A DNA stretch of 64,000 nucleotides from Octopus sinensis (taxonomy: Eukaryota). The translations under genes were made by a program, and so were the position numbers. Positions 1 to 64,000 of the stretch are shown here, in pieces (the stretch's first letter is position 1; every line of letters begins with the position of its first letter). The notes under the pieces are model-generated. The model was not told the origin of the DNA, did no database searches, and saw only the letters and a program-made list of their open reading frames with translations. The DNA is taken from positions 88,226,001 through 88,290,000 of the forward strand of contig NC_043000.1 in assembly GCF_006345805.1 (NCBI RefSeq). Reading direction: 5' to 3'.

Positions 1-99
1 ACTCATCAAACGTTACAAGGATCATGTGAATGGCTGTGTAACATAAGGAAGCTTTTCTAGTGTACGCTGTGTGTATGTAATGCACATAATATGCATATA

Positions 100-290
100 A
101 CGGAATATCGGAGAAATTTTTTGCGCTATTCTTTCAGTCTCTCTATGTTCTGAGTTCAGTTCTCACTAGCGTCAAGATTACTTTTCATTTCTACTGAATC
201 AATTAATATATCATTCATGTAGTGGGATTGATATTACCGACTATATCTCTCTCCTCAATACTATTGGTGTTGTCCCAGAATTAACAAATT
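100..290 (+). mobile_element. Decayed SINE, same family as 27620-27853
   Basis: Degenerate match (tatgttctgagttcagttct...gtcaagattacttttcattt) to the intact copy's acgttctgagttcaaattccgccgaggtcgactttgcctttcatcc. Confidence 0.4.
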
Positions 291-1892
291 CGAAAAAATA
301 TATGAACATTTTTTGATTTCCCATCATTTTTCAAAACGTGAATATATTCTTTTGCAGAATCATTTGTAAAAACAGTTTTCAATCCTGATATAATATTTTA
401 AAAAGCCTCCGAGCTTTATACGTTATATTTATTACATATGAAATACATAATTAGACAAATAAACCAGTTAATTTCACAAATAACAAGTCTTTCTTTTCAA
501 ACAAATAATAAATACCCTCTAGTAACACGAGATTGTTTAACATTAAATACATCAAATAAATCAACTGATTTAATCTTGAAAACTACGGACGTAATCCTTG
601 GATAAATTCTTTTGAATCAGAATGCTAAGCAGAAGCAGTACTGTGTTTAAATAACAAAATAACAAAAGAAACATTCGCCTTTTAAAGAGAATTAAAGATC
701 AGGCTAACATTTTTATTTGACAGAAAATTAACTTGAGGCTATCAATGTTCTTTATGATTTCATCTTATTCATTTTAAATCGTTTAGTTTCGGCCGTCAAT
801 AAAACAAATAACGAAATCAAAACTGTTTTATTTCAAACATTTACTGTTTTAATAAGAACAATGTTAGGAAACTATTCTTGGCGATTAAAGTAAACCAATA
901 TTAGTTAACACGTGTTAGATTTTATTTACTGTCATATCCTCACTTTGTATTTTCTCCCAAAACGTTTTGCATGAACAAATTGCAAGTAACTTACTTTTAG
1001 TGAATGAGTTTTTCTTTGGAAAACTTCTTAAGAGTCTCTACTTCGATTATTGTTCTTTTTTCTTTTCTCCTTCTGTAACAAGGTCTGCCTGTGCTTCCCA
1101 CCTTCACTATAAATAGCTTACTACTTCAGCATTGAAGTGCTTTTCATTTTTATCACCCTTGTGCCTCCATAAATAAATCACGACTCATTGATTAGTATTC
1201 TTTATTCATTTGTTTTACTTTTTTCTTCCTGCCATTATAGTTTTAATCATGATTATGAATAATTTAATCGGATGAAACTAACAATGCTAAAATATTACAC
1301 GAATCATTAAATGAAATATAACTTCCAAAAAAAGATACAATTAAAATGACAATAAAACTAGCAGTCATTGCATGTCAGTGCATTCACTCATCATAAAGAA
1401 TATTTTCTAAATGTTCTCTTGATGATATTCATAGATTACATTTAATGAAAGAATGTCATGTTGCCGTGTGATTTCTGAAAAGAGTAATGAAACATGCTAC
1501 ATCAAGTAGTGATATTTAAAACCCAAATAATTCCATTTAGGATTATGAATGTGGCAGCATTATGCATTGCTTTAAATTAAATTAGTGTACATTGACAGCA
1601 GCAAGGAATATAAAATAAAAATAACATCGATTTCCTTGAATACCCACATGTCCAATGTATCATGTTTTAAGATTTGAAATTTCAAACTGTACGAGAAACC
1701 TGAAGAATCTTTGCCAACGGCTATACTTTCGACGTATTGTCTGCTTTGTAAGAATGATTTGATATCAATACTTTTTCTCAGCTGAGAACCAAATAAACCA
1801 AAATAAAGTATTGACTAAGGTTTGTCTTCTTGGATTATCCATTTCTTACATACAGGACAAAAATATCGCCTTAAGAATGAAAATACTACAGT

Positions 1893-2135
1893 ATCGACCT
1901 GACCATCGGATGCCGTTACACAACGCTGGTCACAATGTGCTTCCCCACATTGTTTTAGTTTTTGAATGATGCCACCCTGCTGGCTAGACGGGCAGGCTAA
2001 CATTTCTTCTGGATAGAGCGTCAGTCTTTTGTTAGGTTATCCATTTACATCTGAGTGAACTTGCTTAAGGACACGTACTGTTGGTCTGGGAATCGAAACC
2101 ACAATCTCACAAGCAACACTCACACCATTAGGCTA
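1893..2135 (-). mobile_element. Decayed tRNA-derived SINE
   Basis: ggtctgggaatcgaaaccac (B box on minus strand) and tail cgctggtcacaatg...ttgttttag, shared with the SINEs at 13757 and 44528. Confidence 0.5.
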
Positions 2136-3016
2136 AGCTCTTGCAAAAAACATATATAAAATCATTTTAAATGACCTTGTTTATTATATAAAAGTGGTAG
2201 GAATTCTCTTCAAGGAAAAATCCTGCCACTGTTGATACTAATTTTCACATCTACCGTTATATAAAATTTCCATCAAACAAACCAAAATCTAAATATCTGC
2301 TTTCATTTTTGTTGACGAAAAAAATCTCGGAAGTACCCAACAAAGTATTACGAAATAGACAGTAGGGTGGATACATTTACACTGCTGGTACAATTGCTAT
2401 AAGAACAACTTAAAACTATATATTTTAGATTCAAACATCCTATTGTGATTGAATTCGTATTTCAGCCTTCTAGTATTTTACTGGAGATTTTTGAAACTGT
2501 ATAGCTATGCACAAATATGTTTACAATAAGTGTATTTTTAAAATTTTAGGAATTAATATGTCTAAATCTACCCGTATCTTGACTCTGAATTTATTTAATC
2601 AAAAGGTTACTGAGAATGTATATGTTGTTCTATAAATTTTGTATATTCTATTTATGCACGCGAAGCAGCACAGATACACAAAGCAAACGACTTTTTATAG
2701 CCTGGCATTTAATTCCACAAATATGGCTTCTATGACAGCTGGAAATCTTTTTATATAGTTATTCTCTAAAACAAGTGGATAATTGTAGTTTCGCAAAACC
2801 CCATAGCACAATTGCATATCTATATTTATGCAGCTTTCCGCAGATCAGACTTAAACATACCTTACTAAAGGTTGGCATTAATGGTATGAATAGCCCACGC
2901 TCATCAAAACTATACTAATTCTTGATCTTCACAGGTTGAATTGCGCATGTAAAATTTAGAATATTGTTTTTAATAAAGTAACAAAATATTGTCTGTATAT
3001 ATAAAGTTACGATATA

Positions 3017-4339
3017 CAGTAATTCCCTACTTTACGTAAGTGATGCGTTCCTGAAAACCTGGCCAGAACGTGAAACTCTGTAATGCGAAATCAACTTGCC
3101 TAGTGATTTTCGGACATTTTCGAAAGAGAAATAAGAACTAATAAACAAAAGAGAACAAGTGTCGCTATCACCTTATACATGAAAATAACTATTTCTAAAC
3201 ATACACGGTACTATATGGATACATAGAAACAGAAAAACATTTCAAGAGGAATAAGTTAGGGAATTAATAAGAATCGTAATATCATAAGCGTATGTTCTTA
3301 ACACAAAAGATATCGACTGCTGTGTCAGGGCTGATAGTGGAATGAGCATTGCTAGGAGGATGAGGGGCAATATTTACTATCATACAGTTCATCATCACCA
3401 ATATTAGCTTGAGAGGTGAATAACCCATCCAAAGTTGTTGTTTATGACGCATCAGAATTGAGCTTATTGCAAACTTCTCTTGTAATTTTTATGTTACGTT
3501 CACGATTATCAGCAAAAACCAGCGGACTTTCCTCTATAGGTACCAACCCATTAGCAACCATTTTTGTTGTCAATTTACGTTTTATAGGTGGAACTTCTGT
3601 TACCTCATTTGTATTCTCAGTTTGTTCTTTTTCTAATAGTATCAGCTCCTCGTTAGATAAACTTACTCTCTGCAATACTAGCACAGCCATCACATCTTCT
3701 TCAAATCTTACATCCTGTAAGTTTCTACTTTAGAAAAACTTGTAATATTACGGATAATGTCTGGTCATAAAGTTTTCCAAGCACTATTTACAGCTGAAGG
3801 TTTCACTTCATCTTATGAGTCAGCTATATTATCCGCAGCATCCATTTTGTTGAATTTCTTCCAGAAATCTCAAACTGTAGGTTTATTATCTCTTCATTTG
3901 CTTTCAGAAGCTGTTTGAAAATCATTCTCGTACAATATACCTTTCAAACCGGCCTTTACTAGCCAAAAATGATTTTTCAGTCAAATTTCATTTTCTATTT
4001 TCGGCAAATTGTGATAAACTTTTGGTTGTTTTTTTTTTTTGTAAATTACAGTCGTATTTATCGGCACATTACATCATTTCTGATCCTCAAAGGCATTCCA
4101 TTTGTAGCATTACATTAGATATATGGAAAAATAATGTCTGAACAGTCTTGAGCTCTTCTTTCTGTGGTCATGTATTGTTACCACTGTTGACGTTGCAAGA
4201 TTTAATGATTTGGCGAAATTAATTTCACTTCCAAAAATAGTATTTTTAAAACTTCGAGTTCAGTATCAAATGTAATCAGTTTATAGTTCCTTTTCATACT
4301 ACTGCCTTCAAGTCTACTTGAAAGTTTCTCTCCAGACAT
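3017..4339 (-). mobile_element. pogo/Tigger-like DNA transposon relic, internally deleted transposase pseudogene
   Basis: TA|CAGTAATTCCCTACTTTACG terminus at 3015-3036. Minus-strand translations: N-terminal HTH-like (MSGEK...KLITFDTELEV...AKSLNLATSTVVTI, from 4339), DFWKKFNKMDAADNIADS*DEVKPSAVNSAWKTL*P (~3760-3870) and LSNEELILLE...KLTTK (ORF 3442-3693). Second TIR not found. Confidence 0.75.
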
Positions 4340-5033
4340 CTTGAACAGAAGGCAAATTCAACAGCAGCAGCGATTAATTGTCCATAACAAATACGTAGTA
4401 CAAATAATTGGCTTAGGAAATATTAGCTCAGTGAGAACAAAATTATCTTATTCCAATGGATGTAATAATGAAAGTGAGATGAAAAGGTGAAGTACTGGGG
4501 AAGAAAAAGTACTATATGATTGCAGTTAGCTGAAGAGTCACCAGACTTGTACGCAATTAGCCCCTTGCACTTCTAACTTATGACATAAATGCACCCACAG
4601 ACGCACACATTCATGTAGACACATGTGTTGGCGTACATGTTGATATCTGTTGTAGCCAGTTGGATACAGAAGCTGGTGGGTTGATAGTGGTGATGATGTG
4701 AGTTGCATTTGTTTAGATATTTGTAACGGTGGGAAAGTATTGTTGGTGGTGTATGATTATATTGTTCTTACTAATTGTATTATTGTAGCTGTTCAGTCTG
4801 AAATTTATCCTCATCACGTAAGATCAAAGACATTCCATTCAATTTTTAAAATACTTTAAGATACCACATTATACGTTTCTATTTGAAATGGATTTGCTTA
4901 TCTACTGCATAATATATATTACTGCTGTTCTTGGAAGCTGTGTTGGTGTTGATGATAGAAACATACACATACACACACACAGACACACACGCACGCATAC
5001 CTACGCACACATTCGTATAATGTTTTATATATA

Positions 5034-5081
<48 letters not shown>

Positions 5082-6780
5082 CCCATATTATGTTCATTTT
5101 GTATATATATATATATGTATGTATGTGTGAGTGTGTGGATGCGTGTGCATGTCCGTGTGTAACGTTATGATAGTTTTTGAAATCGTCAACTGCATACTTT
5201 GGTTTTAAGTAAACGCAAGTGGCCATTGATCTAAGAAGAACGTAGTTCTAAATTAACAATTTAAAACTACGCAAATAAGAGTTTATGTAAGAGCGAAATT
5301 AAAAGTCATCCTATACAATTTCTGTCAGCACCAAATCCCAGAACACAAGGAAGCCGTAACCCGGCGATGTGCATCAGTGGTTGGTCTATCACGATGCCAC
5401 ATCTGCAGTACTCAGGGTCGATGAATACAAATAGCTGAAAAGTTGTCACGAATCCCGTCTCTACGAAAGATCTGTTCTGTTACATATATAGACTTATAAG
5501 AATCAGAAATCAGAGTTAACTGACTTGAATCTGGTGTGTTTAGCTTACTGTTTTGATCCCACTAGAAAAGTTAATAATTCCTTATAGTGCACAGCTATAA
5601 TGGATTACTAATGCTGGATCACGATATCTCGGTCCTTTATACCGTATAATTCTTCATCCTCAGTAAAATAAATTTAATATGAAGATGAATATTTGTTATT
5701 TAGATTATAAACGTAAGTATATAATATGTTGAATATGGAAAGTTAAATTATATATAATGGTGTACTGCTAGAACATTGTATAAGTTTCGCAAGAATTAAT
5801 GGTACAATTCCTTGACAACAGTTTCGGCAGTGCTACGTGGACGAAACAAATTCATGAAGAGTAGATGCTAACCTCGGTGTGACGTTACTCCCTATCCCCT
5901 ATGCTATTTCCGTTTTACCAAAAACCGAAATTTCGATGTTCCTCACCATTGATCTGGTCCTCACCAGTGCTCTGGTTTCTCGTGACACCGAGTGGATGTT
6001 CCTAACCTGTATATATAGCATTTTGAATTTTAGGTATCTTTCTTTGAAGACATGTTGGTAATGAAAACCATATTGGACAGAATAAATTCATTGGTAAACA
6101 AATAGAAGAGAAAGAGAGAGAGAGAGAGAGAAAGAGGGAGAGGGTAAGAGAGAGTGGAAGAGAGGGGATAGAGTGGGAGAGATGATAGTGGGGACAGTGA
6201 GATAAGTCAGGAAAATTGTAAAGAAAACATCATATACGAAAGTTTATCTGAGGCAGATGAAGGAAGTGATGACAAGATGTCAAATTAGGAATGGAACAGC
6301 AAAAGTATAGAAAAGGAGAATTCTAAAAGTAAACGTTCATAAGAATTAAATTGTATTAATTTGAATGAAAAGTAGTATTAAAGTAATTCACATCGTCTGA
6401 GTTAGAGAAAACTATATTCATGTCTAACTTTTAAACGGCAACAAATTTACAGGAGAGGGACATGTTCGACTGAAATAATCTTATTAGAGACAAATTTTAC
6501 TGAGTTGTCCTTGGTGACCAAAGTCAACCAATTCGACTTCTTCGGAAAAAGCTTACTGATTTAACTGCAATGGGTAAAGCCGAGTGATTTGAAAATTGAG
6601 CGAGCTAACCTAAGGGGGGAAAGTCACCGGACTTAACTCCCACAAGACAATGCTGAATGAATTGACCTAATAGGCAAAGTCAAATAATTTGATTCCTGTA
6701 TGAAAATCGAGTGTATATATGTTTTAATCCAGAATTTAAGTAAATACCACCATGAAAATACCGCTATGTAAGTAAATAAT

Positions 6781-7114
6781 TACGGATTCCATGGACAGCG
6801 AGGCTCATCAATGGAGAAGTTCTTAAGCAGATCAGGTCGAAAATGTCGCTAGAAGCTAGGATCACCAAGCATAGATTGGCATATTTCGGTCATGTTATGC
6901 GGAGAAAATCCCTGGAGAAGGACATCATGCTCGGAATGGTCAGTGGCAAGAGAGGATGAGGCCGACCAAGAACCCGCTGGCTTGATACCATCAAGAGGGA
7001 TACTGGAATGGACATAGCCAATCTGAAAGAAGTAGTCCAGGATAGAACTGACTGAAGGACACTGATCCAACGAACAACCGAGAGTCGACTTCGACTGAGC
7101 GGATAGATAGATAG
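6781..7114 (+). mobile_element. 5'-truncated RTE-clade (BovB-like) LINE 3' end
   Basis: Translates RIPWTAR...RLAYFGHVMRRKSLEKDIMLGMVSGKRG*GRPRTRWLDTIK...DRTD*R; (GATA)n tail; 11 bp TSD aagtaaataat at 6770-6780 and 7115-7125. Confidence 0.9.
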
Positions 7115-7204
7115 AAGTAAATAATACTACAAGGAATCTACCCAGATATTTTACTGTTTCTCTAACTGGGCGATCTTCAGCCAACGGAATAATATGTACT
7201 TGTA

Positions 7205-7390
7205 ATAATTTTGAAGGAAGGTATAGTCGATTAAATCGACTACTATACTTGGCTGGTATTTTGTTTTCTAGATCACTGAAGGGTGAAAAACAGTCGACAT
7301 TGCCAGGATTTGAATTCAGGATGAACAGAGACAACTGAATACTGCAAGGCATTTTGTCCAAAATCTAACTGATTCCGTCAATCCACCACC
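7205..7390 (-). mobile_element. Decayed SINE (27620 family)
   Basis: agtcgattaaatcgac...ctggtatt...gtgaaaaacagtcgac...ggatttgaattcag matches the intact copy in the same orientation. Confidence 0.55.
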
Positions 7391-8030
7391 ATAAAGAAGA
7401 AATTAATACTGTCACCTACATAGAACAGAAAAAGGATTAGAAATAAATGGTCGTCTGTTTTAGTTATATATCCGGTTAGAAAGTATTATTGACGTAGTTG
7501 TCTTGTTTTGAAATGGCGTTTGATGAATCTCTGTTCACCATTAGTTTAGCAAACATTGCCTGTTAATTCATTACAGCGTTGGGAATCCAATCATTTTAAT
7601 TTGGAATTCGACGCAAAATTGTCTAGAGCATCAAATAGAGTGTTAAAGTGATTACTCAATTAATTTATTTAAAAATCACACCGAGATTACAATTGATACC
7701 ATTGGATTACCATACAAAACCAAGCACTCAAGTTAATATAAAAGTACATAATGCCATCACCAGAACAAACAGATTGCGTTTGATATCTGCTGTGTGGCGT
7801 CGTGTATATATTTTAATCAAGCTCAGGATTGTTAATAGCATCATATGATTACACATTTATGTTTCATTGCAAATTCATTTGCTGACTACAATAAACGTGA
7901 GAATATTCACCGCAGATTCTGAAAACAAACACACACATACAAACACACACGCGCCTGTCTGTGTCTGCGTATATATACATACATACATACATACATACAT
8001 ACATGCATACATACATACATACATATATAT

Positions 8031-8082
<52 letters not shown>

Positions 8083-8663
8083 CATCGACCTTTCTATCGA
8101 TATGTATATATGCATGTATATATATACATACATACATACACACGCGCACACGCACATGTACACACACACACGCACACACACACACACAAACAAATGAAAT
8201 ATGTGGCACTGTTATTTGAAGGACTCTGCTATCCACTCGTGGATGAGTACCAACGAAAAATCATCTTAGCCCAGTTAGGAGATGTCTAAAGAACGTGACG
8301 TGAGAGAGATTTGGCTGCTAAATCTAGTAGGTCGATCATCAACTAAGTAGACCCCTTGCCTAGCCCTCGTTAGTTCATTTACTGAAATATAGTTAATGAT
8401 ATTCTGTTAACGTCACGCACTCCCACTCTCTTGTTTTGTAAGAGTTGTGGTTACTAATAGCTAGAAGTGAAATTTATAGCTAAAAACAGTGAAGGATTAT
8501 CAGATAGACTATTCAATCTTTTCCACAATATACTTTAATAATCTCTATCAAACAGTATTTATATTCGATTTTCTTTTATGTTTTTTGCTTGTTATGTTCT
8601 TTTCTTGTTTCCTAATTTTCATCAAATTAAGAATACATTTAATTACTAATAAATATAATTATT

Positions 8664-9180
8664 AAATCACGTGATCTCGTAGTCTCGGTAGCGAGATTGA
8701 CGGCAATTTATCTCCCGCTCGTGATGTAAACAAGAGTGCTTGTATGCACCAAAAGACAATATGAAAGATTCTCTCATGGCACACGATCACAGTATTTCTG
8801 TTCTAAGACAGAATGCACTTCTAAGTGGGGATCAATATTACGTTTTGGTATTAATACTGCTTCTGTTGCCACTAATTACTTTTTAGTAAGCCTACTGGCT
8901 ATTCTTTCCATCAGTGCCTGGTTAGGCGCTGTGACTCGATGTATATCACTAGCTGAGATATTGCTGCTCTGTGTACCAGTCGGTCGTCAACCATTAACAA
9001 AACCAAGGAAAGCCGAAATCACGTAACTGGTAGTCCCGTTGTTGGCAATGACGATACGTTATCTCCCGCTAGTAATGTAAACAAGAGTGTTTACAGGAAC
9101 CAAAACACCGTGCGAGAGGTTCTCTCATGGTAACTATAGCTGTATTCTGTGTTCTAACACAACATCCGCTTTTAAGTGGC
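8664..9180. repeat. Diverged direct repeat, ~165 bp arms, period ~351 bp
   Basis: aaatcacgt...ttatctcccgct.gt.atgtaaacaagagtg...ttctctcatgg...tgttctaa...taagtgg at ~8664-8830 and ~9015-9180. Confidence 0.65.
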
Positions 9181-9341
9181 AATACATTTTACTAATAAAT
9201 ATATTTTCTATATTATCCCAACGTTTATCTTTCTTGTTGGTTCATCTATAATTTCCTCCATTAATAAATTAACACCACATAATTGTATATGATTTTTAAT
9301 GTCTAAATTAGAAAGACTCTTTAGGTTACTTTTATAATAAA

Positions 9342-9734
9342 CTAGCAGTATCGCCCGGCGTTGCTCGGGTTTGTTTCAACTCTTTAGAATTGGAATTTTT
9401 TAAAAGTAAAAAGTTTGCATTATGTAGCTTGTTATTCTCATTAAGTGAACATTTTCCTGGTTGAAATACACCGAAAAATGACGACTCAGCAGTTAAAACA
9501 TCGTAAAAAACAGGGATTTTCATAGAAAAAAAAAGCACCTTTTTGATGTAAATAATTTCTGGTGTTAACATGGTCCGATTTGAAGTTTTTTCCTACAGAA
9601 GGAAGAGCAAGCCTTCTTTTATCATACTCTTAATTTCGATCAACTTGCGCCGCAGGGTCTCGGAAGAGATAGTGTTAGTTGAAGGCTACCAAACCTGCCA
9701 TACACAAACAATTTCAGCTTTATATATAGAGAGA
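9342..9734 (-). mobile_element. Non-autonomous Helitron
   Basis: Minus strand starts TC(TCTATATATAAAG) and ends with hairpin CCCGAGCAACGCCGGG followed by CTAG; inserted between A and T with no TSD. Confidence 0.8.
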
Positions 9735-10014
9735 TTTAATTTTATTAATATTGATGTACGTTTATAATGTAATGAAATGTATTTAGGAGTGTACGTCTGT
9801 CCGAGCTAATCATCAGCAGCATTCATCCTATTTCTATGGACTGCCATGTTAGTTTTGCAATAAATAATAATACTCAGCAATGCTCCAGTATCTCTCCTTT
9901 AGAGAGATTTAGAAATTATAACATTTATATATATACGCATACAAATGATGCCTATATATACACATATTTCTTGTTGAGCCACAAATCATCAGAGGCTATT
10001 GCTATTGCATCTGA

Positions 10015-10330
10015 CAAAAATCTATATTGGGACTGACAGGAAACTCCTTCGAGCAAATCCTATACAACCACACTGCACCATTCAGGAAATATATAACTCC
10101 ATACATCACTACGCTGGTCAACCACATATTGTAACTGATACGAAGACATCAGTTGGAGGTTTTTAGTGAAATACAACATTTACTCCAATAATTGCAGTGG
10201 AAACGGATTGTGTTTAAAGAAGAGACAGATACTTAATAGATTTTTCACGTCGAAGGAATACCTAAATGTTAGATTGAGGACTTTTACATTTTGTTCATAT
10301 GAGCTAAAGTAGATTCTCAAACACTGGTCT
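10015..10330 (+). pseudogene. Penelope-like element GIY-YIG endonuclease fragment (Naiad-like motif pattern)
   Basis: With frameshifts: YIG/LTGNSFEQILYNHTAPF...TTLVNHIL*L...ISWRFL...YSN...LCLKKRQI...YLNVR...C. Confidence 0.6.
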
Positions 10331-11160
10331 CAACTGCCACAGAAGTGTCAATACACAACTTTATTCTTATCTCCACGGATTCTCGTTGTCAGCACTCCAT
10401 ACACTCCTCCATTCCTTTATTCCTTAATACGTTTCTCTCTTAACCTCATCTTTCTTTTCATTTCGTTCTTTTTCCAATTTTCTCTAAACTTCTCCTTTAC
10501 TTGTCACCTCCCTTTCCCTGCCTGTCCTTCTAGTATTGTCTTTTCTTCTCCTTCTATATGTACATCCCCCTCTCTTTAAACATAACTTTCTAGCCTCTAC
10601 CAGCAATTTAGTTGCATGCACTTCAACTCTATCCAGATTTGTCCTCCTGTCAGGAAAATAACTCATCGATCCTCACCTATGTGCAACTGCCACTACGCTA
10701 TTAGAATTTAATTATTAAATGCTGCTTTTCAAAAATGTTATATCCCTGTCCAAAAGGAATGGGGTGAAATGTTCTTCAGCAGCTATATTTACTCTTTTCT
10801 GAGAGCATAAGTCTGTTGAGCCTATGTGAAAATTGAAGTAAGTAATAATTTCTTACTACGAAAGTCATATGTTGTGCATGTACATATATACATGTGTGTA
10901 TACGTATATACATACATGCATATATACATTTAATCATACATGTATATACACATACATGTGTGAGTTTAGATGTAAATGCGTATATATATAGAATGGTTGT
11001 ATACTGTCAATCTAACATGAACGTGACAGTAGGCGGGGTACACCCCCACTGTTTAGCCCTAGGAAGCATCGACATCTCCAGATGACTTTGACACATTTTT
11101 CCTGTGTCCTTATATACATTTACGAAGGGGAGACAAATACCCCCAGCCGCCAGGGCTGCA

Positions 11161-11207
11161 TCTAGAGACACGTGTGTTTCAGGAACATTGTCCTTCGTCG
11201 GTCTAGA
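11161..11207 (-). ncRNA. Minimal type I hammerhead ribozyme (CCGACGA core variant)
   Basis: Minus strand: tctaga CCGACGA agga-caatgt-tcct GAAA cacacgtg TC tctaga; stems I, II and III all pair; GUC triplet. Confidence 0.7.
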
Positions 11208-11234
11208 CTAGCAGACGCCGGTCAGCTGTTGATA

Positions 11235-12842
11235 AAATCTTTATTATGGGCACGAAGGCCCGAATTAAGAGGGAACATTACAACAGACATGGGGTACATA
11301 TAACAACAAAAAAATCGAAAAATATGAAATGAAAATGAATTATTTATAATGAATTAAATGAATGGCTTACGAGCCCCCCAAAACTCGCAGTTTCATTTAA
11401 AATACAGTTCTGCTATACTGGTCGTTCATCTGTCATATATTCTATTAAGCTCTCCTGATCCACAATAGTTGGTAAAGTGTCATAACGTACATATAACCAT
11501 TCACATATACTATAATCATATCTCATTTTCTGCACTGTCTCTTTCTCCACGATTACCACCTTCCACTGGTCATCATATATTTCTGGGTTCAACTTTACTC
11601 TAACCAAACCTTTCCTACCTGCCAACATCTTTTCCGTATTTTTGTCCTTGTCGTATAACATTACCACTTTATGTTTCTTTCCCTTGGGTCTTCCTCCTCT
11701 CTTACAAACTTTCAACTGCTCTTCCACTCTTCTGTCCCATTCTTCCTCTGCTGTTAGTTTTACCGGTTCACTCACTTCCGCTTTTATATCCTCTTCGCAT
11801 GTTCGATTTTCCCTCTCGTCAGTAATCTTGTTTTTCGCTTTTTTCTTCTTTTTTTTTTGTTCTTTAGGTGGTGATTCCACACGCATTCTTTTTCTATTTT
11901 CTTTCTCCAACTCTTCACCACTTTCCACATTATCCGTAGTGACGATTTCCTCCTCCACACACGCATCTTGCAACTCATTCGTTAAAGTCTCCAGGGCTAT
12001 CGTCTTCTCCAGCACTTCTCCCAGCGGACACACATCCTTCATGTGGCCTCTTATTTTGCATTTGTAACACACTGGGGGTCTCCACTCCACCACGACTCTA
12101 AGACGTGTCTCGTCGGGGAACACCAACTCCTCCGGGATGTTATAGAGGTCTGGCATAGTAATGTGGACCAATGCCTGCACCGCATAACTCCACCACTTTA
12201 CTTCTGTTGACCTTTCCACCTTCAACACCTCAACGCTTTCCTTGCAGTTGAAAACCACTGCCGCTAGAATCCTCTCCATGTTAAGCTCCGGCGAAATCCT
12301 ACCGATTCGTATTCTTACTGCCCTCTTTCCGCAGTAACTTGGTAGTAACGTCCATCTTTCAGATTTCAAAATTTTCGTGGCATTCCTTCTCGCTTCATCT
12401 TCATTTTTAAAATGGACGACCACTGTAGCGTATTTTCTACCTCTATTATAGGAGGTAGCTTCGCCTTCAATTTCCTGCAGACATTTTTCTATTTCCTCCG
12501 TCTCTGCCACTTCTATTTTCTTTGAAGCTACGCTCCACGTTCTGTACGTAATCATACGTTTCTCCGCTTCTTTTGCTTCTTCTTCAGGCGGTGTGACTCT
12601 CACACAGTCACCTTCCTTCTTCAAGCTGTCGAAATATTTTTCCAAAGTCTCTTTCTCGACTACCACTTCTTCCAGCTGTAGTTCACTCGCAGCCAGGCTC
12701 CTGCCTGCCGCTCCCGCATACGTCTGGGCTTGCATTTTCGAAAATTCACCACGCCGCAACGGCTTCCACCAATGAACTCGAACTCACAACCTCGACACAA
12801 CAATAACGCAATCAAAAATATCCGACACCAAATTAAACAAAA
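11235..12842 (-). mobile_element. ORF1-only (HAL1-like) non-autonomous non-LTR retroelement, 1608 bp
   Basis: 17 bp TSD ccggtca(g/c)ctgttgata at 11218-11234 and 12843-12859; ~110 nt 5' UTR, one ORF, ~180 nt 3' UTR with AATAAA (11240-11245, minus); no RT or endonuclease. Confidence 0.85.
11413..12759 (-). CDS. LINE ORF1p/gag-like RNA-binding protein with CCHC zinc knuckle (L1/Tx1-like)
   Basis: Uninterrupted 448 aa ORF (first ATG at 12735, MQAQTYAGAAG); RRM-like segments; RPPVCYKCKIRGHMKDVCP = CX2CX4HX4C; acidic linker; KKKKKKAK basic patch. Confidence 0.85.
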   Translation of the reverse strand: MRRGEFSKMQAQTYAGAAGRSLAASELQLEEVVVEKETLEKYFDSLKKEGDCVRVTPPEEEAKEAEKRMITYRTWSVASKKIEVAETEEIEKCLQEIEGEATSYNRGRKYATVVVHFKNEDEARRNATKILKSERWTLLPSYCGKRAVRIRIGRISPELNMERILAAVVFNCKESVEVLKVERSTEVKWWSYAVQALVHITMPDLYNIPEELVFPDETRLRVVVEWRPPVCYKCKIRGHMKDVCPLGEVLEKTIALETLTNELQDACVEEEIVTTDNVESGEELEKENRKRMRVESPPKEQKKKKKKAKNKITDERENRTCEEDIKAEVSEPVKLTAEEEWDRRVEEQLKVCKRGGRPKGKKHKVVMLYDKDKNTEKMLAGRKGLVRVKLNPEIYDDQWKVVIVEKETVQKMRYDYSICEWLYVRYDTLPTIVDQESLIEYMTDERPV

Positions 12843-13161
12843 CCGGTCACCTGTTGATATCTGCCTCGACTCGTAATGTATATATCTAATTTCAGTGAAG
12901 TTTATTCACTGATTATCAAAATCAGAAATACTAAATTTCTAAATCTCTCGTAGAGACATGTACGGTGGTGGGGCGATAGAATGGTTGTATACTGTCAATC
13001 TAACATGAACGTGACAGTAGGTGGGGGGGGGTACATATCTCTACGAGAGATTTAGAAATTTGGTATTTCTGATTTTGATAATCAGTGAATAAACTTCACT
13101 GAAGTTAGATATATACATTACGAGTCGAGGCAGATATCAACAGTTGACCGGCGTCTGCTAG

Positions 13162-13209
13162 TCTAGACGGACGAAGAACAATGATCCTGAAAACACGCGT
13201 GTCTCTAGA
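13162..13209 (+). ncRNA. Hammerhead ribozyme, inverted copy of 11161-11207 (degenerate core)
   Basis: tctaga CGGACGA agaacaatgatcct GAAA acacgcgtg TC tctaga. Confidence 0.55.
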
Positions 13210-13438
13210 TGCAGCCCTAGCGGCTAGGGGTATCTGTCTCCCCTTCGTAAATGTATATAAGGACATTGGAAGAATGTGTCAAAGCCATCAGGAGGCGTCG
13301 ATGCTTCCTAGGGCTAAACAGCGGGGGTGTACCCCCCCTATTATCACGTTCATGTTAGATTGACAGTAAGTATACAACCATTCTATCGCCCCACAACCGT
13401 ATATGTCTCTACGAGAGATTTAGAAATTTAGTATTTCT

Positions 13439-13523
<85 letters not shown>

Positions 13524-13602
13524 TAAATTAGAGATAAAACAACTATTAGGCAAATCATACAATGAAAAACTTAAGCCAATACATAAGATTAATTAATTTA
13601 TA

Positions 13603-14358
13603 TTTGTGTATGAATATATCAGTCTATCTATATTGTTGTCCCTCTTTCGCTCACTCTATAGAAATATGTGTGTGTGTATACATGTGTGCGTGCGTGGGTG
13701 CGTACATGTGTGTGTGTGTTATACACAGCAATATATATATATATATATATATACATGGAGGTGCAATGGCCCAGTGGTTAGGGCAGCGGACTCGCGGTCG
13801 TAGGATCGCAGTTTCAATTCCCAGACCGGTCGTCGTGAGTGTTTATTGAGCGAAAACACCTAAGGCACCACTAGGATCCAGCGATCCCCGCTGTACTCTT
13901 TCGCTGCAACTTTCTCTCACCAGCGGAGTGGCGTCATTTGAAGGCTAAAGCAATGCGAAGTGGATTGTAACCAGCGATGTATAGCACATCTGATACCCTG
14001 GTCGGTCACGTGATAATAGTGAATATACACACACACACACATATATGTATATATATATGTGGGAATACATGTATACGTACATATATTTGTGTATATATAA
14101 AAATATATACATGCATGTGTATATGTATGTATGTGTACGTGTATATATTTAAAAATGCACGTGTGTGTATGTTTACCTATCTATCTATCTATCTATTTAG
14201 GTTTATATGTAATATATATATGTGTGAATATAATTCTACATTTGTGTATGAATATATCAGTCTATCTATATCGCTCACTCTATAGAAATATGTGTGTGTG
14301 TATACGTGTGTGCGTGCGTGAGTGCGTACATGTGTGTGTGTGTTATACACAGCAATAT
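13603..14358. repeat. ~120-130 bp direct repeat flanking a SINE
   Basis: tttgtgtatgaatatatcagtctatctatat...cgctcactctatagaaatatg...ttatacacagcaatat at 13603-13735 and 14241-14358. Confidence 0.75.
13757..14013 (+). mobile_element. tRNA-derived SINE (GGAGGCGCAATGGCCCAGTGG head; octopus OR-type by inference)
   Basis: A box TGGCCCAGTGG, B box-like AGTTTCAATTCC, tail ...ctggtcggtcacgtgat; homologous to 44528. Confidence 0.85.
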
Positions 14359-16499
14359 TCTGAAAGTCAGTTAAATCGGCGTATGTATAATCAATTCAAT
14401 CTCTGAATGCTTGTATACGGATATATGTTTGTATGTTTTAAACACTTGATTGACGTATTAGTTGTATATAGAATTGATCTTTAACTTCCTATTTAAAAAT
14501 CACGTTCAGTACTGCATGTAGTCATACGAGTTTAGTTATAGCTATTTTGTTTTCCTATTCTCTTTGATTTTGCATATGTACGATCAGATATTTCGAATTT
14601 CCCCATGTACGGAATAAAGCTAAATATAGTTGGCGTGTGTTTCCCTTAGCTAACACTGTTGATATCACTTCTTCTCATGAGTATCGCTGAATCAACAGAA
14701 AACGATTGCAGTCTGTCTTCCTTTGATTTACTCTACGGAAGCAGAATCCTCAGTGGTTTCCAAATTCTTAATGAAATACAGAACAATATTTTTATTTTAT
14801 TTTTGTACTTGTAATTATATTTACGTCTAGAAAATTCTTTTAGTGGCAATAGACTTGAATCCTTTTATTTATATTTTATTTTTAATCAGAAACTAAGTTT
14901 CGCTTAAGCTAAACGGGGGGAAACGATTTGTAATAGCAATGCAAGTTATTAAACTAGAATCAGTTCGAATAGATAATTTACTATCGAACAAGAGAGAATC
15001 CTAACGAATAATTGATTTTTCCTTGGTGACACGGGGTAATCATGATTATTGTATAACAAAGTGAGAGCTTCAACACCTGAGCAAATAGAAAGTGAGTGAA
15101 CGAACGGTAATGAGAAAATGGGAGAGAAAGAGAACACGGATAGATAGATTGATAGATAGAGAAGTGGAGGGTAAAGAGAGAGAGAGAGAGAGAGAGGGGG
15201 GAAGGGCGATGAGAAGTTAGAAAAAACAGATATATTAAAATAAGTTTAGGGAAGTGAAATAAAAACGGCTGGGCAAACAGCAAGAAAGAGAGAGAGAGGG
15301 AGAGAGAGAAGCGATATATAGAATATATTGAAGCTAGTGAAAGGTATAAGAAGAGACTGAGGAATAGGAAGGGAGTGAATGAATGGATGCTAAATAAAAG
15401 AGAAAGGAAAATAACCAGAGAGCGAGTGTGAGAGAGTCAAAGAAGTGACAGTTACAAAGAGAGAGAGGAAGTCACAGAATGAGAATGAATGATATGACAG
15501 AGATTTTCACTAACTACAGAGAAGGCAAGAAATTGTAAAATATCGTAACTTTCCAATAAATTTGCTGTAATGCTATAACGTAATGCAATACCAATTTCAG
15601 TTTTGTGTTTCTCTCTTTGATGTAATAAAATCTGTCAAATGAAGGTTACTAAGATCGATTAAGTTTATAGACTAATACCCGAGAATGTCCATATCGCAAA
15701 GCAGCCAAGCAGCTTGCGGTCCTTCTCTGTAAATCCATTACTGACAGCGACAATAATACAATGCTTTCTTCTCGCAATAACGTAGGGCGATCAATATCAT
15801 GAATATGTAGAATTTTGTACTGGTAGATACAGAGCAGTTCAAATGAATTGACAGTTCTTTTCCAGCCCTTACCTTTGCAGTGCCATCTGTTTTCCTTTCC
15901 CTTCACCTTTCTTTTGAAATGAACGAATTCTACTTGTCAGAGTTATTATCGCGTTGGACGATAATATGAGCATAATTCGTTTTGAACCTATTGTTAATAG
16001 CATTATCATTATGGCTTTAAAAAATGCATGCTTATACCATATTTAAGAAATATATAATATAGTTATATCTTATAATATTGCTACTGATTATTTGATAATG
16101 GCTTGATTAACAGCCAATTACGAGTGATTTTGAGAGTACCGAAATCGTCAAGGAATGTATTAACACATATGTCGCTGGAAATTGTATATAAAACTGTAAG
16201 TGAATAAAAATCGGAAAAACCTCTCCTAAATTTGACAAACGTTTAAGAGGCATTGATTAAAAAGGTGTTTCTGGCAATAGAAAATATTGATAATTGAATA
16301 CAAATTACCAGTCAAGTATTGAGGAAGTAATCTACCCGAAGTACCCGCCACAGCATTTCTGGTCTTATAACTGAAACAATTAGTAATATCTAAAAATGGC
16401 AGCCATCATTTTCCACGAGAAAAGAAACCTAAATAGTTATTCTATTTTAAATATACATATTTGATTGATAACGTACATCAAAACCCAAATAGGAAAATA

Positions 16500-16690
16500 A
16501 AAATGTAAACAAAATGATTTCTTCAAATTTCGGCAAAAGGATAGCAGTGTTGAAGAGCGGGGTAAGTCGATTATATCAACTTCAGTACTTGACTCGTACT
16601 TTATTTTATCGAAAAGAGGAAAGGCAAGGTTTTTCTGGGCATGATTTGATCTCAGAATGTAAAGAGCTGAAAGAAATACTGCTAAGCGTA
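16500..16690 (-). mobile_element. Decayed SINE (27620 family)
   Basis: gtaagtcgattatatcaac...gtactttattttatcga...gaaaggcaagg...atttgatctcagaatgtaaag...aaatactgctaagc. Confidence 0.6.
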
Positions 16691-18105
16691 TATTCCTACG
16701 CGATAACAATTATACCAACTCAACGCCTTTCAATTAAACAAAATGATGAAAATAGTGATGTATTTGCTGGGTCAATTTTCTCTTTTTCATTGAATTTCAA
16801 TACACACACTGCTTGAAAATCGATGCCTTTTATTCTGTTTTCTAGCAGAATACCGAAACTTAGACATTGTAGCTATTATTATTAGGAGGGCTTCCATGTC
16901 ACTGAATAATCGTTTTTGTCTTTAATTCTCTTTTGCTAGATTCATTGCAATAATGTCCATGAATTGCCTCTACAATTAGTTTTGTGAGAAAGATAAAAAC
17001 CAGAGAATAATCAGTGATAACATGAATAAATTCTGTGTGAAAAGAAACTCAGTCCGAAACAACCGACAATGAATTTACGAAGAAATAAATGAATAATCAA
17101 ATAAAAAATAATAAAATATAACAATATGCACATAGTTTATAGTGCATCGTTTATATTGAAATTGCGGTGTATCTACCAATGCAAATACATAGCATTTATA
17201 TTGCTATGTATCTAGCAATACAGAAATATTACCGGGAGAAACACACAGAAACGTTCTCTGCGTAACGAAAACAAATACTGAAGTGGACACTAACATACTC
17301 AGTGTAGAACGCCATGAAATTAATCAAAATGTCTTTCCTTACTACGGTGCTTACATTACTAATGTTTGTATTGATTTTTTTTTTCATTAAGCTCATAGTT
17401 AACAGATCAACATTTGTAGGAAAATCGATTGAATAGGTCTGATATATTATAGATAGCTAATTCATTGATGACTAAAACATTTGAACATGAATCACACAAA
17501 ATAATGGAAGTCATTTAGTCCGTCCCGTCATCCCGGTTACTTATTTTATTAATTGCATATGTTTTAGCAAATGATTTATTCTTCTGTTAAAATCACGAAA
17601 CTTGGAATGAGAGCTGAGTAATAAAACAAGCTCTATTTTTGTCAACGAAGCATTCTAGACCATAAACTGAATAGCTTAAATCAGATGGTATGATATTTTA
17701 GAGGCATAAACGTTAATTTTAAGATAAAATCAGCATAAATACTCAGTATACTACTTATTAAACTTTAAGTCACCACTGTTGGTTTTCTTTATATGTAAAT
17801 TATTTATTTCTCTATGCTAAATTTTGTGAAGTGATATTGATCTATCGGATGGTATACACTTTTTCAATCGTGTAAATATCTCTCGGGAAATTTTAGCGGA
17901 ACGATTCTTCATAGCTGAAAACCAAAAGGAATTTGATTAAACAGTTTAGAGATTGTATCAAAATTCCATTTTGATCTTAAAAAAAAAGAATAAACTGATC
18001 TTTGTTCTAATATTATTGCATTATTTTTGTATATAATACATAATGTATTTTTGAAGTTACATTTTTAGATTTACAGGTACCTGTATCTATCTACCTACCT
18101 CCTGC

Positions 18106-18370
<265 letters not shown>

Positions 18371-19348
18371 GGGTATGTTTATAGATCTTTGTCGTTGAGG
18401 TTAGAAATTTGTGACCTTGTCCTTGCAATACAGTTATAACTGGCTTTAAGAGAATTTTTATTAATGATTTCGTGATACATGTGAAAAACATATGAAGTAA
18501 GAAAGTGCTCACTAATTAATGTCAGGAAGGTCTTTAGTACCTTTATGCAAATATTCAAACTATACGGAAGAATTTACAAGAATATTTTTCTATTACAACA
18601 TTTAGTATTATTTGATATGGGTGGCTCTGTGTATTCTATGCATTTCCACTTGTCTTTAATAACACCTCCACTTAGAGTTCCACGCAGTATGGTTTAGGTT
18701 AAAAAAATACCTATCCCTTATGTGAACGGTTAGATACACATTACTAATCTTGATTTTAATATGCAGTACCATCGTGATTAAACATTACAGTTTCTATTTA
18801 TGTATACTATTTCTGCCTCAGGTTTAGTTAGGGTAGTGTTTTACGTGTTTTAAAATTTATTGTTACATGTAAGACGTTTATTATTTGAAGGTATATATTT
18901 ATTGTAATCTTAAACAAAATTCTTTGAACAAGCTAATTAGATATTTTTTCTGAGCATGTTCATATCTTTCCGTTATGTCTAAAAGCTTATGACAGTGGAT
19001 CTATATTTCACGGGTTGTAGGATATATAATCTGGCCGAATCTGACATCTCTGCTCCGTCGTAAATTCCCATGATTGTACATTTCCGTGTTCTTTTAGGAC
19101 AGAAGGGATTGTCATAAAATAATAACGAGATCTTTTCACACATTACAATATTGGAATCATTGCACAATAGAGCGATTTAGAAAATTATACACACACACAC
19201 ACACATACGCGCACACACACACACACTTATATCTAGGCCTGTATAAATATAAAGACATGTATGTGGCTGTGTATGTATATGTGAATGCGCATATGTATTT
19301 ATGTTGTGCATGTATATCTGTGTGACAGTTTCTCTTGCTCTCTCTCAC

Positions 19349-19446
<98 letters not shown>

Positions 19447-20121
19447 ATTCTATCTGTATCTATGTATGCATATATACACATATATATATATGTGTGTGTG
19501 CGTGAGTGTGTGCGAAGGGTGTATGAAAAATTTTGAGCCTTCAAGGCCTTTAAGACTTGAAGTTTTGTACCGTGTTTTGGTTTCTTGAGTCTCAAGACTT
19601 TTCATACACTCCACCACATATATGACCTTCATGACAAGGTTCTGGGAATCTTAAGTGACTGAGACACACGAGTAGAATAAACAATGGCATTCTTATACTT
19701 TCTACATACATCATGGGCATTGATTCCAAAAATACTATAAATTTCCGTTATTCTTTTTTAGTTCTGGAAATATAGCACGCCCTATTCTAAACGGGTAATT
19801 AAACTCTTGTGTTGAAATGAGAGACCGAAGTTGCTGGAATGTATGACCCAATTCGTAAGTAAGTTGTTGCATTAATTCTTAACTAGCTGATCTCCTAGAT
19901 ATTTCATAGTTTAATTAGACGCAACCACCACTTATGAAAGATCAATATGGCATTATATATGTATGTTTGTGTGTGTGTGTGTGCTGGTGTGTGCATGTAT
20001 GTATATGAAATATGCATGTACATGTATGTATAGGTATGTATCTTTCTGTCTGTCTGATGGTGTCTCTCCTCTCTTTCTTCTCTCTCTCTCTATATATATA
20101 TATATACATATATATATACAT

Positions 20122-20155
<34 letters not shown>

Positions 20156-20199
20156 ATATATATATATATATATTATATATATATATATATACATAATAT

Positions 20200-20253
<54 letters not shown>

Positions 20254-21394
20254 TATATATATACACATATATATATATAATATGTATATATATATATATA
20301 AAAATAATATACACAGTACCTTAATTACATGCTCATCATAAAAAGTAAATCGAATATATTTAACGACTGAAATTACCGAAATATATTTTAGTGATAAATT
20401 CTGTTTAAGCAATATTTTTGCTAAAATTAAATCCCCTTGTAGTTCCTACCCATATGAACGCTGATAGTGTGCGCACATATAAACTCACTCGCTTTCTCAC
20501 ACACACAGCTAATTGTCTTCTGGATGTACACGTGCAAGTGTGAATGTGTCTCGAGCTAGTAGTGTCCGTTTAAACATCTCTCTCACTCTTTCTCCCACTC
20601 ACAAAATAATAGATTGTTTATGCCACAGGAATTTACCGTTAGCATTTCAATATGAGATTATACAGGTCCCTTGCGTTTGTCTAAAATGAGAATCCTGTTA
20701 ACTGGATGTTATTCCGTCCACCATTTTTGAGAGAGCTGTCATGATTAGTTTCCGTGATAAAAATTGAAATTCTAAAATATACTCAAAAGTAGGAACCTTG
20801 GACATATAATTTGTAATATTATAAAATACTTTACATATCGATTAATATTCATGTTATTAATCCATATAATTCTTGTTTTCTGTTCCGGTATTTCAGAAAC
20901 TTTCAGAAACTTGATTTTTGAGCCAATTTGCGATTGCTTTGCATTTATTATTCTGTTGACAACATTTTATTTAAAACAATTACAAAAATTGAATTTAAAT
21001 TAGCTATCCGTACTTTATATGTGTTTATTTATTTTTATTTATTGTTTGTGATTTATAAATTGAATGAATTTAATTACAAATGTTTGGAACAAAATAAAAT
21101 AAAACTAATTTCAGTTAATTGTTTTCTCATATTAGTCTTTAACTGAAGGCGCTGAAACCGCTCCCATGTACGTTGGTTGTTTATATAAAACAATGTACTT
21201 TATGTTTTGGTATAGTGCAGCGTATTTTCTTTCATAATTGTTAGTCGTTAATTGCAAACTAAATTAGGTAAAAATCTAATGTCGATATATTGGTATTTGT
21301 AAATGTAAATCAAATGCTACTTGTACATTGATCCGATATACTAATTTTAATTCGCTCTCTCCTTTTTGTATTTTTCATAGACGCCATAAGACCT

Positions 21395-22374
21395 AAAATA
21401 CTCGCATATGCTAAAAAGATATATTTTGATGTGTTCGTGGCGAGTGCATTATGATTAGGTGAGAAATATCCTATTTCCCATTTTTGTAGAGGAAATACCT
21501 TTCTTATTTTAAAGTAAAACTTGAAGACTATAACAAAGTCTAGGACTCACTATATCTTATGCAAAACATGTGCGAGTACAGCTTAACGATCATTGTAAAT
21601 CGTGGGTTCCTATAGTTTATGAAAAACATGCATGAGTAATTTGAAGCAAGGGCCTAATGGAAAGAGAATTGCTTAAAATTTGTAGTTTCAGTAATTTGAG
21701 GTTAAAAAAAAAGAAACGGAAATATTACGATGATTGTTGTTTTTGTTTTGTCAGCTTTAAGGGCATCAATTGACATAATTGGCACTAGTAAGAAGGTTGT
21801 GTGGACGCCCCTAGACGATGAAGTAAACTACGTATATAGAGGTAGAAGTCTAGACGTCGAGAAGAAGAGTCAAGTTGAGTAAGGGTCTCACTTAAAAATC
21901 ATCGAGCAAATGTGAACAGAACTAAAGAGAAGAGTTCGTCAGAAGAAACCACGCAGTCTTGAAGAGTTGTGGGAGCTAAGTCAGTGAAAATCGCATCTCT
22001 TACCTGTGAAAGTGGTGAAGGATTTGTACGCATCTCTTCCCAAGCGCATTGATGCAATTATTCAATCTAACGGAAGCCACACGAAATATTAACAAAGCAC
22101 AGTAACTTCTTGAAATGGACATTAAGTAATACATTTTCATCATACATATATTTATATATAAATATACATATACTTTTTTTGTATATACAGGTGTGGCTGT
22201 ATGGTAAGTAGCTTGCTTACCAACTACACGGTTCCGTGTTCAATCCCACTGCATGGCACCTTAGGAAAGTGCCTTCTACTATAGCCTTGGGCCGACCAAA
22301 ACCTTGTGAGTGGATTTGGTAGACGGAAACTGAGAGAAGCCTGTCGTATATATATATATAAATATATATATGTA

Positions 22375-22412
<38 letters not shown>

Positions 22413-22710
22413 TGAAACTACAAATTTTAAGCAATTCTCTTTCCATTAGGCCCTTGCTTCAAATTACACATGCATGTTTTTCATAAACTATAGGAGGCCA
22501 CGATTTACAATGATCGTTAAGCTGTACTCGTGCATGTTTTGCATAAGATATAGTGAGTCCTAGACTTTGTTATGGTCTTCAAGTTTTACTTTAAAATAAG
22601 AAAGGTATTTCCTCTACAAAAATGGGAAATAGGATATTTCTCACCTAATCATAGTGTACTCGCCACGAACACATCAAAAGATATCTTTTTAGCATATATG
22701 CGAGTATTTT
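21395..22710. repeat. ~297 bp inverted repeat pair (21395-21690 / 22413-22710)
   Basis: aaaatactcgcatatg...ttaaaatttgtagtttca versus tgaaactacaaattttaa...catatatgcgagtatttt; only a few substitutions. Confidence 0.9.
21886..22092 (+). pseudogene. Tc1-family transposase C-terminal fragment
   Basis: SHLKIIEQM*TELKRRVRQKKPRSLEELWELSQ*...KDLYASLPKRIDAIIQSNGSHTKY* matches the Tc1 pattern (SPDLNPIE..W...SMP.R..AVI...G..TKY). Confidence 0.85.
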
Positions 22711-22910
22711 GTGTGTGTGTGTGTGTGTGTTTGTTGTCCCCCCAACATCGCTTGACAACCGATGCTGGTGTGTTTACGTCCCCGTTACTTAGCGTTTCGG
22801 CAAAAGAGACCGATAGAATAAGTACTAGGCTTACAAAGAATATGGGGTCGATTTGCTCCAGCAGGGCCGCAGTCAAATGACTGAAACAAGTAAAAGAGAG
22901 AGTAAAGAGT
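22188..22910 (+). mobile_element. tRNA-derived CORE-like SINE, split at its (TG)n by the 22413-22710 segment
   Basis: 5' half (gtggctgtatggtaag...ggaaactgagagaagcc) and 3' half (cttgacaaccgatgctgg...cagtcaaatgactgaaacaagtaaaagag) are colinear with 23617-24022. Confidence 0.85.
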
Positions 22911-23098
22911 ATATATATATTTGTATAGCAGCTAGTAACAGGAAAATTATACGTTCTAGCTTTCGCTGTTGTAACTGTTAAGAGAAAGAAAAAGATGTAG
23001 AAGTTGAAAGGAAGATAATATCTAGACGAAATTTTATTTGTGTTCGTACTGAGACGCACATATACACACACAGATACATTCATACATACATACATACA

Positions 23099-23162
<64 letters not shown>

Positions 23163-23616
23163 TATACGCACGTATACATACACGCTCACACACGCATATT
23201 CAAGTATATGGGTATATACATACAACTATATACAGGTGCATACGCACACGTATGGACGAATACATACATATATACGCCTGTATCTTGCTTTACGTACGGA
23301 TATATGCACATATTTACATATGCTATCTACGTATATTTATGTAAACCCTTAAAATAATTTCATTTTAAAAAAAGCTGACACTGCCAATTACAAAGATTTT
23401 AAATACCGCACCAAACTTCGATCTTCAAATTATGAAAGCAAATGATTAAACCAACCATAACTAAAACTACTGTCACTTCCTTGTCCTACCTACATTTTTT
23501 TTAAACCGCTTAAACAAAGTTCTTATGACCTGAGGGAAACACACCTAAACATACACACCTGCATACACAGTTCTACATGCATGAATAGTTTCTAAACAAT
23601 AACTAACCTAATAATA

Positions 23617-24022
23617 GGCGCAGGAGTGGCTGTGTGGTAAGTAGCTTGTTTACCAACCACATGGTTCCGGGTTCAGTCCTACTGCGTGGCACCTTGGGCA
23701 AATGTCTTCTACTATAGCCTCGGGCCGACCAAAGCCTTGTGAGTGGATTTGGTAGACGGAAACTGAAAGAAGCCCGTCGTATATATGTATATATATATAT
23801 GTATGTGTGTGTCTGTGTTTGTCCCCCTAGCATTGCTTGACAACCGATGCTGGTGTGTTTATGTCCCCGTTACTTAGCGGTTCGGCAAAAGAGACCGATA
23901 GAATAAGTACTGGGCTTACAAAAGAATAAGTCCCGGGTTCGAGTTGCTCGATTAAAGGCGGTGCCCCAGCATGGCCGCAGTCAAATGACTGAACAAGTAA
24001 AAGAGTAAAAGAGTAAAGAGTA
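23617..24022 (+). mobile_element. Full-length tRNA-derived CORE-like SINE
   Basis: A box TGGCTGTGTGG, B box GGTTCAGTCC, CORE-like GGCACCTTGGGCAAATGTCTT, internal (TA)(TG) tract, (AAGAGTA)n tail. Confidence 0.9.
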
Positions 24023-24362
24023 ACCCCAAATTTAATCAATCATAATTTTTCCGAAACCCGTTTCCATCACAAACGAACTACAAAGTAATTACCACTCTAG
24101 TCAAAGCCATATGCCTAAGGAAGAGATTTAACTGAAAAGATACGATAGAAAGCCAAGATTAGGTTCAATGCATCGCAGTTCAACACTTGATCAGTTGGAC
24201 GAAACTTAGAAGTCATTGTCAATAGTATTCTTGTCTAAGAATGATAAATTTGCACTCTACGAAAGTAACTCATCAGATTAATTTACTGAACATAAAAACA
24301 AACATTAATACACACACACATAGTATTAATAAGGTAGATGGAAGGAGAAAAGATGTTATTGG

Positions 24363-24402
24363 GTACGACACGTTTCGACCCTTTCGGGGTCTCTGCGGGT
24401 AC
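24363..24402 (-). ncRNA. Degenerate minimal hammerhead ribozyme
   Basis: gtac CCGCAGA gaccc-cgaaa-gggtc GAAA cgtg TC gtac. Confidence 0.5.
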
Positions 24403-24771
24403 ATCAATAAAAAGTTTTACGAGAGATTTTCTGATTTGATTTTACGTACCGCTATATGTCCATCAACTTCGAGAATAAATAAAAAAAAATAGAGAAAAAT
24501 TGTAATGCAAGAATATTCAAATATGAACATGAAAATTATACGTTCTAGTTTAGAGAAAAAGACGTAATGAGCTTTCGGTGTGGTAACTGTTAAGAGAAAG
24601 AAAAAGATGTAGAAGTTGAAAGGAAGATAATACTTAGACGAAAATTTCTTTCTGTGTTCGTGTTGAGACGCACATATACACACACAGATATATACATACA
24701 TACATACATACATACATACATACATACATACATACATACATACATACATACATACATACATACATGTATAT

Positions 24772-24896
24772 ATCACCGTGATCACCGTGACCGACCAGGT
24801 TATCAGATGTTGCTACACATCGCTGGTCACAACGCGCTTCACATTGTTTTAGCCTTCAAATGACGCCATCACGCTGGCTAAGCGAGCAGACCAACA
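24772..24896 (-). mobile_element. 5'-truncated SINE tail (13757/44528 family)
   Basis: Reverse complement of ...ttgaaggctaaaacaatg...gtgaccagcgatgtgtagcaac.tctgata.cctggtcggtcacg. Confidence 0.85.
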
Positions 24897-24902
24897 TATA
24901 TA

Positions 24903-24981
<79 letters not shown>

Positions 24982-25011
24982 GCGAGAAAGAAGCAACAAG
25001 AATGGATAGGT

Positions 25012-25101
25012 TTTTAGTACGATCGTTTCATACAAGGACAGGTTTTATTAAAGTTGCAAAGATTACAGCATATAAACGAGTCCCGTACTCATCAGCTAAA
25101 A
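25012..25101 (-). ncRNA. Type I hammerhead ribozyme with long stem II insert
   Basis: ttttag CTGATGA gtacgggac...gtccttgtat GAAA cgatcg TA ctaaaa; palindromic stem III, GUA triplet. Confidence 0.75.
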
Positions 25102-25796
25102 TACATGTAAGTTCTCTAGACATCCTAGTGTTTGAGGCTATACTCATAAGTATGTAGATAATTAAACAGATTTCTAAAGTTCATTAAAGTTCTTTAAGAT
25201 GATGTACAGTCTTATCACAGAATTTTAAAAAAGTTTTGATAGCATCACAGAGAAGGTGACCTAATCCATATGAATTTCCATAGATATGATGAGGGTTATA
25301 TACTCACAGAAGACAAATTTATCCATTGTTAATTAACACGAGGTGGGTCTCAATTCCTGCTTATTAGCATTACAGAGAGGGTGAATTAATCATTTGATAT
25401 ATGCACAGATTCCATGGTGTAGATGTAATTTCCAGAGAAATGGAGATGAATTTCATATTCACAGGCGATAAATTTTACAATGGTTGAACACAATGAGGTA
25501 GGTATCAATCCTTGTTATATGATTAGGTGTTTGCCACATTAATCACATTACTGCTATTCACAAGAGGCTGTAGCTATTTGTCTTCTGTGAGTATATAATC
25601 CCTCATCATATCTATGGAAATTCATATGGATTAGGTCACCTTCTCTGTGATGCTATCAAAACTTTTTTAAAATTCTGTGATAAGACTGTACATCATCTTT
25701 AAAGAACTTTAATGAACTTTAGAAATCTGTTTAATTATCTACATTACTTCATGAGTATAGCCTCAAACACTAGGATGTCTAGAGAACTTACATGTA

Positions 25797-25886
25797 TTTT
25801 AGCTGATGAGTATGGGACTCGTTTTATGCTGTAATCTTTGCAACTTTTAATAAAACCTGTCCTTGTATGAAACGATCGTACTAAAA
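25797..25886 (+). ncRNA. Type I hammerhead ribozyme with long stem II insert
   Basis: ttttag CTGATGA gtatgggac...gtccttgtat GAAA cgatcg TA ctaaaa. Confidence 0.75.
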
Positions 25887-26409
25887 CCCTATCATTCTTG
25901 TGCTTCTTTCTCGCTTATAATCACCCCACATTACTGTATTGTTAAATCAGATAGTTTTTTTTTTTGGTGCATCTAAGTTAGGTACCATATTCAAGTAAAT
26001 TTTTAAATTAACTTGAATCTTTATTGCTCTTTGAATATAATATATATATATATATTATATATATATATATATATATAATATATATATATATATAACATAT
26101 ACACGCTCACACACGCACAGTCAATATATGGGTATATACATACAAATATATACATGTATACGCCCACGTATGGACGAATACATACATATATGCGCCTGTA
26201 TTTTGCTTTACGTACGAATATATGTACATATTTACATATGATATGTACGTATATTTATGTATATATACGCGTGTGTACCTGCATATATGAGTTTCTATGC
26301 ATATACATGTATGTACTCGGTTATACGTTTACTTATGCGCGTATATCTAGTTTTATGTATAAACCCATGTAATTGGATGTGCGTGTGTGAGCGTGTATGT
26401 ATATGTGCG

Positions 26410-26442
<33 letters not shown>

Positions 26443-26982
26443 AAAAATACAAACTGGGACAAGAGCGCAAAATATTAAGGAGACGATACAAAAAATACGG
26501 ACGGGACATTCGAAGCCTTCAATCTGCAGTCAAGAACCGGATCATCCTCGCAATTTCGGCTGATTAATCTTGAGATTGCTCCAATCTCGCCAGCCCCAAG
26601 GAAAAACTAATCTAAGCGCATTAAATTCCTTGGAAGAAAGCTTCGAATGTATACAAAACAAGGACGGAAAAACGGACGATGTTACACGAATATGAATATG
26701 AATACAAAAATAATACATAAAAACATTAATAATAATAATAACAATAACAGGATATCACAAACAAGCGTCTTTCGACTAGACGAATTAAACTCAGCTGGTG
26801 TGTTAGGAATGTGCCTTGGGGCAGAGAAAAAAATGTTGATGTTACCACGACCGCTGCCAAACCCAAAAAGGTCAGTAGCCGGTCAGTCAGTCAAGTGTGA
26901 AGAGAAGAGAGAGGAAAAGAGGGACAGGGGAATTAAGGAGGGGAGAAGAGAGAGAAAAAGAGGAACAAGGAATGAAGGAGGA

Positions 26983-27019
<37 letters not shown>

Positions 27020-27146
27020 AGACATGGACAAAGTGAAGTGCAAAGTAAGAAAGTCAAAGAATTGTAGGAGAGGGGGAGAAAAACAGAGTCGTACCGAGTT
27101 TAGAGAAATGTGTACTTACATATAAGAGAGAGGATACGTACGCCAC

Positions 27147-27184
<38 letters not shown>

Positions 27185-27311
27185 ATATGTAAAATACAAA
27201 CTGGGACAAGAACGCAAAACATTTAGGAGACGATACAAAAAACACGGACGGGACATTCGAAGCCTTCAATCTTCAGTCAAGAACCGGATCATCCTTGCAA
27301 TTTCGGCTGAT
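26443..27311. repeat. Element with ~120 bp terminal direct repeats (26443-26563 / 27191-27311)
   Basis: aaaatacaaactgggacaaga.cgcaaaa...gacgggacattcgaagccttcaatct.cagtcaagaaccggatcatcct.gcaatttcggctga occurs twice, ~748 bp apart, each after (TA)n. Confidence 0.8.
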
Positions 27312-27536
27312 GTGCATCTAAGCACAAACACATAAGCAATTTCCTTTCTCTTAACAGTTACAACAGCGAAAGCTCATTACGTCATTTTCTCTAAACAAGA
27401 ATGTATAATTTTCCCGTTCATATTTGAATTTTTTGCGTTACAATTTTTCTCATTTTTTTTACTTATTCTCGAAGTTGATGGACATATAGCGGTACGTAAA
27501 ACAACCAGAAAATCTCTCGTAAAACATTTTATTGGT

Positions 27537-27578
27537 GTACCCGAAGAAAGCTAGAACAGGTCGAAACATGTGTCATGC
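27537..27578 (+). ncRNA. Degenerate hammerhead ribozyme, inverted partner of 24363-24402
   Basis: gtac CCGAAGA aagctagaacaggtc GAAA catgtg TC atgc. Confidence 0.45.
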
Positions 27579-27619
27579 CCAATAACATCTTTTTTCCTTC
27601 CATCTATCTTATTAATACC

Positions 27620-27853
27620 TATTTCTTTATTGCCCAGAAGGGGCTAAACATAGAGGGGACAAACAAGTACAGACAAACGGATTAAGTCGATTACATCGAT
27701 CCCAGTGCGTAACTGGTACTCAATTTATCGACCCCAAAAGGATGAAAGGCAAAGTCGACCTCGGCGGAATTTGAACTCAGAACGTAACGGCAGACGAAAT
27801 ACCGCTAAGCATTTCGCCCGGCGTGCTAACGTTTCTGCCAGTTCGCCGCCTTA
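27620..27853 (-). mobile_element. Full-length tRNA-derived SINE with Meta/Sauria-like central domain
   Basis: Head GGCGGCGAACTGGCAGAAACG, B box GAGTTCAAATTCC, central GGTCGACTTTGCCTTTCATCCTTTTGGGGTCGATAAATTGAGTACCAG; 16 bp TSD ctatcttattaatacc at 27604-27619 and 27854-27869. Confidence 0.9.
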
Positions 27854-28151
27854 CTATCTTATTAATACCGTTACCCCAGCCACCACTACGAAGTTCCGGC
27901 AATAAATCTACGGATAACAACAGATAATCGAAACTCTGCCGGTGTTTACTCATCATCTATTTATGCATTTTGTATAATTTCTCCATGGTATATATATATA
28001 TATATATATATATACATACACACATACAATATATAATTATAATGTATTATAAGTATAATATATATTATGTATATATATATTATATATATATATATAATAT
28101 ATATATATGCATACATATACACTTATATGTATATGTATGTATGTATGTATG

Positions 28152-28233
<82 letters not shown>

Positions 28234-29576
28234 TATGTGTGTGCGGTGTGTGTGTGTGTTTTGTAAAAGGAATTAAAATTAATTTGTTATATATTAAAAA
28301 AAAAGACATTAAATTCAGGAATTATTCCAAGAAGAAAAAATATCATTCAACTGAAATATTTTTCAATAAACAATGAAGATGAAAGATAAACATATTCCAG
28401 AAATGATGAGCATACTTCCACAGTTATGACATTATTAATTGGTGATGAATGGATATATCATTTAATAAGTTTAGAAATAATCTTCCTAAATCTCTATTAA
28501 AAGTTCTGGTAAATATGACGGTTATTTGTCTGCGAATAAGTGAACTAGAATATCTATTTCATGAATGATTAATGGAATTTTCTTTATACTAAATGTCTGT
28601 GATATAGTGAAAGATATCATCTTCTGAAAACTGAGAAGACATTTTGATTTCGATTAATGATGTCACTCTTACTACATCGTAAATATTTTCAGTGAAAAGA
28701 AGGAATCTCACCTGCATTGCAGCTGGTCAAAATTAGCAAATATAGACGATGGAATGTATCATACATTATAGTTCATAGTACTTCGTTATTTTCGGACCCA
28801 ATCTTTGATTTTCGTAGATGCTCTAATCTATAAAATCAAAGCCGTAAGTACGAGCAGCTCAGACGTCAATATGACATACGAATGTGTCAGAAATAGCAAC
28901 TGAATTTATAAGTATATATATATATAAACTTGTAACCAGTTCAAATGTGCTTGAGACAAATTCGAACTCGTAAGAAAGTAATTCAGTGTAAGTTTTTCAT
29001 AGAGAATATTTCTCCCTGTGGACAAATAGGTGTAAACACACCACGTCAATTCGAAGCACTCCCTATCCAGACTGATGGATGTTACCCCCTCTTCAGTATT
29101 TGTATGTTTGTATGTATACACACACATTCAAACGCGCTCGCACACAATAGACACACACATACGTAGACACACATTTCACTTACGCATTGCAATACTAATA
29201 TTATAGTGTAGAACTCAATATACCTATGATTCAGAACAAAATGTTAGTCAAGCACAGAACGATAAATAAGAAAATGAGATGACAAAGGAATAAACGATTA
29301 TCGTAAAAACTTCATTAACTGACAGCTGTTCGTACTATAAGATGTAGTTGAGTGCGTGAATAACACCTTATAGCTTCATTGGTGACGATATAAGGTATTA
29401 CTCAGACTCTCAGCAATGAGTCCACTGCACATTATAGCAAAAACAGCTGTAAAGCTTAAGAAGGTCATAAGATCATTGCTTATTCCTATATTATGTTTTC
29501 CTTATATACACATACATATATGTATGTATGCATGCATGTATATATGTATCTATCTATATATCTATCAATTTATCTA

Positions 29577-29615
<39 letters not shown>

Positions 29616-30923
29616 GTATATATATATATAAACGTACTTACTTCAGGGAAATATTTTCTCAAATTTATAATTAATAATTGCATGTCATAAAGAAGTTTTC
29701 TTGTTGTATGGAACAGGAAAACTTCCGTACATAGGTTTGAACCACTCTCTTGTTTTCTAAAAATATTTTTATACAATTGCGAATTTTTAATTTAAGAAAA
29801 TCGTTGTTCAAATTATGTGAGTGTATTAGTATTTGATAGAGAAACAGATATCAAGACAGTAATCCATAAAGAGAGCTCACTCAGTTTTTCTTTAACATGT
29901 AGAATTCGCTGAATATTCATTCATATGTAAGATAAACAGAATTTCATCGGGCTTTTGTGCAATTTTAAATGTATATACATTCAAAAGGAAAGACGAATAA
30001 CGGTTTGAATTGCGTTCATTGCACTTTCAAGTAATCACGGCCTCTATGTCATCCGCTGTTATTCATCGTATATGAAAAGGTCCGGTTTTGAAGCATATCA
30101 GTATGATTAGCGCATATGGCGGCATTGTCCATCATCTGCTTCCTTTCTTTATGTTTCCAAATAGAATGAACAGGCTGTTACCTCCCAGAAACGAATAATT
30201 GCATCATTAAGGATAGTCGGTGCGATAGTGACAGTCTAAACAAACCAAAGAACGGTAACTTCCCTGTTGTTTCGTTTTCGCTATATTCCAAACCATACGA
30301 ACTATTTAACGAAACAAACTCTCTCCAATGCAACATACATAAACATTCTAAACAACCAAAGAGCAACATCAACAAATATCCATAAATACCAGCAAAAATA
30401 TAAACACACTTCTCTTTGAAAAAGTCAAAAGTAAAGCCGTACCGATGGAGTACTGATTAACCAGTATGAGCTATAATTAGGTACTACTTTAAATTATTTA
30501 GAGAATTTCCTTTTGAAGTAATCCACCATATAACACACAGGTTAAAACGTGAGAAGGAAAATAATATTTTCCCTCATTGAAACAAATTCATGTATGTATG
30601 CATGTATGTACGTACGTACGTACGTACGTATGTATGTATGTATGTATGTATGTATGTATGTATGTATGTATGTATGTATGTATGTATGTGTATGTATGTA
30701 TGTATGTTTGCAAGTATGTATGTATTCATATATATATGTATATACATATATATACATACATACAGATACATAGATAGATAGACAGACAGATAGATATGTT
30801 ATGCGTTACTTTTAACGAACGGGAGAAAAAGTAAGATGTAGGGAATATATATATACATACATACATAATACATACATACATAATACATACATACATACAT
30901 ACATACATACATACATACATACA

Positions 30924-30984
<61 letters not shown>

Positions 30985-31414
30985 ATGTATGCATGTATGT
31001 AAAGCAGAAATATAAAATAAATTATAATGAAAACTGGAAAATCAAGAAAAGTCAAAAGAACGTATGCAGTAAATGTATTACGTCCATTTCTGATGTCATA
31101 TACATAATGTATGTGTTTTGTTAAAACTTTTAGGCTGCATGGATAATTACAAATTTCCTCATATTTCATGATTTAGCTTATATGACGATGTCACTTAAGT
31201 GTCATTTTTCTGCCTTACATTTTACATTTTTTATTTTTTTATTTTACATTTCCTTTTGATGTGAATCAAAGTCTTTAGACAGTGTATGTTTTTGAGAGGT
31301 TGTGTGTATTTTTCTTAGAGATCACGTATTATTGTTCTTGACGAAAATAAATATGGTTAAAACGTACCTCTCTCTCTCTCTCTGCCTAAAGAATGAAACA
31401 TTTCAATAATTCTT

Positions 31415-31610
31415 TCTAATTTTGGCAGAAGGCCAGAAACTTTTAAGGGAGGAGAGAAGTCGATTTGCAGTAGTTGTCTTCTGTATATTTTATCGTTTGC
31501 GAATGGACTACAGGGAAAGTTGACCTCGGCGAAATTTTAACTCAGAACGGCAAGAACCCGTAGGAACACGAGTAACGGTTCTGTGAAGGTTTCCCTTGAT
31601 CGCCGCTTTA
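31415..31610 (-). mobile_element. Decayed SINE (27620 family)
   Basis: ggaaagttgacctcggcgaaattttaactcagaacgg matches ggcaaagtcgacctcggcggaatttgaactcagaacgt. Confidence 0.6.
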
Positions 31611-32157
31611 AACGTTTCATCGCCTCATCAATATTCGTTGAGACTCTAAGCCCATATCCTCTTACGGTCAAATTTTCTATTCCACGTAACATATCGCATT
31701 TTAGTCTTAACGACCAAACTATGGTGGTTCCATATATACATATGTAGTAATACAAAGGGGGAATTTCGATTATCCCCACGTTGTGAGTTGTAATGCAATA
31801 TATATTTAAAATAAAGGAAGGAAAATGCACACACTTTACATAGTTTTAATATATTTTTGAATATATTTTATATTGTGTTTGTCGACCGGTTTTGCTTTCG
31901 CAAATCATGACACTGAAATTACGTATTTTCTAAAAATTTAGTTAATGTTTGCGAAGAAGTTTATAAATGAATGATTCAGCAAGTAGAAAAATCTAATGGG
32001 AGGTAACTGGTGATCGTTATTATTAGGGACAAGGTAGGTAATTGTTCATCTTACAGGAAGGGATGAATAAATATACACAAAAACTCAAAAGCTAAAGTAG
32101 TGAAATGAAATATATACAGTGATAAGTATGTGATCATGAATTAAAATATATACTTGG

Positions 32158-32850
32158 TTATGCGTTCATATTTAGACGTGTTCTGTATTTTTCAATGAAA
32201 ATTGTTTTTATTTAAACTTCTCGTATAAAAATTGTTTCTTTGTACGGGTAGATGGGGAAACCTGTGAAGTTTGGTTGGATATTACCTGCACATCTCTCTA
32301 TGTGTTCACTCAAAGTAATCTGTCTGTATTGCGGGAACTGGATCTGTTCCTTATGTAGTGTGGTTCCCCACTTCAAAATCATACTTGTCTGTCCTATATC
32401 ATTATGCTCACAACTTGAGCAAGTTATAACATAAATTAGAATCTCGGAAGCTCAAGTGAAATTGGTTTCAATTGCAAACCTCTCTCCTTATTTGAATAGA
32501 AGGTTGGAGCATGTTCCACAGTTTGGGCGTCCACATTGTGTGTATCTTTTGTCGTGGTTGTTGCGTAAAGCTTGACACTTGTTATAAGTCTTTTTAGCGT
32601 TTTGTGTTGCTTTTTGCATTTAAGGAATTTACGTGTTTTCGGAATGTTGTTCATTTTTGGATCTCAAGTGAGCATAGATAGATCTTGTGCAATAGTGTTG
32701 TATGCCTCATTGTTTCTAGGGTTGTGAGTTGATATATACAGTAGTGTTTTCAGATGAGGTGTGGTGTTACGCTTTGTTGCCCTTAGTGTTTTACTGTCTA
32801 ATTTCTTAGCCCGCTTAATTTCATGGCCTATAAGAGGGCATTCTACATGC
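32158..32850 (-). pseudogene. Penelope-like (Neptune-type) element: linker, Zn finger and GIY-YIG endonuclease fragment
   Basis: YISTHNPRN...KKQHKTLKRLIT...CGRPNCGTC...NFT*ASEILIYVITCSSCEHNDIGQT...HKEQIQFPQYRQITLSEHIERC...FIEKYRTRLN, with stops. Confidence 0.85.
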
Positions 32851-32904
32851 CCTCTCTTCTTTCCCTCTCTTTCTTTATCTATATTTATATATAGCTATGT
32901 CTTG

Positions 32905-33315
32905 CATCTTTTATCTTTTGCCTGCTTCAGTAATTAGACTGCGGCAAAGCTGGGGCATCGCCTTAAGGAATTTTAGTCGAACTAATCAACCCTTATTATT
33001 TATTTGTTTCACGCATCGTACTTATTCTGTCTGTGTCTTTTGCCGAACCACTATATCACAGAGACGTAAACATACTAACACCGGTTGTGAACCGGTGGTG
33101 TGGGACAAATAGAGACACAGACACAGACACACACTCACACGCACTCTCCCTCTCTCACACACAAACAAATAGATAAATAATCGACGGTATTCTTTCAGTT
33201 TCCGTCAACCGAATCTCGTCGCAAGGTCTTGGTCGACTCGGGGTTACAGAGAAGATGCTACGCAGTGTGACTGAAGCCAGACCCAATTATAGGGGATGCA
33301 GCATTCTTACCACAC
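32905..33315 (-). mobile_element. Decayed CORE-like SINE (23617 family)
   Basis: tctttcagtttccgtcaacc...caaggtcttggtcgactcgggg and cttcagtaattagactgcggc are reverse complements of 23617-family motifs. Confidence 0.75.
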
Positions 33316-34107
33316 ACACACACACACAGAGCGGCACACATACAGTGGCGCACACGCACGGACATATATACACACACACACACTCACATAGGCATTACGT
33401 AGACTACGATTAGGGAAGCAGACAATTTTTTTAAAAATAATATTTATTCTGTTGTTTCATCTTTTCTGCAAAGAATCGCTGGCACGAATTAAATCACTGC
33501 TTTCTTTAAATGTTTGTTTTTCTTTTTTCGGTCCAAATACACATATGCAAATTAAGAAACAAAAATAAACAACAACAGAAATATAAAATTGCATTTGATG
33601 CTTTATCTTAGATTTGGATTTGAAATTTAAGAGAAACAAATTAGCCTGCATCTGAAACTAATCGATTCTATATAAGATTTCTAGATGCACTTTCTGCTTT
33701 GTCACGCATGCAAAGAATAATAAATTTCATGCAATTTATTGATTGAGGCAGCTTTTTGCTTATTACCTGCCTGGAAACTACTTCCTCGACGTCTCTAATC
33801 TATTTACGGTTTTGAAACATGATTTATAATAATACTTTACATATAACAGTTGTCTATTTCATTATCTAATTAAACCTGGTCCTTTTCAATGTCTTTTTTG
33901 CTTCTTCATTTACAATTGTCGTCGCCGCATAATACTTTTCACTTAAAATACAGATTAACATACTTGTATGTGTTCTCAAATACATGAAAGCTCAAATACT
34001 CTTATACCCGTACGTATATATACAGTTAATAATACACACACATACATATATGTACATATCTGTATATGTATATATTATATATATATATTATATATATATA
34101 TATATAG

Positions 34108-34141
<34 letters not shown>

Positions 34142-34217
34142 GTATATGTATATATATGTATATATATATATATAATATATATATATATATATGTATATGT
34201 ATATGTATATATATATG

Positions 34218-34268
<51 letters not shown>

Positions 34269-34269
34269 G

Positions 34270-34354
<85 letters not shown>

Positions 34355-34640
34355 ATATAAGGATGCGTGCGTGTATGTAAATGAATATCTAAATATTTTC
34401 AATCAGGCTCGCAGTCATAATATTTCCGTATCAATAGGTGAAGTTGAAACACGAAGAGCTTATCCTTAGAGCTGATTGAAAATAAATATATTAACTCTAT
34501 TTTCCCGTATTTATGGATTACTCAGTTGAACAATCGTCTTCCCAGTATGACTACATCCCCACAAACAAAATCATTTTCGTACATTCATGCATTACTACAT
34601 ATGTATATGTATGTTTATATGCGTGTTTTATGTATGTATG

Positions 34641-35875
34641 TCATTATTCAGTTTTATTTCAAGATTTTTTGCCAAAAGAGAAAGAATCGGTTTCTAACCT
34701 AGATCCTGCAATTTCAACATCAATAACAGGGTATTTCTGTATGTGTGTATGTATACGTGTAGATATGTAAGTTTTGTTTTATGTATGTCTTCTCATGCAT
34801 ATACTTGAATATCTAGACATGCTCATATATACTTAAATTATAAACTTCTGGTAACTTTTACAGATTTTTACAGTTCCACTGTAGTCTACGAATCAGCTTT
34901 CTACTTTCTGGTTTGGAGAAATCTAATTTCTCAAGATTTGCCTTTAGGCAGTGTGTTACATATCACCCAACAATTACAGGTATTTCCCAATAAGTACAGG
35001 CATGAACCTGATCTTGTAGTCTTGATAGATTAACTGCAGATCCCTCAATAGATCAGAGTAGGCATTCTCTTTTTCACTGATTTTCTGCTTTATGTTAACA
35101 ACCGCTAGGCTGCTGATTTCCACAACTGTACACAGTTTCTCTTCTCTATCCCAAATCCTTATATCAGGTCTATTGTGTTTATATTTTATTGAGGTTTTTA
35201 CTGGGATATTCCATCAATACTTATTTTTATTATGAGTGGCTATGACTTCCACCATACTGTGTTTTCTGTCCTTAGGTTTATCTTTTGACGGATCTCGTTA
35301 TAAGTGTCCTAGCTACAACAACACGTCTCATCGGTAGGTAATACTATGGAGACATTTTCGGACAGCTGTTTATAATATGGGTGATAACGTTGCTGTTAAA
35401 TCCTCAACGTCTGCATCGGTTGTCACATTTTACTGTTTTTCCTGCATCTCTGTCCCTTTTGAGCATCAGGTATTTGGTAAATTTTTGTTTATTGATTACA
35501 AACGCATACCCTTCAAAGTGGAAGGTAGTAACCCGGTTGTTGGTCCATGATTGACTGCCTTGATGATGGATGTTACCATCAACCTAGAGCTTTCTGCTAA
35601 CAGATCCATGCATAGTCTACTGCTCCTGTATACTCATCCTTTCATGTGATGATATGTTGCGGTAGTCGTACGACTTCTATGGACATGCATTTAAGGTTAT
35701 CAGACAAGGGATGCTGCTCAAGGAGTTGCCTTTCAAGTCTTATGATGTTATCAGCCTCATGTATGCAAACTTGGTGATGGGAGGCACTTCAACACTTGGT
35801 GGTCGAAATATGTTGGCGAAGGGATACGATACAACATTCAAAGGAAGTTCGCATCGATGTTAAACCTCCTGCTGG
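34641..35875 (-). mobile_element. 5'-truncated R4-clade LINE (CCHC + restriction-like endonuclease) embedded in (TATG)n
   Basis: GGLTSMRTSFEC...SLRQH; FEGYAF; CDNRCRR*...THIINSCPKM...YLPMR; WNIPVKTSIKYKHNRPDI..WDREEKLCTVVEIS...NIKQKISEKENAY. Confidence 0.85.
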
Positions 35876-37242
35876 TATGTATGTATGTATGTATGTATGT
35901 ATGTATGTATGTATGTATGTATGTATGTATGTATGTATGTATGTATGTATGTATGTATGTATGTATGTATGTATGTATGTATGTATTATGTATGCATGTA
36001 TGTTTATGATTTGATTGTTCTACGTTCGATATTACCTGTTTCGAACTTAAAAGTTCTTCATCAAGTTCAATACCAATCATACCCTCATTAAGATGTCCTT
36101 ATGCCGCATACTCAAAAGAGGTGAAAAAACAATAGAAAACTACGTTCCTTTTTGTTTGTTTGGGCGCATGTGTGTGGGTCAGTGTGTGTGCCCATGCATG
36201 CATATATGTATGCATGTGTGTGTGAGTAGATATGTATGTATGTGTGTGCATCTGTATGTATTCTGCATATTCATGCGCTTGCGTGTCCGTGTTTGTGTGT
36301 TTTTATGTATGTGTGTGAATGTCTGTGCTTATATATGTATGCACCTCTGTCTCCCTGTGTGTGCACACACATACATAAAAAAACACACAAACATGGATAC
36401 GCAAGCACATGAATACGCAAAATATATACATACAGATGCACACACATGCATACGTATATACATATGCATACACACACTTGCATACATACATACATACATG
36501 CATAAGCACACGCACACACTGACCCACACACATGCGCACAAACAAACAAAAAGGAACGCAGTGTAAATAACGGACAGAGTCAAGACTACTTAAAAGGTTG
36601 CAAGACGCAACGAAAGTTTTAGGAAAATAAAAATAAGTGGATATTTTACCGGTGAGTGTGTTTAATTATAAGGCACAAAAAGAAAATGACTCTCCCCAGA
36701 CACAACAGAATATGCTTCAACACACTAACTCACATAAAGAATCTTGCAAACCAAATCCAAAAACGAAATATTAGAAAACTACTTTTGTTATTAAACATTC
36801 GAATGTTCTTCATAAAAGCGTCGTTGTTTGAAGTTATAACAAAATAAAGCGCTCTGAAATCGATTAGGTAAAAATATAGGGTGATTTGGCGAATAAAACA
36901 CTTAAGAACCTTTACACGCTAAATAAAGAGTTTGTTTCTGAATTCTGTCTAAAGCTGCATAGCTAAAAGAAGCCAAGTTATCCGGGCTTTACTACTCACG
37001 GTCACCTTTGAAAAAATTTACTGCTGGCCAGCACCTCCCACTACACATTTATTTTCTCTCTAATTGCTACTTAAGGAAGGCGTCAATGTTTTGAACTGTG
37101 AGTAAAAGCTCTATTTTCAAACCTTTTATTCCTTGACGAAGCTGACAAATATAAGAGGCTGAAATTACAAATCAACATGAAAAGAAGAAATCTGCGACAA
37201 AGTGTGAAATACTTTTCATATACTTTTTAAATACTTTTCATG

Positions 37243-37455
37243 AAGGTGGCCTGATGCAGGAATCGTTCGTACGCCGGGCTAAATGCTTAGCATTTCGTCC
37301 GCCTTTACGTTCTCAATTCAAATTCTGCTGAAGTTAACTTTGCTTTCCCTCCTTCGGAGTCGATAAAATAAGAAGCAGTGAAGAACTGTGGTCGATGTAA
37401 TCAATTTACCCCCTACTTTAAAATTGCTAGCCTTGTGCCAAAATTTGTAACCAAT
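37243..37455 (+). mobile_element. SINE (27620 family, different 3' end)
   Basis: aaggtggc...acgccgggctaaatgcttagcatttcgtc...ttcaaattctgctgaagttaactttgctttccctccttcggagtcgataaaataag. Confidence 0.75.
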
Positions 37456-38158
37456 AGTAGCATAAATGAAGCACTAGAGAATGGTAAGTTAAAATGATAA
37501 GAAAATCATCTACATTGTAAGTACCGGAAAAAAATGATGGAAGGACATAAGTGAACAAAAATGCAATACTGGGCTGACAAGTGGAGCACTCACACTCAAA
37601 TTTAAGATCAATTAATTTTGACTGGGCTACGTGGTTCTGTGGTTCAGAAAAAGCTGGTAAATGCTTTAAGAACGCATTAAGTAACTTCAAAATGTATGAA
37701 TAATAGGAAGAGACAATAACTCTCTTCACCAAGAGAGAATACACCTGTAGGCGTGGAAAAATAATGCTTACTTAGAAAATCATACCGTACTTTGAAATGC
37801 TAACAGAAAATAGATGGCAAAAACACACCAGAAAGTATCTCAGAAAATGGGAAAGCGAAAATAGTTAATAATAACGAGACTGGACAGCCCAGATGTTGGT
37901 AAGTATTATTACCATTAATAGTTGTATTAGTAGTATTAGTAGTTGTAGTTGTTGTAGTAGTAGTAGCTCTTGGTGAAGCAATGGCTATAGTTACTGTTGT
38001 TCCATTCAATGTAGCCTTCATTGAGTAAACCCATGATCAAAGATATTACAGACGTGGACACGTCTATTTCTATAGATTGTATGTCCTGGACTTATAGAAG
38101 GCCGAGCGAATATTAAGACGTTTCAGCCTTGACTCTAGCAGCACCAGCAGAAGCAGCG

Positions 38159-38213
<55 letters not shown>

Positions 38214-38245
38214 GAGGAGGAGGAGGAGGAGGAGGAGGAGGAGGG
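38159..38245. repeat. (GTA)n-(GGA)n compound microsatellite
   Basis: Seen directly; explains the poly-Leu ORF 38070-38291. Confidence 0.95.
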
Positions 38246-40299
38246 GAGGGAGAGGGAGAGAGGAAGAGGAAGAGATAAATATATTAGCCAAAGGATATCA
38301 GTGTTCCTTAGAGTTTTCTTTCCTTATCTTTACGAACGGTAGTTTTGTCTGTGGCAAAAGACCATATCGTTTTCAGACTACTATTATTTTCCCTCTCCAA
38401 CAATTATTTCCTTCAATTAGCACACTCATACCTCCATTTACTCAGCTTATAAAAGCTATTGAAGCTGCATCTCTTCATTAATGCATACTAGCTTTTGTGA
38501 AATTTCTGTTTCTCTTCCAAACTTTTCCCTCGAAAATCTTTTTCTTAATCTTAGAAGCCATATCAGTTGCCGATATCTGTGTTTGCTAGTTAATTTAAGT
38601 CTCGTTATATGGCAGTCTTAATTTTTATGCATGAGGTATTGAATATCATAATATAATTTCTTTTATTTGGTCACCTTATTCAATTTGATTGTTATACCAC
38701 GCTGATATGTTTCAATCTTTCTCAACTAACCAAATTGAATATCAATGATTTGACATGCTTTTCGTTAAACAATTATTTGTAAGTGTTCTGTAACTAAACA
38801 CCAACTAATGGTTTGTTTAATTCTTTATTTCTGTATATCACTTATATTTCTCTCAATTCTTTGTCAGCGTTCTTGTTTCTACAATTTTCCTGTATGCGAG
38901 TGATTGAACAAGTTTATTTGGAATCCATGTTGTAGACAGTCTACAGTTGCGTAGTTTTGTCCTCGTTTTAGTTCATCTAAAATTTCTGCTCTTTCTTATT
39001 CAGAGAAACACTTGATCGGCCTCTTCATTTCTAAATTTTACCTGATCCCTCAAGCAGAAACACTGTATCTCCTATTTTTCTTTTAACGGAATATCTCTTA
39101 GACTGATTTCATTCTTGAATGTTGTATTCAACTCCTCACATTTTCTATTACTATATAACAAAGCAGTTTAAATTGTTTTATCTCACACTCTTAACATCTC
39201 TCCCCCACTCTCTCTCTCTCTCTCTCATTCGATTTTCCTATGCTTGTCCACCCTACATTTACATGAATATCCATTCATCGTTCACTTGTCTGGCAAAAAG
39301 GATACACTCCAGAAGGATTATTTACATTATATCAAGGATAACAATTCCAGATCTACTTCGATAAATTGAACAATATAGAAGATAAACAAGCAATAAAACT
39401 ATTCTGTGTATTTCGCTAGGGTTTCCTTCAATAGTTCTTTGTCTAGTCGTCAGAAACTCCTGCAAATATTTTAAGTTTGTCTATTATCAAGCTACACAAA
39501 CAATAATGGGATTTACACATAAAATTAAAAACTGTTTATTGTTTCTGATGGTATATCATCAACTCATAAGAAGCCGTTACGTGTTTTGGTCGTAATTATT
39601 TTGAAGTAAGAATTTGCAGAACCTTTACAGCATTGGACAAAATGCCTTGAGGTACATTTTTCCGACACTTTAACATCAAGTCTCTCCAAGGTTGAATTTG
39701 TCTTTCATTATTCTTAGGTCGAGAAAACAAAGCATCAATCAAATACTAGGATCGATGTAATCAACTAGCCATCTCCCCTTAAGATTGCGCCATAATTAGA
39801 AACAATAATTATATTGTACTACTTCCGACCAAAAATAAACTTATTTAGCACAGTTTAAGATTTTTAACAAATAAAATGTGACATTCTTTTCAAGTTTCTC
39901 GCCAGCGGGCTCCGATAACATGTTTAATTGTTTCTTCGAATACTTTAGTGTTTGATACTTCATCGAAGCCAAAAACTAATCGAAGTGTACATCCCTTCAA
40001 GTAGAAATCCCTGTTTAGAAAAAACGTAATTCTGTTAGTCGGAGTCCAAATACTGCACAAGTCGCTGCCCAAATCCAACGCTAAATGCAATCCTTGTTCT
40101 ATTCAGTAACACAACTCAGTCATTCTTCCTAGTCTACTCAACTATTACCATGAATCCTTCTGTTTATACTCCAGAACATGGACACTCAATGATATGACAC
40201 AATTCCACAGAGCACATACAATACGCAATCAGCAATTAATAAAATTAAAGCATGCACTATAAGATAATGGTCATCCGCTAATATAACGTACTCAATATG

Positions 40300-40658
40300 A
40301 AATAAAGTCTTCGGAGGGGCGATGCATAGCCTGCTTGCTCACAAGGATAAAATAAAATTTAATGCAATAAATACATTCTCAAACGAATTCATATTTCAAC
40401 AAAATTATATCCAGAGTTATTTCCCCTACTTTTTGTTTATGCATATTTAACAAAGAAGCATACATTTTGATTCATACGTCCGCCAGTTTTGTAGATAAAC
40501 CAAAATTTAATGGGTTCAAGCCACTCACCCAATGAGTATTTCTACCAAATTTGATGAAAATCCGTTCAGCCGTTTTCCAGTCATTTTGCAAACACACAGA
40601 CAAACAGACGAAGACGAGTGACTACAATAACCCTGCATCGATTACGCGCGCAGGATAA
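40300..40658 (+). mobile_element. Helentron-associated (HINE/DINE-like) non-autonomous element
   Basis: ccaaatttgatgaaaatccgttcagccgtttt core, (ACAG)-like short repeat, terminal stem-loop cctgc...gcagg followed by ataa. Confidence 0.5.
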
Positions 40659-40920
40659 GGCATACAATTTATAATTTACGCAAAATACCATCCGATAATA
40701 TATCGCATACCGTAAATTCTTTATATAAACATCATAAAATCACTGTAACACAACTAACACGGAGCATAATCATCACCCAACCAAATGACCTAAGTCAATT
40801 AGCACATTTCACCGAATAATCGAACTTGAAAGAAAATATAAACTCCACAATGTGTGTATGTATGTATGCATGCATGCATGTATGTATGTATGTATGTATG
40901 TATGTATGTATGTATTTATG

Positions 40921-41125
40921 TCATCATTCAGTTTTATTTCAAGATTTCTTGCCAATAGAGAAAGAGTCGGTTTCTAACCAAGATCCACGACTCCTTCATA
41001 GGAATTTCAACATCAACAACAGCGTATTTTTGTATGTATGTATAAGTGCAGATTTGTATGTTTTATGTATGTCTTCGTATGCATATACTTACATACCTAG
41101 ACATGCTCATATATACTTAAATGCA
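40921..41125 (-). mobile_element. 3' UTR fragment of the R4-clade family at 34641
   Basis: tcat.attcagttttatttcaagattt.ttgccaa.agagaaaga.tcggtttctaacc...acatgctcatatatacttaaat shared; same junction with (TATG)n. Confidence 0.85.
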
Positions 41126-43349
41126 AGTATGTATCTAAGTATGAATGAATGACTGATGATAGTTGAAATTATTTTCTTAAAACGTACAAAGCAATGTATA
41201 AAACTGGAAAGAGTTCATAAGATGGACCACATGGAGAAGCAACATTGATATCATCAATGATTAATAGCCAGGATTATTAGCCACAATCACAAAACAATCG
41301 GGAAAAGAATCTACTTGTTAGATACTGGATGACGATTAAAAATTCATGGCACACAATATATTTCTTTTAGCTTTCTCTCGTAAAGATTAAAAGTTGTTGT
41401 TATGACTTCCAAGAAACACATAAGTGTATAGTGAAAAAAAGATTTGCACTTGCTGAGTAAAGTGTGCGCGCGCGTGTATGTATGGACGTGTGCACGTGGG
41501 TGTGTGCATGCGCGTGTGTATGCTGTCTGTGTCAAACTGCTTATGTATTCCAAGGAGATTAGAGGTTTGAAGATATTCTGTCTGCTGATTGATTTGATTG
41601 TGCGACAGTCTTAGTGAAATCTATAAAACCTCCGATTTACTGACTTACAGTCTCCTGTTTAAAGAATTTGTTCGCAAGGTAATAATATCGCTACTGCTGT
41701 CTATAGACACTTAAGAAAGAATATGATAGAACATCATCAACTGACGACACTGAATATTTTCTATTATTTTGGTGGAGCAGCTATTACGACACATCATATC
41801 TACTAAATCTAAACCCTAAAAGATTAAGAAAAGTTTGACAAATTTAGTTTAGTCTGAAGCGTTTGACAGAATTAGAAACATGCATTTGATGGTGAAATAT
41901 ATGTCCTGGGTAAAACATTATCGAATATGCAATTACTTTTCCATATTTAACTCTGAAATTATTAATATGTGAAATTGATAACTATTAGGAGTTATGCGAA
42001 CCAAGTATTTCAATAAAAGTTTACTAGACTATACTTTCAAATTAACAATGCACTTAACTGCATGTTTTCATGCAGAAAACACCCTTGGGGAAAATTTTCC
42101 AATGCCGTTAATTTGCATTGCCATCTCAGCGAAATAGTTTACCATGAAACCTATATGCACATCAAAGTCAGTCTATGATCTGTCAGCTTTGTATTTAATA
42201 CTCTTCGCCGAGGAGGCTTAATAAGACCGAAACGTAAACTTATCACTGTTCCAACCAAAATTTAGGCTTTCGTCTTTATATAAATTTTGGTCAATTAAAA
42301 TTTTAGATTACCTTCGAGTGATACTTTGAAGATGAATATGCATGAAAGCTATTGATATATGGCATTTTGTTAAATAAAGTTTTCATTTTAATTGATTAAA
42401 TGTGATTTTCTACTGTAGAAGTCTGTACTTAACCATATGTTTTTCACGTAGAAAATACTCTTGGAAAATTCTTCATTAGATATCTTTGTATTTACTACAC
42501 AATTTTCATGAAAGATGCTGCTGTCTTTACAAGAAATAAACTAATAAAATACACCGAATAAAATACAAAGAAATAAACTAATAAAAACGAAAGTAAACCT
42601 AATGATAAAACGTTAATAATGATTACCGATGTATTTTCACTGAAATAACAAAGCTGTAGACAACAAAATTAGTCTCTGATAGATGTCAGAAGAAATAGCG
42701 TTCTTTGCAATGTTTAAATGAAAAGATAAATATTGAACTGAAATAATGGATGAATGACGGCTGCATGCGATGAATTACATCTGCTTCCTCTAATATAACA
42801 TGAATCTGCTTTCAATACTGACAATCCGACACACTAAACGGTGCTAGCTGCTAAGCCAGACATATTACTTTACTGATGCCATTGAACCTTGTATATACAT
42901 TAAGTAAAAAAATAAACAAACGTTTAGATAATTGTCTTCATGACTTGTTGATTTACAGAGTTCAAACTTACATATCGATATTTCCTATTCAGAGAAACTG
43001 TTTATAATTGTAGAAATTTGAATAGAGGATCAATGCAGTATAAATGCAGTAATAATTACACTTTTATCACAATACAAAATTATAATATATTAAGAAATTG
43101 TTGTATAGACTTAATTTTATATCGATAAGCACTAGTTGAAACAATCTAATATGTAATTTTAAATAATACCTTTGTATATAGGGGCTTTCTATCAATTTTT
43201 ATTGTCCTTAGGCATATTTTTGTACGAATGGAAGTGTAATTTTGTGGTAGGCCCCATATGTTTGCACCCAAGCAAGGGTTGATATATCGACAAGGTTAAT
43301 AATATTAAAAATATAACAACAACAACAACAATAATAATAATAATAATAA

Positions 43350-44220
43350 TGGTTAATGGCTTTTGGCTTAAAATCAGAAACAGAAAGGTTTATCATAGCA
43401 GCCGAAGATCAATGCCTACCTACAAGGAACTACCAGGTCAACATATTAAAGAACGGCAGCTGCCCAACACATCGTGTATGTCAACAACAAAATAAAACCA
43501 TTGATAATATTGTTTCCATGTGCAGTCTTCTTGCGCCTACAGAGTATCTCAACAGGCATGATAGAGCTGCACAATATGTTCACTGGGTAATTTGCAAAAA
43601 CCTGGACCTACTCCATGATAAGAACTCTTGGGAACACAACCCAGCTTGAAAATGATCACACCTCACTCCTCTGGAACTTCATCGTTCAAACTGACAGAAA
43701 GACAGATTCAAATAATCCAGACATTATATTGAAAGACTTCAAACAAAAATCATACCTACTCATTGATATGACTGTCCCATTCGATATAAATGTATCTGTA
43801 AAGACCTACCAAAAACTGAGCAAGTATAAAGATCTTGAAATAGAAATTAACAAAATGTGCAACCTGAAGACTAAAACAATGCCTGTTGTCATAGGTGCCC
43901 TAGGAATGAGAGCAAAAGGGGCTAACTGCTACCTAGCTCAGATAGCAGGAAACCCAAAAATGGCAGAAATTCAAAACATAGTGCTCTTGGGAACTGCCCA
44001 TATCCTACGTAAAATACTGTCTATGTAATCTCAGATTTGAAAACACACCCATAATTTTCTTGTCTTTTCTTGAACATTCTCTAGAACAATACTATATACA
44101 AAACCAAATATATGACATCCTCGGCATAACACCAACATGAACTTCTAACTTGTTGTCTCTTGAGGTCTCTGGGTGAGACTTGGATCCAACTTGTACAAAT
44201 ACAAAGCAAAATTCAAACAT
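43350..44220 (+). mobile_element. 5'-truncated Dong/R4 LINE in (TAA)n
   Basis: ORFs 43356-43649 and 43615-44028: LKSETERFIIAAEDQCLPTRNY, degenerate CCHC, RHDRAAQYVHW, NNPDII..D...IDMTVP.D.N...K..KLSKYKDL (RLE); (TAA)n on both sides. Confidence 0.92.
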
Positions 44221-44256
44221 ATAATAATAATAATAATGATAATAATAATAATAATA

Positions 44257-44297
<41 letters not shown>

Positions 44298-44527
44298 TAT
44301 TAAGTAGGATTTAGCAAACTGCAGTAGGACCCTGTATGTGTAACCATAATAGTAATTAGCAAGAGATTTAATTGTGATGATTGGGGATTTGTACTTATGC
44401 CTTCTAATAGGTTCACTAGGCTGATTGTATTAAGAAATGTTTAGACAATTACTGTTTGTCTAGCAAGATCTTCGCTTGAGTAGTGTGATGGCTATTTCAG
44501 AAGATAGATTTAGTATTATCATTATAT

Positions 44528-44806
44528 GTGGAGGCGCAATGGCCCAGTGGTTAAGACAGTAGAATCGCGGTTTCAATTCCCAGACTGGGCGCTGTGTGTG
44601 TTTATTGAGCGAAAACACCTAAAAGCTCCACGAGGCTCCGGCAGGGGGTGGTACTCTTTCACCACTCTTTCTCTCACTCTTTCTTCTGTTGGCCTGCTCG
44701 CTTAGCCAGCGGGGTGGCGTCATTTGAAGGCTAAAACAATGCGAATGCATTGTGACCAGCGATGTGTAGCAACGTCTGATAGCCTGGTCGGTCACGTGAT
44801 CACGTG
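44528..44806 (+). mobile_element. tRNA-derived SINE (13757 family)
   Basis: GGAGGCGCAATGGCCCAGTGG head; 13 bp TSD attatcattatat at 44515-44527 and 44807-44819. Confidence 0.9.
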
Positions 44807-45661
44807 ATTATCATTATATAATTGAATGTTAATGCCATTGCCATTACCGCCTCTTAGTGATAGTATCCCCTTTACCGTAGTCCCTTCCTTGGCATGGTGC
44901 TTATTTACATGCTTGGTTCTTTTATGTCATAAGCAGCCTTGGGCCACTTAGAGCATATGCTACTTTTCTATACTTTTACATTTTATTTACTTCTTTATTT
45001 ACATCTACCCCTATAACAGTCTTAATAGCTTTTGTTTTTAAATTTAACTGACCAGTTATATCGATGACTGGACTTTGGTCAATCCCATTACGGGCAATAG
45101 GTAGTTGGTCTTTACAATATATCAATAAGTAAATAAATGTAATTAATTTATGGGCATGTTATTTGGATAAATATTAATTAGTACTATTTACGAAATCTTA
45201 AGTACTATTATGATTACTTCTAAAGGTTATGGCCCTATCACTCCTTTCGAGATCTATTTGCGTATCCCGTTGTACTAAAGTACTTATTTTACTTTTTATT
45301 ATTTATACACCCTGTTACACCTAAAGAAAGATTAACCCACCAATTAATTTTCTTGTTTAGTCATCTACTCAACGGCCTAAAGCGGAACACTGCAAAATGG
45401 TATGATTTAAATATATTAAGCCTCCATTCCACCTCTCGAGGCTCTTTTTCTTTTCTTTTCTTTTATGTATTTTTATTCACGCTGATGAAGCTACGTGTTC
45501 CAGATCAGATGTGCTATAGAATATGACGAATATTATTCTCAGAATTTTCTTTGGCAGTGCTGTGGGACTGTTAGATGGGATAAAGTTTTGTATTAAAAAA
45601 TTGTAATCGATGGTACTCATTTGCTATTGTTTAAGACTTCTCCATTTTCTGCTTAATTAAA

Positions 45662-45779
<118 letters not shown>

Positions 45780-47913
45780 ATATATATATACATATTTATA
45801 TTTGTATGTATATAATAAACATGAATGTGTGTCTTTATTTGCTGTGAATTGAAATCTGGTTTGTTTTCACTTTTCTCTTCACTTTTTTGGGAGGTCGCTA
45901 AAATAATCACACTCTCTCTACCGCTGACACTGCGATTAATTCAATTTCGCTGTCTATAGAGTGTTATTGTAAACTATGTTCCACCAAACTAATAGTGTTG
46001 TTCTCTTTTACTCGGTATAAGAAATGTATAGAAAATATTACAAATTCATGGATCACTTCACAAGAGAAACTTTTTCTTAAACCTCATATACTGTAAAAAT
46101 GAAGTTATGTCCATCTGAAAGGTACGATTGTTCTATTTCATAACTATGTTATGGATTTTCCTAATGTATATTTGCCAAACTATTTTATTGTAATTGCCCA
46201 AAATTCTGATGAATCCGTTTGTGAGTATTAACATTATGTACACAAATGATGAAATAAAAACATGAAGAATTTTAAATATTTTGTATCTTTTCAGCATATG
46301 CGTTCTAAGAGATTTGACAAAGGGAATATTTTAATGCTTTGAGCTACAGTAACGTATAAATCTTAATACTGATATGTTTTCTGTAACTCTTTCAAATAAA
46401 AATCAAATTTCTACTGGACTAGTTAATTCTTAATGGCTGACTTTCTCTTTTCTTGTTCAATAAGTGAGGCAAATGGTGATATAAAGCTTCACCCAATAGA
46501 AAACTGAATAGGAAACGAAGTCAAAACTATTGAGTGAAATCTTTGTAATAAAAACACACTTGTTTATGCTCTAATCTACATCCATGTACACATACAAATA
46601 TATGCACACAAGCACACACAAGTACAAATAATCCCACACATACATGCAGACAGATAAACAACACTGTTTTAGTTTTATCTTTTGTTTATTAAATCATTTT
46701 TATATTTTCTTATGTGTTGAGATCTTTTGAATCGTAAAGCTCCTAGATCCATCGATCTCATTTTTGTTGATATTCTCAAACTTATGTCCTGTAGGAATTA
46801 TTTGGTTTCGGTCTATGTTACCGCTATTTTATGGTTATATGCCTTTCAGATTTACCCTACGATCGAAGCAACACACAAAGGAATTTACGAAATAAATAAA
46901 ATTACGAAATACTAATGAATAGCAGGTATACAAAGAAATTGACCAAATCATAAAGCAATGCGTGGACGCTGACATATTAACATTAAAGGAGCTACTTAAT
47001 AAAGTGTGTAACTTAAATCAAATGAATGTTAGAAATAGAATACTTGATTAAGTTATAAATCAACTGGTAAAATAAACACAAAAGGCATTGAATAACTAAC
47101 AATGATATATAACAAAGATTATAAAATTAATAGCCTTCTTTATTTCAAAACATAAACTTGCAAACCTTCAAACATGTTTCTAGTGATCTATTTCTTATAT
47201 AATTCTAAATAGTCATATGATTTCGACACTTTCTCACCATATCACCATAGATGTATAAGAATTAAATCCAACACACTACTTCTTACAATATAAATCGTAA
47301 AGTTGATGGGAAACGTTGCTAAATAACAGAACTATCTTACACAGAATAGCAAAATGTGATAGAAAAAGCATTGAGGAAACGAACAACAATCATTAAGAAA
47401 AACAGTTTCATGATTGTTGAGAAAACGGTCAAAATTCTGGTATTCAAAAAGAGCAGCAATACTAGCACTAGTAAATTGCCAATACCATTTCCTCATCTAC
47501 AATAAAATGCATTACACACACCAACATCCATTATTTTAATCCAGAAGATGAGATCGCCGAGAACTGAAAATATCACCTCACGTCCAACAAGTTAGGAAGA
47601 TTACTGTTACAAAAAATCTGTAAAAGACACAAACGGAAATATGAAAAAATGTGAGATAAAAGAGAATCTGTAGTACGCAACCACGTTTTCGATTTAACAC
47701 ACACACACATACGTGTGTATGTGAGTGTGGGTGCGTGCGTGTGTTAGTGCTTGAATGAGTCACTGTAAGTGCAACTTGGAATCTCCTACCGATAAACGTG
47801 AATCTACCAAATGTAGAGTTCTTCGATTTAGAAATATTTATTATAAAAAAAATTGTAATTTTTCAGACCAAATGTAAAAACGTATCTATCTATTTATCTG
47901 TCCCTCTGTCTCT

Positions 47914-47963
<50 letters not shown>

Positions 47964-48003
47964 TATATATACAGAGCTATAAATAAATAAAGGAATATAT
48001 GTG

Positions 48004-48052
<49 letters not shown>

Positions 48053-48318
48053 GTCTATACATATATATCTGTCTATGCATATATATATATATATATATGT
48101 ATAGGTTATGAGAGGCAATGGTGTCAATAAGACCCAACAGTGTCAGGCAATGCTGAGTAAGTGCTATGGACAGAGTATAGTTAAGCTCCAGGTTTGGTGA
48201 TTATGCGAATGAGGAGTCCAACGTAGGTCATATATCGACATGTGTATATATAAAAAAATTACAGAATGAGACAAAAATCCAAGGTTGTGAAAGATTTCAG
48301 AACCTTTATAAATAGAAG

Positions 48319-48366
48319 ATCTTACAACTGTTTCCGGGATATTTTATATATCCCTTCATCGGAGAT
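48319..48366 (-). ncRNA. Minimal type I hammerhead ribozyme (CCGATGA core)
   Basis: atct CCGATGA a-gggatat-ataaa-atatccc-g GAAA cagttg TA agat. Confidence 0.65.
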
Positions 48367-48475
48367 GGTGTGAGAATATGGTTAAGCAATAGTTATTCTA
48401 GATAAGATATTGATTAGAGAGAGAAAAGTGAAGAATGAAAATAGACATGATATATGCAGGGATATTGTATCTGTA

Positions 48476-48559
48476 GTTCCATTATTTAGGCAGAATGGTA
48501 TATATATAAGATTGGTGCAGGAATATTATATATATACCATTCTGCCTAAATAATGGAAC
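48476..48559. repeat. Perfect 34 bp inverted repeat with 16 nt loop
   Basis: gttccattatttaggcagaatggtatatatataa (48476-48509) / ttatatatataccattctgcctaaataatggaac (48526-48559). Confidence 0.95.
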
Positions 48560-48599
48560 ATATATGTATGTATGGTATATGTATAACTCGATTCCGTCT

Positions 48600-48903
48600 G
48601 GCGGAGTATATATAACTCGGCCGTAAGTCTGGGTGAACGCACAACTTAGGGTTGTTTTTAATGGAAGACCAGCAGTCGTCCATGCATAAAAGCCTCCCTT
48701 GTCCACGCCACCGATGTTATCCAAAGGAAAGGCAAAGGCCGATATCGCTTGGCACCAGTGAACACACAACTCATTTCTATATAACCGAGCGAACTGGAGC
48801 AACGTGAAATAAAGTATCTTGCTCAAGAACACATCACGCAGCCTGGCCCTGGAATCAAACTCACATCACGATCGTAAGCTCGACGCTCCAACCACTGAGT
48901 CAT
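48600..48903 (-). mobile_element. tRNA-derived SINE, fourth family
   Basis: Minus strand TGACTCAGTGGTTGGAGCG...GAGTTTGATTCC...tgtgttcttgagcaagatactttatttcacgttgctccagt. Confidence 0.75.
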
Positions 48904-49472
48904 ATATATATATGTACGCACAAACATACACATGCGTGCTTCCATTCAAACACACGCACACACACGCACTCTCACATAAGTTCATACACACGTGTGCTTG
49001 CGCACACAGTCGTATCTTTGGCCACACACGTCTCCAGTCGTTTCCGGCCTTCCGGTTAGTCCAACATGTTGTAACTGTTAATTCAGACATTCCTTTCTCT
49101 CGATTTATTTTGTTTTTCTTTCCTGTAAAAGAGCGTCGGCTCGAAGCGTTAAAGTCTTCTCCCATTTTTCCTGAGCTATACACGAATACAGCCTGTTTGT
49201 TGTTCTTTCATCTGTCAGTGGTTTTGTTTACTTTTGAACCATAGATTCATATGTACATATGTATGTATGCATGCGTGGCGCCTTGGTCAATTATATATAT
49301 ATATATCGTGACGTATTTTTGCCATTTCAATATGACTAACCCCTAAGGGTGGATGCTACTGTAGTTTTTAGCCCCAGGAGGACACACTCCTCCAGCTGGC
49401 CATAGACACACTTTCTGTGTCCTGTCAGTATTTGCAAAGGGAAGTCATCCTTCCCGTCTTCAACTTATGATA

Positions 49473-49517
49473 CACACGGACTCGAGTTTCGAGGTATTGA
49501 CCTCTCGTCAGCGTGTG
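49473..49517 (-). ncRNA. Canonical minimal type I hammerhead ribozyme
   Basis: cacacg CTGACGA gaggt-caat-acctc GAAA ctcgag TC cgtgtg; intact core, palindromic stem III, GUC triplet. Confidence 0.9.
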
Positions 49518-49825
49518 ACAATCATAGTTGTCGCCGAGAATTAGATTTCCTTCACAAATACTTATACTTTTTCCAGCGCCCACTGTCGCTGATATTGAAA
49601 GAGTGAAATCAAACAATGATAAATATCAAAGTGAGTTATATACAGTAGCGGTAACCCATCGTGACGTATTTTTGCCATTTCAATATGGCTAACCCCTAAG
49701 GGTGGATGCTACTGTAGTTTTTAGCCCCAGGAGGACACACTCCTCCAGCTGGCCATAGACACACTTTCTGTGTCCTGTCAGTATTTGCAAAGGGAAGTCA
49801 TCCTTCCCGTCTTCAACTTATGATA

Positions 49826-49870
49826 CACACGGACTCGAGTTTCGAGGTATTGACCTCTCGTCAGCGTGTG
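49826..49870 (-). ncRNA. Canonical minimal type I hammerhead ribozyme (copy 2)
   Basis: Identical to 49473-49517. Confidence 0.9.
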
Positions 49871-49920
49871 ACAATCATAGTTGTCGCCGAGAATTAGATT
49901 TCCTTCACAAATACATGATA

Positions 49921-49965
49921 CACACGGACTCTAGTTTCGAGGTATTGACCTCTCGTCAGCGTGTG
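49921..49965 (-). ncRNA. Hammerhead ribozyme (copy 3, inside the 95 bp duplication)
   Basis: Same motif with stem III loop variant ctagag. Confidence 0.8.
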
Positions 49966-50272
49966 ACAATCATAGTTGTCGCCGAGAATTAGATTTCCTT
50001 CACAAATACTTATACTTTTTCCAGCGCCCACTGTCGCTGATATTGAAAAAGTGAAATCAAACAATGATAAATATCAAAGTGAGTTATATCAGTAGCGGTA
50101 ACACATCGTGACGTATTTTTGCCATTTCAATATGGCTAACCCCTAAGGGTGGATGCTACTGTAGTTTTTAGCCCCAGGAGGACACACTTCTCCAGCTGGC
50201 CATAGACACACTTTCTGTGTCCTGTCAGTATTTGCAAAGGGAAGTCATCCTTCCCGTCTTCAACTTATGATA

Positions 50273-50317
50273 CACACAGACTCAAGTTTCGAGGTATTGA
50301 CCTCTCGTCAGCGTGTG
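50273..50317 (-). ncRNA. Hammerhead ribozyme (copy 4)
   Basis: Same motif with two C>T changes at CpG sites on the ribozyme strand (cttgag TC tgtgtg). Confidence 0.8.
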
Positions 50318-50439
50318 ACAATCATAGTTGTCGCCGAGAATTAGATTTCCTTCACAAATACTTATACTTTATATATATATATATAAATATATATATATAT
50401 ACATATATATATATACATATATATATACATATATATATC

Positions 50440-50472
<33 letters not shown>

Positions 50473-50489
50473 TTATATATACTTGTATG

Positions 50490-50690
50490 TTGTGTGTCTG
50501 TTTGTTCCCCCTTCTTCGTTTGACAACCGTTGTTGGTGGGATTACGTCCCCGTACCTTAGCGGTTTGGCAAAAGAGACCGAGAGATTAAGTACTAGGCTT
50601 ACAAAGAATAAGTCTTGGGGTCGATCTGTTCACTAAAGGCGGTGCTCCAGCATAGCCGTAGTCAAATGACTGACACAAGTAAGAGAATAA
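50490..50690 (+). mobile_element. 3' half of CORE-like SINE
   Basis: tgacaaccg...acgtccccgtaccttagcggtttggcaaaagagaccg...aaggcggtgctccagcat...gtcaaatgactgacacaagtaagag. Confidence 0.85.
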
Positions 50691-50731
50691 AAAAATATAT
50701 ATGTATATATATCTATGTCTCTCGCTCTCTT

Positions 50732-50797
<66 letters not shown>

Positions 50798-50985
50798 CAA
50801 TATAGGATGAAGTCCCTTACTCTACAGCAAAGGAATTCATCAGGAAGCGTGGGCAGTATATTTAAAAAAACCGTTACGGTTGCACACTAAAGGCGGTGCT
50901 CCAGCATAGCCGTAGTCAAATGACTGACACAAGTAAGAGAATAAAAAAATATATATGTATATATATCTATGTCTCTCGCTCTCTT

Positions 50986-51060
<75 letters not shown>

Positions 51061-51170
51061 AGCAATATAGGATGAAGTCCCTTACTCTACAGCAAAGGAA
51101 TTCATCAGGAAGCGTGGCAGTATATTTAAAAAAACCGTTACGGTTGCAATATACATCATATAACGAAATT

Positions 51171-51230
51171 TCTACTGAAGAAGGAATATATCTTTTTATA
51201 AGATTAAGTCCGAAATTGATTCAATATAGA
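51171..51230 (+). ncRNA. Type I hammerhead-like motif
   Basis: tcta CTGAAGA agga...atctt.ttta.taagat...tcc GAAA ttgattcaa TA taga. Confidence 0.6.
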
Positions 51231-51363
51231 GATAACGAAATTTAAATTTTCTAAAGGTTAGTTGCCCGTTTTCAGTTTCAATTTTCCTGTAACAAGCGGA
51301 TTATAAGTGGATAAAACAGTGTATTTGGCTTTAGAATAACCCTCTTTAGCCCTTAATTATATG

Positions 51364-51399
<36 letters not shown>

Positions 51400-51731
51400 A
51401 TGTGTAAGTAAATTTGTATACATATATGTCTGTGTGCATGTGTGAATACGCACTAAAGTGTATATACATACACATAAATGCAATTATGCATAAACACACA
51501 TGCACATACATATATATATTATATATATATATATATATATAAGCAATATAGGATGAAGTCCCTTACTCTACAGCAAAGGAATTCATCAGGAAGCGTGGGC
51601 AGTATATTTAAAAAAACCGTTACGGTTGCACACTAAAGGCGGTGCTCCAGCATAGCCGTAGTCAAATGACTGACACAAGTAAGAGAATAAAAAAATATAT
51701 ATGTATATATATCTATGTCTCTCGCTCTCTT

Positions 51732-51805
<74 letters not shown>

Positions 51806-51914
51806 AGCAATATAGGATGAAGTCCTTACTCTACAGCAAAGGAATTCATCAGGAAGCGTGGCAGTATATTTAAAAAAACCGTTACGGTTGCAATATACAT
51901 CATATAACGAAATT

Positions 51915-51974
51915 TCTACTGAAGAAGGAATATATCTTTTTATAAGATTAAGTCCGAAATTGATTCAATATAGA
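51915..51974 (+). ncRNA. Type I hammerhead-like motif (duplicate of 51171-51230)
   Basis: Identical sequence in the duplicated block. Confidence 0.6.
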
Positions 51975-52106
51975 GATAACGAAATTTAAATTTTCTAAAG
52001 GTTAGTTGCCCGTTTTCAGTTTCAATTTTCCTGTAACAAGCGGATTATAAGTGGATAAAACAGTGTATTTGCTTTAGAATAACCCTCTTTAGCCCTTAAT
52101 TATATG

Positions 52107-52144
<38 letters not shown>

Positions 52145-52247
52145 ATGTGTAAGTAAATTTGTATACATATATGTCTGTGTGCATGTGTGAATACGCACTA
52201 AAGTGTATATACATACACATAAATGCAATTATGCATAAACACACATG

Positions 52248-52280
<33 letters not shown>

Positions 52281-53908
52281 ATACAAATCTTTATCTATCT
52301 ATTTAACTCTTTAACTCACCATATATATATATATGCATGTATATACACATATAAAGATAGATACAGTTGTGTATGCGAGCGTGCGTGCGCGGGCTTGTAC
52401 ATGCGTGCGTGCACGTGAGTATATGTGTATGAATGCTTGTGTGTGTAACTAAACGTATGTATGAATGTTTGCGCAAAATCTGTTCTCCATTGAATGAATT
52501 GATACATTTCTTCCAAATCGAAAGCTTTTACACAAATTACTGACAGTAGACGTTCACAACTCTAGTTATATATTTGTCAAATATGAAAAATTTTTTTCTA
52601 TAAAACTACTACACTCTCTGGTTGTAGGACTAATAGGTTTACGAAAAATTCGTTTATACGTATCTTCCAAAATAAATAAATAAATGAATAAATAAATAAA
52701 TAAAGAAAGAAATTGCTCACAACTGCCACACAGAATTACCATTTTTGCCAATTTCATACAAAGTATTTACGTTTATATAAATCTAATATACTGGTTTAGA
52801 GTAAAGTACACACAGCCTAGTTAGCGGTATATTTTTACAACCTATATGCTTTTTAACCCCAAATTATTATTAACACTCTTAAATTCTTAAAAGTAACAGA
52901 TATTGTTTGTGCTGAAGCCCTTTAAATGTCAGTTAATAAATCATATTAAAATTACTATTGCGCCAACAGTTGACGGCTCATGGCTAGGTATAGTCATAAA
53001 TATTGTCATATATATCCTTTTCCTCAGGGAGAAAAGAAGACATTAGGAGTAGTCAATTGGATATAGAGTGACTGTCTATAAAAGGAGGCTGGGTAGGAGA
53101 AGACTCAAAATCATGATATCAATTACCAGTTAAAGGGGCAAGACGCTAATAAAACCTATGATGCTGATACAGAGGAAATTTTATCTTAAGGTACTATGGG
53201 TGGTTGTTTATAAACAATATTGTTATGTTGTATGAAAGTAAAATTTAAGATTTTCAAAAATGATATCATAACCAAAATAGGTAAACTGTGATCATATATA
53301 ATTATAAACATTAAAATGGAAAGATTACATAGAATGAGTTTAATATTCATTCATGTACTTAATGACTTAGTAGGCGGTTTCTATAAAGACTGCTCTGGGC
53401 ATTTACTTATAGAATACTGGAAAGATAAACATGCTACCTAGATATTAATTATGGCCAAGAATCAGAAAAAATAAAGATGTGTTCAGATACACACACATAT
53501 TTATATAGGTGCACAGATGCACACATACACAACTATTTATACGTTTATATGGATATATATAACCATCTCGTATAGACTTAAGTAACTGAAAAATATCTAT
53601 TTACGAAGAAGAAAAATAACAATTTATTAAGGCTAAATGGTTAATAGGTTATGCACATATATGCATACATACATACAAATATTTCTACGTTTATATAGAT
53701 ATAATATAACCATCTCGCTTAGACTTAAATAGCTGAAAAAATTTATATTTAAGAACAGTAACAAATTATAAGGGATAAGAGATTAATAGGGAAGGATATC
53801 AAAAATAAGAAAACAAAAAGGAATTTATAGAAAATAAAAAGAGATACATATGACCTACATTTATATATATATATATATATACATATATATATAGCTGAAG
53901 GATGTATA

Positions 53909-54199
53909 GCTTAGTAGATCAATGGATATACTAAGTATGTCTATCTGCTGGAAATAACAGTCAAAGCTCTTAATTAAATCTCGTGCTGAGGAGAGATAGG
54001 CTATAATGCCAGTCCAGAAACCGTTCCACGTGATTCCAAATACTTGAATGTATGTTGAGAGCTTGTCTTAGCTCGTTTACCCGCAGGCGGATGATCTCTG
54101 TAGTTATCATTAGTGCCTTTTTCGTCGATTTGAATACGAGATTTGACTGTTATTTCCAGCAGGTAGGCATACTTAGTATATCCTTTGATTAAATTAAGC
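53909..54199. repeat. ~57 bp inverted repeats with ~176 bp spacer (MITE-like)
   Basis: ggatatactaagtatgtctatctgctggaaataacagtcaaa versus tttgactgttatttccagcaggtaggcatacttagtatatcc. Confidence 0.75.
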
Positions 54200-54226
54200 C
54201 TTCCGTTAGTTAATGTTTTTTGGGCC

Positions 54227-54388
54227 TGCAATCGCCTATATTATTGATTCTCTTGTTATCATTTTTAATTGTTACACTAGATGATAACAGTCAATAATAT
54301 CTTTGCAATCGCCTATATTATTGATTCCGTTATTATCATTTTTAATTGATACGCTTGATAATAACAGAGTCAATAATATCTTTGCAAA
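54227..54388. repeat. ~77 bp tandem duplication
   Basis: tgcaatcgcctatattattgattc...gtcaataatatctttgcaa occurs twice. Confidence 0.85.
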
Positions 54389-56556
54389 TATTTTCTCCTG
54401 AATTGTTTCGTATTGAAGCACACACACAAGGAATTTTGTTCAATTGGCGAAATGTAACAGGTATGAACTATGAGCACTCAATTTTGTCTACCACAAAAAC
54501 TCCGGCTGGACTGCAACTGAAAAATATGCTGCTGAATATCCCTATCAAATGCTAGAAGTGATCTCTCCTTGAGAGAGTGGATATAAATTAAAATAGAAAG
54601 TGCTAAAGCAAAAAAATTGGCATCAGTTGAAAAACATTTAATTTCAATAGAGAATATAAATATAGTGAAGAGTAGCTAGAGCAAAAAGATATTCTCTTAA
54701 AGCTGTTTCTAGAATAGCCAAGCATGTGGATTATGATATTGGGAAAGCATTCCATAAATTAAATATACCGTCATCGGAGAGAGAGAAATCAGAAAATGTA
54801 GAAATGAAGAATATCCCCAATCGAGGATATTAGTACTTTCCAGTTCGTCGGGGAATGAAGGATCAGAATGAAAAGTATATGCGTTTTAAGAAATAATAGA
54901 GTTATAGATAAAGTTCATTAGCTGTTCCATAAATGAAGATTCGATAATAATCCATGGCAAAGGATAATGGAAGCTACTAGTTCCATTTTTGAATAGTGTG
55001 TGAATAAGGACTGAGTTGGAATATCTACTAAAGTATGAAGGAAAGATTGAATGGTAGATGCATGAGTGGATAGAGCCTAGTGAGAGCATGTTTGGTGAAA
55101 GAGGTTATGGGATATATACACGCATACAGATAGATAAGGGATGAAAAATTGCAGATGTCAGATAGTCTCATCTCATGTCTGACCACCAGTATTGGCCAGA
55201 GTCATTAGAGTGGGTGGGAGGGGTTAGGTTAGTAATAATGTGGTTGTAAAAGACAATGAAGTTCTCGAATTGCAGCCACAACTACAGGGATCGTAATTAC
55301 GACTTGCGGTGAGGAGAGATTTAGGGCTCATCCGGTTACGATGTCGCTAGATACAGATGCAAATAATGTTAAGATTTTAAAACTTGTAGTGTTAGTGAGA
55401 GTGTATGATCGTAGGGAATAGATGAATAAAAGTAGTTTTAAAATTTTTTAAATGAAAAAACCCATTTTTACTAAGTTATACAGGAGTGAAATTATAGGGC
55501 CCAGGAATGAAACAAATATAGCAATAATGGATAATAGATTTATGAATAAATCAGTGAAGAAATCTGGTAATTTAAATTAGTCATATATATTTTTATACCA
55601 ATTGTTTAACTCTATAACCATGAGAAGAGAAGGTCTAGAGGTGTTCATTTAATAGCATTAGTGTTGCAAATATTATAATCTAGGTGGGATGCATAAATAT
55701 GAATTAAGGAAAAATGAGAATCTATAAAATAAAACAATAAAATGGACATGATAATAATGTAGCTATGCTGATTTAATTAAGTCAGCTCGTACGATATTTA
55801 ACCTATATATCAGTGAGAATCAGAGGTGGTTGTTTTACCGCGATTAGATTTATGATAAAATGAAAATTATTTAAAGATTTTGGGAACATACAAAGAAAAG
55901 ATTTTGTGTTGCTTATTTAATAATTGCATAGGGTTATGTGATAGGATTTCTATACATTCCCTCAAGCATAACCAAGACGAGGTATTTTCTTCTTGATATG
56001 GAGGACCTGCGTCAATGAATGACCAAAGTATATTATGTGGCTTCGTCTTTTTCTAAAGGTAGTGTACATGTTCCGCGAAACAAATAGATCTACTATGTTT
56101 TTCATATTTAAATGAGTTTAAATGCACAAAATATCTTTGCTTAAAACTGACAGTAGCTTCAGTATAAACCTTGGTGGGGTTTTGGAGTATATTAAGAACC
56201 GTGCTCTTTAAAAGTACATCAAGACTAGCTATGAGCTCCTAACCGGTAGTTATTCCAATTATTTTGAGTTACAATTGGCTCTAATTGGTTTAGGAATTTC
56301 CCGCTAAGTGAATTACAGAATGCATAATTAGAGGATGTATGATGGTCTAAGCTAGTTCCTTCTGATCCGTTCTTCGCACAGTCATTGTTTCCGATGATAT
56401 ATGTACTGTTATTATAGGTACTGCTGATTGGAAACAGAGAGATTGTTGACTCATGGGAGAGATTAAGTGTAGCGTCATTGTTGCGGTTTGTAGTATAAAC
56501 CCTGTTTTTGTAAATTGTACTACTGATGTTGTCGCTATTATTATTTTTATTATTAA

Positions 56557-57485
56557 ATGTTTGACTTTTGCTTTGCATTTGTACAAGTTGGTTCCAAGTT
56601 TCGCCCAGAGACCTCAAGAGACAACAAGTTAGAAGTTCATGTTGGTGTTATGCCTAGAGTGCCATATATTTGGTTTTGTACATAGCGTTGTTCTAGAGAA
56701 GGTTTAAGAAACCATACGAAAATTGTGTTTGTTTTAAAATTTGAGATTACATAGACAGTATTTTACGTAGCATAGGGGCAGTTCCCATGAGCACTATCTT
56801 GCTAATTTCTATTTCAAGATCTTTATACTTGCTCAGTTTTTGGTAGGTCTTGACACATACGTTTATATCGATTGGGACAGTCATATCAATGAGGAGGCAT
56901 GATTTTGTCTGAAGGCTTTCAATATGATGGCTGGCCTATTTGCATCTATCTTTCTGTCAGTTTGAATGGTGAAGTTCCAGAGGAGTGAGATGTGAACATT
57001 TTCAAGCACTGGGGGTGGTTTGTGTTCCAACGAGTTTTTATCATGGGGCAAGTCCAGGTTTTTGCAAATTACCCAGTGAATATATTGTGCAGCTCTATCA
57101 TGCCTGTTGAGATACTATGTAGGCGCAAGAAGACTACACATAGAGACAACATGATCAATGGTTTCATTTTGTTGTTGACATACACGACATATTGAGAGCT
57201 GCCGTTTTTTAATATGTTGATCTGATAGTTCCTTGTAGGCAGGCATTGATCTTGGACTGCCATGATAAACCCTTCTGTTTCTGATTTTAAGCCAGAAGCC
57301 AGTAGCCATTGATAGGTAGGGGCTTTGTCTACACCGGCATTATTCGCTCTCCTTGGGTATTTCCCATTGAGAGGTTTTTCTTACCATTTATCAGTCAGAA
57401 TATCTAAGGCAGCGATTTTAGCACGGGCTTTCATGCGCTTAGCTTTTTCTGCACTTGTTTCTAGTACGACTCATTCTGGAATGTG

Positions 57486-57486
<1 letters not shown>
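56557..57486 (-). mobile_element. 5'-truncated Dong/R4 LINE, same family as 43350-44220
   Basis: High-identity reverse complement (QDQCLPTRNYQINILKNGS; CRVCQQQNETIDHVVSMC); lacks ~123 bp present at 43854-43976; abuts (TTA)n. Confidence 0.92.
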
Positions 57487-57540
<54 letters not shown>

Positions 57541-57579
57541 TAATAATAATAATAATAATTATTATTATTATTATTATTA

Positions 57580-57636
<57 letters not shown>
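57487..57636. repeat. Palindromic microsatellite (AAT)n-(ATT)n
   Basis: ~72 bp of (AAT)n switches directly at aatt (57557-57560) to ~78 bp of (ATT)n. Confidence 0.95.
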
Positions 57637-57689
57637 CCTTAGTTGTGGTTGTTGTGTTATGTCTATGAAAGATGCGCTTATTAAATGCC

Positions 57690-58075
57690 GCTATGATGGA
57701 TTCGATGCTAAGTGTAGTGGAATAGAACAGAATCATCAATTCGCATGAGTACTGTGACCAGCCGGATTAATTAGAAATAGTGATCCACCAGGAGCGTCAT
57801 CACTTGCTAATCGTTTTTCATTGCAACGGTGCCAGACTACATACGTATTTTCTGACATGACTGAAGTTATTGAGGTCTGACTGGGAAGTTTTGTCGCACT
57901 ATCCGATCTGGCGCCTTCAGATTACCGTCTTTTTTGGTTTCTTCAAATATTCGTTGAATGGACAGATCTTCAACACAAAAGATGATGTGAAAATTCACTT
58001 GGAAAAGTATTTCACCAGCAATGGCAGCTCTTTTTCAACAGAATTATGGAATCTAGTCAATAGAAAGATTAGCTA
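57690..58075 (+). pseudogene. mariner transposase fragment
   Basis: INSHEYCDQ...IVFHCNGARLH...KLLRSDWEVLSH../SDLAPSDYRLF...SLNGQIFNTKDDVKIHLEKYF. Confidence 0.8.
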
Positions 58076-59904
58076 CAATCTACCGTTCCAGTTCTTTTGA
58101 TATACGGCACATTTGCTTAGTTGAAGAGTACACTACACTCCCCTAAAGAAGTGGGCAGGATGGATTCGCTTAGACTATGAAATTCTCGATATCTCTGCAC
58201 TAATCTCGGCTGTGTATGACTAAAATAGATTATTAATGCTGCAACTGTTTAGTGCAAAGAGGTATATTCACTATCGTGCGATGGCATGTTTTAGACATAG
58301 TCGGTGATTTGCAGGGTCGATAACAAAAGAAGATATTACATAAGCCATAAAAATACGATATTTTTTCTCCACCAGCACAAAACACTATAGGTCTTTTAGA
58401 ATGAGAAATTGGAACGTGCTACATCACACGATTTAAAACGAAATTTCATGACACTAACTGTTATATTTGGTATGAAATTCGATATTTCTCCATCAACTTA
58501 CCATAGACTTTTAACAAAGAGTAATTGTAATGCACTGCATCACACAAGGAAAGAAAAGGAATTTGATCGGTAAATTTGAGTTAAAAAGCACCCATGTTTT
58601 GCAGGTTGGTTTATATAATGATACAGATAATAAACCCTTACCTCACGTGAGAAAGAATAATTTATTCTGTGTTTGATTTGTTTCGTTTGTACTGTGTGCA
58701 TCCCATGAGTATGATTTTCGAGCTGGTTTGGTTTATTTGTCGTTTGTTGTGACTTCTTTGAAAGAAATTATAGATACATGTACGGCCGTATACTATATGT
58801 TGCCATGATGCTTTCAATAATAAAGTTTGCTTAATACATTTGATATTTAATAACTATTTCAGCGTCGATTTTTTTTGATAGATTTAGTGTGTTATGTGTG
58901 CTGGAAAGGCTTCCTAGAATTTTTTTGTTTCTTTTCCTTGGGCGTGTTTGCGTATGTGTGTTTGTGCATGTGCGTGCGTACCTGCGTGTGTGTGTGTGCG
59001 CGCGCGTGCCTGTGTCTGTATAAGTGTGCATGCTCGTGTGTGAACATGTGTGTACATGTATGTGTATTTCAGTGCTACTGAATGTATTGGTTTGTTGCCT
59101 GTGTTGCACGTTACTTTGTAGAAAGAAGGGATACTGTGTATTTGGTAATTGCATATTTTAGTATATTTGTGTCAAACTTAGTTTCTAATGCGAGTTAGAG
59201 TAATTACGCAGCATATCTTGGAGGAGATATACTATACAATTATATGTCCTTATTATATGGTGATTAGATACTATTGTTATACAAGTGCTCTCATAATTTA
59301 TTGTCTTGCTTCAATATTGCTTGAAAAAATCTGCCTTATGACAAGAACAGCAAATAGCATGAAAAATTATCTTAATATTTCTTTTACAAACAACCCAAAG
59401 GCACCCATTCTGAACAAGTAAGACTGAAAATTGTACTAAATTAGAATTTTTGATTAGGATATACCGCACAATAGGAACCATGTTGTTGGAACTTTTCGAT
59501 TGTTATTTAAATGAGCTGATTGTACGAGAAGGCATATTTTCTCCACTACTTCCGAATGCATTGTCGACATCAAAATGCTGCATAAACTGAATATAAATGA
59601 AGCACATTAAAATTAAGGGAAAATGATACTACCAAAGTATCATTAACCAGTTTTATCTTGTATTTATGGACGTTACAATGTTATTGCCAACACGTAAGTT
59701 ATTTCCTCACAGAACATCTGCCTCAACGTTAACTTACAGCAGTAAATTATACTCTGTTATTTGACTTTGTACATATGCTTGGCAGCAATACAATGGTAGA
59801 TAACATTCCATGTTATATTTGTTTCGAGTCTGAACATTCTGAGTTCAGTTTTTGCTTTGGACGTCCATACGTTTTTGTGAGAGTGTGTGTGTGATTGCGT
59901 GTCT

Positions 59905-60090
59905 TTGTGCTTGTGTTTCTTTCCTCCCATCCACCGCTTCACAAACAGTGTGGGTGTGTTTACGTCCCCGTAACTTAGCTGTTCGGCAAAAGTGACCAAT
60001 ATAATAAGTATCATCTGTACACAAAATAAGTACTGGAGGCGATTCGTTCGACTAAAATTCTTCACGGCGATACATCATCATGGTCGCGGT
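59905..60090 (+). mobile_element. 3' half of decayed CORE-like SINE
   Basis: ggtgtgtttacgtccccgtaacttagctgttcggcaaaagtgaccaatataataagta. Confidence 0.7.
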
Positions 60091-60109
60091 ATAATCATTG
60101 AATATGTAC

Positions 60110-60141
<32 letters not shown>

Positions 60142-61102
60142 TTGGTTTGCAAGATTCTTGATGTGAATTCTTGTGTTGGAACAATTCTGTTATCTAAGGG
60201 GTCATTATGCGAATAAAAATTAAACCAATACACGCAGTGGTTCAATACCACTTATTTATTTTGTACCAACTAACTATTCAATTGCTGGTTCAACGGGTTG
60301 ATTGAAAAATCACTCAATCGTTAGTTTTTGTTTTTTTATCAGAGTCCATTCGTCATTATTCGCGATCTCATCACTGACGTGCCCTCACTCTTCAAGGTTT
60401 ACTTCGAGTCTACCTATGTATGTATGTATGTATGTATGTATGTATGTATGTATGTATGTATGTATGTATGTATGTATGTATGTATGTATGTATGTATGTA
60501 TGTATGTATGTATGCATGCATTTATGTATGTATATATGTATGTATGTTGATGTTTAAGTTTTTAGTTATATTTGTCATCGGGTGCGTGTTTGTTGTAATA
60601 GGTTTTTTTAGAAGAGGTATGCGTCTGCATGTATGTTTGCGTGTGTGCGTTCTTGTGTGTGTGATTTTTTGCATATGTGTGTGTGAGGTATAGTCGGTTG
60701 GTTTTGGAAAAGGTATGCGACTGTGTGTATGTGTGTACGTTCTTGAACGTGTGCCTGTTCTCGCATGTGTATATGTGCGCGCGCATATGTGTGCACTTGT
60801 GCTTGTGTATTTCTGTGTGTGCGTGGATGTAGTTGTATGTTCTTGCATGTGTGCCTTCGTGAGTGCATGCGTGGCGTGGATGTGTATGGTTGTGTACTGA
60901 AATTGTTCATGATCACATATACCCATCTTTAGGAGTTTCTTTCTATCCTGCTGCCACTATTATAATACCAGCATATATATAATACCTATACTCATCCATG
61001 CCCTCCTAAACGCACCGACGTACACATTGTTATGTGTTGCCTACATTGTTATATGTTGCGTGAGCAGTAGCAGTTCTGCTGCGCTTCTATTATATATGTA
61101 TA

Positions 61103-61537
61103 TGAGCAAAACGCCCCCGTCCAATGGACGGTGCTGTGTTGTCAAACATTTAAACCAAATTTTCTCAAAACAACTTGTCCGACCGTCTCATAGGCTTCCC
61201 CTTTGAGACACACTGATTTAACCTAAATTTGGGACACCAAGAAAAGAAGAAATAAAGATAAACTTTTTTCTATTCCAAAGAAAAACGATTTTATTCACAC
61301 AAATATGCAACGGAAGAATTTAAAGTACCAGTAAGTACATCGCAACAAATATCACGTTCCCACGGCTTTATCGATCGCATTCTCACCTGGAATCGATTTT
61401 CATAATTTTTTCAAGACTTATACACGCCCTAATACCGTCGGTATCTACATATCAAATTTGAGTGCAATCGTATAGAGGATGCCCGAGATCCTAGAAGACA
61501 CACAGACAGACGGACAGAACGGATTTTATCTAATAGA
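61103..61537 (-). mobile_element. Non-autonomous Helitron-like element
   Basis: Minus strand 5' TCTATTAGATAAAATCC with (CTGT)-like repeats; 3' perfect hairpin ccgtcca-t-tggacgg; terminal CTAG degenerate. Confidence 0.6.
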
Positions 61538-62034
61538 TATTACATTTAGGGTCGGCATTGTCTTATTTATGGAAACAAGCTTTCGTGTCTCTTGTAACGA
61601 GGCATATCTCGAGTGTTTAGACAAGATTTAGATACTGGTTTGATTCAGCATGCTTCTATGTTGATCTTTGGTTTGTGTGGTAAACTATCGACCAGGGTTT
61701 CTTGTCATTATATTTCCGCCAATGTTTATTTAGTGTCTCAGTTAAACTCTTTAAACTTTCCCCAGTGTATACCGTATTCCGGTTCCTACAATCAATCTCC
61801 ATGCATTCTACAGAAGGTAGTCTACCGAATACATACATGCATACATACATACATAGGCATAAAACTAGTTTTCAGTCAGACTTTGTAGAGGGAGCACATG
61901 TCATTGATGACGTCGCCAATTTTGTTGAAAAGACACTGAGAGAAAAAAAAAGACTAAAGACCAATTGATTATTCAATCAACATGTTAAAGCAGCAATTTA
62001 TTTAGCTATCTATGTATCTATCTATCTGTAAGCT

Positions 62035-62071
<37 letters not shown>

Positions 62072-62142
62072 CTCTACTACCTATCTATGTATGTATGTCT
62101 CTCTCTCTCTCTATCTATATATATTTGTAAATATATATATAT

Positions 62143-62184
<42 letters not shown>

Positions 62185-62245
62185 ATACACACAGTCATGG
62201 TATTGTTGCTTTGTAGGTTGTTGCATTTACTGTACTCTAAATTAT

Positions 62246-62632
62246 GTGGAAGCACTCCGTCGGTTACGACGATGAGGGTTCCGGTTGATCCGAATCAACG
62301 GAACAGCCTGCTCGTGAAATTAACGTGTAAGTGGCTGAGCACTCCACAGACACGTGCACCCTTAACGTAGTTCTCGGGGATATTCAGCGTGACACAGGGA
62401 GTGACAAGGCCGGCCCCTTGAAATACAGGTACAACAGAAACAGGAAGTAAGAGTGAGAGAAAGTTGTGGTGAAAGAGTACAGCAGGGATCACCACGATCC
62501 CCTGCCGGAGCCTCGTGGAGCTTTTAGGTGTTTTCGCTCAATAAACACTCACAACGCCCAGTCTGGGAATCGAAACCGCGATCTTATGACAGCGAGTCCG
62601 CTGCCCTAACCACTGGGCCGTTGCGCCTCCAC
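62246..62632 (-). mobile_element. Full-length SINE with the 13757-type head but a different tail
   Basis: GGAGGCGCAACGGCCCAGTGG...GGTTTCGATTCC head; TSD actc(t/c)aaattat at 62234-62245 and 62633-62644. Confidence 0.9.
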
Positions 62633-62809
62633 ACTCCAAATTATACTGAATACAGACAGTAAGGGTAGGTTGTTATCTATCCTGGAATTGACGCATTCGG
62701 CAGAAACATCCAATTTTATGGCCTCTTACTGGCCGACCAGCTTCTACGTTTGCCGCCAAGTTTATATTTTAGAATGTTACTTTGTTCTTGTCTTTATTAT
62801 TTTTTCCTT

Positions 62810-63600
62810 TTTGAGGCCTATGCAATCATGACACTAGAGATAAACAATACAACCACTTTCAGATGGTCGTGGTGAGTTCCACAACGAAAGGAAGGAGTAA
62901 CAGAAATTGGATAAAAGAACTAGGAAGCTGCTCACAATGCACAGCGTGTACCACCCAAATTAAAACACTAAGAGACTCTACCTTCCAAGAAAGGAAAGAG
63001 GCAGAGGATTGCTAAATGCAGAAGATAGCAATTGTACTGTGATATTGGGCATGAATGTATACGTCAAATAGTGCGTTGGGATGTTAACCAATTGTGTGAT
63101 TTCGGGAAAACAGAAAAGCGGTATAAACATGAACTGGAAGCTGTGATATAGAATGAGAATCTCCTGATCATTTGAAAACCCCCGCCAACAGCGGACCAGA
63201 TATAACAGAGTTGATACTGCAGAAATTAAAGATATCACCCTTCTTGGGGAGTTTAATATCCAGACTGATCGAGTTATACCGGCCAGTATACCAGATACTG
63301 TGGCCAAAAATATGTTGTCAAAACAGGTCTCCTCATAGATATGTCAATTCCGGTAGACTGCAACTCTTCTGTAAAGTTCTTTGAAAAATTAAGTAAATAT
63401 AAGGTCCTTGAAATGGAAGTCTAAGAAATGTTGCATCTAAGAACAACTGTAAATGTAATCATCAGAGCTTTGGGAACAATAACAAAAGGCGCGCTTGAAC
63501 AGCATGGCCAAATGCCGAGAAACTCCAAATCATCAGAACTACAATAAATACTTTTTTATGTGTATTGTCCCAATCCTAATAAAATCTCTTAAAAGATTAT
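62810..63600 (+). mobile_element. Old, internally deleted Dong/R4 LINE fragment
   Basis: LDKRTRKLLTMHSVYHPN*NTKRLYLPRKERGRGLL; FNIQTDRVIPASIPD...LIDMSIPVDCNSSVKFFEKLSKYKVL. Confidence 0.8.
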
Positions 63601-63780
63601 AAAAACAGAAATATCATTAATTGAACACAATCTTTCTAGGTTCTGACCTTTACGTACATTATATCATAGCTGATCATAAATAACGCCCATAGTAAAACGT
63701 CCAGCTTGCTGTTACTTGAGGTCACTTGGGGAAACTTTGGACAGCTCATATAAAACAAAGCAACAATAACGTAAATAATA

Positions 63781-63848
<68 letters not shown>

Positions 63849-63850
<2 letters not shown>

Positions 63851-64000
63851 GCCCTGATGCAGTACCAGGCATGGCTCTCATAGCTTCTGATCTTAACGGA
63901 TTAGAAGTGTTATCATGTACATTGTTTTGTCTTGGTATAAAAGATGGGCTACAGCAAATATTCTTCTCAATACCACAGATTTGCTTGTCAGCTGTTTGAC
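63849..64000 (-). repeat. Probable retroelement end abutting (TAA)n, truncated by the window edge
   Basis: Abrupt junction between (TAA)n at 63775-63848 and non-repetitive sequence tgccctgatgcagtaccagg; family not identified. Confidence 0.35.

Follow-up and report, generated by a model that had tools for sequence, protein, structure and literature searches.

The ORF1-only retroelement described here is real and targeted: it is a HAL1-like partner of a target-specific LINE of the L1/Tx1 group. It lies in a 64,000 nt stretch of the Octopus sinensis genome (the window). The common insertion site and the similar tails of the element and of full-length LINEs make it very probable that the family is both targeted and mobilised in trans. 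As a whole, the explanation that we slightly favour is an ORF1-only family copied in trans into a fixed site of its host repeats, by a LINE helper that would be guided to snRNA-type transcription starts.

The element and its insertion site

The element is a HAL1-like non-LTR retroelement of the L1/Tx1 group, delimited by sequence and family comparison to 11235..12842 on the minus strand (1608 bp). In brief, a 5' UTR of 107 nt with a T-rich run at its start (12736..12842) is followed by ORF1 (11413..12735; ATG at 12735, stop at 11413), the sole open frame of the element, encoding 440 aa, and by a 3' UTR of 178 nt (11235..11412), all on the minus strand. A 4-bp stem-loop can be read from the sequence of the 3' UTR at 11261-11248, and AATAAA is found at 11245-11240. 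Positions 11235-12842 contain neither a poly(A) tail nor a reverse transcriptase (RT). The first-pass annotation, made from the sequence of the window alone, described the element in the same terms (1608 bp, a single zinc-knuckle frame, AATAAA, no poly(A) and no RT), and all of these hold.

A 17-nt duplication flanks the element, with the 5' copy at 12843..12859 and the 3' copy, assigned from the sequence, at 11218..11234 (minus strand). A single base distinguishes the two copies, and a third base occupies that position at the empty site of the inverted host copy (13135-13151). The 5' copy likely corresponds to the first bases of the host transcript, given the start inferred below. Both the duplication with its one mismatch and the empty site had been noted before and are present as reported. 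In the adjacent inverted copy the site is continuous and carries no element, which favours insertion of the element after the host repeat had arrived at this locus.

Elsewhere in the window, a 171-aa open frame at 6849-7364 (minus strand) resembles by eye a fragment of a LINE RT. A repeat at 13755-14020 has, also by eye, a tRNA-like head; ARAGORN predicted no tRNA in the window.

The ORF1 protein

ORF1 is predicted to consist of two RRMs and a CCHC zinc knuckle. The structure model places two RRM-like domains at about aa 50-220 and a charged C-terminus of low confidence; the knuckle, CX2CX4HX4C, is a sequence motif at aa 223-236. The mean pLDDT of the model is 61.6, with values of about 80-90 across aa 21-220. 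It resembles tandem RRM proteins (Foldseek, best E 7.5e-5), and the best score in the VIA structure comparison was a middling Z of 8.4 (rmsd 2.5, 75 residues aligned). The Pfam zf-CCHC match to the knuckle is weak and below the cut-off (E 0.022).

A protein search with ORF1 found no match, a PDB sequence search gave spurious matches only, and a profile search led to one protein, whose source record calls it an uncharacterised protein of Octopus. A representative protein library held 1610 unnamed matches. By BLASTP, ORF1 matches the ORF1s found upstream of ORF2s with AP endonuclease (APE), RT and zinc finger at E 1e-22 to 1e-43.

As judged from substitution ratios between copies, ORF1 is under purifying selection. 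The median dN/dS (Nei-Gojobori) is 0.09 for the core, aa 20-242, over 138 non-independent pairs with dS above 0.1, and 0.16 for the whole of ORF1.

An old ORF1-only family

The source genome gave at least 70 matches with the element DNA as query (40 of 307 candidates scored) and at least 99 with the ORF1 protein (96 of 28,994 candidates scored). Exact counts were 121 for a 3' UTR motif and at least 108 for the element tail, and 0 for the controls. In all 65 near-full copies, ORF1 lies at most 1.9 kb from the tail, and the frame is intact in 20 of them. The structure is accordingly not unique to the locus in the window, which had been raised as a possible objection to the family. The features that define HAL1-like elements are all found: an ORF1 without ORF2, homology of this ORF1 to those of the L1 group, and a family amplified with target-site duplications and a selected ORF.

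In a tree that carries a long-branch warning, the window-type ORF1s form a clade separate from the ORF1s of eight full-length LINEs sampled in the source genome. Because its ORF1 is homologous to, but stands in a clade apart from, those of full-length LINEs, the family is by this comparison an old ORF1-only lineage and not a broken LINE. We also considered the element as a fresh deletion of its helper; this is ruled out, as the likeness at the DNA level is only about 12 nt at the tail and the ORF1s fall in separate clades.

We found 94 3' ends in the fetched loci, 66 with the C-tail of the window element and 28 with a second tail. The last approximately 30 nt of the second tail match those of another LINE family. 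Eighteen second-tail copies form one nested clade with a support of 100/100 in a tree of 65 rows, and 26 of the 28 second-tail ends lie outside the host repeats described below. Tail and target thus change together.

The same short tandem repeat is found at the end of L092-type LINEs and of some ORF1-only copies with the second tail (L130, L139, L140 and L059), which suggests that this repeat is another preferred target. Three further stretches (L133:3-1229, L160:6737-7939 and L132:58-1470) have about 37% amino acid identity to ORF1 across the N-terminal half; a short 3' UTR, with a tail of its own, comes after the ORF in L133 and L160. From their sequences, these likely represent a second ORF1-only family. 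At one host A site (L138:5495-7903), chimeric short elements are arranged in tandem, in which the 5' approximately 1 kb of a full-length LINE is fused to the 3' end of the ORF1-only family.

Two copies are rich in sense-strand A-to-G changes relative to their closest relatives, G000:C2:29616253 (L122:508-1707, minus strand) in 209 of 222 substitutions and G000:C19:17285812 (L038) in 136 of 192. In both, G is depleted 5' of the altered base. These copies are likely retrotransposed ADAR-hyperedited RNAs, which also points to an RNA intermediate.

The host repeat and its hammerhead

The element is inserted in host repeat A. On sequence comparison, the part downstream of the insertion point covers 10988..11234 and the upstream part, together with the end of the previous monomer, 12860..13026 (both minus strand). 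An inverted, unoccupied copy lies at 13031..13440 on the plus strand. The monomer is approximately 365 nt long, and a direct partial tandem and the inverted copy lie between (TA)n tracts. This layout, with an inverted copy and (TA)n flanks, is by analogy the arrangement described for Penelope-like insertions. The source genome contains at least 201 exact empty host A sites. Like the non-LTR retrozymes, the host is a short multicopy non-coding repeat, tandem or dispersed. It has three relatives, hosts B, C and D; the four are homologous yet diverged, with a column identity of 51%.

Host repeat A carries a putative type I hammerhead at 11161..11207 (minus strand), with the core CCGACGA (U4C). 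Stem I starts at 11207, 28 nt past the element, stem III is short and near-palindromic, and the cut is predicted between 11167 and 11166. The empty inverted copy has a variant at 13162-13209 with the core CGGACGA. Rfam gave no hammerhead match at the gathering score anywhere in the window, nor in 20 loci, and the single-sequence fold of the region was no better than shuffles (z 0.2); the basis of the call is instead covariation between host families. Stem I reads TCTAGG/CCTAGA, GCTACA/TGTAGC or CGTGCG/CGTGCG depending on the host, with 5-6 of 6 pairs formed in the copies that pass the parse, which lists only those with at least 5/6 pairs in stem I and at least 3/4 in stem II. The core pair C3-G8 alternates with U3-A8 among host families. 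We conclude from this covariation that a hammerhead with core and stems I-III is present and that cleavage can be predicted. This bears out the co-oriented hammerhead, 28 nt downstream, proposed by the first-pass annotation.

Penelope-like ORF fragments are found within a few kb of occupied host copies (L145:1056-1853 and L156:1512-2531); their GIY-YIG and RT matches are weak and below the cut-off. Two DNA-type sequencing runs have a summed depth roughly 100-fold higher on the host than on the element, a figure to be taken as a hint only. Contigs of two runs guessed to be RNA overlap parts of the element, and strand, start and end are unreadable from them. Contigs of a further DNA-type run, X19 (labelled as a different organism, from the same study as X18), bridge both junctions between element and host, at window 11170-11360 and 12743-12889 with about 97% and 90% identity. 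The arrangement may therefore be shared with a related species.

Targeting of three host families

The 66 C-tail ends adjoin host A in 34 cases, host C in 20 and host B in 7, and the remaining 5 adjoin other sequence. Counted together, 61 of 66 ends, or 48 of 53 loci, lie in hosts, always at the same position approximately 28 nt before the type I hammerhead. These figures refer to best hits and hand-picked stretches, not to a random sample, and two of the 94 labels were corrected by hand. Around the insertion point, hosts A, B and C are only 33-42% alike. In the element tree (65 rows) the host labels are interleaved, with at least 8 forced changes for A, at least 4 for C and at least 4 for B; the changes were counted on starred branches, and recombination between copies could add to them. 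A site-specific non-autonomous family and a chance insertion had both been put forward for the element. The former is supported by the 48 of 53 C-tail loci at one host position, the flanks being unrelated in only 5 of 53, and the latter is rejected on the fixed position across three diverged host families.

Among four off-target truncated copies, two have duplications, of 15 and 19 nt; these end at the tail and contain no hammerhead sequence. They are true target-primed insertions made without a ribozyme.

All eight on-target 5'-truncated copies examined, a selection from the 3' ends counted above, lack a duplication, so that hitch-hiking accounts for some of the apparent targeting. At C10:85.66 Mb, an inverted duplicate comprises both element and host, and one fused junction of host C and element recurs at three loci. 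From these junctions, occupied repeats are also copied as units, probably by Penelope-like machinery. The earlier proposal that the element is carried in the RNA of the repeat is in this way supported, as a second route.

Full-length LINEs as likely helpers

A zf-RVT search and the reading of neighbouring stretches located full-length LINEs of approximately 5.4 kb, with ORF1 and an ORF2 (APE, RT and zf-RVT), that occupy the same site as the ORF1-only element. In brief, L126 has an intact ORF1 and a 1140-aa ORF2 with APE, RT and zinc finger, and is inserted in host C with the duplication on both sides. L126 and L124 share the layout common to other L1-group LINEs, in which ORF2 has an AP endonuclease, an RT and a C-terminal zinc motif. 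LINEs and ORF1-only copies are also found in tandem at one site, L143 after an ORF1-only copy in host B, and L141 and L142 before one.

The L143 family is at the host B/D site in 28 of 30 fetched loci (40 of 608 candidates scored): 23 are inserted directly into host B or D and 5 adjoin the duplication and another element, and the other two are at U2 and elsewhere. The L126 family is young, with at least 40 matches at 95-100%. Of its 64 exact tails, 33 have the host C motif behind them; the remaining 31 have no exact host C motif next to them, and one of these adjoins U1. A LINE 3' end 88% like L126 is found at a host A-type site (L046). The LINEs thereby have the preference for a multicopy target seen in the Tx1 clade, to which we take them likely to belong. 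The helper RT gave 2199 homologues, and among the 120 listed none is named Tx1.

We found no full-length LINE with the exact C-tail of the window element, and at C1:194.616 Mb (L238) the expected full-length LINE end in host A is absent. A search for a relative with ORF1 and ORF2 sharing the 3' UTR, suggested earlier, was borne out as to the target; the relative found resembles the element only in its final few bases and in how the 3' region is laid out. Since they occupy the same site, sometimes in tandem with the ORF1-only element, the full-length L1/Tx1-group LINEs are likely its helpers.

snRNA joins and a promoter-like box

Three joins were found at +1 of snRNA genes: an L143-type LINE at U2, an L126-like LINE (92%) at U1 and an ORF1-only 3' UTR at U2. 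Such joins are rare, with 2 junctions against 45 matches to the U2 5' end and 1 against 42 U1 matches. By eye, no tail position adjoins the starts of U4, U5 or U6 among the matches listed. The 5' junction of the U2-inserted LINE (L227) consists of the U2 upstream box, 11 nt of U2 and a 17-nt host D leader, followed by the element. The donor RNA of this insertion would thus have carried the first bases of its former host, as expected for a start at the host site.

In the window, a box, ATCAGTGAA, is located at -54 from the insertion point (12892..12913, minus strand). It matches the U1/U2 upstream box and doubles as the 5' side of an 8-bp hairpin. The U1/U2 5' matches have ATCA(G/T)(T/C) at -56 to -60 in 25 of 36 cases. 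When six host representatives were scored with a matrix made from these boxes, the peak fell at positions -54 to -56 relative to the insertion point, and 2-29 of 2000 shuffles were equally good. A box of the snRNA-type (PSE) promoter at the U1/U2 spacing is accordingly present in hosts A-D, which are no independent tests of it because they are homologous, and is absent from host E. Two U6 upstream regions have no box.

Host E, a tandem repeat of approximately 520 nt, is the target of a sister LINE family, L112-L117 (e.g. L115 and L116), 83% identical to L143. In this repeat a canonical CTGATGA hammerhead follows the insertion point by approximately 75 nt and a TATA box precedes it by 30 nt, and no U1/U2-type box is present at the spacing seen in hosts A-D (410 of 2000 shuffles were as good).

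We suggest that the insertion point is likely the start of an snRNA-type transcript, within about 3 nt. The target would then likely be an snRNA-type transcription start rather than the ribozyme, because the U1/U2 box lies at a matching spacing while the likeness among the targets in hosts A, B and C is just 33-42%. An snRNA promoter drives a hammerhead repeat of the newt, satellite 2 (cited in PMC2220036); the hosts resemble this repeat, with a promoter that is putative in octopus.

Proposed mechanism and alternatives

Based on these observations, we consider a promoter-guided step a little more probable than site choice without one. The host repeat would be transcribed from a U1/U2-type promoter, starting at or no more than approximately 3 nt from the insertion point. 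An inserted element would be transcribed from the same promoter, so that its RNA begins with the first approximately 16 nt of the host, and its own ORF1 would coat this RNA in cis. The helper ORF2 would recognise the stem-loop/AATAAAGA tail, nick near +1 of another such promoter and reverse-transcribe the RNA. The host-derived leader may aid full-length 5' joins and rebuild the site, giving tandem arrays, and the inserted element could also be moved as cargo when Penelope-like machinery copies the repeat. More tentatively, we speculate about a layered parasitism, in which the snRNA transcription machinery tethers a LINE lineage, together with the ORF1-only element that hitch-hikes on it, to +1 of pol II snRNA-type promoters. 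They would live mainly in promoter-bearing ribozyme repeats, be transcribed there and be spread in addition by Penelope-like machinery. Such insertion would be factor-guided, tolerant of sequence and precise to the base.

The same targeted, trans-mobilised family could instead have its site set by DNA sequence, through the endonuclease and pairing of read-through RNA that co-evolve with each host, and the promoter match would be incidental or would only give access. We regard this as rather unlikely, though it accounts for several observations. Element tails run into host-specific bases, the off-target joins of the L180, C26 and C8 copies keep short host-like sequence, and host D is 50-54% like the U2 5' end and 54-58% like that of U1. 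The snRNA joins resemble the donors' read-through and could be explained by RNA-DNA pairing. In the hosts the box also forms one side, the 5' arm, of a hairpin that covaries, and it could serve Penelope-like copying as an RNA element. Targets of the Tx1 clade are, moreover, generally ascribed to the endonuclease (PMC4494074). However, close relatives switch among the targets in hosts A, B and C despite their low likeness, and a 10-bp match would by our estimate be expected thousands of times in 2.7 Gb, yet three events are at snRNA +1.

It is very improbable that the structure or the cut of the hammerhead positions the insertion and supplies the 3' end of the element, although tail and stem I are nearly the same distance apart throughout hosts A-D (stem I starts about 27-34 nt after AATAAA). 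The U1/U2 targets have no ribozyme and the hammerhead of host E is approximately 75 nt away. The suggestion that the hammerhead processes the 3' end is not supported: off-target copies end at the AATAAAGA tail with no hammerhead sequence, and relatives are found at U1/U2 +1. The U4C core variant is reported to lower hammerhead activity (PMC3088659), and hammerheads with a short stem III to function poorly as monomers (PMC4209133). Equally hard to sustain, and largely refuted, is an origin without real targeting, in which Penelope-like copying of the repeat amplified one chance insertion, or a few, as cargo. The missing duplications of on-target truncated copies, the inverted duplicate of element plus host and the recurrent fused junction would fit such an origin. 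Against it, the element tree intermixes copies from three host families, distinct subfamilies are stacked with full-length LINEs at one site, and the young L126 family is at the same position.

Relation to known systems

HAL1 (half-L1) is a non-autonomous L1-group element that encodes ORF1p only (PMC5753468). The octopus element is likewise non-autonomous, of the L1 group and restricted to ORF1. Unlike HAL1, it is found in an invertebrate, its ORF1 is of the RRM-RRM-CCHC type, it has no poly(A) and is site-specific, and it represents an old lineage and not a recent deletion of its helper.

The target-specific members of the Tx1 clade include Tx1L/Tx1D, Keno, Kibi, Koshi and Tx1-Mar with SINEU (PMC4494074). 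Like the octopus LINEs, they are APE-RT LINEs that insert into multicopy repeats, transposons or snRNA genes, occur in tandem and have a target in common with a non-autonomous partner (PMC4494074). In octopus, by contrast, the target is a hammerhead retrozyme-like repeat, the partner is protein-coding, and one family uses dissimilar targets at a constant distance from a promoter-like box. In Utopia the 3' flank begins at U2 nt 39, a site also used by Keno (PMC4640811). The octopus U2 joins are at +1 and not at the Keno site (U2 nt 38/39; PMC4640811).

Dictyostelium TRE5-A.2 is also ORF1-only, and its targeting has been linked to TFIIIB (PMC3159450). TRE5-A.1 and TRE5-A.2 resemble the octopus elements in that an autonomous and an ORF1-only element form a pair, the insertion is positioned relative to a transcription complex and ORF1 is favoured in cis (PMC3159450). 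TRE5 inserts approximately 50 bp upstream of pol III tRNA genes, whereas in octopus pol II snRNA-type promoters would be used, at +1, with a putative tethering.

The hosts resemble the non-LTR retrozymes, 170-400-nt repeats with type I hammerheads (PMC7229834), hammerhead repeats with a short palindromic helix III (PMC4209133) and, in their inverted 5'-truncated copy, the pLTRs of Penelope-like elements (10.1101/2021.04.23.441226). They differ from known retrozymes in their variant cores (U4C; U3-A8). In the literature consulted we found no LINE that targets hammerhead repeats or snRNA +1; these families may already be listed in Repbase or Dfam. Hammerhead, ribozyme and ORF1 are not mentioned in the main text of an octopus repeat annotation of 2026, whose supplements may include the families as well.

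Hammerhead retrozyme-like repeats and snRNA +1 represent a target class for sequence-specific LINEs that is new in the literature consulted, and the octopus adds an ORF1-only partner whose target changes along with its 3' tail. In yeast, Ty3 is targeted by a promoter complex. If a promoter complex guides the octopus elements too, they would be an animal counterpart of Ty3 and of Dictyostelium TRE5, and would offer a natural system in which DNA is inserted precisely where transcription begins. The finding also provides a directly testable candidate for the promoter of these retrozymes.

Follow-up and report, generated by a model that had tools for sequence, protein, structure and literature searches.

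Which element drives the spread of animal retrozymes, and how does it recognise their RNA? This question is raised by a locus of Octopus sinensis in which two families of hammerhead-bearing repeats, here called A and B, share a module of predicted RNA structure downstream of the ribozyme motif. Both lie in the stretch of 64,000 nt that was analysed as a whole (the window, to whose first letter all positions refer). Tandem type I hammerhead repeats of such size are classed as non-LTR retrozymes (PMC7229834), which resemble the pseudo-LTRs of Penelope-like elements and have been proposed to derive from them (10.64898/2026.07.22.740005). According to a review, animal retrozymes have no conserved motif that would point to their driver (PMC7761336). 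Penelope-like elements, in turn, are marked by tandem and inverted copies, tails and a bias towards (TA)n (PMC8557442), and only one of their proteins is described as having been studied in vitro (PMC11167929). In the anole element PAc, the RNA required for activity is confined to +20 to +172; the hammerhead cuts at +26, reverse transcription starts at +111-118, and extension takes place on both strands (PMC11167929).

The hammerhead-bearing repeats of the window

The surroundings of the repeats are AT-rich, with abundant microsatellites. Family B consists of tandem 353-nt monomers with a type I hammerhead each (Table 1), which fits the size range of non-LTR retrozymes (~150-400 nt). Each of its four hammerhead motifs combines a canonical core with a full set of stems, but their scores on the Rfam model Hammerhead_1 (26-32 bits) stay below the gathering score of 34; at gathering level, Rfam has no match anywhere in the window. 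The tandem layout recurs in public contigs, with a joint that goes back 353 nt in sequencing runs X10 and X12. No Pfam match was obtained in the frames over the array, and a search for tRNA genes found none. The sole open reading frame at the A and B repeats belongs to a secondary insertion with a flanking duplication, and the repeats themselves are without coding region or LTR. As judged from its sequence, family B has the features of a non-LTR retrozyme, with putative self-cleavage and circular RNA. A recent tandem duplication of ~745 nt, whose copies are 99% alike, adjoins the array (50761-52277).

Table 1. Features of the family A and family B repeats, with positions in the window
Feature	Positions	Strand	Remarks
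Family A left copy, ribozyme-to-3'-end part	10988..11234	-	3' end at 10988, 64 nt beyond the module, abutting (TA)n
Module, A-left	11052..11108	-	hairpin 1 intact, hairpin 2 damaged
Hammerhead motif, A-left	11161..11207	-	core CCGACGA (U4C variant); no Rfam match
1.6-kb insertion in minus-strand A copy	11235..12842	-	17-nt flanking duplication with one mismatch (11218-11234, 12843-12859)
5' part of minus-strand A copy	12843..13030	-	head-to-head with A-right at ~13030/13031
Family A right copy	13031..13440	+	1.1 monomers of ~368 nt; abuts (TA)n 122 nt beyond the module
Decayed hammerhead motif, A-right	13162..13209	+	core CGGACGA, extra A
Module, A-right	13262..13318	+	hairpin 1 damaged, the other two helices intact
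Family B array	49305..50370	-	about three 353-nt monomers with an internal duplication of 95 nt; flanked on either side by (TA)n; 3' terminus 49305
Predicted domain, cut site to 3' end, B	49307..49478	-	predicted pairing of its two ends (first 9 nt, last 10 nt) at probability 0.87-0.99
Module, B last monomer	49367..49421	-	hairpin 1 49405-49421; lower stem 49398-49401 with 49370-49373; hairpin 2 49377-49393
Upstream hairpin hp0	49439..49455	-	can also form in A-left; followed by a conserved AAAT stretch
Type I hammerhead motif, B	49473..49517	-	canonical core; predicted cut after 49479; 32.2 bits (gathering score 34)
Module, B middle monomer	49720..49774	-	reference copy for the alignment of public contigs
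Type I hammerhead motif, B	49826..49870	-	32.2 bits
Hammerhead motif within the 95-nt duplication, B	49921..49965	-	without module downstream
Module, B first monomer	50167..50221	-	one hairpin-2 pair broken
Type I hammerhead motif, B	50273..50317	-	26.2 bits

The family A locus is a head-to-head pair with both 3' ends facing outward, into (TA)n, and neither of its hammerhead cores has an Rfam hammerhead match. A C in place of U at core position 4 is found in the left copy (11201), in both copies of a third family, C, described below (27541 and 24398), and at 7-19% of the depth of contigs aligned to family B (49863). The U4C core is perhaps tolerated and overlooked in standard searches; it reduces hammerhead activity in vitro, yet sufficed in a viroid (PMC3088659).

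The 1.6-kb insertion just upstream of the family A hammerhead holds only a 440-aa frame with a CCHC knuckle (ORF 11416-12735, minus strand). The encoded protein, which we take to resemble a LINE ORF1, has 355 relatives at E up to 0.001; among the 27 of them that were scanned, 14 carry a CCHC family and none (0/27) a reverse transcriptase, and a word-index protein search with the same frame gave no match. The insertion is possibly an ORF1-only element, with the repeat perhaps as its target.

A preliminary description of this DNA had noted similar monomer lengths in A and B, which the values of 353 nt and ~368 nt bear out, and had called the hammerhead stems unrelated. Stems I and II indeed differ in sequence, but the families are homologous along the monomer. 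The A/B alignment beats the shuffled controls against which the description had proposed to hold it, so that this check leaves the proposal standing: the local alignment scores 188 against a shuffle maximum of 145 (0/2000), on the same strand only, and global identity is 59%, as compared to 53% for shuffles. When hammerhead and module are left out, 9 of 3000 shuffles score as high, and the single segments are weak (spacer 56/3000, linker 117-146/3000, tail 492-800/3000). Moreover, A-like linker letters, as read by eye, occur in the loose ends of B-aligned contigs, including those of X10, and these contigs appear as intermediates that bridge A and B. Because the monomers align beyond the module and such intermediates exist, A and B can be regarded, at the level of sequence, as related families of short repeats with a hammerhead that have diverged from each other.

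A predicted three-helix module downstream of the hammerhead

The hairpin letters quoted in the preliminary description are present at their places, and a shared pattern, written from the copies themselves, has five matches in the window and none in 100 shuffles. The distance from the end of stem I to the module is 51 nt in B and 52 nt in either A copy, in agreement with the ~51-52 nt given earlier, and the module starts 57-58 nt from the predicted cut site. In its predicted shape, hairpin 1 is followed by a lower stem (RGCC with GGCU) that encloses hairpin 2. This lower stem is a third helix, absent from the earlier two-hairpin description, and the GGGCTAAA tail noted there is mostly one of its arms. 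The tail is also less fixed than it had seemed, with C at its seventh letter in 66-72% of contig depth (X2, X3). When folded separately, the B and A-right modules adopt the same three-helix shape (z -4.1 and -3.3), and the A-left module shows a weaker fold (z -1.4), with hairpin 2 paired differently. The predicted stability is higher on the ribozyme strand than on the opposite one, both in B (-26.7 vs -19.5 kcal/mol) and in A-right (-20.5 vs -13.9 kcal/mol). Further hairpins, one upstream and one downstream of the module, can form in B and A-left. A covariance-model search of the window revealed no further full copy of the module, and over the module itself Rfam gave no match even with E up to 10.

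Insertion ends and the region beyond the cut site

The 3' end of the insertion lies 62 nt past the module in B, 64 nt in A-left and 122 nt in A-right, and the B and A-left ends fall 174-179 nt after the predicted cut. Among the loose ends listed for the public contigs, TA-rich ones at 49661 were seen in 29 contigs of run X2 and 45 of run X3. This marks the (TA)n target as a family trait, along with the position of the 3' end. Taken together, the repeats show a Penelope-type layout, with a partial tandem, a head-to-head inverted copy, 5' truncation and a microsatellite target.

The module occupies nt 58-112 after the cut and is followed by the end at a distance of ~60 nt; by analogy with the anole element, this position leads us to read it as a loading signal. 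Our tentative view, in which belief and doubt are almost balanced with doubt slightly the heavier, is that the module is a predicted three-helix RNA structure, likely serving as a loading signal for the reverse transcriptase of a Penelope-like element, by which the repeats are likely copied. Speaking against a loading signal are the 122-nt spacing in A-right, the (TA)n end of family C, which has no module, and the lack of a partner in the frames scanned. In addition, reverse transcription starts 85-92 nt after the cut in PAc, as against ends at 174-179 nt here.

It is also conceivable, if rather unlikely, that the module is a selected RNA but no signal for reverse transcriptase, acting instead as a folding scaffold or host-protein site that blocks or frees the hammerhead, aids ligation or stabilises the circle. 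In B, the sequence after the cut is predicted to pair with the 3'-end region in a closing helix that competes with hammerhead stem I and is the stronger of the two (-8.6 vs -8.0 kcal/mol), and a divergent contig retains this helix with a bulge change and two pair-keeping changes. In line with such a role, retrozyme circles are predicted to be highly self-paired, with the hammerhead thought to be blocked in vivo (PMC7229834), and a protein bound to newt satellite 2 RNA has been reported (PMC2837043). However, A-right has no such closing helix and A-left only a weak one (4 pairs, probability 0.74), and sequence-only A/B alignments keep 0-4 of its 7-9 pairs, which weakens the idea that it is common to both families. 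Moreover, a scaffold alone leaves the matching distance of 62-64 nt to the insertion end unexplained.

Pairing in the module between families and among public contigs

The module had originally been termed covarying. For A and B alone, the data do not sustain this term: hairpin 1 is identical in B and A-left and, therefore, uninformative, and the family A module quoted at the time is a composite that takes one hairpin from each copy, the first from A-left and the second from A-right, with the other hairpin damaged in each. Pairing was assessed by placing the predicted structure of B on sequence-only A/B alignments under three gap settings. Of the 16-18 module pairs, 14-16 survive between A and B, and double changes number 0-3 according to the gap costs. 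Compared to randomly placed changes, this corresponds to p 0.0006-0.016 over the three settings (at default gap costs, 15/17 pairs kept in each A copy, p 0.001-0.002), and compared to random letters at the same columns to p 0.03-0.21, so that strict covariation between A and B does not reach significance. The modules are identical at 42-43/57 positions; with an overall identity of 59%, a best 57-nt window this similar has p 0.15, and the module does not stand out by this measure. Aligned with the A modules, the B module gains scores of 58-61, whereas shuffles peak at 38-40 (0/2000). Two copies in the window break hairpin-2 pair 5.

The stretch is present in 20 of the 24 sequencing runs listed, under eight organism labels, and no RNA run is among those listed as carrying it. 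Contigs from 4 of these 24 runs (4677 from X2, 3539 from X3, 29 from X10 and 4 from X12) were aligned at 80% likeness on 49540-49914, with variants left unphased. Among the rows listed, module differences of at least 4% in X2 and X3 affect an unpaired place (49721, 66-72%) and the loops (49766, 15-18%; deletion at 49739, 20-50%). Two further differences among these rows break the two outermost pairs (49755, 7-13%; 49757, 9-23%), and two keep a pair, changing A-U to G-U at 49773 (67-68%) and G-U to A-U at 49754 (59-69%). Among the loose ends listed, read by eye, hairpin-2 pair 4 is G-U, as in A. Pair 5 is A-U instead of G-C in the loose-end consensus of 12 X2 contigs and in one X12 contig of depth under 5, again as read by eye, and the same low-depth X12 contig has G-C for A-U in hairpin 1. 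In X10, 21 of the 29 contigs are under 90% alike, and depth reaches 127-223 over 49722-49773, as compared to 13-28 in most other bins. With loops that vary and common stem changes that keep pairs, the contig variants are supportive of a putative conserved pairing.

A neutral history, in which the hairpins are simply inherited from a common ancestor and their apparent conservation reflects a G+C-rich stretch picked post hoc, would agree with the p-values obtained for the best window and for the same-column null. In addition, around one half of single transitions would by chance leave a Watson-Crick pair standing as G-U. Nevertheless, we consider this history improbable, given that loop length and letters change and stems stay, that the double change at hairpin-2 pair 5 appears in two runs, that in X10, a diverged run, it is the module that can still be recognised and that z values of -3 to -4 are reached in two families.

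A possible role of the module as DNA

Among the roles suggested earlier was that of a promoter; no Pol III or other promoter consensus is common to A and B exactly. A broader form of this idea holds that the module acts as DNA, either as an internal promoter or as a site bound by protein, and points to a word resembling an octamer shortly before hairpin 1. Such a word, the one-mismatch octamer TTGCAAAT, lies ~8 nt upstream of hairpin 1 in B, and an AAAT is kept in A and in the loose ends of X10; newt satellite 2, moreover, has an snRNA-type promoter. Nonetheless, the A box, B box and octamer are exactly matched in neither family, their one-mismatch matches fall at non-homologous places, and the common stem changes keep G-U on the ribozyme strand, a signature of RNA. 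According to a review, retrozymes also seem to be without promoters (PMC7761336). We attach only a small probability to a DNA site. Derivation from a tRNA-type SINE was rejected, with no exact A or B box on either strand of either monomer and no tRNA. A bacterial promoter scan remained at chance level and is irrelevant here.

Range of the module and search for a partner element

A third, hammerhead-like family, C, is represented by copies at 27541-27574 (plus strand) and 24363-24402 (minus strand) that are 88% alike, with the cores CCGAAGA and CCGCAGA and no Rfam hammerhead match. A tRNA-type SINE, accompanied by a 16-nt duplication (27604, 27854), interrupts the plus-strand copy; if this insert is left out, the copy reaches its (TA)n end 164 nt beyond the predicted cut. 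No module-like region was detected in family C, for which 1977 and 1779 of 2000 shuffles score as high against the A/B domain. Because this hammerhead-like family is without the module, the module is lineage-specific. The superfamily proposed in the preliminary description therefore holds in the sense of one lineage derived from a common monomer and fails in its wider sense, since family C lies in the same window without a similar region. On the 5' side of a family C copy, a CTGAAGA half core stands inverted (27190-27330, minus strand), again head-to-head. An 8-letter word at ~27642 lies within the reversed SINE tail and was dismissed as coincidence.

Matches to the module pattern in viral (2 + 21), metagenome (24) and prokaryote (1) loci are attributable to chance, with a hammerhead upstream in 0/26 and 0/22 of them and at most 8.5 bits in the covariance model; these collections hold little animal DNA, and the range among animals is not bounded by this 0/48. 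That unrelated hammerhead repeats gained a portable module by recombination or convergence, which would then mark a wide superfamily, is very improbable: the differing stems I and II and the individually weak outside segments would suit it, but these segments together beat shuffles, the spacings are collinear, intermediates exist, family C has no module and even the pattern matches, from collections poor in animal DNA, have no hammerhead upstream.

The search for a partner returned no Penelope reverse transcriptase or GIY-YIG family in the 128 of 205 candidate frames that were scanned. The module is absent from the published cephalopod Naiad consensus sequences, and its exact words do not occur in the PMC8557442 supplement. 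Matches of 10 letters in Naiad_Adux and Naiad-3_Chem fall in another hairpin and are no more than chance would give in 584 kb, so a Naiad link was discarded. The same holds for a Naiad-derived origin, as B has canonical hammerhead cores and cephalopod Naiad ends differ. In that supplement, the 5' ends of Naiad_Adux (squid) and Naiad-3_Chem (cnidarian) have in common a short G+C hairpin with a CTAA loop that is unlike the module. Hammerhead-bearing Neptune or Hydra families remain candidates for the driver.

Several other repeats were observed in the window. An inverted pair at 24977-25318 and 25576-25919 (97% alike, (TA)n flanks) contains the half core CTGATGAG followed by a hairpin, without GAAA, and its layout resembles a Penelope-type inverted end. 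A second inverted pair (21395-21690 and 22413-22710; ~295 nt, 96% alike), with a 720-nt interior that includes a SINE piece, is like a MITE or a decayed DNA transposon. Finally, LINE fragments with a restriction-like endonuclease motif lie next to (TAA)n in inverted orientation (43348-44241, plus strand; 56536-57310, minus strand; 88% alike); there is a weak zf-RVT match at 57118-57339, and the fragments are presumably Dong/R4-like.

Relation to known systems

Like the animal non-LTR retrozymes described previously (Cervera and de la Pena 2020, PMC7229834; Li, Clavereau and Pollet 2026), the repeats comprise non-coding tandem monomers with one type I hammerhead each, and they share with them a very high copy number and the lack of a coding region of their own; in size they match the mussel retrozyme families (~350-390 bp). 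Unlike known animal retrozymes, they possess a structured motif outside the hammerhead that is tied to the insertion end, as well as variant CCGANGA cores. With the pseudo-LTRs of EN+ Penelope-like elements (Penelope/Poseidon, Neptune, Hydra; PMC4209133, PMC8557442), they have in common a type I hammerhead located towards the 3' end, copies in partial tandem, a head-to-head inverted and 5'-truncated copy and two alternative 3' ends; a (TA)n target is listed for a Hydra family, and a microsatellite bias is noted for Neptune. In contrast to those pseudo-LTRs, no frame for reverse transcriptase or GIY-YIG is attached in the window, and the A ends differ by ~52-58 nt rather than by a 30-40-bp tail.

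The closest parallel for the proposed function is Poseidon PAc (Frangieh et al. 2024, PMC11167929), in which the hammerhead is likewise followed by an RNA region, there needed for target-primed reverse transcription, and targets are AT-rich. The PAc region lies in the start of the ORF, with reverse transcription starting in an AC-rich stem-loop, whereas the region here is non-coding, and the two were compared by description rather than sequence. Cephalopod Naiad elements show a similar (TA)n preference and tandem as well as inverted copies (PMC8557442), but according to the same source they are without canonical hammerheads and persist in cephalopods as inactive remnants; their consensus ends do not show the module. 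The literature covered contains no description of the module or of octopus retrozymes; Repbase, Dfam and several supplements, which may hold such families, were outside its scope. The word 'ribozyme' is absent from the main text of two cephalopod repeat papers (PMC13282606, PMC8967140).

Implications

Of the earlier proposal of a conserved structured RNA element, the RNA structure on the ribozyme strand is supported by our results, and among the functions then listed, recognition by a reverse transcriptase fits best, as we infer. Our best reading is that A and B constitute a new lineage of non-LTR retrozymes in which the module is a selected RNA structure. It is tempting to speculate how such repeats might spread. 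By the precedent of published retrozymes, read-through transcripts would self-cleave to monomers of ~353-368 nt, which would perhaps be circularised. A Penelope-like protein could then bind the folded stretch that runs from the cut site to the 3' end, and once (TA)n is nicked, reverse transcription would start ~60 nt downstream of the module. Running round the circle or along a multimer might produce the more-than-unit copies, and priming on both strands might produce the head-to-head A locus. A stronger version, in which the module is the template-recognition and start-site signal of a (TA)n-targeting Penelope-like reverse transcriptase, tags a lineage that includes the CCGANGA cores and names the driver, is possible but doubtful.

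Collectively, the module is a real and probably selected RNA fold in one Penelope-type retrozyme lineage, ordinary in kind. It bears on the question of what drives animal retrozymes and how they are recognised. As a fold conserved between families that are only ~59% alike, at a set distance from the end, it offers a probe for the partner pseudo-LTR and a target for mutagenesis. Should it be only a lineage-specific scaffold, it would make a modest addition to a known class; if the reading as a signal for reverse transcriptase is true, it would be the first recognisable such signal for animal retrozymes.
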